The notes beneath the pieces were generated by a model, which saw only the letters and a list, made by a program, of their open reading frames with translations, did not search any database and was not told where the DNA came from. A stretch of DNA of 64,000 nt from Chara braunii (taxonomy: Eukaryota; Plantae; Charophyceae), in assembly GCA_003427395.1 (NCBI GenBank), contig BFEA01000010.1, positions 6,078,144 through 6,142,143 on the forward strand, in the 5' to 3' direction. Below are positions 1 through 64,000 of this stretch, in pieces. The position numbers and the translations under genes are program-made. How positions within the stretch are numbered: the first letter of the stretch is position 1; the number at the start of each line of letters is the position of its first letter.

Positions 1-278
1 AGCATAGCGATAGGTTAGAGGCAGCCATAGCTGCCATAGCTGTAGTTAGTAGCGAGTGTGTGTTGTGTTCGAGTGTTAGAGTGATGCGTGTGGGATATCC
101 AGGGTGATCCAGTGTATGTGAACAGTGAGATGTTTGGGCGCTGAAGTCGCCATAGCCATTTGAGAGTGAATTCGTATCTGAAGCCATATCTCTGAGTTTT
201 GAGTGGGCGCATGTCGCCAGTGTGCTGTGTTACTGTTTACATGTGTGAAAAGTGTGTTTGAAAACGAGTCTGATTGCA
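1..278 (+). repeat. 3' part of an LTR of family D (cut by window edge)
   Basis: Reverse complement of 55330-55640 and 62562-62870. Ends ...GATTGCA, with no PBS following. Confidence 0.8.
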
Positions 279-449
279 GTAGGGAAGTGCTAGTGTTGCA
301 TTCCTCCTCTCCCACCCACCCCTTCTATGCTGCTGTGTTCTCTCATTTCTTCCCCCCAGCCTACCCTCTTCTTCTTTCCCGACGACATTGGTACGTTGCC
401 ACGTCAGTAGCGACACATCAGCCGACAGCCGTGCCACATCAGCAGAAGA

Positions 450-1445
450 TCAGTGCCATGTTAGCAGCTGCTGGTGCAACATCAGCCCCTGCCACTTGTT
501 CCTGTGGTGTATGCCACCAGTCACCCGCTCGAAGACGGTCGACATGGAGTAGAAGCAAAGGGGAAATTGATGAGGCCTATGAGGCCCGTGTATTGGACCA
601 ACTAGCTGAAGGGAAGAAGCGGGCGGACGCAGCCACAACCACACAGAAGAAGAGGGAGGAGGAGGCAGAAGAACAGCGTCGCCTCGCTGAGCAGCAGCCA
701 TTGGAGGACGAAGACGCAGCAAAGAAGACTGCCGACCAACAACATAGATCACACCGAGACACACTATTTGAAAACGAGGGGGAGCTCGAGGCACTAGCCA
801 GCGAATGGGCGGTGGCTGCCAGAGAGGACGATGGCTCTGACGAGGTGTGCGGCATGGCAACCACATTCGGACATGTGACCGTTTTGTCGCCACATGCACA
901 GCTCAGCAGGAGCCATCCGCTGCGTAGACACGCTGGTCAAACAGCAGGCTCAGCTCACTGCCCATCTGCTTGACCTCGTTCGCAGGCTGGAACAGCAGCC
1001 TGCAGCAGGCACACCCGCTGGATCCTCCAACTAGGGCGATCGCATCAACATGCTGGAGCATGACGTAGGTATTTTAAAGGACGGCGCTCAGCGACAACAG
1101 GCAACAAAATCGGCAGTGTGAACAGCAGATTTGTTCAGCAGCCGCCGGACCTACCTCGTCACCTCCCGAGCGCATACCGAAGTTCGATGGCCTTCCGATC
1201 TTCTGCATTGCCACGAAGACCGAGCCTATTCCTTGGTGGCGCCAATTTGAACTAGTACTGGACATCCACAAAATCCGCGACGCCAGCCATATAGGGGGGC
1301 ACGTGCCAAGCATGGCTGGACAATATGCCGTCCACGCACATGGTCGAAGTCTCTGAGCTGCACTTGAAGATCAGCTGAGCTGATCTCAGGGCAGCATGGC
1401 ACAAGCAGTTCCAAGTGGAGAAACTCCAAAACTTCCATCAGAACA
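450..1445 (+). pseudogene. Gypsy gag-like fragment (coiled coil + capsid-like remnant)
   Basis: E/K/Q-rich ORF (203-973) followed by decayed sequence similar in style to the gag at 43000-44300. Confidence 0.55.
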
Positions 1446-2059
1446 ACCTGCCAAGCGCGGACTAGATTACCGAGTGTATTTATACTTGCAGAGTATTTAT
1501 CATTCATTCTTATCAAAATGAATTTACTGAAAACTTGGCTTTTGATCTTTTTTTGGGAAGAACAAAGCCAAAAATAACAAGTCAAATTCTTTAATTATTC
1601 CAATTCACTCTAATTCAACTCTATGTAATTATATGGTTTAATTTTATATTTGCAAGGAACATGAATATGGACGAAGCACAGAAACCCAGATTGCAAAATC
1701 ACACTGAAGTCCAAGTAGTCAAAGCAAGAGTAGATAGCACAATGGAACCGAGTAACCATCCATTTGAGAATGATACAGAAGAATCGTGAGTCAATGTCCA
1801 AGCCCAACAGGGCAACACCAACAGCATAACTCAATGTAGCTCTCTCTCTTGAATGGCGCCAGGCGCCCTACCTACTCCACAGCCTATCTCTGCAACTACA
1901 GCTATGAAGCAACCAGACAACTTGACGACCAGCGAGTGATGACGTCAACACCAATGCCGACCTCCACCTCCACCAGGTTTGTCTCCTCCTTCACCCACAC
2001 TCTCCCTTGTTATCCCACACAGCGCCCTTCACCTCCGAAGAACCACCTTCGCCCTTCAC

Positions 2060-2682
2060 CCCTCTGCGCACACAGGCAGCCCGGCTATGGCCGCCAGCGC
2101 CCTGCGCCCACAGGCAGCGCCCTACCGCCTAGCGCTGTCCTGCTCCCCTCAGCCTTAGCGCAGCGCAGCATGCATGCAACGCAGCAGCGTGCCGGCCTTG
2201 CTCGCAATGGCCAAGATCCCTGCCCACTCGCCCTGCTTGCCTATATGCCACTGTTGCGTGTGGGCGGCCTCCCTTCAGCCTGCGTCTGGGCCCCAATACC
2301 TGAGCCCAGGCCCGATGCAGTTGAGGCCCAGGAGATGCAGTTGTGCCTCTTTCATCAAGAGGCAAGCAAGCGGCCAGATTCAGATAGTGGGCCATTTTCG
2401 GCCTCTACATCCAGCATGCATTGTCGGCCTCACGTTTATGTGCCCAGGGCCTAACCAACTCAGGGGCCCTGGGATTTCCGCATTTGCAGAGATCTGAGAC
2501 TCAGTGCACTCCAACCAAGTGGCGTGCTGCAACTGTATGGACCCCACTTCGTGAAATGTTTGCACAGAGGGCTCTTGTTGATTTGCTGGCCCGCCTTCAC
2601 TTAGGGCAGGCACTAGGCTTGCTGGGGCCTTAGCCCAGAACATGGACATCATGGCAAGCCCCTTCTTGAGGGCTCAATCCTC
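2060..2682. repeat. Unclassified dispersed repeat, copy 1
   Basis: Shares ordered blocks (cccggctatggc, caacca.tggcgtgctgcaactgt, cttcactta.ggcaggcac, gagggctcaa.tcctc) with 4170-4980. Confidence 0.6.
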
Positions 2683-3239
2683 ACATATTCTTTACTTATT
2701 TCTTTATTATATGAAGATTATTATATAAAAGATATGACTATTTTAGAATATTATTAGAATACTATAGATATGCCTATTTTAGTAATACGTACCAACACTT
2801 GGTGTCCACGCCCGACTTGCCGCTCACCTTTTTGGGCATCAAGCACTTCTTCATCACAAGGTCGTACCCGACATTGCAAAACACATCGTCGCGAGTTGCG
2901 GAGACACTCACCACAAGTGAGCTATAATTTGATAAGGCCTTGCGGATTATTCTGACGAATGCGGAAGCCAAGAACATTGGCCGTTCCTCTTCAGTAGGCT
3001 AGGGAAGATATCAGCATCGACCGAAAGTGGTCGTGGTCGTGGCAACAACTCCGACGGACCCTTGTAACGAGGCTGTTTCTTCTGACGAGGGAGACAAATT
3101 CGCAGCCACCCGAGACGGTGGCCGTCCCACAAAAGGGCAAGGACGCGGCACATCGAAGACGCACACCACTTCATTCCCCACGGACGGACCAGAAGCTCAA
3201 AACCCTGGGACACATTATGGTCTTTCGTATACAGGATCC

Positions 3240-4002
3240 ATACGAAAACCAATATTGCTTGTGGTGCAACAGCGACCTCCATGAGACAATCGGCTGTCCC
3301 ACAAAGGACAAGGGGAAGTCCCATTTGGGGAAGTGAGGACCGCCGAGAGTGATGCTGCTCCACTCTTGACGCCTTCGGAACTGGTTGCTGCGTGAGCAAC
3401 CTCCCTTCGTTCCGAGGCAGATGCGAGTTCAACATAGAGATCTTAGACCCGTTGACGTCCGATGATTTCGCATGGCTTCCTCCCCCTTCCACAGGCTGCT
3501 AACCGGGACCTCAATGCGAAGCACTATGCACCCAAATCCACACAAACTTCGCTGACAGATGACAAAGTTGCAGTGGTATGACGACAACAACCCACCGCTC
3601 CTTTCTATCCGCAATGCGCAGCACTATGCACCCAAATCCACACATACTTAGCCTTCTATGCACCACCAACTTCGCTGACAGATGACAAAGCTGCAGTGGT
3701 ACGACGACAACAACGCACCGCTCCTTTATATCCGCATCCAAGTTGGGCAAGCGCCCTGCAGTGCTTTGCTGGATAGCGGCGCGACTAGCAATTTCATGAG
3801 CCAGTCGTTTATCCAAAGGGTCGGCTTTGACGCACAAGTTCGAAGAAAGATGGCGGACGGTCGGACGCAACAACAACTTGATCACTACATTCAAGTCGTG
3901 CCGGTCTATTTCGCACCTCATGCATGCGAACCTTGGACACGGACTTCGACATCATTTTGGGGATGCCTTGGCTTGCAAGTGCGGATCACACAATCAATTT
4001 AA
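3240..4002 (+). pseudogene. Gypsy gag zinc knuckle + aspartic protease fragment
   Basis: CLWCNSDLHETIGC (CX2CX4HX4C) and ALLDSGATSNFMS protease motif. Internal duplication at 3518-3740. Confidence 0.8.
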
Positions 4003-4169
4003 CCGGCTATGGCTGCTAAGAGCCCGCGGCACCAGCACTGCACAACACCAATGCAGACCACCAGCATACACCAGGTACGTTCTCTCTCCTCTCACATCAC
4101 CCCTTGACTTCCCACAGTGTGCATCCCCAACACCCAAGGATCACCATCAACATCACCAGCCTCCACTGA

Positions 4170-4980
4170 GCAACCCCGGCTATGGCTGCTCGGCGCCCGC
4201 GGCACCAGCAGTGCACAACACCACAATGCGCCCGTATGCGCCTCTTCCTGTCCTTGGCCTGCCAGTGGCCTCCAGCGCTCAAACCAGCAGCGCTGCCGCC
4301 AGCAAGCCTACGGCTAGCATCCCCCCTGGCTGTCGTGCTCACTTTCAAGTGAGCTCTGCTTTGTCAAGCTCTGGGCCTGGCTGGACGAGTTTCCAGTAGC
4401 TTCCAGCCAGGCCCCAGTGTCTGCGCCCAGGCCCTCAGTTGCTGTTACGGGCTTGGGCCCTTCACGGTTGGGCATGCCCAGGCAGCCCATGAGGCTACAA
4501 GTGTTCGCCACAATCTCATTGGCAGCTGGCCAGTGTGTGACGAAGATGATGCGTTCTCATTGGCCCGCAGCCATTCTGTGATGTGTCACTCCCAGAGCCT
4601 CAACTGTAAGTGCCCTGGGCTCAACTGCCTCTCGAGCTGCTGCTTCCGGAAGAAGCCAGGGAAAGGCTCACGTTACCCTGCAACCAACTGGCGTGCTGCA
4701 ACTGTCTGATACCCCACATGCAGAATTGACAAAAATAGGCCTCATAAATATTCTGGCCCTCCTTCACTTACGGCAGGCACAAATCTGTAGGGGGCCTCAG
4801 CCCAGATGTGGGGTGAGCCCTGGAAGAGCCACTGTGCAGATTCAGGCCTGCATATAGATTCCAACAGCCCTTTAGCATGATCACACTGGCCTGTGCCCAG
4901 GCCTTGGCACATATTAGCAGGCCCACCTTCACTTAGGGCGGGTGAGCCCTTTTCCAGCACTGTCGAGGGCTCAAATCCTC
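4170..4980. repeat. Unclassified dispersed repeat, copy 2
   Basis: Homologous to 2060-2682. Confidence 0.6.
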
Positions 4981-5090
4981 GGAAAGGAACAAAAAGGAAA
5001 GAAAGAAGAGAAAGAAAGGCAGAACGGGCAGGACAGAATAGCATGGGCCTATTGGTGCAGGTTTGTCCACATTGGTGTCAGCAGGCGTAC

Positions 5091-5231
5091 CGTTCGCTGA
5101 TTGACAACATCTTGAACCTCCTTCATCGCAACAGAGAACTCCATGACTGTCCAGGTAAGCATGTTGAAAAGGCGATTCAGAAAAGATGCAAAGAGCTTCT
5201 CATCAGACGTACATTTCTTCTGCAGAAGTCG
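5091..5231 (-). CDS. RKP: RKP E3 ligase internal exon (RLLQKKC...FLNRLFNMLTWTVMEFSVAMKEVQ...)
   Basis: AG at 5232-33 and GT at 5089-90. 141 bp. FLNRLFNxLxWTxxEFSV motif. The remaining 3' exons (RING) should lie left of the window. Confidence 0.93.
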
Positions 5232-5527
5232 CTGCAAATAAAAAACAGCCAGTCCAACCAAGGTGTCAAACAGGATTGAAGAGTGATACAAGGAATACAG
5301 GCCATCATTCTCAGCACTCCCTCAAGTGTGGTGTGCTGCGTGAAGGTCGCCATACTCTCATCAAGTCCGAAAGACAGGAAGCAATTACACCACCACTTTC
5401 TCAAGTGTGGTGTGCTGCATGAAAGTCACCATACTCTTGTCATTTCAACCAATGCAATTGCAGAAAAAATTCTGTACAATCAATCAATGATGACACACGG
5501 CAATACTATTAGGTTGCCTTAGCTGAC

Positions 5528-5716
5528 CTGGAATAACGGTGAAGTACCACCACCATGCGATGACGGCGCATTTGACGCACCAAACCCCCCTCCCTTGCAC
5601 AACCGTAGCAGAATGCTTGAGACAGGAATCCAGAACCTGTTGTCAAAAGCCTCCAAAAGGGCACCCACCATGCTCTCTCGAGCTGTGCGGCTAGCTTCAA
5701 ATGCTGCCATATATTC
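5528..5716 (-). CDS. RKP: RKP E3 ligase internal exon (EYMAAFE...AFDNRFWIPVSSILLRLCKGGGF...FQ)
   Basis: AG at 5717-18 and GT at 5526-27. 189 bp, phase 0/0. AFDNRxWIPV motif. Confidence 0.95.
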
Positions 5717-8419
5717 CTGCAGTACATCACACACGATCCAGCAGAGCACCATCACACCAATTAAACTTTGCACATATTACATAACTGAACATGTGACCTT
5801 GAGCAATATGGGATGACCCCAAGATCTTTAGTCTTCATCATACATCAAGCATCTGATCTTCTCACATCGTTTCCTGTTTTCCTCCTCAAGAAATAGAGAA
5901 GATTCCATTACTTCATCCTTTCCAAATGACAGTCTCATGTGAGACCCGCTATCGGTGCTGGGAAAGGCCAAAGCCGGCCCGAAGTGTTCCTTTCGGGCAC
6001 ATTTTGGAGCGAGGCGCATTTTGGAAACGGCTGTGGCAAAGGGGCGGGCTCAAAGCATTCCTTTCAGCTGTGTTTCCGGACGGGGCGCCTTTCAGAGGGG
6101 AAGGAAAGGACAAGCGTGCTCGCCTTATGTGGCCGAGGCAAGGGTGCATCAAGAGATGCATTCCCAAAGGCGCGTTGGACGGACGAGGAAGACGGACGAG
6201 GAGGAGCGGTGCATTCCCAAAGGCGGGTTGGCAAGGACGGACAGGGAGAAGGAGGGAGCAGGAAGGAGGCGGGGGGAGGAGGGCGATAACAATGGAGGGA
6301 GGGAATCTTGGCGGAGAATGTAGTAGGGGGAGGAGCAAGGAGGGGGGAAAAGCAGGCAGTCACTATTGACAATTGCCAGGCACAACAGGAGGACGGACAA
6401 GGAAGACAGACGAGGAGGAGGGAGGAGGGAGATGTAGGGAGAAGGGCGACGACGATGGAAGGATGATGGAAGCGGAGGAGAAGGGAAGATGAGGGAGGAG
6501 GATGGCGAGGATGTAAGATCGAGGCAGAGGATGGGGAAGGAGTGAGGAGATGGAGGATTGGCAGAGGAGGAGGACGGAGTATGGAGGCAGGGCGATGGAG
6601 GAGGAGGCCGGAGGACACACACACACAACAAAGCACGGGGAGGCCACAATGGAGCATGAGAACGAGGAGGACAACGGTACGAGGCAGGAATGTATTTTTT
6701 CATTTTTCTTTCTGAGTGTTTTCTTCCTCCCTTTTAAAACATGCCATCAAACATATTTAAAAAAAAACAAGATGGCCGAAAAGGAAAAGGAAAAGAGAAA
6801 AAAAATGCCATGCATCACTCAATTAATCAACGACAGGGTGGAGGAGGAGCCTATGATGGAGGAGGGTGAGGCGACGCCCACAATGGAGGACGCGGGGAAC
6901 GCCATGATCGGGGACAAACAAACACAAGGGTGACAACGATGAGGACCACGAGCAAATCGATGGAGGAGAAAGAGGACAGTCGAGGATTGAGGAGGAGGAG
7001 AGAGGACAGCGGCGACAACGCAGGGCAAAGAACGAAAGATGGAATACAGCAGGAGGACATACACAAACACACACACATGAGGGTGATGCACAAAGGCGAT
7101 AAATGGAGGGAGGATAGAGGGAGGAGAATAAGGGAGGATGGGCGGAGGAGGATGGAGGATGGAGGAGGAGGACAGAGGATGCACACACACACACATGCGA
7201 TGGTGAAGAGGATCGAGCAGAGCAAGGAGGAGATATTTTTTCCCGAAACTGTTTTTATTCTATATTTCAGGGTTGCACCCCCCGATGGTCGGCGGCCCTT
7301 GACTGGTCGGCTGCCGAACCGCCGACCGATCGGCTGGTCGGCACCTACCGGTCGAGGGGTGGTCGGCACCCCACAAAATATACATATATATTGGGGGGGG
7401 TCCAGAACCCTAATAACACCACCAACACCCCCATAGCGGCCCCGTTTACCCCCATACNNNNNNNNNNNNNNNNNNNNNNNNNNNNNNNNNNNNNNNNNNN
7501 NNNNNNNNNNNNNNNNNNNNNNNNNNNNNNNNNNNNNNNNNNNNNNNNNNNNNNNNNNNNNNNNNNNNNNNNNNNNNNNNNNNNNNNNNNNNNNNNNNNN
7601 NNNNNNNNNNNNNNNNNNNNNNNNNNNNNNNNNNNNNNNNNNNNNNNNNNNNNNNNNNNNNNNNNNNCCCCCAATACTCCCTATACCCCCCTTATACTGC
7701 AACCCCAGGCATGCAAGTAACGACAACACATGCGCACACGAACATGCAAATACCGGAGACTCGAAATCAATCAATCGATCAATCAAACAAGAAAGCTGGA
7801 AACGGGTTAGGCAAGCTTCAACGGCAGGCAGGGAGGGACGGGGAGAGAGAGAACCCCTGCCCTCTTTCCCAGTCTCTGGGAGGATTTCCTGGGCTTAAGC
7901 TGTTGGTGGCAAGTGAGGGATGGGTGAAAAGCAAGAGAGAGAGCGCGAAGAGGAAGGGGGTTGTCCACCCCGCATAGCTGCAGCGCGCAACTGCTTGTTC
8001 ATTTATTTCATCATTGTCCTAGAGAAGTACAAAAAAGAATTAAAGGTAATAAAGTAGGCAATGTGGTAAAAAAGAAGAAACTATGTCCTAGATCGGATTT
8101 TTACAAACACGTACTCTCTGCTTCAGCACAACAAAACCAGCACAACAAAACTTCATGTTCCCTGCTTTAAATTTTTTTGTTCTTCAGGCAATAATTTTGG
8201 GAGGCGGATGACGGCACCGCTTCCACACAGCACACCACCACACAGATTAAGTCCTTCCCACATGTACAAACTCTTCTGATATCCTGACATTCTGCTTCAG
8301 GGCAAGATTTCAGCTGATCCATTCTGCCGAGGTTGCATTGAGAATCAATGTGCCCCATAGGGCCCATACATCAATTAGCCGACTCCAGAACCATCTGCAC
8401 ACCTGTGCGAGGCACACAC

Positions 8420-8602
8420 CTTGTACTGGAGAAGCACAGAAATTGACTGCAGGAGGGCATCTCTGACATCTGGATTTGCAATCCGAGCATCGTTGAAGTG
8501 CATGACAAGAAAAGTTGCCATTGGTGACAATCCCTTGCGCATAAGGGCCGCAGGTGGCACAACAGGGGGATCGCTTCTTCGAAGGGCATGAAAAGAGTCC
8601 AT
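8420..8602 (-). CDS. RKP: RKP E3 ligase internal exon (MDSFHALRRSDPP...LLQSISVLLQYK)
   Basis: AG at 8603-04 and GT at 8418-19. 183 bp, phase 0/0. FHxLRxSDPP and LLQSISVLxQYK motifs. Confidence 0.95.
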
Positions 8603-8739
8603 CTGCATTTCAAAAGCCACACCACCCCCAAAAGCCACACGGACAATGACACAGGCGTACAATCACGATCACAAGCTGGGCAGTGGTGGCAATTTAGACA
8701 GCCACCTGAACCATCATGATAACCTTTATACTCCCCAGC

Positions 8740-8989
8740 TCATACAGAAGCAACCGAGGCTCAGGCCAGATCAAAGCTCTGATCTCTCTCTCTCTCTCTC
8801 TCCCCGTCTCATATAGAAGCAACCGAGGCTGAGAGGCCCCTCCCTCTCTCTCTGTGTGTGTGTGTGTGTGTGTTACATGCTGAGCCTGCACACGGGCCCC
8901 CAGATCAAAGCTCCCATCTCTCTCTCTCTCTCTCTTCCCCCCCCCATCTCATACAGAAGCAACCGAGGCTGACGCCAGATCGATGTTCA

Positions 8990-9025
<36 letters not shown>

Positions 9026-9050
9026 TGTGTGTATTACATGCTGAGCCTGC
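8740..9050. repeat. Compound tandem repeat with (CT)n/(GT)n microsatellites
   Basis: Repeated ctcatacagaagcaaccgaggct and ttacatgctgagcctgca units. Confidence 0.7.
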
Positions 9051-9530
9051 AAACGGGGCCCATTTCGAGGGCCAGGCGGTTGCTGAGGGGCCCCCCAGGC
9101 CGTGCACACTTCAGACGTGCACCCTGGAGGCCCACGGCGGCCCTTAGGCCGGAGGTTTCGATTCCAGGCAGCATTTATTTATTTATTTGTTTGCTGTCCA
9201 ATTTTTGTCTGCTCAGACATCATTTCAGACTTGCAGTCCCACAGGCCGCGCCTTGGGCTGGGTACACCAGGACGACCCAAACCATGTGGGCCGTTTTCAG
9301 GCCGAAGCGAGATCGCACCGGCGAGGCCCAGCGCTATACATAGCTGGGCCAGGCCAGGGCTCACACACAGTTCACGTAGCTCACTTCTGGAGCAACACGC
9401 TGCTGGAGCAGCACTGCAACGCTACAGCGCTACGCTAGGAGGTAAAGGTAGAGGCGTAGGTAGGCAGAGGGGCGGAGGCCATACCTACGTCGGAGGTACT
9501 TACCTGGGCCTCATAGCTGCGCCCCATGGG
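9032..9530 (+). repeat. Partial LTR of family C
   Basis: Reverse-complement homologue of ~49930-50442. Confidence 0.65.
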
Positions 9531-10319
9531 TGACGAGCGCGAGGCTGAGGGAGAGGCGAGGGGGAGGAGAGAGAGAGGGAGAGAGTGAGAGCACACACAC
9601 ACACTCACTCACTCGACACGACTGAGGGTCGGACGCAGACACAATGGCAAGGGCACAAAGTCGAAGTCTTGGATTCCGAATGCCCAGACAGCAAGTCACA
9701 CTGAGTACAAGGACAGCAGATGAAAACTGGTACGAGACTGATTCCCATACTGTACGGGGAGCCGGTATAAGTACCGGTGACACGTCCGGTACCAGGGGCA
9801 CTTCCGCAAAAGCCCCAAGGGCAGAACTGTAAAATGCGGTATTTGAAAGTGGCGCCCGAATTGCAGCATGGCGCCAGTTGTCCAAAATCCGACAGTACCA
9901 AAGGAGGGGTTTGGAAAAACGGATGCCAGGCCGAAAACGGGATGCGGCAGAAACAGCAAAAAGATAGACCAGGGAACAGTGAGGCAGCAGGCCATCGTCC
10001 TCGTGCGCTTGCCATTAGTCCTTTATCGCCGGCGTCACACAGGTTCATAAGCATTGGACAAGAGAGACAAGGTAGTGGAGAGGACAGATGGGACAAGGCT
10101 AGGCAAGGGCAAGCACAGATCAGACATCAGAAATCGGGGTCGAGGGGAGGGTGGACTGGGTTCAACGGGGTTGCGAGGTTGTAGCAAGGTTTATACAAGG
10201 GTTTAGGGTTGTGGTTACGTGGGTGTCTAGGACATAGGAGTAGCACGATCATAGGCGCGGACAAGTTTCATGGCATTCTTGAGATTCGAGAGAGGTTCCC
10301 ATGTAGATTTCTCGTCGGG

Positions 10320-13300
10320 TTATCCAGTCCATTTGACTTTGTATTCAGTGATTGGTTCCGGGTGGTCAGATACCTGAGTAGTTCGTCGACCTATGATTGC
10401 TTCAACAACAAATTCAGGGCTTGTGGGTAACATGCTAGGTGGAGGTCTAGGATACGGGCGGTCAGCGAATTGGGGTGGGGATTCATGATATTCTTTCAAG
10501 TATTCGACGTGGAAGACCGCATCGACGCGGCTCATGTCGGGGGGGAGTTGGAGTTTGTAGTTGACGTCGGAGGTTTTTTCAATGACGGGGAAGGGTCCGA
10601 GACATTTGTTCGAGAGTTTTTTTGACAACCCATGTTCGGGTTCAAAGCATTTTGCAGACAGCCAGACTTTGTCCCCTACTTTGAATTGCAAGTCTTGTCT
10701 GTGTTTGTTGATCTTGTTTGCTTGTTGTTCTTGTGTTCCTTCGAGGGCTTCAGTTGCTTCTCTGAGGAGTCGATTCATTGTTGCTACCCATTCATTGAGG
10801 GAAGGGCAACGTGTGGAAGGGTTGAGTTCCGAGGGAAGCCGGAAATCAGAGGGCACGCTCGAATGGTAGCCAAGGTCAAGGTAGAATAGAGAAACCAGTG
10901 GAAGGACAAACAACGTTGTTGTAGGCGATCTCGACGACGGTGAGCTACCCATTCATTGAGGGAAGGGCAAGGTGTGGAAGGGTTCAGTTGCGAGGGAAGC
11001 CGAACATCAGAGGGCACACACGAATGGTAGCCAAGGTCAAGGTAGAATGGAGACATTGGGACAGACAACGTTGTTCTAGGCGATCTCGGCGGCGGTGAGC
11101 AACTGATCCCAGTCGTGTTGATGTGGATGACAATACTTCCGTAGGATTCCTTGGAGAGTATCGTTCATCTTCTCTCGGTTTGTCCATCGGTCTGTGGGTG
11201 GAATGCAGTGCTATACTTGAGTATTTCCGTAGGCGTTGAAGAGTTGTTTCCAGAACTGTGAGCGGAAACGGGGATCGCGGTCGCTGATGATATTCTCGGG
11301 GAGGCCGTGGTAACGTGCAGAATGGTCGAAGAAGAGTAAGGCGATTGTCTTTGGCGGTGTGCTAGGTGGAGCTAGGAATGAAGTGGGCGTGTTTGGTCAG
11401 GCAACAGACAATGACGTAGATGCAATCATGCCCGCGGTCGGTCTTAGGGAGACCGCACACAAAGTCCATGGAAATGGACTGCCACCGGTGAGTGGGGATG
11501 GGCAATGATTGGAGCTTGCCGGGTTTTGCCCGGTTCGAGGGGTTGACAACCTGACACATGGGACATGAGCGAATGTATGTTTTGACGTCGGCGAGTAGAG
11601 AATGTCAATAGAAGTAGCGGGAGATGGTGTCAAAAGTTTCCTGGAAACCGAGGTCACCTGCAGTCTTGGCGTCCTGGTCCTCGGCCAAGAGCTGCGTATA
11701 GAGACCACATGTGTCGGGGATGCACAGTCGGCGAGTGCCTTTGGTGTCGATGTAGAGGAGGTTGTCGTTGAGGGAGTAGTCGAGGACAGGGTCAAGATCA
11801 CGACGCTTTTTGTAAATGGCGACGAAGTCTGCGCAAGAGAGGTAGCCTTGAGTGTATCGGTGACGAAGTGATGGGAGGAGCTGGATATGGGTCATGGCGG
11901 CGTAGACTTTCTCGGGGGGCTTGCAATCGGGTCATCGAGAGAGGGCTTCAGCAACGCGGTTGCTTTTGGCGGGGGTATGACAAATGGTGAATGTGAACTG
12001 GCCAAGGAAGTCGAGCCATCGAGCTTGGCGTGGGGTGATGTCTTTCTTGGTGAGGATGGAAGAAACGATGGTGTTGTCAGTGCGGATGGTGAAGTATTGC
12101 CCGTCGAGGTACGGGCGCCAGACTGTGAGGGCGTGAATCACGACGAGTTCCTTCTCGTTGGAGGGGTAATTCATCTCCGTGGGAAGGAGCGTCTTGCTTG
12201 CGAAGGCGATGGGTATTCGCTGGGTGGAGCCTCGAGGTGAGTGGGCGAGACCTTGATGGAGGGGGTCTCAACGGTGTCGCGAGGGACATGTTGGGACAGT
12301 ACGGCTCCAATGGCGAAGTCGAAGGCATCAGTGGTGACATAGAAATGCGAGTGGGGTCGGCGATCTTACGGACAGGGGTCGTGGTGATGGTTTGCTCGGG
12401 GAAGTCGAAAGCGTGTTGGCGGCGATCGTTCCAATTGAAGGGCTCGTCCTTGCGTGTGGGGTCGGCGATCTTGAGGATAGGGGCCGTGGTGATGGTTTGC
12501 TCGCGGAAGTCGAAAGTGTGTTGGCGGCCATCGTTCCAATTGAAGGGCTCGTCCTTGTGTGTGAGTTCGTGGAGAGGGTAAGAGATCACGAAAAAGTTGG
12601 GTGGTAATAGTTGGCAAGGTCGAGGAAGGAACGGTTGGGCGGGGGATACTCGACGAGGGTTGTGACCTTCGAGGGGTCCATACGGATGCCTTCAGCGAAG
12701 ACAATGTGGCCAAGGTATTCAACGCTCGAAGCGGCAATCGTACATTTGTTGAGCTTGGCGTAGAATTTTTGCTCCCGGAGGATCGAGACGACTTGGCGAA
12801 TGTGCTGAAGGTGGGACTCGAAGGTGGGGCTAAAGATGAGGATGTCATCAAGGTACACGACGACACAGACTTCGAGGAGGTCATGGAAGATGTGGTTCAT
12901 GGTGGACTGGATATGGCGGGGGCATTGGTGAGTCCGAAAGGCATTACGAGGAACTTGAACCGAGAGCGGAATGCGGTCTTGTGGGTGTCCTCCTCGCGCA
13001 TACAAATCTGGTGGAAGCCACTGCGGAGGTCGATCTTGGTGAAATATTTGGCTCCACGAAGGCGATGAAGAAGTTCAGATATCCGCGAGAGTGGGTACTT
13101 GTTCTTGATCGTGATCCGGTTAAAGGCACGGTAGTCTGTGCAAATGCGGAGTTTCGAGGTGCCGTTCTTCTTGACGGAGAGACAACTGGTTCCGAAGGGG
13201 GAGGAGCTAGGCTTAATGAATCCTTTTTCAAGGAGTTCATTGAGCTGGCGCTTCATTTCTTCGACCTCGGGGACGAAGAGTTGGTACGGAGGGCGGCAAG

Positions 13301-15300
13301 GAGGAGAATGGTCGGGCTCGAGATCAATGGTGTGGGATACACCTCGATCGCGAGGTAAACCGGGGGGCAAGGACTCGAGGAAGACGTCCTTGAATTCAAA
13401 AAGGAGAGCGATGTGAGGATCCGAAGGGGGGTCTTGGTCGGGTTTGTCCATTGGAAGCAAGTCCTCGGGGCGCTCGTGGTCGATAACAAGACAATAATAA
13501 GTGGAGTCGAGGTGTTCACGAGATATGTGAAGGAACTAGTGAGGGGAGACAGGGTGGGGTAAAAGGGGGGAGAAGGTAAGGGGTATCAAGAGGAGAGTCA
13601 GGAGGGGTGGAAGGAGTAGGGCATGAAACGGTCAAGACATGGAGTCCCCAAGAAGATGTCGCACATGAGGTGCATGACATTGAAGGAGACCTGACTGTAT
13701 AGAGGACCGGCATTCATGAGGGTCTCGGGGACAATGCGATCGACAACGATGGTCGAGTCCTTATCCCCTAGTCGGATGGTGATCGAGGAGTTGTAGCTGG
13801 TGGAAGAGAGGTCGGCTTTGCGGATACAGGGTTCAAAGATGAAGTTGCCAGTGCCGGTGGCACCAATATCAAGGAGGGCTCACCGTCAATGTGCCAAGGG
13901 AGACGACAATAAACTTGAGCTGGAACTACGCGGTTTCGGCACAAGCAGAAGAGATCATGGTGTTGAGGCGGCATTGATCCAAGCCTAATCTAACAAGCCG
14001 ATCGTGTCGTGCTTGTTCCTCAACGAGAGCGGAGAAGAGAAGGGGTTAGGGATGAGAGTAGAAGAGCAGGTGCCAGTGGGAAGCTCGATCGACGGGATAG
14101 CAGAAGTCGTCGGGAGGGGGGAAGGCAGAGTAGAATGCGTCACCTGGGGGTCGTCGGATGGGATGTGCGTCACCGAAAGGAGGGGTAGGCAAACGAATAG
14201 TTGATGCCAAGTGGGCCACCGGTGGAGGAGAGACGTCACCGATCGGAGAGCCGACATACAAGTGGTCGATGTCGGGGGAAGATTGCAAGGGACAGGGGGA
14301 CAGTGTTCAGGTGGAGGAGGGCTCGACTGTCTCGATGGAGAAAGAAGTGAGACTAGAAGGGCCGGGTTCCGCGGGAGCGAGGGGCCTGTCGAGTAAAGAA
14401 GCTAGCGTCGGGGTAGTTGGTCTATTGGTGACCTAATTGGCGGCAACGAAAACACCCGTTGTGTTCCTAGAGGTATATGTGTGCTGCGGGTGTAAATTTC
14501 TGAAGACCGCGGGGTGGAGAGGAAGAAGGTGGTCGGGAGGCACGATCCTGGTGTTCCATCCGCATAATGTGGACGGCCTGGAGGCCGTCAATGGTGAATT
14601 GGGAGGGGTCGAGAGGTGCAATGTCGAAATCGTCATTGGAGGTGGGTGGAGCGGTGTTGTCAAGGGTGATGTTATGGAAGAAGCGCGGGCGGGAGGGAGG
14701 GGGCGCGGACTGGTCATGTCAGGTTTGTGGGCGAGGGCGGTGGCAAGTTCTTTGTGGCATACTCGCTTGATGTGGGAGATGAACGCAAAGTCGGGAATGA
14801 CGGTGGTGGGGAGGTGATGGCGGAGGGAGCGGAGATATTGGACGAAGCGGTCCGTGGGACCGGTCTGGCGGAGGTGACAAAATTGTTCGAGGTAGTCATC
14901 GACGGTTTTCTGGGGACGAAAGGTGGCAGCGAGAAGGTTGGCCCATTAAAGGAAGGAGTGACAAGGTCCTCCGGAGGCACGGCGGTTGCCGACTTCGGCC
15001 ATCCACCATTTGGCAATGGGAAGCCAGTGCACAAGGGGCATGTGGTGGAGGTTAAAAGAGTTCTGGAGTTGGATAAGAAGAGGAAAACGCCCTCGTGGGG
15101 AAGGTCGGAGAAGGGCATGATGTCGGCGGATTCGAAGGAACGAGGGATTTCCCCTTCGCGGGAAACGATCCGGGCGAGGGTGTTGAAGTTAAGGTTATCG
15201 GGTGTAATGTCGTAGCAAGTGTAATCGAATTGGTTGTTGTCGTCAAGGAGGTAGTTGGAGGAAAGTTGTGGCATTGCGAGGTAAACCTCGGAGGTGACTT
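10320..15300 (-). mobile_element. Degenerate chromodomain Ty3/Gypsy internal region (gag-PR-RT-RH-IN-chromo)
   Basis: ALLDIGAT protease (~13860), [13 protein letters not shown] / MPFGLTNAP / VYLDDILI, RNase H, integrase WQSISMDFVCGLP, GPF motif, chromodomain FVVEAIIGRR...EYKVKWTG. Many frameshifts and local duplications. LTRs not resolved. Confidence 0.9.
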
Positions 15301-15342
15301 GGGAATAGGTGGGACGAGGGGTGGGGATGGTGGAGGTCGTGC

Positions 15343-16700
15343 CAAATTCCATTGCACGATCATGACTGATGGATGGACCAACATTCGATGTCAAACATTG
15401 TGGAACTACCTCGTCGGAACCACGAGGGGGGCCAAATATGTTGCCACAAATTCCGTTGCACGATCATGACTCACGAATGGACCAACATTCCGTGTCAAAC
15501 ATTGTGGAACTACCTCGTAGGAACCACGACGGGCGCCAAATATGTCGCCACAAATGTTATGAGAGGGAAGAAGGATGCCAATGCTCTAGCGCAGGCTCGA
15601 CGGAAAAGGTTGAAGTCCCTTGACATTAAGCTCGCAGATATTACAACTTTCGTCACACACTCGGCTTGCTCGATCTTCTGCCGCACGTCATGGACCACAT
15701 CCTTGAGGACATTGTCGACATTGACTGGGTGGGGACGCATATTGCTCAGGCGCAGTTGGTCACGAAGTTTTTCAATCGCCATAGTCATGCTCGCAAGGTT
15801 TTGCAGGAGTTCACGTTGATGGCACTATTGCTTTCTGTTGAGACTCGCTTTGGCACGCATGTCATTGTGATGAGACGACTTCCGTTACTGCAAACGAAAC
15901 TTATGCAGGTGGTCATTGATGATCGATATAAGGACACTGTCTGGTCAACGAAGAAGATTTGAGATGATGCCGCGGAGGTTACAGCATGTGTCGGGTCTCC
16001 TCTATGGTGGGAAGATATGAGAGCGGTGTGCAAGTTGTTGGATCACATCATGAACATGTTGTAGATGGTGGACAATGACACGAAGCAGATAGGTGACATT
16101 TGCGTCGGTATGATAAGATGACCATATCTTGTTTAAATGTCTGTGTTGGTTTTAATCGGGAGGAGCAAGATGTGGGGCTTGAGGTGTTTGACAGACGTCG
16201 AACCATGTTCAAGTCACTGGCTCATGCAGCTGCCATGATGTTGGATCTTGAGTTTTGAAAACCCTACACTGCGCAGGGGTTGATTGCTGCTTTGGTTCAG
16301 TTCGGCTACCGTGAGAGCTCAAACCAGCACAAGGAGGTCGTCACAACCATCCACAAGTTTCATGCTAGGGAGCCACCATTGCACAACATGGCCATGGATC
16401 GGGCGGCACGGAGCCATAGCCATCCAGCCAGTTTCTGGGAGTCTAAGCAAAAGAGATTCCCGCATACGGCCCTCGTCGTCGGCAGGATCCGTCGTATGTG
16501 GGCGACGGCATCACCTTGCGAGAGAGCTTGGTCCCACTGTAGCTTCATCCACTCCAAATCTCATAACAACTTGGAGGTTGCACAGGCCGAGAAGCTCATG
16601 TGATGCCACTCGAACATTCGGCTTCTTGACAGACCCCCGATCTCGAACAATGCTCCCAATGTCAGGCCTCGTTCGTACGAGAGTTGGGTGCACTACTCGC
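15343..16700 (+). pseudogene. hAT-family (DUF659-type) transposase remnant with C-terminal dimerisation domain
   Basis: TIMTDGWTN...LWNYLV, SVETRFGT, ATASPCERAWSHCSFIHSKSHNNL motifs. 104-bp tandem duplication at 15343-15446 / 15447-15550. Stops and frameshifts. Confidence 0.85.
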
Positions 16701-19700
16701 AACATTTGGAGGACTTGCCCACCAACCAGCAGCTTGTCTCAGGCCAAGGTTCCCATGCGACGATGACACGAGAGAGAGGATGTGCGTTGTTTCCCGCATG
16801 AGAGCCATGCGTCGATTGCGGGAGTTGGACAGGAGGAGGCGTGCTAACAGCAATCGCAAGGCGGTCGTCAGGGAGGTTGTGGACGAGGCGGGTGTAGAGG
16901 AGTTGGCGGCAGGATGTCTATCGCGAGTCGTCGACTGTCGGTGGATCACCTTGTACGCAAACTTCAACAACGCTGGGAGGTCTACCGCGAGTCGTCGACT
17001 GTCGGTGGATGACCTTGTACGCAAGCCTCAACAACGCTGGGACGAGGGAAGACGTCTTGTATGAGAGCTCGTCCAGCGACGATGAGGATTTCTTCGGAAA
17101 TGGCACGCCTGCAACGGGCGTTGACAATGATCCTGACGACCGCCACCCGAATGGAGACAACGACGATGGTGCAAGAGGCGACGATTGCTGTGATGGAGGA
17201 GATTGGTTGTGGCGATGCTCGACACGTGGAGATGGGGACAGAGTGGGTGACAACGATGGAGCAGGGGCGATGGTCATGATGCCGGTGACGCTAGTGCAGG
17301 GACAGGTGCAGCGGGCTCGACACGTGGAGATGGAAACATAGCGGGCGACAACGATGGTGCAAGGCGGCTCGATCATGATGACGGTGACATCAGTGCAGGG
17401 ACAGGTGCACGGGGCTCGACACGTGGAGATGGAGACCATGGCATCGACTACCGCTTACCCTCGAATGACAATGGAGATGGAGGGGACAGCGACAGTCCAA
17501 GACTTCTTCTGAGGACTCTTTCAGCGACGACGCCCATGAGAAGCGGATCGGCACCGATGATGGGAGCGGTCTTGCACAAAATGACACCGGGAGTATGCAC
17601 CGGGACTCTTTCTGAGGACTCTTTCAGCGACGACGCCCGCGAGAGGGGAGCAGACCACAGATGCCGCCTCCTCGACTCATGGGAGACAGTGCATATGATG
17701 TGGTACTACAGGAACAAGGTAGCAATCCAGTACCACATCCACTCGCATCAGCAGTCAGATAGGACGCAGCTGCAGTGAGGTGAGACACAAGAGGACCATC
17801 GGTAGTAGAGGAGCAAGACAATATGCCCCCACCTCGAAGCACGATTGACGTGGGGGAAGGGATTGTGACCCGTTCTTGCAGCACACATGGATTTCAGCCC
17901 GACGTCGTCAACGGAAGGGTTGCTATGCAGCGTTTAGAGACAGAGAGAGCAGATGCAAATGGCAGCGCACCGCCTACATTGATTGAGGAGAATGTTATCG
18001 CGTGTCTAACTGTTGCTCACCCGGAAGGGGAGGTTTCATACACTCCCGCACCTTAGGAGAGCGCCGACGGCCATACCGAGCTCGCATGCCCCACGGGCAA
18101 TCTTTCGGGTGATAGCGAGTTATTGGCCATGGACTCGGCACTCATCTCTCTCCCAGACTTGTCCACTTTGATATCTCCCAATTTACCCCAGATGTCATCG
18201 CCTCACCTACATCAGCATGTTCGCACAGAGCAAGGTGGTGATGCCTTTAACGAGTTGATGGCGATGCGATACTCCATCCAAAAGTGTCCACCACACCCAC
18301 TGTTTTCCGTGTGGGCATACCACGCAAGGTGAACCTTGGTAAGGCTAAGACGGCAACACGACAATGTCCCAATGGTCCCCGCAGCACTGTACAGCGCAGT
18401 CTATCCGATTTGTTTGATGGACTGCCTCCATGCGGTGGCGGGGAGGAGGGTGGCTTTGTGGCATGAGGCGCAGTTGACGGAGCAGCAGGCCCTCCAGGTC
18501 CGTCGTCACATTCAGAGCAAAAGTCCGCCAACGCAGCCGGTGGGGTGGACAGCGGTGATCAGCTGCAGCAGCGTTTGGCAGGTTCGTCAACATAACATGC
18601 TCATCACGACGACCCCCATAGACGGTTATCGAGCGCCCCACACACATTTCATGGGCAGCGGCAGCTCCTAGAAGGGTCAGCGATGGCACATCGTCGCGTA
18701 GACGCCCCCCTACTACCCTGCGACATGCAATCACAAGCGTCACCGCCACGAACACTGCTAAGGCCACATAGCAGCCTATAGTGGGGTCATCGGCGACAGC
18801 ACCTCGTGTCGACGATCCTCGCAGTTGTGCTTGTTCTGTGACTGCTGTATTGCCGATGGTATTCTATAACCGCAGGACCATAGATGGGGGGTTCGGTGAG
18901 CAAGGAGTTGGAAGTGATTGTAGGCCATCAGTACCGTCTATGGGGACACGATCCATCGAGATTGTTGGTGGTGCTCGCGACAACGCCATGAGAGAGTACA
19001 AGGACCGACATGGGAGTACTTTGCCGACAAATACATCGGATGTCGCTTTCACAAGGGTCGTGAAGGCGAGTCTTTCTTGGGCGGGGAAGAAGGACGCGGC
19101 AAGGAGATCGTCACCACATATGCATCCTCATCCGAGGCTTTCCTGCCCTGCACATCTGGAGGATGGAGAGATTGCACCAGAGAGAGGTGCATTGGATGAT
19201 GGAGGGAGGACTGTAGGAGGAATAGGAGGCACGATTCAGAGATCGGATCGTGTGCATCAGGCTGGCATAGTTGCTGCGATGGACGACCGCTGTCAGAGGG
19301 CGCGGTGTCCCGGCCCTCTGTGCGTCAGGCTCCTGTTTGGTACCAGCACCTTGCTCGGACGCCTGTGGCTCATCGGGCTGCTCCCAAACCTCCGTGACTC
19401 TTCTGGAAAATCCGAATAGTCCCCCGCTATGGGTCGGTTGAGACAGTGATTGCACCCAACAAAAGGGTGCGCCACTAGGCTTTCCATTGGTCCACACAGG
19501 CTCGGCGCCCTGCTGTACAACAAAGCACTACCAGCCTGTGGCCGTGGTAGCCGCTGGGCTCGCCTAGGGACGCGGATGTAAATAGACCGGCGCAGTCTTT
19601 TCTATTGCGCGCCGATCGCTCCCTGGTCAGGTTGGTGGTCGCTGTCAGAGAAAGAGAGGTTAAGCAAAAAAGTACAAGAAAAGTGAAAAGAAAACTAAAG

Positions 19701-20338
19701 GTCTAATCTGCACGACTGAACTGCGTACCTTAGTTTGGGGAAATCTGACGACCTTTGGTTACTTTGTCGTAACATTTTCGTTCTTTTCTTTATTATTATT
19801 ATTATTATTACTAGTATTTTTGAACTCTTAGACGCGGCTCTCTTTTGATTGTAGTCACTTCGCGGGAAGGGCCGTCAACGGTTCGAATTCGAACCTGAAT
19901 AATCTGATGGCCTAGACTGTCAGACCCTACGTTTCCCATTACTGTAAGTCTAGTCCGCGGGTCGCAATCAGCGCAAAACCCCAAAATAGGGGCAGCCAGG
20001 CCGCTTCGATAGGAAGCTCATCACCCCCTGTGGGAGGTCATGAACCCCCTCCTTGCCATCGGACGTGGGTACTCGGTAGGGCCGGTAGTGATAACTCGAG
20101 GGCTTCTTTTGAGGAGAAAATCTGATGGTTGGTGTCCCGTTATGGGACCACCAGGCTGAATCGCAAGGGTTAGAGAGCGATGGTAACGCTGCGGGGCTCT
20201 GCTCGTGTCCTGACCTTTGAGCTTCGTTTTTCCTATGTTCTAAATTATTTAACTTTTTTTTATTTTTATCAATTTTCGAACTCCAAACCATTACCTGAGT
20301 TCTCATTAGTGCACGGGAATCTCGGCATGTCTATGCTC

Positions 20339-20346
20339 TATAAAAG
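20339..20346 (+). promoter_or_regulatory. TATA box candidate upstream of orphan ORF1
   Basis: TATAAAAG about 200 bp before ATG 20546. Confidence 0.4.
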
Positions 20347-20545
20347 CGAGGTTGTTCTCAAGTCCCCCTACAAATATGTGGAGTGCACATCATTGCTAGT
20401 AGATGCCAAATGCGCCCTTCACTCTGAGAGCCGGAACTCTGCTCGCGGCTAATTGCTTGATAGTACTACCAGCAGCATAAGTCTTTCAGAGCGCTACTTT
20501 GGGCGGTCGGCCTAACGTTGTGCAGGACCTGTCAATAGTGCGGCT

Positions 20546-21022
20546 ATGGCGCGTAGCAATGGCCTTTTTGGCTATAGGTCAGGCCATCCAAGATTCTACT
20601 GGAGCTGGGAACCGATGCGCGAAGAAAGGGCTACCGTAGACGCCTGCCTAAGCTGTAGTAAAAGTGACGGCTTAGCAAGACTGAAGATAAACATTTACGG
20701 AGGGAAGGAGCAGGAGATGAGGGAGGATGCAAAGGTTCAGGGTGTAATTACGGAGGCTCATGACCGAGCCGAGCGGAGGTTCAGAAGGGACGGAGTGACT
20801 ACGAGCTTAAAGGTAACGGTTACTTACCATGAAGAGAAGACCTCCACGAGCACGACCGAGACAGAACAGGAGGAGCTGGACCAGGACTCTGAAGCAGAGT
20901 CCGAGGCCAGCGACGCACAAACCAGGTCATTCCACGGACTGGAGCAATGGCGAAGAGAGTACCCGCCAACGGAATCGGTAGAGGATGGGCCTGAGGCTAG
21001 TTCTGCCCAGCGGAGGGACTGA
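20546..21022 (+). CDS. Orphan ORF1 (158 aa, acidic C-terminal half), possibly extending to 21796 as a pseudogene
   Basis: ATG start and protein-like composition. The same frame continues through 9 stops (7 TGA) to TAA 21794-96 and includes ORF 21266-21559. Confidence 0.5.
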   Translation: MARSNGLFGYRSGHPRFYWSWEPMREERATVDACLSCSKSDGLARLKINIYGGKEQEMREDAKVQGVITEAHDRAERRFRRDGVTTSLKVTVTYHEEKTSTSTTETEQEELDQDSEAESEASDAQTRSFHGLEQWRREYPPTESVEDGPEASSAQRRD

Positions 21023-24000
21023 GATTAAGGGAGAAAAGGGCCTATCTGCATTGGGGCGGGCCGGTTGTTGCTGATGTTAGTCTCAAACGAATCATGGGGG
21101 TGACGTGTACATACTCAACTGATGGGAAAAACAGGGGTAACAGCCCCTGGGCCGCGATGCAGAAGCAGAGAAGGACGCAGGTGACTGTAGGCCAGTACGC
21201 GCAGTAGGGACGAGACGGACGACAAGCACGAGAGAGAGACTAGACCGTGGGAGAGGCAAGCGAATGTGTATGCTTGGGATGCTGGCATCAACTTGACTTC
21301 AGTGCGCAACAAGACAGAGAGAGTGGATGCACATGAGGACCAAGTCGAGAGAATCTCTACCTCAACGTTCTCGGACGAGCAGGCAAGAGAGAGGTTTTGG
21401 CATGCTCACTATGCAAGGCTCATGTGCAGGGGTATGATAACCGTCACGTGTACGTGGAGAGGGCCAATGGATAATGAGGGCAAGACAGAAAAGCGATACA
21501 GTTACGAGAGAGATGCGCGAGACAGTCAAGAGAGAGAGAGTGAGGACAAGCAGGGTTGATGAGCCCGTGAAGGCCGTCTCACGACAACATCATGAATGAG
21601 GCAATACGAGTGGCAATCAAGAGAGGAAGAGAAGGAGAGACGACCAGAAAATGTCGGGCGCGGTTGATATGGGTTTTACCGTGTGAGCAAGACGATGGGT
21701 TGGGTCAGCACGAGCGTCACTTATGGTCCGTATGTGGTCAGATTGACAGTGCCTTCCCAAGAGCATGACACGGGAACGAGAATAGTAGCCTTGTAAGTGT
21801 TATGCAAAGAGAGCGCAAATTGCAAGCTCGGAAGACGAGATTGACAAAGGGGAGGATTTGTTTAAAAAGGGGTTGATGTCACCACATTTGCTTGCTGCTG
21901 GCACTTGCCAATCTGGTTTCATCACAACGAGTGACAACACGCGACCAGACCCGTGACAACGTCTTGTGGCTAAAAAATGTCATTTAGCGACAGGCTTGAG
22001 AGTGCTTCCTTTTCCCAGACTCTGGATTTCAGTCAGCACCTGCACATCCGTGAGTAGACCTGTGAACCTAGCGACTGTAACATAGTCATTTAACTTTCTT
22101 TACAGCAGGGACTGAGAGTGATGTGAAATCTTGTTTTCTTCAATCAAATTAAGTAAGTTGTGGACTCCGTTGGTGTTAACTGCTGCTTCGAGGCATTCTC
22201 GTATGAGACTCGTTGTTAGAGAAACGAGTTGACCTTGCACAAATTTAGTTCAACAGAAGAGATTTGGGCTTAAGCATGTGAGTAATTACTGGACCTTATG
22301 ACGAGATTTTGGGAGAAAGGAAGCTAATCTGGGTGTGAACATGATGCGAGGATACACCTGATAATGTGTGACCATAGTAATGAATATTTTGCTTTGGATA
22401 AACCTATTTAGTTACCTTTCCTGCCACTGCTGCAGATCATTGTAATAGCTAGAGGTGTGGACGTTTGACGATGTATTGAGAGTGAACGGCTTATTTGAGG
22501 GACAAGCCACACCTAAATCGAGTCGAAAACTGATCTACATGACCCTTAAGTGGTTGCTGTCAGTCCGTAATCAGTGCAGATCGTGACGCCCTTACCTACT
22601 CTCATTGAGTTGTGTGGTGTACCGTGACCTTCAAGGACCAACACGATGATAATTAGCGGTAGAACTGATTATCAGCAACCCTAGATTATTCTGGGCTGCG
22701 TACCGTGCGGTTACTTTCACCCTTCTTGTGACGAGGGGAGCAACAAGTAAAAAGAGGGTCGAAACAACGTTCTTAATTGTCTTGCAATCGAGATATTTCC
22801 ATTTGGTCGTGATTGATGGTAAGGGGCGTGTGTGGTGAGGTCAGACTTTCCATGACAGAAGGGTAGAGTAAGTTTATGTTTGATGTCATCAAAACACTGA
22901 CGGGAAGTTCGCTGTTTATTATCCCTTGGTTGTTGCCCTCTGTTATCCAAGTGTTTTTGCCAGCTCAAGCGATGTGATTTCGCGGGCAGTATGTAAAAGA
23001 GGAAAACGAGAGGGATGATGACGCGGGTCTTAACGGGCTGAGCGTCGGACTATAGGGCGTGAACTAGGAGAGACATCCTGTTCTGTTCTGTGCAGAAGTC
23101 GTGATCTTCGCCCTTGAAAGTTCATACGAGCATGAGGTCTGATGCGCCCACGTGTACACATACGTTCGTGCGAAAACACTATCATGCAGGCTCGCAGGGC
23201 AGGCAACTGGTCGTATGGGCCTGTTGGTGCTTATGTGGCTGCATGATCTAGTCTGTAAGCCCCTGTATGAGTGTGAACGCACGCTCTATCTAACTGGCGA
23301 AGCAGTCACCCTATCACTCCGGTTAAATTTAGACGAGTGATCATTTTCAGTTCTCTCTAAGTACCGGGTCTGAGTGATGAAGAAAAAAGTTAAGAAAAAT
23401 CTCTTATTTAATTGCCAAGTTTTTACTTGATGGTGATTAGTACTAGCTGTGATTAGCGTTCATAACGTTAACAAGGATCGACACCGGAGGGCGGGGGTAA
23501 GTCGAAAGGAGGAATTTACCTGAGCATCGCCTGCCCTTACTTTTGATATTGAGCAACCTCAAAGTCTGGTGATGCCCATGCAGAGGCTGTGATGTTTTCT
23601 CTCAACTATATCCACAGGCGCCTTAGCGACCTAGGAGCCTTTTAAGAAACCAGATTGGACCGAGTTGAAGGGTGACTTCGTGAGTACATTGGATCTACCC
23701 GTAATTGTAATCGAACTTTTGGATAAAGTATGGAGCTCTTTCGTCAAAACGAAATCTAAAGATATGATTAATCCTACCAGTCTGCACAGAGAATACCCTA
23801 TCACTCAAGACCGGAGGCAGTCATGACTGTTGGCCACCCCCATTGGGCACTGCCTGACAATACACACATACCCTTGTGCTCGGAATGGTCAGATGGACTT
23901 AGAACTGGAACTATGAAAGTTGGTTCGGCGCGCAGGTAGTTAGCAGCCAAAACCACTGCAGCACACTCAAAAATAGCTTAGCCACTTTATGTTCGAATTG

Positions 24001-24706
24001 TAACCGGACTGCCAATACTCTGAACTCTCACTGGGCATACTGGTTACGGCTACTTAGCGATTGAGCAGTGCCTCATCACGAGTCATTTCCCTGGGGAGTA
24101 CGGTCCGATCGCAGCCAGTGGACCATACTGAGTCTGTGTTGCAGTCTGGTATAATTTCAAAAACCAACCAGCCGAGAAGAATCAAGAGCAGGCTACATTC
24201 AAAACCTCAGCACAGATACTAATCTAAAGACCAACTGTTGGTCAGGCATCAAAAGGAAACCGTGAAGTTGGCATTACTCAGATTCAACTACCATATTTGG
24301 GACAGATAAGGCCTGCAGTTAATATACCAACCTGTCACCCTCACGGGTAAAAACTCGACAAGCCCAGGCGGTGAATGGTCATCTATGAGATTTAGGTGCT
24401 CCGAAGTGTGAACTCGACACTCACTCACCAACTCTACTCATGAGTGCAAACCAAACAGTTAAGAACAAGCGTTTTTATTGAGCCCTGAAAGCCATTTTCG
24501 TGAGTCTGTTCTGATCGAACTACTACCTGTCAGACGATCAGAGCAGTTTCCATACTAATACAGAAACAGGGGGATGATTCTTGCAGGCTGGTGCTAATGA
24601 TCTCGTAGCAGAATGAACTTCTAAGGGTAAATTCAATATCAATCCTTGACTGAAAGGACAAACGAAGCACTTTGATCGACTCTAGCGACTTAGACCATTA
24701 GGAACC

Positions 24707-24958
24707 ATGAAAGGTAGTGAGGTGCTAGTTGTAAAGTGCAGTTCTGTTAGAGACAAGAAGGAAGGATGGAAAGAGGAGGCATGTCGGGACATGGACTTTC
24801 ATAAGCAGGTTCTGCGAGAGCATGCAGTTCGGATAATCAGGGAAGAAAGATACACTGAATACGTGTTTTACTTATGTGGTCGTGACGGTAAGCTGCACAG
24901 CATAGGCTCATTCCTAGAAACGGTGGAACAGGCCAAGGCAAGGTTCTGGTCAATATAG
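24707..24958 (+). CDS. Orphan ORF (83 aa)
   Basis: ACCATGA start context and globular-looking composition. No family recognised. Confidence 0.4.
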   Translation: MKGSEVLVVKCSSVRDKKEGWKEEACRDMDFHKQVLREHAVRIIREERYTEYVFYLCGRDGKLHSIGSFLETVEQAKARFWSI

Positions 24959-25194
24959 GAAACGCCCAGGCTGTCCAGTTATGGCTTCCGCTAGTATCTA
25001 CACTAAAGAAATCTTTTTTTTTTTGCAATCTACAACCCTTCCAAGTGAACTGTATTTGGTGACTCGGTCTTGATCAGAGTTTAATCGGCACGCAACTATC
25101 AACCTTCAATCAATAGTCCTGCAACCTTCAGTTCTGGCCAATACTCGAACGTTGTCAACTAGCACGAGGGTCAGCACTAATCAAACAGAGCCCT

Positions 25195-25204
25195 TATAAA
25201 AAGG
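25195..25204 (+). promoter_or_regulatory. TATA box candidate upstream of orphan ORF
   Basis: TATAAAAAGG about 125 bp before ATG 25323. Confidence 0.45.
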
Positions 25205-25322
25205 CAAGTCAATTTCAGTACCCATTTCAGCCACATGAGCACGATTTAGTGATTACCAGTTAGTGAATCAGTTTTGACCAGGCTCAACAAGATTGCCACC
25301 AAAGAAGCCTTCCAGTATCGAT

Positions 25323-25907
25323 ATGTCAGTGCAGTGGGTTTACGACGAGACCTGTCAGTCTTTTGTCGTCCTCACTGAGTTTACAGGAGGCGCCATTCAC
25401 GACCTGAGACCTTATATAATGAGGGGCAAGGAGACCCATGAGCATTTCGATTCAGTTTGGATCACGGCAGCCAGGCACCTTGAGGAAAGAGAGGAGTTTG
25501 ATGAGAAAGGTACCAAGCTGATCCGTAGCTTTGGACCTAAGCTCTACACTGGCTATCCCAAACCTCTGGTACCTTTCACTCTTATAGACGACTCTTGTTG
25601 GGGTGACTTGGTGGATCTAGCCAAGAGGTACATTTCTCCTGCAGTGATCGACTACGAGGTAGTGATCGAGCCTTCTGGGTTTCCGCATCTCAGGCGAGGG
25701 ATTTTCTCACTTCTCACGGCCACACCTTCCAACTCTATGGGAGGAGTTTTGTGCTATGGTTGATTTTCGTATCATGGGACTTGGATGGAAGTGCTCAGGA
25801 CTAGCAGGTTTCAGGTGGCTCTACATACAGAGACCACAGTCTCAAAGAGTACACAGACATGGCCGAAAGCCCAAGTGGCAGACAGCAAAATGAGAGATCG
25901 AGTGTGA
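25323..25907 (+). pseudogene. Orphan ORF (146 aa to TGA 25761; 194 codons if that TGA is a nonsense mutation)
   Basis: MSVQWVYDETCQSF...GVLCYG*FSYHGTWMEVLRT...RDRV*. Single in-frame TGA. Confidence 0.5.
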
Positions 25908-26719
25908 GAATCCAGAGGGATGAGTGAGGGCTCAAGACTGGTGCTGCCCATGCTCTTTTCCATGTGTACTTTCTGAGACAATTATGAACTCTCATTCTTC
26001 TCTCACTTAAACTTGTCATTGCTCGAGTCAGTCGGTCTTGTTTCTCGCATTGTCGTTGTTGATGATTGCATTTCTCTGATGATTATGTCACGGTTCTCAA
26101 AATTAGTAAACTGGCAAAATTGATGAATGCATGACACACCACAATTTTATGATTATTACTTGCAAGAATCTTTGCTGTTCTGAATCAAAAAAAAAGATTA
26201 AGCCGGACGCACACAACAGGAGGGGATTTGCTCTATTTAGTTTATCTTATTTATTGCAAACGACATCCTAACCCTGCGTGACAGCCTGTTGGCCTTCTGG
26301 TCGCCTGAAGAGGCCCGACTGGAAAGAGTGTGACACCGCGTCGGCAGGGAGGGGCAGGGGCCGCAGTGCCAGGTGAGAAGAGATGCAGCAGTGTACTTAT
26401 CGTCCACGATGACAGCACCGATGTCGCCCCCGAAGAGACTGCAGGCACAGATGATCTGGGGGACTCGGATTACATACCGACATTGCGGGGGGCAGGCGGA
26501 GATGATGGAAGGGGGCAACAGGTCAGACGGAGGACCTGACGTGGGAAAAATGGGCAGGGCACACCATCGGCCAGGATACCACCCATTACAGAAACTATTG
26601 TGCACACTAGAGGCACAAACTCGGGCCAAATGGGCAGAGGGCACACCGTCGGCCAGGATACCACCCATTGATCGACGAGCTCAAGCGCAGCAGCTACTGT
26701 GCACACTAGAGGCCCAATG

Positions 26720-26721
<2 letters not shown>

Positions 26722-26801
<80 letters not shown>
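26722..26801. repeat. (GA)n microsatellite
   Basis: About 40 perfect GA units. Confidence 0.95.
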
Positions 26802-26804
<3 letters not shown>

Positions 26805-27149
26805 TTTGCGCGGGTTTTTAGATGCACCCTTGAGGATTTTGGCGTTGGGCATACATTTGTGATGACACCGATGAGTGTGATGATACCGATGAGCTTACCA
26901 ATGTATGTGGATATCATAGAGTCGCACTGTGGCAGACTAGTCTCTGTGGAGCCTTTGACGCACGACTAGCGTAGAGCCTTTCACATAGTGAATCCGGCGT
27001 TGGGACATTTCGGTTGACTATTGTGTATTTGGATACTTCTGTCTCAGATGGTGTGCTGTATATATTGCATCCTGTTTCTTGCGATTTTTGTTATATGTTG
27101 AGTGGATTCACAATTTCAAAAAAACTGTTCCATATATATTTTTTGTAAT

Positions 27150-29273
27150 ATACTAATATGATGTGTACGGATCCGGGCCGCCCGGCCGACTGACGCCTGC
27201 CCGGGGGAGGTCCCAGGCGGCCTGGCCGGGCGGGCAGCCTGGTTGGGGGCCGGCCCCCCCCCCAGCACACCTTGTTGGCGGGGGGTTTCCGACCCTGAGT
27301 CGGCGAGATTTCGCCTCCCCAGGGCCTACCGGGTCCGACCACGCGGAGAAAACGGCGCGTCGGGCCCGTGAGGCCTTTTTTTTTTTTTTTTTTTTGGGAC
27401 GGCCCTCTGGCCGTCGATCATCCATGATCGAAGGTCAGAGGGCCGTTCGTTTTTAGAGGGAAAACGGAGGCCCCGTTTGAACAAGCGACTGGCTGAGGCG
27501 GCCTACATTGGCTGTCCAAATGGGGGCTCGATACCTGCTCCAGCCGCCTGCGTTCATCGTCGAGTTGCCCGTCATCGAAGTAGCTGCCCCTCGTCGCCAT
27601 CGCCTGGGAGCTTCACTCACCTGTCGTCGTCGAGTCGCCCGTCGCCCGTTGCCAGCGCCGTCGATCCCGGTGCTCCTGCATGACGACAACCCGTGCCGCC
27701 CGTCGACGTGGAGTGCCGGTCTGTTCTTCTTCTTCTTCTTCTTCTTCTTCTTCCCTCCTCCTCCTCCGCTCATTTTTCTGCTTCTTCTTCTCTCCTCCTC
27801 CTCCCCCTCTCATCTTCTTCTTCTTCTTCTTCTTCTTCCTCCTGTTATACCTCTTCTGCTTTTCTTCGTCCACGACTTCTTCACTCCTCCTCCCCTTTTA
27901 ATCTTATTGTTCTTCTTCTTCATCTCTCATCGTCGTCCTCCCCCTCATCTTCTACTTCTTATTCTTCTCTCCTCCTCCTCCTCTTCCGACTATCTTCTTT
28001 TTCTTCTTTTTTTTCACATTCGCTAGCGATAGGTTGCGAGATAAACGACAGGTAAGGAAAAAAAAAAAAACTGCTCCGCTCATCTATTTCTTCTTCTTCT
28101 TTTTCTTATTCTTCTTCGCTGATCATTTTTCCGCCTCTTGTCTCCTCCTCCTCCTCCCCCTCTCATCATCATCTTTTTCTTCTTCTTCTTCTTCTTCTTC
28201 TTCTTCTTCCTCTTATAAGTTATACCTCTTCTGCTTTTCTTCTTCCACGACTTCTTCACTCCTCCTCCTCCCCTTTTCATTTTCTTCTTCTTCTTCTTCT
28301 TCATCTCTCGTCGTCGTCCTCCCCCTCATCTTCTACTTCTTATTCTTCTCTCCTCCTCCTCTTCCGACTATCTTCTTTTTCTTCTTTTTTTTCACATTCC
28401 TTAGCGATAGGTCGCGAGATAAACAACAGNNNNNNNNNNNNNNNNNNNNNNNNNNNNNNNCCTCTTGTCTCCTCCTCCTCCTCCCCCTCTCATCAACTTC
28501 TTCTTCTTCTTCTTGTAGGACCGCCGCCACAGCCCGCCACCATACCCCGCCACCATACCATACCGCCCTGCCGCCGCCACCATCTTCTTCTTCTTCTTTT
28601 TCTTCTTCTTGTAGGACCCCCGCCACAGCCCATCGCCATACCCCGCCACCACACCATAGCGCCCTGCCGTCGTCGCCATCTTGTCCATCGTTTGGTAGGT
28701 CGTGTGAGACGCGGCAGATTAAAAAAAAAAAACCTTCCTCCTTCCCCCTACTCTCTTCATCTTCTTCTTCTGGTACTTCTTGTACTTCTCTCCTCCTCCG
28801 CCCCCCCTCATCTTCCATAGTACATCCCTCCCTCCCTCCCATCTCACCATAGTCCCTCCCACCCTCGCCATCTCGCCATCCCTCCCTCCCTCCCATCTCG
28901 CCATAGTCCGTCCCATCTCCACATCTCGCCATACTCCCTCCCTCCCTCTCCATCTCGCTATCCCTCCCTCCCTCCCGTCTCGCCATAGTACTTGGTATCA
29001 CACATGCAGCAAACAGCAGGCAACATACATGCGGAGTTCCCAACACCCAACCCCCCCCCCCCCCCCCCCCCCACCCCCAGACAACCCGTCCCCCCCCCCA
29101 AAACCAGAATTTTATTGCAGATTCGCGGTCCTCTCGCCGAGCACAGGAGGACCCCGCCTTCAAAAAAAAATAAAAAAAATTCTGGGCTGATTTTTTGCCC
29201 GCCCGGTTTGCCCGGGCAGCCCACCTGGCCCCGCCCGACCGGGCCTAGTACTCAGCTAATATCATACTAGTAT
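27150..29273. mobile_element. Putative non-autonomous TIR element with GC-rich subtermini and CTT/CCT-rich core
   Basis: 13-bp TIR ATACTAATATGAT / ATCATACTAGTAT (1 mismatch), flanked by a GTAAT direct repeat. Confidence 0.5.
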
Positions 29274-30501
29274 GTAATCCTCAAAAACCATAAACCCTAA
29301 AACCCAACAGCATTCAGTGTAAATCAGTGCAATGTTTACTATTCTTTAGTGCACCAATAAAGAAAAAAGAAAAAAAAAGGCCCCAGTGTAAGGCGTACAT
29401 CAGTGTATGTTTTAAAATTATGATTTGAAGACGCGGGCGCCCAGGTCCCCTACTACTCCACTGCCAACCAGTACCAATTTGCCAACCAGTCGCAAGTTGG
29501 CAACCACTCAACGCCACACCGTGGACCGCAATCGTGTCAGTCTGTCAGACTGTGGGAAACAAGAGGGCCCTAGGTCAACTACCGCTGGTCCCGCAACACC
29601 ACCACATGCACCACAAACCCCCAGCCCCCCTGGGCCCCAGTACCAGCTGCCACACCAAGCACCGCCCTCGGAACCCGTACCCCGCAGCAACAACCCCCCC
29701 TCCCTCCCGTTGCCATGCGGTCACTCTTCAGACTCTTCGCCCGTTAACCCCAACAACCCCGCCACGAAGGCCTGCACCGCCTTGGCGGTCTTCAGTGGTG
29801 AGCCACTGAGCCCTAGCTGCCCTACAGCCCCTNCCCCCAGGGCCCCAGCCCCGCCCCCCCGCCATGGTGTGAGCCATTTCTCCGTGGTCCACGACACCAC
29901 GCACAGGCCGCGCCAGTGGCACCGCGAACACCCACAGTCCCCGCGGAGTCGACACAGAAATCCGCAGACTCGCAGTGCCCTGCAGGGCCGTGCACCACCA
30001 ATCTCGAGGCCCCGCATCACTAGACCCTGCTGACGTTGCCCCGCGCTACACTATCCGGGCTACCCTCAAGCTCCCCANNNNNNNNNNNNNNNNNNNNNNN
30101 NNNNNNNNNNNNNNNNNNNNNNNNNNNNNNNNNNNNNNNNNNNNNNNNNNNNNNNNNNNNNNNNNNNNNNNNNNNNNNNNNNNNNNNNNNNNNNNNNNNN
30201 NNNNNNNNNNNNNNNNNNNNNNNNNNNNNNNNNNNNNNNNNNNNNNNNNNNNNNNNNNNNNNNNNNNNNNNNNNNNNNNNNNNNNNNNNNNNNNNNNNNN
30301 NNNNNNNNNNNNNNNNNNNNNNNNNNNNNNNNNNNNNNNNNNNNNNNNNNNNNNNNNNNNNNNNNNNNNNNNNNNNNNNNNNNNNNNNNNNNNNNNNNNN
30401 NNNNNNNNNNNNNNNNNNNNNNNNNNNNNNNNNNNNNNNNNNNNNNNNNNNNNNNNNNNNNNNNNNNNNNNNNNNNNNNNNNNNNCCCCACAACACCACT
30501 A

Positions 30502-30520
30502 CTGTCTCTTATACACATCT
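30502..30520 (+). other. Tn5/Nextera mosaic-end adapter (assembly artefact)
   Basis: Exact CTGTCTCTTATACACATCT, 16 bp after an N-gap. Confidence 0.95.
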
Positions 30521-31029
30521 CTTCCACCCCGCTCCCAGCATTCCTATCACCCCCGCACTCCCTATGACACCCAACCACACTCGCCAGGACCCGCACCCGC
30601 ACCCGACCCCACAACACCACTAACCCCGTGACCCCGTGACCCCGCACCCCGCACACGCAACCCCGCTGCCACCGCCCTCTTGTCCGTCCCCGCCCCCGCC
30701 TGGGATGGTCGTGACCCCTTTTTGGGGGGGGGGGGGGGGGGGGGGGGGCATCTGGGGGCATTTTCTGCATCGGTGGAGATTCGCACAACCCCCCTCCTTT
30801 TTTTTTTTCCCCGGTACCGGGGCCAGGCTCATGGGTGCCCAGCCCCGGATCTAATTACATGCATTGGTATTGTAACAGCTTACTTAGGTTCCACTATAGC
30901 CCTTAGTCAAGTTGATATGCTCTAGATTTACCTTGCAACCAGCGTTTGATCAGCCAGAACGAGACTTCACTAGCATTCACTTCGCAACCCAGTAACGTAT
31001 TAAAAGCCAATACATGACCGGGAACTCAC

Positions 31030-31168
31030 CAGTGCCTCCACGTAGAACTCTGGCACGTAGCTGAAAATGCGCTCCCTCTTGCTCGCAGCCAAGAGCAGTT
31101 GCACTATGTATATACAAGTAGCATACATCCCATGCTGTTTTGATGGAGAGAAAAACAAAACACGGTAC
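31030..31168 (-). CDS. RKP: RKP E3 ligase internal exon (YRVLFFSPSKQHGMYATC...YVPEFYVEAL)
   Basis: AG at 31169-70 and GT at 31028-29. 139 bp (1 nt + 46 codons). KQxGMYAxC and YxPEFYxExL motifs of RKP. Confidence 0.92.
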
Positions 31169-32103
31169 CTGAGACAACAGCAACCAAGCAATGCATAGAG
31201 GTTGGCATGGGTCAGCTGACAACCACACTTTGAAATACACACCACGCAGGGAGACAGGCGCACAGTACTACACATAAGAGTACATTGACAAGACTTTCCA
31301 AAATGCACCTAGACTCTCAATTACGGCCATCACTGCATGTGCCTTACCGCCATTGTGTCCACAAGTCAGTCGAGAGGTCCTGGTGTGCGTACGCCCCAAC
31401 ACAGGGTATAAGCACTACACGAACAAATTGGAAGCCAAAGAGCTGTCCAGCAGATAGACAAAAGACTAGGTCTGCTTTCGGCTACATATCAGTCCTCACA
31501 GCTGTTATGTCGAGAACAGGTTGCATGCAAAGGGCGGGCGCCAGGAGGGAAGAAAACACTCTCACCAAACTGGCCTATCCGAGAAAGTTCAAAGTGCTCC
31601 AAAGCACAAGGGATAATAACTATATCTCACAGCTGTGTATGCGGCCTGTAAATCGCCCGAAATACAGCTATTGCAATCACCCGTCAAAACACAGAATGAG
31701 AACACTGCTGATTTCTGAGCTCTGAAAGCCTTGCTGAGATTCCCACGTTCGACTAAGTTTCTGTGTGTGTGCATGCTTGCTGGTCTGCGTGCCGGTCTGA
31801 GTGCTTGTCGGCCTGAGTGTGTGTGTGACCCGCAAGGGCACTTGTTAGTTTGAAGGACCCACGGGGCCCGTACTTACCTGTGGCCACGACTTTTGAGGGT
31901 TGCAGCAGGGAAAACACTCAAGTGGCAGGAGTAGGCCTGCGACACTTACAGCGGGAAAAACACTCCACTAGAAGGTAGGTCGGTACCACTCAAATAGTGG
32001 TAGATGTGTTCGGAACTGGAGGCCAAGCAGAAGAACACAAAAGTTGACATTTTTCGTAGTTGGTAGGCTAGGTCTGGGCGGGTACCTGTCCAAGTAGCCT
32101 AAG

Positions 32104-32623
32104 TGTGGCATACTCAGCTCCCCACGGGCCCAGCAGGGCCCAACCAGGTAGGCTAGGGGTCCGTATGGTAGGGTCTGTGTCGTTTCGACCCTCAGTAGGG
32201 TCCGCAGGGTCAGTAGGTCGGTTTTGGGCTAGAGTAGGACCGGCACCAGTTGAGAGGCCCTGCAGGCCTCGTTTTGGTTACAGGCCCTGGCATGCGTTTT
32301 GGCGCCAAGGCCCTGACTTTGAGGCCGCGCCGTTTCGGTAGGCGCTGGAGGCCCAGCCTCAGTTTGGGCGCCAGGACTCAGCACTGAGGCCGACCCAGCG
32401 CTATCTATAGCTGGGTCCAGCCTCAGTTCGGGCATTCAGTAGAGGATCGAGGTGAGGCATACTTCCGACAACAGCGGTGCAGCAGTAGCCAACGCTGGGC
32501 GCTGATAGAGTAGAGTAGCGCAAGGAGGGGGAGATGGTGATTGCTGCGTGACCATTGCTCCAGCTTCGTCTTCAGCACGTCCGCACCTGCATCAAGGCAC
32601 CACCTTTCGCAGGTCAGTACCTG

Positions 32624-32716
<93 letters not shown>

Positions 32717-33082
32717 CTTGTTCTTCTTCCTCCAGTCCACCACCTTCTTCTTCCCCTCCCAGCGCTTCGCTTCTTATCTGGCTATGAGAGAGAGAGAGAG
32801 GGAGGGAGGGAGGGATTGACGACGCTTGGGATCCGGACTCGAGGCTACTGGGATTGATATCAGCGACATTCAGGTTGCCAACATTCTCATCTCTTCCCCC
32901 TTCTCCTTCCTCTCTTCCCCCTCCTCATCATCTGTGTATGAGTTAGGCCTGGCACCTTCGTCCTGTGTGCGGAGCCAGGCTGTGAGATATCAGCGACATT
33001 CGGGTTGACGACATTCTCATCTCTTCCCCCTTCTCCTTCCTCGATTCTTGGTTCTGGTCTGTACCATCTTTGGTATGCGACA
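32104..33082 (+). repeat. 5' LTR of element B
   Basis: TGTGGCATACT...TATGCGACA, homologous to 48644-49275. Confidence 0.85.
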
Positions 33083-33085
33083 GGT

Positions 33086-33097
33086 TGGTATCCGAGC
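33086..33097 (+). promoter_or_regulatory. Primer-binding site (tRNA-iMet type)
   Basis: TGGTATCCGAGC 3 nt after the LTR; canonical form TGGTATCAGAGC. Confidence 0.85.
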
Positions 33098-34895
33098 AGA
33101 CCTCTCGAAAGAGGATCTGCCCAATGAGGAAACCAACTTGATTGATTGATCAATGAAGTAGAGATTCGTCAAATTTCGACCAAAAAAAAATAAATCTACC
33201 CAAGTTGTGACCTTGATTAGCGGTAGTTATCACTAACCCCGGATTTGCGCTAGTCAGGAATTAGCACTAATCCGCGATCAAGATTAACAACTAACTAAAG
33301 GATTAAATGTTTTGCAAGTGTTTTTTTCTTTCGTTTCTTCTTTTCTCTCTGAGGTAAGTTATTAATTATGAAGTTCGAATTTTTGGCACGTGCCAATCTG
33401 ATACTCTCGAAAATTCCAAAATTTTCGGCATTCCGCGAAATCCGTGAATTTCAGAATCCCGAAATTTTGAAAATTCAGAATTCCGCGAAATCCACGAAAT
33501 TCAGAAATCCCCAAAATTCCGGACATTCCACGAAATTCACGAAAACCGTGTCTAATCGGGCTTAGGGTTCGGAATGAGGTTATGACAGATTTCGTTTTTC
33601 GAAACTCGTGAAAATTTTCAGGATGTTATGATCCTGGCCAATTTCGAGATACACATCCATCAGAAAGTACAATGCCTTCGAACTGCAAAAAGAAATGCCG
33701 CTCCGGCTAGGAGTTCTACCTTCTTTTCTCTGAGCTTTTCAGTCTGTTTCTCCGAGTTCATTTCCTATGCCCGTTGAGACTCGCAACCAGAAAGAAGAAA
33801 GAGAGAGGAGGGAGAGAGAGAAAAGGAAGAGATGGAAAGTGACCGTCTGGGGTGGGCAAGGACTGGGAAATGGAGTATCCGTCCAAGAGAAAAGGGAATG
33901 TACCTCTTGACAGTCTGATTGATTCTTTTGCTGATTGGCGTCTCCACGACTAACCTCAGTACAGTGGAGGGCCCTCTTAAATGCGCCCAGCGCTACGGAG
34001 AAACCGTATCTGCAAGCACTCATAGATAGTGCTATAGAAAGGGAACAGGAAGCGAAGAAGGAGAGGACGGAACAGCTGCTGAAAAGTCAGCAGGCCATCT
34101 TGGAAACTGTTCCCTCGCCGACCAACGAGCAGAGTGGGGAACAGCTGCAGTCCATACTCACCGCTATCGTCCAAATCCGGAGGCTTGAAGATCATACCAC
34201 TCAGATCGTCGACGTCTTCACAAAATTGAAGACACTTCAGGAGGATCTGACTGATATGACCCGCAAGTACCACGACTTGATGGTAGAGGTTGCTGCGCTG
34301 CGACACGCCCAAGTAACCAATCCTCTTCCTCTACCCCCTGGTTCCCCTGGTTCCGGAGCTGCGATTGAGACTAATCTTGCACCTCTTACCGTATCTACTT
34401 TTGCAGCTTCCTTGAGTGTGACTGTGAACCCCTCATGACCTGCGGCAGGTGCAGATTCCGCTGCTGCTGTACTCAGCAACGAGGCAGGAAACTCTGCAAC
34501 TGCTGCAGCCCTAAGATCGAAACCAGCAGTTGCTGGTTCCCATGTGGACCGAAAGGCAGTGCAAATACCGTCTAAGTGCGACGGCAAAGAAGACATTGAA
34601 TCCTGGATCAGCTCCACGAGGGCATACTTCGAGGTGCTGGGGACTCAGCCAGAGACCCAGCCAATGATCATGGGAATGAATGTCGAGCCGGTTGTACGAG
34701 GCTTCCTAGAAGTCCAAGCTACGCGGGCTGGGGTTCCAAACATCGAACTAACAAGGTGGCTTAAGGCCACCCCGGTGGCCTCCCTCGAAGAGTTCACCGG
34801 TTCCACCAAACATCCAAAACCTACTCGATCAGATCCCAAAAGTTCTGGCCGAGCCACGTGGAGTCCCCACGCGATCGGTCCAACACACCATCGAG

Positions 34896-37668
34896 TTGAT
34901 CGAGGGTGCCGTTCCTCCAAAGGGCTGCGTATACCGAATGGAACGTGGCGAGTTGGAGGAACTCCGGAGACAGATTGACGAAATGATTGACAAAGGGTGG
35001 ATCAAGCCTAAAGAGTCTGAATTTGGTGCTCCTGTCTTGTTTGTTCCAAAGAAAGGAGGCAAGCTCCGCATGTGTATTGACTATCACGACCTAAACCGCA
35101 TCACAAGAAAGAACGCCTATCCATTACCCCGAATAGATGACTTGCTTGATGCCGCAGGTGGGTGCAAAATCTTCTCCAAGATCGATCTCAAGTCTGGCTA
35201 CCACCAGATTGAAGTCGATCCTACGGACCAGCACAAAACTGTGTTCAAAACACGTGATGGGCTTTACGAGTTTACCGTAATGCCCTTTGGCCTTACCAAC
35301 GCACCGGCCACCTTCCAAAGCCTCATGGACAAAGTCCTCCGCGAACAAATTGGCCGGTTCGTGGTGGTCTACCTCGATGGCATACTAATCTACAGCAAGC
35401 CCATGGAGGAACACCTCAAGCACCTTGAGGAAGTACTGACCATCCTCGAGAAGACACAACTCCATCTCAACTTAGAGAAATCTGAGTTTGGGAAGGATAG
35501 TGTCATCTATCTTGGGCACCGGTTGTTTGCTGCAAGCCTAGAGCCTGAGGCAACCAAGGTGGAGGTCATACGCAACTGGCCTCAACCCTTGAATCTTCGC
35601 GAACTGCGCTCTTTTCTTGGTCTCGCGTCATACTATCGAAAGTTTGTGCCCCGCTTCTCCATTGTTGCACGTCCATTGTCTCGACTGACGAGTAAGAATG
35701 TTCCCTACTATTGGGACACCACGTGCACGAACACCTTTCAAGCTTTGAAAGACGCCTTGGTAAGTTACCTAGTACTCCGCATTGCAGATCCCAAACTGAC
35801 ATTCGTAGTTTCTACGAATGCAAGTCGGTATGGAATCGGCGTAGTGTTGCAGCAAGATGACGACGATGGCTTGTGGACGCTCAAATTCTACAGCAAACGC
35901 ATGCCCAACGTAAAGGGAGCCACTTCCACCTACATGCGCGAGCTCTATGCTTTGTGTATGGCTTTGGTCCCCTACGTTAATTCGCTGGTTCCATGAAATT
36001 GACATCTTTGACTTTGAGTTGAGACACAAAAAGGGTTGTTATAATCGAGTCGCTACCGCATTGTTTCGCCACCCTGAGTACATGACTTGCCTTGTGAGAT
36101 CCTACGACCTCCGAAAGAAACTGAAGGAGGAGCTCGTAGAGCAGACAGCGAAGGATCCGAAACTTAGTCCCGTCCTTGAGCGGCTGCAGGCTGATCCTAG
36201 TAGTCGGCCTGATTTTCACGAATATGGAGGACTGATTTTCCGTCGCTACAGGAACCACGACCACTTGTGTGTGCCCAACCATGAGCCTGTCCGCACGCAT
36301 TTTCTGGATTTGGCTCATGGCCGGAGCGGACACTTCGGCATGGCAAAAACGTACGCAAATCTGCTGCAACAGTTTGATTGGCCTGGCATGAAAGGGACTG
36401 CTGAAAAGTTTGTGGCTGAGTGTCAAGTCTGTCAACGAATCAAACCATGCAGACAAAAGCCCATGGGGCTACTCACACCCCTTCCCATTCCCGATGGTCC
36501 CGGGGAGTCCGTCTCCATCGACTTCACCGACATGGGAAAGGTGAGTAAGAACGGCTACTCACAAGCCATGGTGATTGTTGACCGATTGTTTAAGTTTCTC
36601 AATCTGATCCCTTCGTCGTCGCACGCCCCAACAAAATTAGGGATTCACGAGTTCCAACAAAGTACATTCTGCAGTTCGGGACCCCGAAGACTCTCGTAAG
36701 CGATCGGGACCCGCGCTTCATTAGTACTGAGTGGAAGGACTTCACGCCTCGTCTAGGGATCAGGCTGTGTATGACATCTGGCCGACACCCTGAAGCCAAC
36801 GGTTTGGCTGAAGAAATCAACCAGACTATGTTCCAACTTCTCCGCGCTTTGATTATCCCGGATCAGGAAACATGGGATGAAAAGCTGTGTTACGGGGTTG
36901 TACAAGAACTCCATCCATTCTGCCACCGGCATGACACCTAACAGGCTGCATCTCGGTTGGCAGATCCGTAATCCGCTCTCCTAACCATTCCCTGAGCAGC
37001 CAGCTGGCTTAACACCCAGCAGGCCTGGCTTCAGGGCCAAGTATGATCGCTTGCTCAAGGTTGCCATTGCAGCCATGACCAAGCGACAACACGCCATGAT
37101 CCATCACGCAAACAAGAGGCGCCGACTGTCGGACATTGAGGTAGGAAGCTATGTCTCGGTCAAGATGTCTGAATTCTTAGAAGAAGAAGGGGTCTCTCGC
37201 AAACTTCTCCCACTCTATTACGGACCGTGGGAAGTTTTGGTTGTGATTGACGAAGACCACTTTGGCCCTTCGTACGTAGTTGACGTGCCAGCTCATCTGC
37301 GCACATACCCCGTGTTCCATGCATCGAAACTGTACCTCCACCGTGATGCAAAGACGTTCGACTATCGCGAAGACATGATCCCTCGTGCGATCAAAGGCGG
37401 GCATGAGATAGACGGAATCAAACAGCACGTAGGGAAGGGACACAACAGACAGTACCAGGTTCACTTCATGTATCACCCATTAGACGATCTGTACTGGATT
37501 TCCAAACAGGAACTGCTACGCAGTGCACCGCGCGTTGTCAAAGCCTACGAGCAACAAATCGCCACTAATGCTGTACCTAAGTTATCTGCAAGGCTCACTG
37601 CAACAGAGTACTCTAGGAACATCTTTGCCTTGGTTGCTTACGATGCGTTTGTTGAGGACTCGGAATGA
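34896..37668 (+). pseudogene. Gypsy pol (RT, RNase H, integrase, chromodomain); protease deleted
   Basis: [27 protein letters not shown] (decayed YLDD), H-H-C-C integrase zinc finger, SIDF, GPW, chromodomain-like HEIDGIKQHVG...YQVHF...WIS. Confidence 0.92.
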
Positions 37669-37809
37669 GTTACTCGCTCGAAGGGACCTCACTCTTGAGG
37701 GAGGAGTAGTGTGATGACCCGTCCAAACATGGACTGAAACACAGCTGATTTTCGAGTTTTGCCCATAGACTGAATGGCTTGCTGTGTTTCCTGCCTGCTA
37801 CTAAGTCTG

Positions 37810-38040
37810 TGTGTGTGGCCATGCCTGTCTGAGTGCTGGTCGGTTTGAGTGTGTGTGTGGCCGTGCCTGTCTGAGTGCTGGTTGGCTTGAGTGTGTGTGT
37901 GGCCATGCCTGTCTGAGTGCTGGTTGGCTTGAGTGTGTGTGNGTGTGTGTGTGGCCGTGCCTGTCTGAGTGCTGGTTGGCTTGAGTGTGTGTGTGGCCAT
38001 GCCTGTCTGAGTGCTGGTTGGCTTGAGTGTGTGTGTGGCC
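37810..38040. repeat. ~42-bp minisatellite inside LTR A
   Basis: About five copies of gtgtgtgtggccRtgcctgtctgagtgctggttggcttga. Confidence 0.85.
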
Positions 38041-38216
38041 CGCAAGGGCACTTGCTCGTTCATTGGGCCCTCAGCGCAGGTACTTACCTGTGGCCGTGAC
38101 ATTGAGGGATTGCAGCAGGAAAAACACCCAAGTAGCGGGTAGGCCGGCACAACACCCTGAAGGGGTAGATGTGCAGGTACTGGAGGCCGAACAGAATAAG
38201 ACAAAAGTGGCATTTT

Positions 38217-40085
38217 ACTTTTTTCTTTTCTTTTCAAAAATGCCCAGGTTGTTGTAGAGGCGCGGTATCAGGCACAGGGATGATCTCCAGGGTTCAATCG
38301 CTCGAGGTGCGTGACGGCCCACAGCCCATAGCTTTCTGGACCGTTCTTCAGACGGGGTCCTTATAGAGGCTTTTGAAGGCCCCAACCTATCGTAAGCCGT
38401 GTCCCTACCTACACCACCAGCTTGCCACTAGAGATCAGATTACTATCCCTACAGATCCAACCTCCAACTGAGTGCTATCGGGCACACTCTAAGTAGTCTT
38501 GTCCTCCCACCCATGACTTAGTAGATCCCCTTAAGCCGGTCCCCCCTTGGGTAGGTGTAGAGTCTTATCTCCCTCCTATTATTGTAGAGTATCTACTTAC
38601 CTCCCCCCTAATTAGGAGACAGGACCCATATACAACCCTTACCCAAGCTACACTTTATCGGCTTTTGTCCTCTCTACTAGCCCCTCATCTCTTTGTATCT
38701 GTCTTTCTCATAGTCTACCTATACACGGTCCTACGCCCCTATGAGCACTTTAGGCCCCATAGTATCGTGGCCATGAGAATACCCCCAATATCTGCTTACT
38801 ACCTAGAGACGACCAGCCAGCTAGATGTTCCTAATCGAATGACCGGGTGCACCTACTGGACCATCAGACAGACTCTAACTACTTGGGCTATTCCAGGTAG
38901 TATTTCTGCCTGTGACGATTTCCCTCCCACCCATGCGGTCTCCGCCGATGGTTCATACAGCTGCGGCATGTGAGTCACCTACTCCCCTTGGGCGGTTGAG
39001 TTGCCTGTTTAAGCAATCTGCACTATTCAACCCCACCTACCACAATACTCCTGTCCCCCCCCCCCCCTCACACACACACCCCTGAATAGAGCGGGCCTTT
39101 ATACCCCCGAGGTACGAGACACCCACGAGGGGGAACTGTTAGTCCTTGCTTGCTCACTGTGTCCCCTGGCCCTATGACGGTCCACACTTAACCCGGAACT
39201 ACCGTAGTACCCAGACATCAAGGTGGGGCATCCACAGGGCTAGGCAGGGAGTAGCGGGCTAGGGGTTCACTGGGCCTGTATTCTAGTGCCATCTAGTGCT
39301 GCTATAGGCCTGTATTCCCATGCTTATTAGTGTATATGTATTGTATATATATTGCAAGGTTCAAGTGGGGTCCAACTGGGGTGCCATATTTTTCATTCTA
39401 GTACTATCTGGGTTTTTTCCCACAGGCATGACAGGCTTAATCCACAGTGAGTGCACAACACAGATCTCGTAACTACACATCGGTCACTCATCCCACTGCT
39501 GTATCAGTCTGAGGGCGCTTGGCTTTCAAGGTTCAAATGAGATCAACTATATCAGCCAGTTGCCTTCTGGATTCCTCCCCCACCATTGCCCTCCCTTCCC
39601 CCTGCCCCCCGGTGAGTGCACAACACAGATCTCGTAACTACACATCGGTCACCCATCCCACTGCTGTATCAGTCTGAGGGCACTTGGCTTTCAAGGTTCA
39701 AATGAGATCAGATATATCAGCCAGTTGCCTTCTGGATTCCTCCCCCCCCATTGCCCTCCCTTCCCCCTGCCCCCCCTTCTCCCCCCATGGAGTGCCAACC
39801 AGACGGACCTAGGATCATCAGAACAGCGTGCAACCAAACCCCGAAAGATCATCCCCCAAGCCTATCCGGCATACAACAACCATGGACGTGAACCCCTTGG
39901 GCGGTGCGCAGGCAGTGTCTGTATAAGTACCATGCGTCGTCCCAAGGGGGGGGGGCGAATGGCCAGGCGCTATGAAAGCGCGAAACGGCAGAAATGCGCA
40001 GGCCGTGAGTTTTGAACCCACGACCTTATACCACAATGCGCATTTCTAGCCGCTGCCTTAACCACTAGGCATCAGGCCATTCGCC
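38217..40085 (-). mobile_element. Giant tRNA-box SINE-like retroposon, full-length copy
   Basis: A box (40062-72), B box (40009-18), TTTTT at 38236-40 followed by A-rich tail, 14-bp TSD AAAAGTGGCATTTT (38203-16 / 40086-99). No credible long ORF. Confidence 0.75.
39954..40085 (-). ncRNA. Structured Pol III head (tRNA-derived) of the giant SINE
   Basis: 11-bp closing stem, D-arm-like hairpin, long arm enclosing a T-arm, and a third hairpin. Confidence 0.65.
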
Positions 40086-40099
40086 AAAAGTGGCATTTT

Positions 40100-41718
40100 C
40101 TTTTTTTTTTTCTTTTTTTTTCTCTTTTTTTTTAAATTTAAAACGCCTAGGTTGTTGTAGAGGCACGGCCTCAGGCACGGGGATGTTCTTCGGGGTTCAG
40201 CCACTCGAGGTTCGAGATGACCCACAGCCCTTAGCTTTCTGGATCATCCTTCAGACGGGTCCTTATAGAGGCTTTTGAAGGCCCCTAACCTATCGCAAGC
40301 CGTGTCCCTACCTGCGCCACCAGCTTGCCACTAGAGATCGGATTACTGTCCCTACAGATCCAACCTCCAACTGGGTGCTATTGGGCAAACTCTAAACAGT
40401 CTTGTCCTCCCTCCCTTGACTTAGTAGATCCTTTCTTAGGCCGATCCCCCCTTAGGTAGGTGTAGAGTCTTATCCCCTTTACCCCCCTAATCAGGAGACA
40501 GACCCCCTTCAACCCTGACCCAAGCTATACTTTATCGGTCCTTTTTCCTCTTCCACTAGTCACCTCATCTCCTATACCCTTCTGCCTCATAGCCTACTTA
40601 TGCCAGGTCCTACGCCCCAGGATGGGCACTTTAGGTCCCTAGTATACTCAGTCCCACGCCCCTGGATGGGCACTTTGGGCCCTGGGTATCGTAGCTATGA
40701 GGGTATTCCTCTTGTCTATTCACTGCCTAGAGACGACCAGCCAGCTAGGTGGTCCGGAGCTATGACGTGGTACACCTGCTGGACCAGCAGGCAGACTCTA
40801 ACTACTTGGGCTATCCAGGTAGTATTTCTACCTGTGGCGATTTCCCACCCACCCATGCGGTCTCCGTCGATGGCCCATACAGCTGCTGCATGTGGGTCAC
40901 CTACTCCCCTCTGGTGATTGAATTACCCGTTAAGCAATCCGGGTCATTCAGCCCTACCTACCACAATGCTCCTGTCCCCCCCCCTCACACGCACACCCCC
41001 TGAATAGAGAGAGCCTTTATACCCCCGAGGTACGAGACACCCACGAGGGGGAACTTACTAGACCTTGCTTACTCACTGTGTTTCCTAACCCTATGGAGGT
41101 CCCACACCCAACCAGGAAACTACATAGTACCCAGACATCAGGGTGGGGCTCCCACGGGGTGAGGCAGGGAGTAGCAGGCTAGGAGTTCGCTGGGCCTGTA
41201 TTCCAGTGCTTACTATTTTTTAGTATATTGTATATATATACAACAAGGTTCAAGCGGGGTCTAGATGGAGTACTGTATATATTTCGTTTTCTAGTGCTAT
41301 CTGGGTTCTTTCTATAGGCATAACAGGCGCAATCCACAGTGAATGCACATCGCAGATCTCGCGGCTACATATTGGTCACCCATCCCTGTGCTGTATCAGT
41401 CTGTGGGTGCTTGGCTTTCAAGGTTCAAATGAGATCAGGTATATATCAGCCAGTTGCCTTCTAGATTCCCCCTCCCCATTGCCCCCCCCCCCCCCCCCCC
41501 CCCTCCATGGAGTGCCAACCAGATGGACCTAGGATCATCAGAACAGCATGCAACCAAACCCCGAAAGTCCATCCCCCAAGCCTATCCGGCATACAACAAC
41601 CATGGACGTGAACCCTTGGGCGGTGCGCAGGCAGTGTCTGTATAAGTACCATGCGTCGTCCCAAGGGGGGGCGCTTGGCTTTCAAATGAGATCAGGTATA
41701 TATCAGCCAGTTGCCTTC
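40100..41718 (-). mobile_element. Second, 5'-truncated copy of the giant SINE-like element
   Basis: Collinear but clearly diverged from 38217-39950. A-rich tail at 40100-40135. Head missing. Confidence 0.75.
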
Positions 41719-42999
41719 TAGAGGCCCAGTAGTTGTAGGTTAGGTCTAGGTGGATACCAGTCCAACCAGTCTGGGTCTAGGGCCTGTACGAACAATATCA
41801 GAGTCTGCAATGATGTTTCCCTCCGAAAGAGGGGAGGTATCGGTTGCTTGGGGCGCCGAGCGGCCTGGAAGTCACCGCCGGAAGAGGAAAGCAGGCCGCT
41901 ATATCCCCCAGTCGGGCGAAGAACCCGGCCTGTTTTTCGGTGTGCAAGTTTGGCGACACACTGGTGGAGTGCTGGCTGGAGCAGCGCTGCTGGGGAGGAA
42001 GAAGAAGGACACGAGGGAGGAAGAAGGGAGGAAGGGGGAGGAAGGGGGAGGAGCGCCAGGGGTACTTACCTGGCTATGGTGGCAACCATCTTCATCACCT
42101 TGGTGGGCATTGCGGCAGGGAGTCCCCAACTGGGGAGAGCCACACCAAGAAGCTTCAAGGCAGGGTCAGGCATGGCGGCCTGAGCTTGAGCAGCCATAGC
42201 TGCTTTGGGTTGTCCTTTGGGCATCTGGGCAACGCCTAGTAGTCCGCCATAGCCTCGGCCTATGAGAGTGAAGAGGGGAAGAGGCGGCCATGGCTATGGT
42301 GGATCTCAAGTAATACCTGCAGTAGAAGAGGAACTCAGACATTGATTCTGGATCAGCCATTAGACATTGTACTATTATTTCTTGTATGAATAAGAGAGGG
42401 GGAGATAAGGTGGAGGAGATTGTTGGGCGAGGAACAAGAGCCTTGACATTTGTCTATGCTGGTGTACATCATCTTCTTCTTCCTCTAATCCTCCCTCTCT
42501 CCTCTCAAGTTCATTCATTTCTTTCTGCAATTGGAAGGCATTGTACTTTCTGATGGATGTGTATCTCGAAATTGGCCAGGATTATAACAAGTTATTTCAT
42601 TATTTTTCTCAAAAATCGAAATAATTATTCCGCGACTTTCAATGCAGAATTTTTGTTACGAATTCCGTCTTCTAAAAATTGGAATAATTCCACGAAATTC
42701 TTTTCTGGAAATTTCAAAGAATGTTGTAAACCTTTTCCAATACCGTTAACAAGTGAGATTCGTTTTTTTTAATTAACAAACGTTTTTCAAAATCTGAATG
42801 TTACCCTTTCTGCGGCTCGTTATCTGATAGATGCCTGCCTAATTCTCAAATCGACAGATTTCCAAAAAAAAAAAAAAAAAAAGAGAGCTTTTTCTTTTTC
42901 ATTTTTCTGTTGATTAGTACCTGAGATTGGAAATAGCAATCCGGATGTTTGCCTGTCTGCCAGATTTCTTCCCACCCCTCTTTGCACAACAGCAGCGCC

Positions 43000-45900
43000 A
43001 CGTCAGCAAGCGCCAGTGCCACATCACCAAGTGCCACATCAGCAACGACCACAACAGCAAGTGCCACAACAGCGAAGTGCCAGGTCAGCAGCAAGGCCAC
43101 GTCAGCCAGTGCCACGTCACCTGACACAGTACAGCTAACTGCAGCTTATTCTCCGATGCAGCAAACGCATCGCAGCACGAGAAGGGCGGGCAGCTGCAGC
43201 AGACCAGTAGCTACCCCTACCCCTCCGCTCTGACATGGAGGCACAAGGCAACCCCACAGTGGACAATGCCGCATCCGGCAGTCCATGCTAGGTATGAGTA
43301 CGAACCCCCTGGTCCCACAGGTCCAGCAGGTGAGTTCCACTGTGACACCTGCGGGAGCCCTCGACGCTGCGCCAGTCCGGCAGCAGGGTGAGACCATGAC
43401 GGCCTTCTTGGCCCCCATGGCCCCCCACATGCAACAAGTACAAGAGGAACAGCGACGCGAGGCACAGCCGAAGCCGCACGCCTCAACGCCATTGCACACG
43501 AAGCGGAGCAACAGCGCCGGCAGCACGCTGAAGCAGCTGCCAACCATAACAAAGCTCGACAAGATGCCGCATCCGTCCTCATGCAGCAGGAAGCCGCTCA
43601 TGCCGCCGCACTCGATCCGGCGGAGCGCACACGGAACGAACTGCGGAGGAACAGACCGATTCAGCCCTTGCCAACATGATGCACCAATTCATCCTCACTT
43701 GTAACTAGCAACAAGTGAAGCTGGCCCGGCAGGCACATGTCATTTCCGATTATGAGGAGACTCTCAAGAACTTCCATGCACACCTTGACGTGATGGAGAA
43801 AGGTGACGTGCCGCACAGGCACACGGCATCGTCAGGCATTGATCGATCAATCCACGAGCTGGAAAAACGAATGGATCACCTGGTAGAACTCGTTGGAAAT
43901 TTGAACAGTTTCCAACAACCGGCGACCATCAGCCAGCAAATAGCCGCCCTACAAGCGAACCTGCGTCAGCTGCAACGGCAACCAACCGGGACCTGCAACA
44001 GCATGACATCCAAGCATTACAAGATGCCAAAGTTCTCCGCTCTTTACCTTGGCGGCACCGGTGCGAGTCAAGCGTGGCTCAACCACCTGGCACAAACCGA
44101 AGGCGTCGAGGTCGCCAAGCTCTACACAAAGATCACTTGGGAAGCCATCACCGAGAAGTGGTGGAAACGCTTCATCGTCGACGAAGCTCAAGGCAACGGC
44201 GTGAACTGGATCTTCAGCATGCACCAAGGCAACCAGCACACTCGCGAATGGCTAAACGAGTGGGAGAAACTTGTGACGATTCCAAACCTGGATACCATTC
44301 GTGCATCTTCGTCGTGAATTCTTCCAGCGGTCGGTTGATGCATTGAGCACGCCCCTTGGGGAGCGGAGCCTGTACACGGACATTGACTAGATCGTGGACA
44401 AGGCGTGCTAGGTAATCAAAACAAGTCGGTGGGCCACCAACAAGCGGCACAGCCAACCGAATTTTGTGCAGAAGGGCAAAGGCCCACGGACGCAGCCAGT
44501 CGCTGCTGTCCAACTTGATGGACAAGAGGACGACCAGGCGCTGACTCACGAGTCCAGTGAAGGAGACGGAGTCAACGCCCTTACGACACGACGCAACAAC
44601 AAGGAAAAAAAGGCGAAATCCGCATCAACAACGGAAGCCAGACAATCGAATGAGCCGTGGAAGAAGTTCCGCCTTACAGAGGAGCAATACAAGCTCCGCC
44701 AGCAGTGGAACCGTTGCTATTGGTGCAACAGCACCAAGCACACAACGTCGCAATGCTCCGACAAAGGCAAAGAAGACGTCCGCCCACGACAAATCTCGGG
44801 ATGCTAAGCTCCGTGGGAAGTGAGGCAACTCCACTTCCTACTACGCCAGGCATGGTTGCCTTGCTAGCAACCTCCTCCACATCTAGGGAACATGCGTATG
44901 TCGCAAGTCTTCAAGAAAGTTACGAAGACTATGCTGTCCAGCTGGTCCCTCCGTTGGACCAACCTCTCCACGCGCAAGAGTCATATGTGTGCGCGACTTC
45001 ATCACTATCGCCAAGTGAACCAGCATCCTTGCCAACACTATTCGAGGACTCGTCGGTATGGTCTAGACTTGAGGACCTCGACCCATTGACGCCGAAGGCC
45101 TTCCAATGGATGCCTTTTCCCCCATCTGGTTCCTTGACGAATTATGCACCTACTTGCACGCTGGAGTACCAACTCCGTTGATGGAAGACGGAGTAGCAGT
45201 TGTTGACCTTCGCGAGCACATTGTGAAGATTGACCGCGAGTACGCCACGCAACGCTACGATAGCATCGACGCACCGTTACACCACGTCCGCATTCAAATC
45301 GGGAAGGCGACCTGCAGCGCCTTGATTGATCGTGGAGCTACTCGCAACCACATCAGCCAAGACTCCATGGCTAGCGCCGGCCTTGGGCCACGCGTTCGAA
45401 GGAAATCGCAGCCCATGCAAGTCACCCTCGCCGACGATCGTACGCACAAGTCCATCGACCGGTGCATTGACTCTGTCCCCGTGTACTTCACCCCCATGCA
45501 CGCGAGGCCGAGTCCTTTGACATATTGGACACAAAGTTCGACATGATTTTGGGCATGTCGTGGCTGCACAGCGAGGACCACCGAGTGAACTTCTACCACC
45601 GCACCATTCACGTTCGTGACCAGAACGGGGTACTCGACCCATGTACGATCCCCCCACCTCACCCTTCGATTGGTTGTCATGTGGTCTCCGGGGCAAGCAT
45701 TCGCAACACCATCGCACGGAACGACGTGGAGGAAATGGACATTTCCTTCTTGCACGTCCTCCCTCCTCCCGACTCACCGGCGGCGGAACAGCCACCGGAT
45801 CCACGTATCGTACAGCTTCTCGACTCCTATGGCGACGTCTTTGAAGCCCCCGCTGAGATCGTCCCAAATCGGCAAATATGTCACGAGATCATCATCGAAG

Positions 45901-48620
45901 ACGGGGCAGTACCCCCGCACGGATGTATCTACCGCATGAGCGAGGAGGAACTCGAAGTGCTACAAACGCAACTCGATGACCTCATCGACAAGGGTTGGAT
46001 TCACCCTAGCTGCTCACCCTATGATAGACCCGTTCTCTGTGTCCGAAACAAAAAGTTGCACTTATGCATTGAGTATCCCAAGTTGAACGCTCAAACCATT
46101 AAGAATGTCTGCCCACCCCCACACATCGACGATCTTCTTGAACGCTTCGGCGGCGCCAAGTACTTCTCCAAGTTGAACCTCAAGGCCGGTTACCACCAAA
46201 TCGAGATCCATCCAAGAGATCACTACAAAACCGCATTCAAGACATGGTACGGGCACTTCGAGTGGGGCGTAATGCCATTCGGCCTCAAGAATGCCCCGGC
46301 CACCTTCCAAGCGGCAATGACCAACAGAGTTCCACGACATGTTGGACTGATTCGTGCTCATCTACCTCGTTGACATCTCGATGTATAGCCGAACTATGGA
46401 CAAGCACATCATGCATCGACACAATGTTTTGGACAGGCCACGCACGGCCAAGTACAAGGCCAACCGAGCCAAGTGAGAATTCACACAACAAGAGCTTGAG
46501 TACTTGGGCCACTTTGTGACGCCGCAAGGCATGCGTCCACTCGCGTACAAGATCAAGGCCATCCAAGATTGGTCAAAACCGACCAACACCACGAAAGTTC
46601 GCTCATCGAAGGATACGCACGGATCGTCGCACCCTTGTCAAGATTGCAGTCTCCAAAGGTGCCCTTCCATTTCATCGACGAAGTCCGAAGTTCGTTCCAG
46701 AAATTGAAGACGGCGTTGCTCCTCGCTCCCATCTCGAGTATCTACGATCTCACCTTGCCTACGATAGTGACTACGAACACTTCCGGCCACAACATCGGTG
46801 TAGTTTTGAAACAACATGACGCAATAGGTTCGCATCCGGTTGAGTATTTCAGCCAAAAGGTGCCTCCCATCAACTCGGTTGATAATGAGCGGAAGGAGTT
46901 GCTTGCTTTTGTCACGGTACTCTAGCGTTGGAGACACTTCCTCCTTGGGCGTCGTAGGTTCACTTGGGCTGCGGACAGTAACCCTGACCTACTACAAGAT
47001 GCAAGACACAGTGAGCAGCACGATTGCTCGATAGATGTATTTCATCAATCAGTTTGAATTCACACCAAAACACATTTCGAGCCTCTCCAACCGAGCCGCG
47101 GGTGCTCTCTCACGAAGATCAGATCCTTGTGCATTGACTCACCACGTGTTCAGTTTCGACGACCTTCACCAGCATTTTGTGCGAGCATACAAGTCCGATC
47201 CGGAATACGCCGCGCTCTACGAGCAACTATCCTCGGATCACCCACCGGCCAGCCATTATCGCATCGTCGAACACTACTTGCTTCTTCACTGACGAGGCAA
47301 GGACTTACTATGTGTCCCACACGACCGTCGCTTACGGACTCTCCTCCTCGACGAGTACCACGACTCGCAACTAGCCGGCTACTTGGGAGTCGACCATACA
47401 ATCGCAAAACTTCGGCAACGATTTCGGTGGCCCGACCTCATTTTACCGACATCACTCGGTATTGTGCCTCTTGCGAAGTTCGCCGACGAAGCAAACCCCG
47501 CAATCGCAACAGCTTCGACGCCCGTTGCCTATTCCGCGGGAACCCAACCTCTCCATTGCTATGGATGTTGGCGGACCGCTCCGAGCACGACAACATTCAA
47601 GTACGCATGATTTCTTCCTTGCAAGTACTACGCCACAGCTCCCGAGCTTGTGTGGCTCTTGCACACCGGCTGGATTTGAGGCCACGGCGTCCCAAAAGAC
47701 ATCGTCAATGACCGCGACACTCATTTTATGTCGAAATTTTGGACTTCTCTCATGAAGTCGAACACGGAGATGAAACCAAGTTCGACTCGGCATCCACAAA
47801 TGGACGGGCAAACTGAGCGGGCACATCAAACCGCTCAAACGATGCTTCGCACACTCGTCCGTACAATACTTCGTTGCATCCGGCGATCGGCGTGACTCCA
47901 TTCGAGTTTCACCACGGTGGCAGGAAAGGCCGTATCGTCACTGATCTTCCATTTCCAAGGACTCCCAACATTGACGCCGTTTGCTCTCCCGCCCCCGTTC
48001 GGAAGTATAGAGACTTGCTGGCTAAAGGCCGTGCCAACATGCGAAAGGCCCAAGTCCGCATGCAACAGCAAGCCAATCGGCGTTGCATGCCATGCCCTAT
48101 CCGCACCGGCGACCTTGTTTCGGTATCCACAAAGGAGTTTGCACTTGAACAAGACGTCTCGCGCAAGCTACTTCCTATGCTATGTGGTTTGGACCATGGA
48201 CCGTCATATCAGCCGCAGGTGATGAGCCCGATGGCCCTTCTTTTGTGATCGACATCCCCCCGCATATATCGGTCCACCCGGTCTTCCACGCCTCCAAGCT
48301 GGCCACATATACCCGGCCAAGAGCAACGACTTACCCGGTCGACGATCGCAGGACCCTCCTATGGATGATCATCAAGAAGTCAATCTCGTCATCATGCATG
48401 GCAAGCACAGCAACAAGCCAATGTAGTACAAGGTCACATTCAAGTGGTGCGACCCCGACGATACACGATGGATTTCACGAGCAGCCTTGCAAGCCTCCCC
48501 TCTGCTTATCTACGCCAAATATGAGAAGAAACGGCAAGCCACGGAAGCTGCAACGCCTGCCCCTCCCACCCGGACTTCGGTCCCTCCCTCCAACAGACAG
48601 CTTCACCCTCGCAGATAAGT
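43000..48620 (+). pseudogene. gag-pol of element B (zinc knuckle, PR, RT, RH, IN, chromodomain), heavily decayed
   Basis: CYWCNSTKHTTSQC, ALIDRGATRNHI, KLNLKAGYHQI, MPFGLKNAPATF, GPW and VHPVFHASKL. Confidence 0.9.
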
Positions 48621-48643
48621 TCGATCTTTCAAGGAGGGGGGAT

Positions 48644-48898
48644 TGTGGCATACTCCGCTCCATACGCGCCCAGCAGGGCCCGACCAGTTCGGGCATTCAG
48701 TAGAGGATCAAGGTGAGGCATACTTCGGACGACGACAGTGCAGCAGTAGTCGACGATAGGACTAGTCGTCCAGTAAAGGATCGAGTAGAGTACCACAGGA
48801 AGGAGGAGATGGTGATTGCTGCGTGGCCATTGCTCCAGCTTCGTCTTCAGCACGTCCGCACCTGCATCAAGGCACCACCTTCCGCAGGTCAGTACCTG

Positions 48899-48938
<40 letters not shown>

Positions 48939-49275
48939 TGACGACACTTGGGATTCGGACTCGACATTGGGGCAGAGGCGTTGGGGGGGACTACTGGGAT
49001 TGATATCAGCGACATTCAGGTTGACGACGTTCTCCTCTCTTCCCCCTTCTCCTTCCTCTCTTCTCCCTCTTCATCTGTGTATGAGTTAGGCCTGGCACCT
49101 TCATCCAGTGTGCGGCGCCAGGCCATTCACACCGTGTGATGATGATGAAGTACGTCCAGTCTGCATTTCGACATTGTTTGGGTCTGATCATTTGTAATCT
49201 AGCCTTCCGCTGCGCTACTCCGCTCTGTGAGAGGTCGGTTTTTGGTTCTGATCTGTACCATCTTGGTATGCGATA
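48644..49275 (+). repeat. 3' LTR of element B
   Basis: Preceded by PPT AAGGAGGGGGGA. Homologous to the 5' LTR, with large indels. Confidence 0.85.
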
Positions 49276-49334
49276 GTAAGTCAATGGCCTGTTTGGACGA
49301 TATCAGAGCCTGCAATGATGTTTCCCTCCAAACG

Positions 49335-50442
49335 TGATACATGCGCAGTTGGGCAATGTATATGGAGCCACGGATCTGCAAAGTGATGACAATGCAGAAT
49401 TAGCAAAGCATCATAAGCAATGTACATTCAGACACATGAAAATAGCACAACATAGTGCAATGGAAGACTCAAAGATATGACCTGACAGGTCAGATACTGA
49501 CGCGACATCCCATCATACACCACACGTGAAAGGAACCGCATGCACAGAAGAAAGGTCCCTCCTTGCACACGCACATGGGGGAGATACCGCGGATGAGAGA
49601 TGGGGGGAGAGACGAAACGAAGATGGAGGTGAGGGGAACGATCAAGATCGCGGTACCGACGTCCAAAAATAGTCTCCCTGCCAAATGTCCAATCTATGTC
49701 TGCCACAAAAATGTCAAATTAGATCCTGGGCTTCACGCCCGACGTAGCCATTGCCAGTAACCTCTCTCTCTCTCTTTCTCTGAAGGAAGATAAGGAAGAA
49801 GAAGGAGAAGAACGAGAAAAGAGAGAACAGATGGAGTGCGAAATGAAAAAGAAGAAGTCATCCTCCTTGATGTCTCACCTGCAGGTAACTGCTGGCATGT
49901 ACTGACTGCCGTCGTGGTCCCTGTGCAGGTATGGCACTCAGGTTAGTACCACCGATGCAGGTATGGCCTCCGCCTCTCTGCCTACGTACACCTCTACCTC
50001 TACCTCCTAGCGTAGCGCTGTAGTGTAGCAGCGCTGCTCCAGCAGCATATCGCCCAATAAGTGAGCTACTCGAACTGAGTGTCTGTCCAGCCATGGCCCG
50101 GCTATAAGTACCGCTGGGCCGGCTGGTCTGCCTCTGTGCGTGTGCCCAAAACGTGGGCCTAAAGAGTCTGGGTCCCGACCGAACCTCCAGACCCTGTACC
50201 TGGACAGGGGAGACCTGCCTCCTGGCGTACCTGGGCCAAGGAGCGGCCTTGGGAACTGCAAGTCCGAAACGACGCCTGAACAAACAAAAATAGGACAGTA
50301 AGCAAATAAATAATAAATGAATGATGCTTCGAATAGAGTGCTGCGGCTTAAGGGCCAGCCGTGGGCCTCCAGGCCGCGCGTCCGAAGGGCGTGCGGCCTA
50401 GGGGCCCCCAGCAACCGTCGGGCCCCCAAAAAGCATGTAACA
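49335..50442 (-). mobile_element. Solo LTR of family C nested in LTR A
   Basis: TGATACATGC...GCATGTAACA (9/10 inverted) and degenerate TSD AAACG/GAAAG. The host LTR resumes exactly after it. Strand is nominal. Confidence 0.75.
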
Positions 50443-51224
50443 GAAAGGGAGGAGTTACCGGTTGCTTGGAGACTGCACAGCCTGGAAGTCACCGCTCCAG
50501 AGGGCAGTAGGTAACTACATCTTCAGGTACAGCGCTGGGCTCTACCTGATTTGCGGCATGGAAGCTTGGGTGACATGCTGCTTGAGCGAGCACCAGCATT
50601 CTGGGGCGCTAATGACAGGAAGAGCGCTGGGCAGTGCAACGCTGGGAGGAGGAAGAAGGCCAGGAGCTTCCATGTCTGCTATGGTGGAGCTCTGCCGGTA
50701 GGAGGAAGAAGGGGACCAGGGAGTAGAGTGACAAGGTACCTTCCTGGCTATGGTGGAGGCCATCTTCATCACCTTGTTAGGCGCTGCACGTCTGGAAGGA
50801 CCCATTGGGGGTTTCGCAGCACCAAGATGGCTTCAAGGAAGAGTCAGGCATGGCGGCCTGAGCAGCAGCCCACATAGCTGCTTTGTGTTGTCCTTTGCAC
50901 AGCAGGGCTAGGCCCTTAGCAGTCCGCCATAGCCTCGGCCTGGTTGAGGAAGAAGATGGCTGACCTCTAGTTATGCCAAGCAGTAGAATTGGGGATTAAG
51001 CCATTGATTCTGTTTCTGCCATTCATGATCCTCTTTCTTTCTTCTTCTTCTTTCTTTCTTTTTCTTCTTCTATCTCTCGAGTTCAATCATTTCTTTTGTA
51101 ACTGGAGGGCCTTTCTCATAAATTTTGCATTTCGAAATTGGCCAGGGTCATAACACTATGATGATTGCGTCCTTTATCTCGCATAATCAAGTAGCAGCAT
51201 GGATAAGGCAGATGGCTTTCTCAC

Positions 51225-51448
51225 CAGGCAAACTGCCGCACATATTCCGCGGCATCCTCTCTGTAGAAAACTTTTGCCACTTTCAAGTTCTTCCTGTACT
51301 CGAGCGCCTGCTGATAATTCCTCTCATTCCGAGCGGACATCGGCCTGCTTTCAAACTCACGGACTGTCATCTCAATTTCCTGCAAGTTCCTGTCCGATTC
51401 ATCAAGGTGGGAGATTGCCAACATCTGATTCTGCAGATACAAATTAGC
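51225..51448 (-). CDS. RKP: RKP/KPC1 (RNF123-like) E3 ubiquitin ligase, internal exon (ANLYLQNQML...EYVRQFA-W)
   Basis: AG at 51449-50 and GT at 51223-24. 224 bp, ending in phase 2 (TG), which joins the G of the next exon to give W. Resembles the plant RKP segment 'ASYYMSHQSQSISLLEETD...DCVRHCAW' as recalled. Confidence 0.85.
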
Positions 51449-51569
51449 CTGCACGATAGCGACCAGAATAAATCAAAACATTAGCAGTGTGAACCAGAAC
51501 GCAATCAAGGTCGCTTGACAGAGGGCTAGTAAAGAACACCAGGGATGCAATATTCCACAAAGAACCACG

Positions 51570-52886
51570 ATAATTCTGTTCAGCTGGGCAAAGACAGCTT
51601 GCCACCCAAAGGAAAAAAAAAATCACTACTGTGATGACCCGTCCAAACATGGACTGAAACACACGACTGATTTCTGAGTTTTGCCCATAGACTGAATGCC
51701 TTGCTGAGTTTCCCACCTGCTACTAAGTCTGTGTCTGCACGCTTGCTGGACTGCATATCTGTCTGAGTGCTGATTGGCTTAAGTGTGTGTGTGGTCGTGC
51801 CTGTCTGAGTGCTGGTTGGCTTGAGTGCCTGTGTGGCCCGCAAGGGCACTTGCTCGTCCATTGGGCCCTCAGGGCCGGTACTTACCTGTGGCCGAGACAT
51901 TGAGGGATTGCAGCAGGAAAAACACCAGAGTAGCGGGTAGGCCGGTACCACACCCTGAAGAGGTAGATGTGCGGGTACTGGAGGCCGAGCAGAAGAAGAC
52001 AAAAGTGGCATTTTTAGAGGCCCAGTAATTGTAGGTTAGGGCTAGGCGGATGCCAGTCCAACCAGTCTGGGTCTAGGGCCTGTACGGGCAATATCAGAAT
52101 CTGCAATGATGTTTCCCTCCGAAAGGGAGGAGGTACCAGTTGCTTGGGAGGCCGAGCGGCCTGGAAGTCACAGCCCAAAGAGGCAAGCAGGCCACTATAT
52201 CTTCCAGCCGGGCGAAGAGCCCGGCCTCTTTCTCGGTGTGCAAGTTTGGTGACACACTGGTTGGAGCGCCGGTTGGAGCAGCGCTATCCAGGAGCAGCGC
52301 TGCTGGGGGAAGGAGAAGGACACGGAGGAGGAAGGACAGGAAGGGGGAGGAGCACCAGGGGTACTTACCTGGCTATGGTGGCAGCCATCTTCATCACCTT
52401 GGTGGGCGCTGCAGCAGGGAGTCCCCAACTGGGGAGAGCCACACCAAGAAGCTTCAAGGCAGAGTTGGGCATAGCGGCCCGAGTGAAGCAGCCATAGTTG
52501 CTTTGGGTTGTCCTTTGGGCATCTGGGCAAGGCCTAGTAGTCCGCCATAGCCTCGGCCTATGATGAGGAAGGGAGGAGGAGGAGGCCATGGCTATGGCGG
52601 ACCTCAGGTGGTGCCGGCAGTGGAAGAGGAACTCGGACATTGATTCTGGATCAGCCATTCAACATTGTATTATTATTTCTTGTATGAATAAGAGAAGGGG
52701 GAGATAAGGAGGAGAAGATTGTTGGGCGAAGAAGAAGAGCCTGGTCATTTGTCTATGCTGGTGTACACCATCTTCTTCTTCTTCTAATCCTCTCTCTCCT
52801 CTCAAGTTCATTCATTTCTTTCTGCAATTGGGAGGCATTGTACTATCTGATGGATGTGTATCTCGAAATTGGCAAGGATGATAACA
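51570..52886 (+). mobile_element. Intact solo LTR of family A
   Basis: TGTGATGACC...GATAACA with TSD CTAC on both sides. Confidence 0.92.
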
Positions 52887-53062
52887 CTACTGCTATAGAG
52901 CTCGTATAGGCTCGCCATGCTCAGAGAATGCCACAGCGACACCCGCACAAAGAACCAGGACCACCCAATCACAACAAACATATACATCAATCATGACGTA
53001 AATAATGACGATTACGGAGCACTCTTGCTATAACTGTCCCTATCGCCTTGCTCCTTGACCGA

Positions 53063-53142
53063 CTAACTTTCCGCGGCCGTTTGGCTATGTTCAAGTGTAG
53101 TATCTGTTCAGATCAGTTATCTGATCCGTCGTCCATCGGACC
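53063..53142 (+). pseudogene. U2: U2 snRNA 5' fragment (~80 nt) with A-rich tail
   Basis: cggccgtttggct...tcaagtgtagtatctgttc, stems IIa and IIb present, no Sm site. Confidence 0.8.
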
Positions 53143-53327
53143 AATTTAAAAAACAAAATTAAAAACAACAAAACACTAACCTTTCCTGTTTCCACCCTAG
53201 GGATACACACTCAAAGGAAAGGAGAACCACCAAAACCACTATCAGTAGCACAGATCAAACTCGTCGGAAATGGTCTGTTTTCCATTAATTCTATTACGAT
53301 AGAAATATGTGGGGATCTCAGTTGTGT

Positions 53328-53382
<55 letters not shown>

Positions 53383-54726
53383 GTTCACAGGTGGTTGAGT
53401 GGAGGTGAGCTCCCCACATACGAGTGCAAAATTGTGCAAATGGAAATGGAGGCACATCCCAAAACATGTCAAGGACTCAAAAGTGAATGCAGACGAGGAG
53501 TCCATTCGCTGCCCATCTTCCTGTACTACTACTGAAAGGTCGGGTATAGATTGAAACTTTCGGCCTTTTCATGAGGTACGCGCCAAATTCACCCACAAAA
53601 TATGCTCTCTCATTCCATGCGGGAGCAGCATCCGGTATAAATGAAAATTCAAATGTCTACACAGGTCATACCCAGTACAACCAAAAACTCTCGGACATAT
53701 TTTCTTTCCTAAAACAGTACACTTGGCAAAATGCAGATGGGGTACCAAAACTTGCCATCAATTCCCGCACTCGCCTAATAGAAAATACTGTGTTCCAACA
53801 ATACAGGCCTCCAAATGGGAATGACCTGACTTCACCCACTGGCTAGTGTATGCTGTGACACTTATCTACTGATTACAGGAGATGAGGGGGGGGGGGGGGG
53901 AACATGAAGAAGATGAAGGAAAGATGCAGAAAAGAGGGCACTGCCCCTGTAACCCTCCAAATTGAGGCTCTCCACGCATGAGGAGCTGGGGGAAATTTCT
54001 CCAGTGAATCCATCCAGAAAAGCAGAGATCTGCCCGCATAGCAAAAGATGTGCCAGGCAGCCATGGAAAACGGGATCAAGACTAGCAAAAAGCTAAAGGG
54101 CTGAAAAAGCAAATACCACCAGTATGCTCTTCAATGCAATAACTGGTCAACATCTTGTTCCTGGGGGCAAAGAAGGCAGGAGGAACCTCACAAAGCCCCT
54201 ATGGGCACAGGTGCCGTAAAGTTAATCATCACCTGTACAAAAAACATTTTCGAAGGCACAGAGATGAAAGCAAAGAAAAACAGACGTGGGAAAGCAATGT
54301 TGGGAAACTGAATTTTAACGGTGAGCGCATTTGGCAAGGCTCTTTGAAATAGAACAAGTCCATACAAAAGCAAGCCCTTCAACTTCATCCACACAAACAC
54401 AAACTCTCATACCGTTCCTCCAACATGGAGGCAGAAAGGACCACCTCTGCGCTTATGCATCCAGACACTGACCGCTTATGATGGACTCAAGTGGTATATT
54501 TGTTTGGCCATCCACCTTTCTAGCCGTCATTCCGTAACTTCTTGTTTACACGCCATGCCATCATCAATCAGGACATCAGAAGCCGACAGGTGGCGCCATT
54601 GAAGCACACGGGAAAATGGAGAACTATATGTATATATCTATATGTCGTCAAATAGAACTGCCCGGTAAACCGTAGGCAGAGAGGGAGAAGAGGTATATAT
54701 ATGGGGAAATGGAAAAATATATATAC

Positions 54727-54787
54727 ATACCTTTCTCGGCACTTTGGCTAAGCAAGATCAAGTGTAGTATCTGTTATGATCAGTATC
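54727..54787 (+). pseudogene. U2: U2 snRNA 5' fragment (~60 nt) with A-rich tail
   Basis: ATACCTTTCTCGGC-ACTTTGGCTAAG[CAAG]ATCAAGTGTAGTATCTGTT matches the plant-type U2 5' end. Confidence 0.85.
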
Positions 54788-55329
54788 AAACTCGAAAAAA
54801 ATGAAGAGCAAAAAAAAGAGAAATACTTGGGTTAGGCCGACGTCCAGCCTAGACAGACCAGGCCAGACGGACCGGGGGGGTCCGTCCGGCAAAACCAGAC
54901 GAGCCAAAAAACATCCCAGGAATTTTTTATTTTTTTTTTAAGATGCGGTTGGAGTGCGCTCACTGAACCCGAATCCACAGTCAAACTTGTAAAAGTCATG
55001 TGTGTGTGNCCATAGTGCCGTGGAAGTAGAGGATGCAAGGACCACCAGCGAGGGAAAAAAGAAAGTTCAAATATCGGAAGAAGAAGAAGAACGAGAAGAA
55101 GGAGAAGAAGAATTACAAGGAGAAGAGGGTGGAGGGGAGGTGGAGGGGGGGATTTTGGAGGTCACTGTAGCGGGTGTAGCGGAGGTACTTGCAACTTTTC
55201 CTTTTCCTTTTTCTTCTGCCGTTTTGCCCCTCCTCCGTCCAGACCCGCCACTCCCCCCTCCAATGTCGCTGTCACCACCCGCCATAGTGCCGTGGAAGTA
55301 GAGGACGCAAGGACCACCAGCGAGGGAAA

Positions 55330-56263
55330 TGCAATCAGACTCGCTTCTTTTCACACTTCACATGCATGTAAACAGGTTGCGCAGCAAACTGGCGACAAGC
55401 ACCCACTCAAAACTCAGAGATGTGGTAACCAGGAACACAGTTCAGATACAATCTCACTTCAGATGGCGATGGCGCATCAGCGCCTGTACAAATCTCTGTT
55501 CGTCACTCACTCAACGCTGCTGTTCACACACAGGATCACCCTGGATATCCCACACGCATCACACTGTACACTCACGCACTCACACATGCTACACTCTTCT
55601 ATCACCTATGGCGGCTATGGCCGCTGCTACCCCTATCACTATGGCTAAGCTCTCCTTCTCGCCCACTTCGTCTTCGGGCTCACTGCAGATCACCTCGCAT
55701 AAGTCGCTGTGGCAGCGCTTCCGCATGGCTTATGCGGGAATGAATGAATAGCCAGGCGCTGCCTCTTGATTTATACTTCTGTAACTCATTGGTCTGCCCC
55801 TTTCCTATGCCCGTGGTGCACACAGTCCCATACGGTACTTGCTTAACTGGACTAGGACTGACTCAGCAAGGGTGGATTTCACCACTTGCCCACTTGCCTC
55901 AGTGTAAACGTGAGCCAGCTCCGAAAGGCCACTTCCAGACCTTCTGGAAGTCCGCAGGCTTGGCCTTTCGGTACTGTAGCAGCTACAACCTTGACCTTTC
56001 AGGACATTAGCAGCTACGACTTCGACCCTTCGGAGGAGCTACAGTTACGACTCCTAGGACCTGCTAAGACCTACAAACAACAGGTTTCCAGCTCCAACCC
56101 CTACAACCTACAGACCTACGACAGCCTACCAACTGCTGCGAATACACAGGTCACGGGTTCAACTCTCGGGGTCGACACAGATACTGTACACAGGTAAGGT
56201 GAGGACTAGGGATCGAGCCCTGGAATCTGCATCCACAACTGCGAACAGGTGAATACCATTTCA
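55330..56263 (-). repeat. 3' LTR of element D
   Basis: Direct repeat of 62562-63514, TG...CA. Confidence 0.9.
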
Positions 56264-56301
56264 CTCCCGCCGGCCTAAATTCGAGGTCCTCTGAGAATAA
56301 C

Positions 56302-58790
56302 TCAATCCAAGGCAGGACCTTTACCTGTCCTATCTCTCTTGTAGGCTCTGACTACGTCGGGAGCTGTTTCTAGGAGTTCTGTCCTAGTAAACCAGCGGTC
56401 ATCCTCTGGTTCCTGATAAGCAAACCGGACCTTATATTGTTTCTGTGGACGACCTCTACCTCCTGTTCTAAACACATCTTCACCTACAATGCCGTCAATG
56501 TCGTACCTTCCGTAAATGTCTGGAGGGATCATGGATCTTCTAGATAGAAACTGTTGGCTTATGAGACACGGCAACAACTTCAATGCATGAAACACAGGGT
56601 AGGTGTGGAGGTGTGCTGGGATCTCTACTGTGTAGGACGGCCCATTCTCTCCGCCCATGACTTCTAAAACCGGCCATGGTCCACTGTACGCTGGCAGTAA
56701 ATGTCTGCGAGATGTTCTCATCAGAAGCCTACTTGGACTCTTTGGACTTGACCCAGACTAAGTCGCCTACTTGGAACTGCGATGGGCGACGATGCTTGTT
56801 GGCTTGCTCTATCATTCTATGTCGGGCCTTCCTGAGGTTTTCAACGACTGTAGCTAGTTCTTTCTCGTGCTGTATCGCAAACTCCCTGGTACCGGGCGGT
56901 AGCCTGTGAATCTGGTCCCGGTTGAGTCCCTCAAACCATCTGCGCGGTCTGAAGGACTTGTGCAACTCGTTGGGAGTGCGACAGGTGGACAAGTGCACGC
57001 TGTTGTTGTGCGCACTGGCAGTAGGGCAACATCTCATCCCAATTGACTTGATCTGGTCTAATGTCATACGGGCCAAATACACTTTGAAGTGCCTCCCAAG
57101 AAGGTAATGCTTCCAGTGCTCTAAGGCCTGACTGAGAGCGTCGAGTTCTCTCTCCTAAGTCGAGGTAGCTACTTTTTCTCAAGACATCCTCGCTGACATG
57201 AACTCTACAAGTTTGTAGCCATTGTCGTCATCTTGCTGTAACACGGCGCCTATACCAACCTGACTCGCGTCCGTGGTGACGACAAATGGCAAGGACGGAT
57301 CTGCTGCTTCGAGGAAAGGATATTTTATTAATGCGCGCTTTAACTTCTTTAGCGCAAACGTACAGTCTTTGTCCCACTGCCAGATTGCCTCTTTCTTGAG
57401 CAACCTGTGAAGGGGGGCGGCGATAGTCGAGAAGTTCCTCACGAACTTGCTAAGGTAGTTAGCTAGGCCTAGGAACGACCGCATTTCAATCAACGTGCGG
57501 GGCGTCGGCCAATCTCTAATCACCACTATTTTGCTGTCCTCAAGTTTAATGCCATCTTCGTCTAAGACGTGGCCCAAGTACAAGACTTGTGTCTTGGCCC
57601 ACTCGCACTTCTTCGCATTGATCTCGAAGTTAGCCTCTCTTAGCTTCTCCAAGACCTGCCTCAAATGCCCTTGATGCTCTTGGAGGGTCCTACTGAATAC
57701 TAATATATCATCTAGATAAACTACAACAAATCTATCTAACCATGGCCTAAACAAACCGTTCATACAGCGCTGGAACGTGGCAGGCGCATTGGTTAGTCCA
57801 AAGAGCATCCACTATGAACTCATAATGCCCATATCTAGTCCGGAACGCAGTCTTGTACTGGTCATCAGGATGGACCTCTATCTGATGATATTTGGACTTC
57901 AAATCGACCTTCGAAAAATATCTGCAGCCCTGCACTCGATCTAAAACATCGTCTATCCTGGGCAGTGGCTCAGCGTTCTTTACTGTGATCGCATTTTGAC
58001 CCCTGTAGTCTATACACATCTGTAACTCTCCTTCCTTTTTGGGGACAAACAAAACTGGTGTTCCAATAGGAGATGAACTGGGCCTGGTCCAACCCTTTTC
58101 GAGGAGCTCGTCTAACTGCTTTCGCAGCTCCTCTAACTCCCTTGGGGACATCCTGTGGACTGCTCCCTTAGGAGTCCTACTGCCAAGCTCTATCTCTATA
58201 CGATGTTGGATTGGCCGCGGAACTACTCCTGTTGGCGGCTCTGCTAAATCTTCAAACTCTTCTAGCAGCGTGGCAATGGTTGGATCTATGGGTGTGTCTT
58301 CTTTAGGCTTAGTGACAGGCCTTACATAAGCTACGAAGACTTGCTCCTCTAATTGCTCCTTTCTCACTAATCGCACGGACGCGGGAGCACTGAGACAACA
58401 ATGTGCCAAGGAGTTATCTACTCCAAACACATGAAACAGGCGGGCAGTCTTAACCTCGCCTGATGGACTAGGGAGCCTACACTCATGCTCTCTCAGGTGA
58501 AGTGTGGCCCCTGCTGCCTCTCCCCAATCCACACCTGGGACTATATCCAAAGGAAGGTCATCCTGTACGAGGAGAGTCAGGGAATGGAGAACTCTCTCCA
58601 CCTTCCCATCTTTCTCTAGGCGTAAATACGCTTGGACTCCCTCTACGTAGTCCTCAACACACATGGTGCGGTTGTCTGCGAGGACACTAACTATGAGGTC
58701 TTCCAATTTTTGGACTTTCAACCCAGCTTCTTCATCGCTCTACGACTAATAAAACTGTGAGTGGCCCCTGAGTCTATAAGCGCTCCAGCT
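56302..58790 (-). pseudogene. Gypsy pol of element D (PR, RT, partial RH, IN C-terminus, chromodomain)
   Basis: ALIDSGATHSFI (~58750-85), KVDLKSKYHQI, VYLDDILVFS, TTDASQVGIGAVL, GPW, YDIDGIVG...YKVRF...RWF. Confidence 0.92.
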
Positions 58791-61700
58791 CAACTTCTAA
58801 AAACCTCTACATCAACTAAGACTAGCTGTCCCTTACTATCCTTCTTCATTTTGGCCAGGCTGGCATCCTTTCTTTCAATTCTTATGCCACGCCTACGAGG
58901 GAAGTGCCTAGAGAGACACTAACACAAGCAGTCTCTGGACAGCTAGCTTGGCATTGGCCTGCAATCTCTGCCATAGGCTCACGTGGTGTGGGAGTTTCCT
59001 GGTGGTGCGCGCAGAGTTCCCCACATGGCCTTGTGGTAGGGGCAGTTGCGACCCCTACTGGCCGCTGCCTTTTGACCCCTGGGCAGCGAATCGGTCTTCC
59101 TTATACTTTGGACAATATTTGATAACATGGACAGGGTCACCGCAGTAGATGCACTGCCCCTGCTCCATACGATGTTGCCACACACGCTGGTCCAAGCCCA
59201 AGTCTTCCCAAGGCCGGCCCTGTGGCCAACCTGGGTGCCAACCTCCTTGCCTTTGAGGTGACCTTCCACCTCTGCGCTACGGTGATAGACTGGGTCCTGA
59301 GCGATTGAGCGGGGGACCTTGACCCCTACCTCCCACTTGACGGTTCCTTTGAAAGCAAACCCCCTGTGCACCCGAACCTCGACCACCCACTACCCGGCCC
59401 CCTTGGCCCTACCCTCCTCTACCTTACAGCCTCCCTCCAGCCGCAACGGCAGCGTATGTCCTCCCCTAACTTACATCGCTGTCCTCCTCCTCTAACCCCC
59501 ACTCGATCTGACTGTAGGGGACTTCGTCCGTACGACTCTCATCCAAAGTAAGGATCAGGTGATCCTTGGCCCTGACCTGACCTGAGATAATACGTCCCTT
59601 CCACTTCTTTCCTTTGTCTAAGTCCTTATGCTAGAAAGTGGAAACCGGCACGGACTTCGCCTCAAACAGGACCACTTCCCTACTTAACGCATCATACGTA
59701 ATATTGGCCTATTGGGTCTTATCGAAGAAATGCCCTTAAAGGGGCTTTGGCATGGCATGATAGAATAAGTTAACCAACTGGGTCCCAGTGATCCCGTGGT
59801 CTGGGATGGCTACAAGGTCATCCATCACTGCTTTGAGTGCTCTTGCACTCTTCCCCTGCCTAGAGTGGATGGTTCGCAGCTTGTCAGAGGCCTTGACGCT
59901 AAATGTGACGTCAGCGAACCTCTCTCGCAGGAGTTTAAGGAACGTAGAAAGAGTTGTGAGCCTAGAGTACACAACCATATTGTGCTCACAATCGGCTGAG
60001 CGCGCAAGGGACCTGGCAAAGCTGGCCACGTCATCTTTCAGTGCATGGAAGGCCACGAAGACCTGTTCCTCGGGAGCGATATGCTGTAAATACACGTGTT
60101 GATGCTGGCCTCCCAGTTATCAAAATTATCGTCCTTTTTCCAGCTATACGAGTCAGGAAATTTGAGCTTGACGGGTTCTTTGCGGGGCGCATTTCGGCCT
60201 CCGTCGTGGCCACTACCTTGGCGCATGCGCAGAAACTTCTTTACGCATTCCTTCAACCTCTTGACTTCGGTCCCGACATGGGTCGCCACGTCGCGCGCAA
60301 AATCTCAAAATCCACTCCGAATGGCATGAAGGGTCACCCCTTGGCCCTTATTGGCCTGATGCTGTTCAAGCCATGCCTGACTCAAAACCTCAAGATACCC
60401 TAGAATCTTCTCTAATACCGCGGGGGTCTCCTCTTGTGCTTGCACCTCCTGCCTGCATGCCTGGACCTTCTGCACTTCCCTGGCCACCCGGTTGGCCTCC
60501 TCCCTCCTCCTCTTCTTCTCCCTGGCCAGCCGCAACTTCCACTCCAACCGCTCCTCATCTTCCAACGTCTGGCGGTCCAACGGGTCCTCCATAGTTGTCG
60601 GTTGCCTGGCTAGCACTTCCTTCTCCTCCTGAGGCATGTATAACATCGCCTCTTCATCTTCTCCCAGCGATAAGTTAGCCACGCACTCACTAATCTTCTT
60701 CTCCATCCACCTATCCTCCTCTTTCATGCCGCTGCTTTCTCCTCTTTCTCCCCCACGCCTCCTTTCGAGGGGTTCTTCCTCTACCACTTCCTCCTCTGCT
60801 GCTGCTGCTTCGGCTGCCTTTCTTTTCTCTTCCTCCTCCTGCTGCAATCTTAACATCTCCTTCTCCAACTTTTTGTTCTTTGGCGCCTGCTCCTCAGCTA
60901 TCTCCTTCAGCTTCGCTTGTTTGAGCTCCTATATCTCCTTCCTCTCTCTCAAAATGGCGGCGATTCATGCCTGTTTGGTTCCTGATTGTGGGGCAGTACT
61001 CTTACCACTACGTGTGTCACCCATGGTGTCAGGTGCACAACCGAACAACGGTTCCACTCCTTACCACTTAGACACTACCCCCTGACCGACACAACCTGCT
61101 AACTCAATCTAAGGACTACAGAATCCGGACAGGATGCTGTCAACTACGGTCACTACCCTCGACCTAAACTATGGCTGTCACTACAGGACCTGTTGCTGAT
61201 CAAGAGGCATTTAAGGAGATCCCCCCTAACTCCGCAGGAATTCTTTAACATCGCAGACAGGACGACGTGATCAGCGGGTCCTCTCAAGAGTCTCAAGACT
61301 TAGACGGCCTGTTGTGCAGCCCACAACTCGGATTTTGGGCCTGCCGTGCCACACCGAGCAGCCCGCCGATCAGTATCGGTCCTTGGGAGGGTTCGTGTCC
61401 TCCGGGACAGTCGAGTCGTCAGACACAGTGTTTAGCCCTACTCAGCCCGTGTGGGTTTGGTCAACAAGGCCCTATCCTTCATTCACAGAGTCCTATCACC
61501 TGGACAGAAGAGACTCGATGCAAAAAGAAGAGACGGACAGACTTGACCTAGCAAGTACCATAGGGTGTGTGCACATCCATAGGGCGAGAGGATAGGCTGA
61601 AGGCTTGGCGAGATTATACCGACGTCAGCTTGGTCAAAATCGTGGTCAACAATCCTTGTCAACGCCTTGGTCAACACTTGGTCAACACTTGGTCAACGCT

Positions 61701-61995
61701 GCAGTACCCCCGATCAACTCCCGATCAACCGGTCAACTCCGGTTCGGCTACAACGGCCGGCTTCCCTTTCGTCGCCACCCTTCTCCTTCCCTTTCATGCC
61801 TCGCTGCCTTCTTCACCCCGTCTATCTTCTGTTTTCGTCACTCATTTCTTCTTCCTCCGCTTCACTTCTGTCCTCGGTCTCTCCTTCCGTCCTCCCTTTC
61901 ACCTCCTTCGTTACTCTGTGACAGCGCTCTGCGGCTATGGCCACCTTCTTCTTCTTCGTTGGGCGGCACAACAATCTTCACAGGTACGTGACAAC

Positions 61996-62051
<56 letters not shown>

Positions 62052-62270
62052 TAGCGATGTCTTCAACGCAAGTACGTGGTGAACCAATCTTGTACCGCTC
62101 GTCTATCTCTGTCCCTTCTTCTTCCTCCGCTTCACTTCTCTCCTCGGTCTCTCCTTCCGTCCTCCCTTTCACCTCCTTCGTTACTCTGTGACGGTGCTCC
62201 GCAACTATGGCCTTCTTCTTCTTCTTCGTTGGGCGGCACAACGATCTTCACAGGTACGTGACAACCAATC

Positions 62271-62307
<37 letters not shown>

Positions 62308-62561
62308 TTCGTAGCGATGTCTTCAACGCAAATACGTGGTGAACCAATCTTGTACAGCTCGTCTCTCTCTCACTCTCTCCCCCCCTCTCTCTCTCTCTCT
62401 TCGTCGTTGTCTTCCTTGCAGGTGCGCGCGCCGGCTTCCTCCCCCTACAGATCTGCTATGGCGGACTTCTACTCACATGGCGGTTTTGGCTATGGCGCAC
62501 GACCCCCCCTGCGGCACACGACGATCGCGCATGGAATAGCGGGTGCCATCTCCGATACCAA

Positions 62562-63514
62562 TGCTATCAGGCTCGCTTCTTTTCACACTTCACATACATA
62601 TAAACACGTTGCACAGCAAACTGGCAACAAGCACCCACTCAAAACTCAGAGATATGGTAACCAAGAACACACTTCAGATACGATCTCACTTCAAATGGCT
62701 ATGGCGCATCAGCGCCTGTACAAATCTTTGTTCGTCACTCACTCAAAGTTGTTGTTCACACACAGGATGACCCTCGATATCCCACACACATCACAACTGT
62801 ACACTCACGCACTCACACACACTACACTCTCCTATCAGCTATTGCAGCTATGGTCGTTGCTACCCCTATCGCTATGGCTTAGCTCTCCTTCTCGTCCACT
62901 TCGTTTTCGGGCTCACTGCAGACCACCTCGCACAAGTCGTTGTGGCAGCGCTTCCGCATGGCTTACGCAGGAACGAATGAATAGCTGGGCGCTGCCTCTT
63001 GATTTATACTTTTGTAACTCGTTGGTCTGCCCCTTTCCCATGCCCGTGGTGCACACAGTCCCACGTGGTACTTGCTGGACTTGACTAGGACTGACTAGGA
63101 CTGCTACCGCTGACTCAGCAATGGTGGACTTCACCACTTGCCCACTTGCCTCTGTCTAAACGTGAGCCAGCTCTGAAAGGCCACTTCTGGACCTTCCGGA
63201 AGTCCGCAGACTTGGCCTTTTGGTACTGTAGCAGATACGACCTTGACCTTTCAGGACGTTAGCAGCTACGACTTCGACCCTTCGGAGGAGCTACTGCTAC
63301 GACTCTTAGGACCTGCTAAGACCTACAAACAACAGGTCTACAGCTCGAACCCCTACAACCTACAGACCTACGACAGCCTACCAACTGCTGCGAATACACA
63401 TGTCACAAATGAACTCTCAAGGTCGACACAAATACTGTACACAGGTAAGGTGAGGACTAGGGATCAAGCCCTGGGATCATCATCCGCTACTGCAAACAGG
63501 TGAATACCATTTCA
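62562..63514 (-). repeat. 5' LTR of element D
   Basis: Followed on the minus strand by a tRNA-Met-type PBS. Confidence 0.9.
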
Positions 63515-63751
63515 GAAAAAAGAAAGTTGAAATATAGGAAGAAGAAAAACGAGAAGAAGAACAAGAAGGATTACAAGGAGAAGAAGAAGAACAAGACTTA
63601 GGGAGGAGGAGAAAGGAGGAGGAGGGGGAGGCAAGAAGAAGACGAAGGGAGGCGGAGGAGGAGAGAGAGGAGGTGGAGGAGGAGGAGGACTTGCCAATTT
63701 TGAGTTGCGTTGAGGGAAAAAAAAAAAGAAAAAAAAGATGACGAGGAGGAG

Positions 63752-63782
<31 letters not shown>

Positions 63783-64000
63783 CAAGAAGAGAGAGACAGA
63801 GAGAGAGAGAGAAATAGAGAGAGAGAGAGAGAAGGAGAGAGAGAGAAGTCTTGGCACGTGGCAGTTGTATGCACACTGCTTCTGCCACGTGGCACTTCGC
63901 CTACTAAAGAAAACCAATGAAATAGAGAGGACGAGAAAGGAGGACGAGGAGGAGAGAAGAAGACGAAGGGAGTGGGAGGAGGAGGAGGAGAGAAAAAGAC

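Follow-up and report, generated by a model that had tools for sequence, protein, structure and literature searches.

A 7-kb insertion in Chara braunii is probably a solo LTR of a Ty3/Gypsy family with several small protein genes

A 7,045-bp insertion in the genome of Chara braunii (19291..26335, + strand, within a window of 64,000 nucleotides, the whole stretch of DNA that was analysed) is probably a solo LTR that derives from a Ty3/Gypsy retrotransposon family primed by tRNA-Asp. It carries three or more small conserved genes whose protein products likely act as helpers in trans. That the insertion itself is genuine was confirmed.

The original prediction had proposed exact TGTCA...TGACA ends with a CCGC duplication, and the coordinates were verified on both sides: TGTCA occupies 19291-19295 and TGACA 26331-26335, flanked by the left and right CCGC copies of the target-site duplication (TSD) at 19287..19290 and 26336..26339 (both + strand). 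This motif by itself is no proof of insertion, because 301 configurations of 5-bp inverted ends with a 4-bp duplication occur within the window. Contigs of related host copies bridge the element, with hAT-like sequence rejoining across it as predicted, through a joint 19218->26363 in four of four DNA runs and a second joint 19213->26363 in two of the four (runs that represent at most two samples from one study). One contig, from run X3, spells out the uninterrupted hAT site with a single CCGC, and summed contig depth jumps at both ends of the insertion. Since host copies join across, the empty site holds one CCGC and depth changes abruptly at both borders, we regard the insertion as real. Elements with TG..CA ends and 4-bp TSDs occur elsewhere in the window, as had been stated: a solo LTR at 51630-52887 has the TSD CTAC, and chromodomain-type Gypsy elements likewise have 4-bp TSDs.

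The TG..CA-ended insertion duplicated these 4 bp inside a dead hAT element. The decayed transposase of this host (15630..16600, + strand) was recognised from its translations and from a hAT dimerisation domain, PF05699, at 16259-16600 (E 1e-4; 22.3 bits, cut-off 21.4). The domain match lies 2.7 kb upstream of the insertion on the same strand, and the LTR sits in the downstream tail of the decayed element; a Pfam scan of the immediate flanks gave no match.

The nature of the right end is indicated by what follows it in related copies. Thirteen reads of run X6 overrun position 26335, and the majority of their loose letters form GGCGCCGTTGCCGGGGA at offset 6, matching 17 of the 18 first letters of the published tRNA-Asp primer-binding site (PBS) tggcgccgttgccggggat (PMC2844528, Table 1), with A instead of T as the first letter. 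The probability of such a match by chance is ~3e-6, allowing for 60 tRNAs, 10 offsets and 72 rows. Read agreement was 0.54 in this one run, no PBS was among the loose ends listed for runs X5 and X7, and the reads come mostly from relatives less than 95% alike, tying the PBS to the last tens of bases rather than to the whole 7 kb. Most relatives of the element have the variant termini TGTCG...CGACA (position 19295 reads G for A in 10 of 12 reads of run X6), and in DNA contigs with these termini a blurred GGCGC core occupies the corresponding position (24-26 contigs, two of four runs, agreement 0.5). Elements of this kind usually have 3-6 bp between the LTR and the PBS (bioRxiv 10.64898/2026.03.20.713144). 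Because a tRNA-Asp PBS comes next in related copies, about 4 nt beyond the same right end, this end is the 3′ end of an LTR, that is, its U5 end. No loose end at 19291, on the polypurine-tract (PPT) side, was among those listed. Two gene models have reverse transcriptase pieces behind gene D (see below), possibly from neighbouring elements.

Between its TSDs, the element is devoid of PBS, gag-pol and second LTR. Of the 52 stop-to-stop frames of at least 55 aa, 51 were scanned and none reached a Pfam cut-off, and tblastn with 14 Gypsy, hAT and Ulp1 queries returned only short scattered matches (best E 0.005 over 23 aa), in keeping with the predicted lack of reverse transcriptase, integrase and transposase motifs. 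Self-comparison likewise bore out the predicted absence of a long internal repeat; no second copy was present in the window, no left-right direct repeat was found inside the 7,045 bp, no PBS-like site appeared within them at 3 mismatches, and Rfam and tRNA scans were empty. Given an LTR 3′ end, and with neither PBS nor gag-pol nor an internal repeat in them, the 7,045 bp are best read as one solo LTR. A full-length element would have inserted here, and recombination between its LTRs would have deleted gag-pol and one LTR, leaving the other between the TSDs. A LARD or TRIM identity was dismissed, there being no direct terminal repeats that flank an internal part. The giant gene-carrying solo LTR of the original prediction has thus gained the tRNA-Asp PBS of relatives and the conserved open reading frames (ORFs) in its favour. 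Eleven loci retrieved with an end-plus-PBS pattern were set aside for want of similarity to the 7-kb element, and motif and profile scans of viral contigs gave no match.

Four frames were considered, all on the + strand. ORF A (20546..21022; 158 aa, with an acidic C-terminal half) and ORF C (24707..24958; 83 aa) are open in this copy, ORF B (21191..21559) is a candidate gene of 122 codons taken from the frame list, and gene D (25237..25893, end approximate; ~215 codons) is broken. The TATA-like motifs anticipated earlier were recovered as two TATAAAA sequences, both on the + strand, at 20339..20345, 207 nt before ORF A and with a putative promoter role, and at 25195..25201, 42 nt before the ATG of gene D. 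In pairwise comparisons, ORF A is 54% identical to CBR_g23759 and 44% identical, over 153 aa, to the N-terminus of CBR_g30998, a model that carries A and then D (44% and 64%). Both halves of ORF C match 2649-2857 of another relative, L001, at levels reached by 0 of 1000 and 5 of 1000 shuffles, and C is again followed there by D. ORF B stayed below Pfam cut-offs and had no match in L001. Upstream of D, 3 kb of L001 sequence contain nothing that matches ORF A, ORF B or the left end, and no TATA; an Ulp1 protease ORF stands there instead. The prediction of several same-strand orphan ORFs therefore holds for A, C and D, sense frames without a known family that, judged by these comparisons, recur with order and strand preserved in diverged relatives (A with D, C with D). 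A paralogous origin of ORFs A-D was rejected, the best pair (B-C) being equalled by 18 of 500 shuffles.

Gene D has also diverged under purifying selection. Over 120 codons aligned with L001, a single pair of decayed copies, pN is 0.27, pS 0.61 and dN/dS 0.27, against 0.69 +/- 0.22 in neutral simulations, where 3 of 300 and 1 of 300 were equally low. A 29% identical relative occurs in two short ENA contigs. The present copy of D is dead, with early stops and frame changes near 25360 and 25710, and the element is nearly silent (29 reads each in X5 and X7).

Summed contig depth, which does not equal copy number, separates the ends from the middle: 200-1,900x single copy at the ends, mostly 2-7x in the interior, with peaks at ORFs A (25-58x), C (12-22x) and D. 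The terminal sequences belong to a very large Chara repeat family. They comprise a moderately structured left block at 19291..19640 (+ strand; ~1,500-1,900x in bin 19285-19581), a second conserved non-coding block at 19879..20175 (+ strand; 185-420x) and a right block at 25520..26335 (+ strand; 200-1,640x) that includes the 3′ half of gene D, a U-rich tract and the LTR 3′ end. The interior is subfamily-specific, and its part at 21600..24700 has no recognisable ORF (mostly 2-7x, 5-12x in one bin); the interior exists in several near-identical copies, and related contigs are ~10% diverged. Its depth, ~100-fold under that of the ends, is also compatible with a family of much shorter usual LTR. 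The hairpin-dense first kilobase of the original prediction held up only in part, for the first 350 nt (folding z -1.8 on the + strand, -3.2 on the - strand), and is weak further in, with z -0.9 for 19870-20200 and 6 perfect stems in the kilobase against 2.8 expected, a number reached by 10 of 100 shuffles; a genome-wide hairpin excess was not supported for this kilobase.

It is rather unlikely, in our estimate, that the solo LTR belongs to a family whose usual LTR is ~2 kb long (19291-20175 plus 25225-26335, with gene D), its middle 5 kb having been captured by, or nested in, a minor and perhaps non-replicating subfamily. The fall in depth would suit such a history, as would rearranged relatives with a joint 25768->22383 (two of four runs) and a nested LTR start, 20065->19297 (one of four). 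Against it, no inner TSD-bounded element or transposable-element domain was recognised, none of the 15 joints listed, of 156, skips the LTR middle, and A and C accompany D in relatives 30-55% diverged in protein, so that both have long travelled with D.

An independent element, either a non-autonomous virus-like cassette or a Ginger-type DNA element with its own ends, mobilised in trans by a Gypsy-type integrase, seems to us very improbable. TGT ends, a 4-bp TSD, several orphan genes without an enzyme and the Ulp1 protease ORF near the C-D relative would fit it, Ulp1 proteases being cargo of some DNA elements. The terminal inverted repeats of Ginger-type transposons are tens to hundreds of bases long, whereas the inverted repeat here is 5 bp and end-to-end inverted alignment stays at shuffle level; moreover, the tRNA-Asp PBS behind the right end in related copies disfavours the stand-alone cassette or new element class that had been put forward as an alternative. 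That the 7 kb is a doubly deleted full-length element, with part of the 5′ LTR on the left, an internal accessory-ORF piece and part of the 3′ LTR on the right, is hardly credible, as two deletions would have to account for the loss of PBS, PPT, the whole of gag-pol and both inner LTR halves, gene D continues into the block that reaches the LTR end, and several near-identical interior copies exist.

Read as a solo LTR, the element has partial counterparts among plant Gypsy lineages. According to PMC6431247, the Ty3/Gypsy Ogre elements of green plants also combine giant LTRs with extra ORFs of no assigned function; their LTRs measure 1.9-6.5 kb, below the 7.0 kb found here, and their extra ORFs lie in the internal region rather than within the LTR. 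Ogre elements moreover have a tRNA-Arg PBS and a 5-bp TSD (PMC6317226, Additional file 5), as against Asp and 4 bp in Chara. Among non-chromoviruses, a tRNA-Asp PBS is found in 72% of Athila and 37% of TatII elements; among TatII elements, 49% have TSDs of 4 bp and 23% have extra sense ORFs on the 5′ side (PMC6317226). Compared by PBS and TSD, the Chara element agrees with the TatII combination of an Asp/Asn PBS and a 4- or 5-bp TSD. It shares the tRNA-Asp PBS with Athila, from which it differs in TSD length (5 bp in 95% of Athila; PMC6317226) and in its 7.0-kb LTR (~1-2 kb in Athila; bioRxiv 10.64898/2026.03.20.713144). CCGC fits the 4-bp NCGN target of Phygy, at one site only and with a ~1/16 chance, whereas Phygy has a tRNA-Trp PBS in 81% (PMC6317226). 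A comparable layout is that of MMTV sag and HIV nef, described in PMC12789967 as whole accessory genes within the LTR (U3), retained in every LTR copy; the Chara LTR differs in holding at least three unrelated small genes in 7 kb of algal sequence. The two systems could not be linked by sequence or by fold. The crapaud family of Podospora is also subdivided by a variable LTR part; it is fungal, and its abstract (PMC10787394) mentions no coding cargo.

Searches for a family or fold of A, C and D identified none. For gene D, a near-length protein search accepted 0 of 6 candidates and a profile search among longer proteins found nothing beyond the two known Chara models; P0004, with SprB repeats, was taken as a chance match. 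An Atlas look-up with an ORF A homologue gave no lead (best feature score 0.78, TM <=0.34). For a D relative, the first 122 aa were modelled with AlphaFold (5 sequences; pLDDT 71, pTM 0.64); the model predicts a helix, three strands and a helix, a topology hinting at a dsRNA-binding or PC4-like fold, for which neither Foldseek (no match at E 0.001) nor VIA (best Z 5.3, rmsd 3.1, 85 aligned; below the meaningful level) offered support. The single-sequence model of ORF C (pLDDT 53) was too poor for a fold search.

LTRs are generally regarded as non-coding, and LTR searches carry length limits that would cause them to overlook or mis-annotate a family whose LTRs measure 7 kb. A plant-wide survey used a limit of 6,000 bp and reported LTRs up to ~5 kb (PMC6317226). 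Full-text literature yielded no description of this Chara family, and supplements or repeat libraries may hold an earlier annotation. The Chara genome, rich in repeats, is a key outgroup for land plants. With several orphan genes under selection in one LTR, the MMTV-sag layout would grow into a gene cluster, and it may be asked how strand transfer manages a gene-bearing repeat of 7 kb.

The LTR would consist of conserved ends and a modular, fast-changing middle that is most likely U3. Its genes would be expressed from TATA promoters of their own, in the manner of sag in the MMTV LTR, which would make every LTR, solo LTRs included, a small expression cassette. If the TATA at 25195 were the main LTR promoter, D could lie in R/U5. 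By analogy, the most likely role of these small proteins without enzyme motifs would be to oppose silencing by the host or to raise the element's transcription; A, C and D are concrete candidates for retrotransposon counter-defence proteins. More speculatively, this large Chara Gypsy family might have made its LTR into a modular cassette of several genes, reaching a record size of 7 kb or more, whose accessory genes are exchangeable and carry their own promoters. Since the genes survive solo-LTR formation, the usual route by which the host deletes retrotransposons might, on that tentative reading, leave behind functional counter-silencing cassettes by the hundreds, serving the family in trans. 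An exchangeable accessory gene in one relative, L001, is perhaps an Ulp1 SUMO protease.

The boundaries of the 7,045-bp element (19291..26335, forward strand) read CCGC|TGTCA at 19287-19295 and TGACA|CCGC at 26331-26339 in the window sequence, and the TGTCA...TGACA ends and CCGC duplication claimed by the original prediction are thus exact. Since such an end configuration with a 4-bp duplication is common by chance (301 cases in the 64-kb window), an empty site was looked for by placing contigs of four public DNA runs (from one study, with no more than two samples, and possibly including the assembly source) on the window at 85% likeness. A joint from 19218 to 26363 was present in all four runs and another from 19213 to 26363 in two, showing the predicted rejoining of hAT-like sequence, and one contig of DNA run X3 spelled the junction with the single CCGC expected of uninterrupted host copies. 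These contigs represent related host copies, several letters different, and the empty site does not come from this locus itself. The insertion is real. Its host is a decayed hAT element, with a PF05699 match at 16259-16600 barely above the Pfam cut-off (E 1e-4), and the insertion lies within the downstream tail of this host.

The absence of reverse transcriptase, integrase and transposase was borne out. A total of 52 frames of at least 55 aa overlap the element, and none of the 51 scanned reached the Pfam cut-off; for 14 queries (Gypsy, hAT and Ulp1), all matches were short and unordered and fell on both strands (best E 0.005). Likewise, the left and right ends aligned with each other at shuffle level in both direct and inverted orientation, in agreement with the claimed lack of a long internal repeat. 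The Rfam and tRNA scans of the element were both empty, and no PBS-like site was found within it at three mismatches. The predicted hairpin-dense first kilobase stood in part: there is modest structure in the first 350 nt (folding z −1.8 and −3.2), but the stem count was matched by 10 of 100 shuffles and z was only −0.9 at 19870-20200. An integrated LTR element starts and finishes with an LTR; as the stretch between the duplications contains neither a direct repeat nor a PBS or gag-pol, one solo LTR would be the simplest reading.

Raw RNA-seq reads placed on the element revealed what follows the right end in its relatives. Thirteen reads of run X6 continue past 26335 with unaligned letters, whose majority sequence contains GGCGCCGTTGCCGGGGA starting at the sixth position. 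Comparison with the tRNA-Asp PBS of FIDEL, an Athila-group element (tggcgccgttgccggggat, as given in PMC2844528), showed agreement in 17 of the 18 first letters (chance about 3e-6), in a row from this single run with an agreement of 0.54 and the first PBS letter misread. For ATHILA, the LTR end and the tRNA-Asp PBS are described as lying 3-6 bp apart (10.64898/2026.03.20.713144). A blurred GGCGC core was also seen at the same place behind the variant end GTGCGACA in 24-26 DNA contigs from two of the four runs. Most of the X6 reads stem from relatives (likeness below 95% in 532 of 580), and both strands are covered equally; the run may contain DNA, which is immaterial to the adjacency of end and PBS. 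No PPT was found among the rows listed. The tRNA-Asp PBS behind the right end in relatives indicates that this end is the 3′ end of an LTR. Of the two possibilities originally proposed, a solo LTR is thus the most likely, and a new element class is unlikely. We consider it probable that the element is one 7-kb gene-carrying solo LTR, typical of a replicating subfamily.

Relative depth was estimated at 85% likeness as summed contig depth over the depth of difference-free flank contigs, a measure of orders of magnitude only and not of copy number. It was about 1,500-1,900 in the first 300 bp, 185-420 at 19879-20175 and 200-1,640 at 25522-26412, but mostly 2-7 across 21661-24630. It rose locally over three of the sense reading frames of the element, to 25-58 at ORF A, 12-22 at ORF C and 30-53 where gene D begins. 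To an order of magnitude, this is a very large family in which the ends are conserved and, at 85% likeness, few copies share the middle. A short LTR carrying a secondary insert, favoured by the rare middle but opposed by the occurrence of A and C with D in relatives, is an unlikely alternative.

Many relatives have the first 28 bases in common and then diverge; their similarity resumes at about 19465 and ends again at 20072, two positions that are subfamily breakpoints in the left end. A joint from 20065 to 19297 (run X3) marks an LTR start nested in another copy of the same family. One related copy jumps back from 25768 to 22383 (runs X2 and X3), which suggests that 3.4 kb inside it was duplicated or rearranged; such LTRs may grow in this way.

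Two Chara braunii gene models match ORF A (20546-21022): CBR_g23759 at 54% and CBR_g30998, in its first 153 aa, at 44%; the latter continues into gene D at 64%, and the A-D order is therefore present at another locus. Reverse transcriptase pieces lie downstream of D in CBR_g30998 and CBR_g4049 and may be spliced in from neighbours. Comparison with CBR_g4049 places the start of gene D at the ATG of 25237 and reveals early stops and two frame changes in this copy. A search of 1.84 billion representatives with gene D gave four matches: the two Chara models, a 29% identical relative of 131 aa on short ENA contigs and one chance match. With such relatives (P0005 and P0006), the family extends beyond close copies. 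A related locus, L001 (contig BFBZ01006156.1), shares 69% DNA identity with gene D and holds both halves of ORF C 400 bp upstream of it (0/1000 and 5/1000 shuffles as good). Over 120 codons of D, pN was 0.27, pS 0.61 and dN/dS 0.27, versus 0.69 ± 0.22 when neutral evolution was simulated with the observed transition bias (3/300 and 1/300 as low). Gene D has thus been kept under selection; the conservation of A and C supports the same for these two, judging from sequence. ORF B is supported solely by its open frame. The element contains just two TATAAAA motifs, one before A and one before D. Against a uniform layout, the region upstream of D in L001 lacks ORFs A and B, the left end and a TATA motif. 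Positions 420-1151 of L001 hold a Ulp1/C48 SUMO-protease frame of 244 codons (PF02902, E 9e-25), in the same orientation as the C-D relatives and 1.5 kb upstream of them. Short repeats lie in between, and the frame belongs either to the cargo of a related LTR or to a DNA transposon next to it. RNA is scarce: RNA-seq runs X5 and X7 gave 29 reads each, of which relatives supplied nearly all. Reads over the middle of D run mostly in one direction (3.85 versus 0 and 1.75 versus 0.16, respectively) and are sense transcripts if the library was stranded in the usual way. Neither the Pfam frame scan nor predicted-structure comparison gave a family or fold for the proteins of the element.

Recombination between LTRs that leaves a solo LTR is an established mechanism. 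Here, a full-length element would have been inserted with a 4-bp stagger, seen as the duplication, by what we infer to be an integrase, and recombination between its LTRs would have produced the present solo LTR. The LTR would combine conserved ends with a modular middle of small genes kept by selection during replication of the family. The gene modules most likely lie in U3 with their own promoters, on the model of MMTV sag, a precedent for such an arrangement (PMC12789967); D may belong to R/U5. A counter-silencing or transcription-boosting role of the small proteins is a tentative best guess, made solely by analogy and less likely than not.

LTRs above 3 kb are termed uncommon in one source (PMC3485330), Ogre LTRs are given as 1.9-6.5 kb in another (PMC6431247), and a plant-wide survey set a limit of 6,000 bp and reported lengths up to about 5 kb (PMC6317226, Additional file 5). 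Extra ORFs of plant elements are placed in the internal region in the accounts consulted (PMC7264820; PMC11963269). The novelty of the element lies in its size and multi-gene cargo, within a known kind of element. Our literature search, which did not cover the Chara genome paper, found no account of this LTR family; the supplements of that paper or repeat libraries may list it. By Asp PBS and 4-bp duplication TatII would be the best fit, with chromodomain-type elements of the window also making 4-bp duplications; the element differs from Athila and Ogre in duplication or PBS, and from Phygy in PBS.

Elsewhere in the window, ordinary-sized LTR families of this genome are represented by a solo LTR of 1.26 kb with a CTAC 4-bp duplication (51630-52887) and by an LTR of 1 kb with a Met-type PBS behind it (32104-33082). 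On the reverse strand at 15343-15555, a 104-bp tandem duplication carries an LTR-end-like GCGACA and the PBS-like TGGCGCCCGTCGTGG, presumably of tRNA-Lys type. It precedes a chromodomain-type Gypsy that has the hAT remnant in place of its 5′ LTR.

Follow-up and report, generated by a model that had tools for sequence, protein, structure and literature searches.

The window analysed here, a 64-kb stretch of Chara braunii DNA, contains a non-coding composite retroposon. An L1-type endonuclease and reverse transcriptase integrated it on two occasions, using one and the same nick site, into an LTR of a Ty3/Gypsy element. The resulting two copies of 1.6-1.9 kb lie next to each other inside this one LTR. 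We tentatively read the element as a Pol III-started, LINE-mobilised composite retroposon whose 3' end resembles that of mammalian T+ SINEs and which is three times longer than any SINE.

Two insertions in one LTR

Copy 1 is full length (38217-40085, minus strand, ~1,868 nt; 1,849 nt without its tail) and consists of a head, a region A, two 5S-like units, a 1.2 kb body, a run of five T, and an A-rich tail of 19 nt as read from the sequence (38217-38235, minus strand). Copy 2 (40100-41722, minus strand, with its 5' end at 41718 when the microhomology at the joint is left aside) measures ~1.62 kb. It is headless, holds one full 5S-like unit at 41347-41465 and ends in an A-rich tail of 40 nt (40100-40139, minus strand).

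As the initial annotation had reported, copy 1 is bracketed by a target-site duplication, aaaatgccacttttg. Its upstream (40085-40099) and downstream (38202-38216) copies on the minus strand are identical. We count the duplication as 15 bp; it is 14 bp long if the final g is assigned to the element. The nick for the insertion lies at TTTT/TA. In a paralogous LTR copy, the duplication sequence is present just once (52000-52014, minus strand), and the flanks of this copy (51627-52886) are collinear with 37707-38216 plus 41716-42589. Because the paralogous LTR at 52 kb thus shows the empty site, copy 1 and copy 2 are both true L1-type retropositions. Four hallmarks of a LINE-mobilised retroposon are found at the locus, namely a target-site duplication, 3' A-rich tails, a T-rich/A nick and a precise empty site. 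Copy 2 has no target-site duplication of its own, and a 4-nt microhomology (tcta, 41719-41722) marks its 5' joint. A single dimeric insertion event is excluded, since the duplication flanks only copy 1 and one copy of it separates the two elements.

The body (38241-39446, minus strand) spans 1.2 kb and is non-coding. Hidden coding capacity was rejected for both copies, as no ORF exceeds 105 aa (102 aa for the longest one in copy 1) and the Pfam search remained blank. The fold of the 3' end is no better than that of shuffled sequences (z = +1.3), and compensatory pairs are absent between the two sequences. No LINE was found in the 64-kb window, where the reverse transcriptase ORFs are of the Ty3/Gypsy type.

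Further copies were sought in an additional 112 kb of C. braunii, covering five loci around related Gypsy pol genes, from which both the element and its head are absent. At the insertion site, eight more copies of the LTR are empty, and the idea that the element specifically parasitises this LTR is therefore unsupported. Protein searches with the spurious ORFs, word-based as well as exhaustive with HMMER, returned nothing save one irrelevant low-complexity match, and scans of metagenome DNA with two conserved motifs were blank. Four low-depth DNA runs contain 56-66% of the 31-mers of the element, which hints at several copies and gives no count, and 13-18% of its words occur in four small putative RNA runs.

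A tRNA-like head and internal 5S-like units

The head of copy 1 (39955-40085, minus strand) is a hairpin-closed domain of 131 nt with a folding energy of -75.9 kcal/mol (z = -7.0) and an 11-bp terminal stem. It encloses a degenerate class II tRNA-like cloverleaf of the Leu/Ser type with a long variable arm (39998-40079, minus strand). Among Rfam families, tRNA matches the head best; the D and T arms agree with the model, and the score of 15.9 bits (E = 0.59) stays under the gathering score of 29. ARAGORN draws the class II cloverleaf at its 80% threshold only and none at default. [quoted passage not shown]

The initial annotation had also placed A and B boxes at the 5' end, and motifs of both kinds are indeed located there. 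The A-box-like motif (40062-40072, minus strand; element positions 14-24) agrees with TRGCNNAGTGG in 9 of 11 positions, and the B-box-like motif (40008-40018, minus strand; element positions 68-78), which lies in a regular T arm, agrees equally well (9/11) with GGTTCGANNCC. The window contains two instances of the minimal A/B-box pattern, compared with 0.45 expected. SINEBase expects an internal Pol III promoter to drive SINE transcription, and treats the presence of boxes as an indication of this, not a proof (PMC3531059). The first base of copy 1 lies 6 nt ahead of the tRNA-like +1; counted from this base, the A box is at +14 and the B box at +68. Pol III begins transcription 10-12 nt before tRNA +1, and the A box is found at tRNA +8 (PMC5356446); the 5' end of copy 1 fits the expected Pol III start site for its head.

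Downstream of the head follows region A (39786-39954, minus strand), which starts with a poly-C tract and exhibits two hairpins. It shows 96% identity between the two copies, versus ~84% elsewhere. Next comes the first 5S rRNA-like unit (39620-39739, minus strand; Rfam 5S_rRNA score of 17.3 bits), which is preceded by a G-rich spacer and belongs to a whole unit of 165 nt (39612-39775). The second one (39455-39574, minus strand) is its tandem duplicate with 97% identity. Together with the unit of copy 2, the three units reach 17.7, 17.3 and 13.6 bits, all under the gathering score of 38. Their matches cluster at model positions 27-97, and the helices are mostly broken. A box-C-like sequence, GGGATGGGTGACC, occurs in each of the three units and is absent from the rest of the window; GGATGGGTGACC serves as a plant 5S rDNA primer (PMC8704621). 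The two units of copy 1 are probably derived from 5S rRNA. An SRP/Alu-like identity of the internal units was rejected, as Rfam gave no SRP match at E <= 10 and the best structured-RNA match is 5S.

Instead of a head, copy 2 opens with a partial 5S-like unit, cut down to its first ~55 nt (41672-41722, minus strand), which carries the diagnostic variants of copy 2 itself. Its 5' end lies within ~3 nt of position 1 of the 5S model and 49 nt before a box-A-like AGCCAAGC, and the partial unit meets region A at the poly-C tract.

The head is hence present in one of the two copies, and the different 5' modules of both copies are joined at the same poly-C tract. This agrees with an alternative in which the mobile unit is a body of ~1.7 kb that has its 5' end in or close to the poly-C tract of region A, derives from Pol II or longer transcripts and is polyadenylated at a site of the U-rich plant type. 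The head and the partial 5S-like unit would then each have been added singly, when the LINE reverse transcriptase left the 5' end of the body RNA for a small Pol III RNA and copied the latter to its own 5' end, in the way in which U6/L1 and other chimeric retrocopies arise. In copy 2, homopolymer tracts lie on either side of region A, whose mosaic identity (96% versus 84%) looks as if it came from multiple template jumps; fusions between small Pol III RNAs and LINE-mobilised RNAs, double jumps included, are documented (PMC2104539, 10.1101/2025.02.02.635956, PMC6789731). This explanation also needs no selection for the absence of T4 runs. It is at odds with the boundary of the head, which terminates exactly where its 11-bp terminal stem closes and not at an arbitrary point, and with the missing 3' U-run at the joint. 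Moreover, a body that starts at poly-C has no known promoter, and a T-run before the tail of both copies, in combination with a T4-free interior, would have to be a coincidence or a feature of the poly(A) site. On balance we regard it as a credible explanation, if a less probable one than a Pol III start at the head.

The Pol III-started composite retroposon accounts for copy 2 in a different way. Copy 2 would be an abortive product, for which the reverse transcriptase halted at the foot of the head hairpin, which is very stable. From the poly-C tract the enzyme may then have switched to an RNA that had been initiated at an internal 5S-like unit, and have run off the 5' end of this RNA.

T-runs, base composition and the possible transcript

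The first T-run on the sense strand of copy 1 is a T5 (38236-38240, minus strand) that directly abuts the tail at 38235-38217; it is a candidate Pol III terminator or a U-rich element of a poly(A) site. Its counterpart in copy 2 is a T4 (40143-40140), likewise directly followed by the tail. The interior of both copies is free of T4 over 1,845 nt in copy 1 (no AAAA on the plus strand in 38241-40085) and over 1,579 nt in copy 2, and AAA is missing from 1.29 kb of the plus strand (38241-39534). The T-runs and the lack of T4 before them had been seen correctly in the initial annotation, which took the element for a giant Pol III retroposon whose internal terminators had apparently been purged under selection.

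The second half of this interpretation is not supported. Shuffling of copy 1 with preserved mononucleotide content yields 3.5 expected T4 runs (P of none = 0.026), which drops to 1.19 (P = 0.29) when dinucleotides are preserved. For copy 2, 2.6 T4 runs are expected with the first kind of shuffling (P = 0.06) and 0.72 with the second (P = 0.46). The observed/expected ratio of TT on the sense strand is 0.69 in copy 1 and 0.64 in copy 2, compared with 0.91 and 0.93 for AA and with window-wide values of 1.11 and 1.0. Given this low TT content, the counts of T3 (7 versus 8.1 expected) and of T4 lie at expectation, without any particular step at four T. Gaps free of A4 or T4 are also found elsewhere in the window (2046, 1815, 1741, 1677 and 1669 nt), and the T4-free gap of copy 2 spans 40144-42610 and thus continues for 890 nt past the element into the LTR. 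Since the absence of T4 fits the dinucleotide content and recurs elsewhere and in the flanking LTR, the purging claim is unsupported; the absence is explained by base composition and is no sign of selection. In the Chara braunii genome, a T4-free kilobase on one strand is by itself no signal of Pol III constraint. What stands of the original proposal is a non-coding element with poly(A) tail, target-site duplication and an empty site in a paralogous LTR, far longer than any SINE, with a tRNA-like 5' end and a T-run before the tail.

A T4-free interior is needed by the Pol III model, yet it is not evidence for selection. According to this model, Pol III would start the RNA at the first nucleotide of the element by means of the internal A and B boxes of the head, extend it over ~1.85 kb and terminate at the first T-run. 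The terminated RNA would then be adenylated, and the tailed RNA copied by L1-type machinery. In favour of Pol III are the tRNA likeness of the head, the position of its boxes relative to the 5' end of copy 1, the 5' end of copy 2 close to position 1 of a 5S-like unit, the depletion of TT but not of AA on the sense strand, and the first T-run, which is kept in both copies directly before the tail, as reported for T+ SINEs (PMC8466645). Several observations speak against it: the head is present in one copy of two, the absence of T4 is non-significant when dinucleotides are preserved (P = 0.29 and 0.46) and is matched elsewhere in the window, the tRNA and 5S scores stay below the gathering scores, TCTTT occurs in copy 1 and TGTTT in copy 2, AATAAA is missing before the T-run, and known Pol III products are short. 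Among the latter, the longest product in yeast measures 522 nt (PMC7901838).

The internal motifs deserve a closer description. Copy 1 carries TCTTT at position 238 (39848-39844), where copy 2 has ACTTT, and copy 2 carries TGTTT at position 1325. Both motifs are moderately efficient Pol III terminators in mammals, and ~50% of transcripts stop at TCTTT in mammalian cells (PMC8466645). One could therefore argue that the head and the 5S-like units are Pol III promoters of short RNAs only, ending at the TCTTT or at non-canonical sites, and that the full-length RNA stems from a different source such as rare read-through or Pol II, with the T4-free interior as a by-product of a G-rich, TT-poor composition. 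The T3 and T4 counts, which lie at the dinucleotide expectation, and the short length of Pol III genes (PMC7901838, PMC5356446) agree with this explanation. The TCTTT is missing in copy 2, and the full-length 5' end coincides with the expected start site of the head, such that at least one full-length RNA began or was joined there. We regard a restriction of Pol III to short RNAs as improbable.

Should the Pol III-started composite retroposon be confirmed, its RNA of 1.85 kb would exceed all SINEs (75-662 nt) about threefold in length and lie far above typical cellular Pol III transcripts. The route of termination followed by polyadenylation, so far described for T+ SINEs of mammals only, would then have arisen independently in the plant lineage. 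A wider proposal is that a streptophyte alga harbours a whole family of mobile Pol III units of ~1.85 kb ('giant SINEs'), which start at a tRNA-like sequence, give rise to nested transcripts from extra 5S-type internal promoters, stop at their only T-run, are polyadenylated and are copied by an L1-like LINE. Such a family seems rather doubtful to us, and the giant SINE reading of the Chara element is possible and unproven. Read conservatively, the locus shows how non-coding retroposons of Chara are built in a modular manner from tRNA-like and 5S-like pieces, and it has preserved two insertions at one endonuclease site together with their template-jump joints.

Relation to known retroposons and Pol III units

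SVA and other long composite L1-dependent retroposons resemble the Chara element in being kilobase-sized, non-coding, modular and L1-mobilised, with internal repeats and SINE-derived pieces. SVA is taken to be a product of Pol II and is not known to carry a tRNA-type promoter at its very start. Cellular Pol III units in which a tRNA-type promoter lies upstream of a 5S sequence resemble copy 1 in this order of modules, but they are short cellular genes and are not mobile.

Chimeric retrocopies mediated by LINEs, such as U6/L1 (PMC2104539, PMC6789731), also combine a small Pol III RNA at the 5' side with another retroposed RNA within one duplication. They are one-off products, however, and do not form families. 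Cassandra TRIMs and Helenus/Ajax (10.1101/2023.07.14.548913, PMC10886601) are non-autonomous retroelements of the plant lineage that carry a promoter core of ~70 bp from 5S or another small RNA within a longer element. These are LTR elements using an integrase, whereas the Chara element is a non-LTR one with an A tail and a 15-bp duplication.

SINEBase defines SINEs as shorter than 1 kb, with a known range of 75-662 nt without tail, and as present in at least 100 interspersed copies per genome (PMC3531059); with 1,849 nt without its tail, copy 1 lies beyond this length. Among SINEs, those of the SINE3 type and chimeric 5S/tRNA SINEs such as HaSE3 (PMC3272025) resemble the Chara element in having 5S-like modules with sequences of the box A and box C type, and small-RNA modules that are swapped on a shared body. 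The 5S module of SINE3-type elements forms the 5' head of a short element, while the 5S-like units in Chara are internal, arranged in tandem and located 300-650 nt from the 5' end.

The 3' end is best compared with T+ SINEs (B2, Dip, Ves, Can and C; PMC8466645), in which the T-run before the A tail implies termination by Pol III and subsequent polyadenylation (PMC8466645). T+ SINEs measure 150-300 nt, carry one or more AATAAA signals before the terminator and are reported from mammals only; the Chara element of 1.85 kb comes from a streptophyte alga, and both of its copies lack AATAAA in their final 100 nt. Common to both are a tRNA-derived or tRNA-like head at nucleotide 1, L1-type mobilisation and a terminator-type T-run just before the A tail, which is TCTTT or TTTT in T+ SINEs and T5 or T4 in Chara.

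Extent of the two copies and their insertion into an LTR

Two related non-coding elements are located head to tail on the minus strand of the window sequence. Copy 1 (40085 to 38217, minus) is flanked by the perfect direct repeat aaaatgccacttttg (40099-40085 and 38216-38202) and its 3' end consists of a run of five T residues (T5, 38240-38236) and then an A-rich tail of 19 nt. Copy 2 (41718 to 40100, minus) ends in four T residues (T4, 40143-40140) and a 40-nt A-rich tail, which directly adjoins the upstream repeat of copy 1; at its 5' end four bases, tcta (41719-41722), are common to element and flank and thus ambiguous. In a global alignment the copies are approximately 84% identical overall, with one region reaching 96%. 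The longest ORF in either copy comprises at most 105 aa, and a Pfam search of the element ORFs returned no match.

The flanks of the pair (37707-38216 and 41716-42589) align collinearly with 51627-52886 of the same window. This empty paralog reads ...cctcta-aaaatgccacttttg-tctt..., and since it carries the 15-mer only once (52000-52014) and lacks the element, 38217-41715 represents an insertion. The target duplication of copy 1 is 15 bp, or 14 bp with the final g counted as part of the element. Copy 2 shows no duplication, and its 5' joint was formed through a microhomology of 4 nt. The tails of both copies adjoin the same AAAA, which places the bottom-strand nick at TTTT/TA. The mechanism is L1-type target-primed reverse transcription, with one nick used twice; no LINE was found within the window. 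The composite non-coding retroposon is real, clearly bounded and of unusual length.

The host sequence is an LTR. Ty3/Gypsy reverse transcriptase, RNase H and integrase ORFs lie just upstream of it, with Chara braunii proteins as closest relatives (76-90% identity), which identifies the species, and in five further C. braunii loci around related Gypsy pol genes (112 kb in total) the host sequence forms direct repeats around these genes. The insertion site is empty in all eight further LTR copies of these loci and in the window copy at 52 kb. Reuse of the nick is thus a local event and not a family-wide target preference, and these empty sites do not support the idea of a dedicated parasite of this LTR. 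Further family copies were found neither in the 112 kb of additional C. braunii DNA, nor by protein-database searches with spurious element ORFs, nor by metagenome scans.

Next to the insertion site, the LTR contains tandem units of approximately 40 bp with (CA)n (37900-38060, minus), including a single N at 37942; positions 42019-42055 lie within the pyrimidine-rich part of the LTR flank. Just past the second LTR copy, a U2 snRNA 5' fragment (53065-53184, plus strand; Rfam U2, 60.3 bits) is followed by an A-rich stretch and looks like a truncated U2 retropseudogene.

Small RNA-like modules

Copy 1 opens with a 131-nt head (40085-39955, minus) closed by an 11-bp terminal stem, which folds at -75.9 kcal/mol compared with -47.1 for shuffles (z = -7.0). 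With the head as sole query, tRNA ranks first among the Rfam families at 15.9 bits (E = 0.59), short of the gathering score of 29, and its D and T arms are matched. ARAGORN reports no tRNA in the head at default settings; at an 80% threshold it draws a cloverleaf of class II (Leu/Ser) whose variable arm is long (40079-39998). The head appears to contain a degenerate tRNA, the Rfam match being sub-threshold. A resemblance to eukaryotic tRNA-Ser(AGA), which we take as a lead only, extends over the D arm, the anticodon loop (CTAGAAA) and the beginning of the variable arm. Counted from the 5' end of the element, A-box-like and B-box-like motifs occupy positions 14-24 and 68-78 (minus). The terminus lies 6 nt before the tRNA-like +1; tRNA genes are transcribed from 10-12 nt upstream of +1, with +8 as the first position of the A box (PMC5356446).

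The adjoining region A (39954-39786, minus) starts with a poly-C tract and folds into two hairpins. It is the stretch with 96% identity between the copies (39786-39954 versus 41505-41671; elsewhere approximately 84%), which points to either a mosaic origin by template switching or a stronger constraint on the two-hairpin region. Region A of copy 2 lies between a poly-C tract and a poly-G tract of 22 nt.

Two tandem 165-nt units follow in copy 1 (39775-39612 and 39610-39447, minus; 97% identical), each consisting of a G-rich spacer and approximately 120 nt aligned by Rfam to 5S rRNA. The scores, 17.3 and 13.6 bits for these units and 17.7 for the copy 2 unit, are below the gathering score of 38; the matches concentrate in the internal control region (model positions 27-97), and the 5S helices are mostly broken. 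Within the units, AGCCAAGC at +50 resembles box A and GGGATGGGTGACC resembles box C; the latter 13-mer is confined within the window to the three 5S-like units (0.12 expected). GGATGGGTGACC serves as a plant 5S rDNA primer (PMC8704621). The units are probably 5S-derived promoter cores. A non-coding stretch of 1.2 kb separates them from the T-run.

Copy 2 lacks the head and begins instead with ~55 nt from the start of a 5S-like unit, which bears copy 2's own diagnostic variants. The poly-C tract forms the joint to region A for this piece as well as for the head of copy 1. Relative to the 5S model, the piece begins within ~3 nt of position 1, and the terminus lies 49 nt before box A. Both element termini thus fall where Pol III would be expected to start on small RNA-like modules.

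T-runs on the sense strand

The initial annotation explained the T4-free interior by selection against internal Pol III terminators. Its T-run counts were correct on recount; selective purging is not shown. With 22% T on the sense strand of copy 1, mononucleotide shuffles predict 3.5 T4 runs (P of none = 0.026), and dinucleotide-preserving shuffles only 1.19 (P = 0.29). Copy 2 follows the same pattern (0.72 expected, P = 0.46), and a test on two related copies has little power either way. TT is depleted in copy 1 (observed/expected 0.69; AA 0.91), a strand-specific scarcity, with TT low for the window (5th percentile of TT ~0.83). T3 runs number 7 versus 8.1 expected; without a step between T3 and T4, the pattern is unlike that of selection on terminators alone.

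Elsewhere in the 64-kb window, A4- or T4-free gaps reach 2046, 1815, 1741, 1677 and 1669 nt, one on the sense strand of a Gypsy integrase region (9963-11631), and the T4-free gap holding copy 2 extends into the LTR for another 890 nt. A single private TVTTT is found in each copy, TCTTT (position 238) in copy 1 and TGTTT (position 1325) in copy 2; TCTTT stops about half of B2 transcripts in mammalian cells (PMC8466645). The area around 15800-18300 includes the 2,046-nt stretch, which is free of T4 on the plus strand (16257-18302), has a very low AA content (observed/expected 0.54-0.70) and adjoins a strongly G-skewed segment at 10-16 kb; a Pfam scan of one ORF from this stretch (16284-16763) gave no match.

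Origin of the transcript and related systems

We tentatively regard the element RNA as a Pol III transcript, at somewhat less than even confidence; a Pol III-type 5' end is credible. Such a transcript would explain why the head occupies nucleotide 1, why a T-run marks the exact 3' end and why the interior is T4-free; copy 2 could have arisen when reverse transcription stalled at the head hairpin and jumped to another template. However, the head is present in one of two copies, the tRNA and 5S matches are both sub-threshold, and the length is unprecedented for a Pol III product: SINEs span 75-662 nt (PMC3531059), and the longest yeast Pol III RNA has 522 nt (PMC7901838). A chimera, in which template jumps added the 5' pieces to a non-Pol III body, is the main alternative origin, to which we give roughly one-third of our confidence. 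It has precedents in known LINE chimeras (PMC2104539, PMC6789731, 10.1101/2025.02.02.635956) and accounts for both the mosaic identity and the poly-C joint common to the copies, but requires several coincidences. That Pol III yields short products only, in a mixed scheme, seems improbable.

Returning to the Pol III reading, the T-run immediately 5' of the A tail, kept in both copies, is arranged as in mammalian T+ SINEs, where Pol III terminates at TCTTT or TTTT before the RNA is polyadenylated; this class is reported from mammals only and requires AATAAA (PMC8466645). Our element differs in that AATAAA is absent from the last 100 nt of both copies, and since a plant-type poly(A) site preceded by U-rich sequence would look identical, the T-run cannot discriminate between polymerases. 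For the 5S-like units, a parallel is found in Cassandra elements with their ~70-bp 5S core, and we read the units as probably similar promoter cores.
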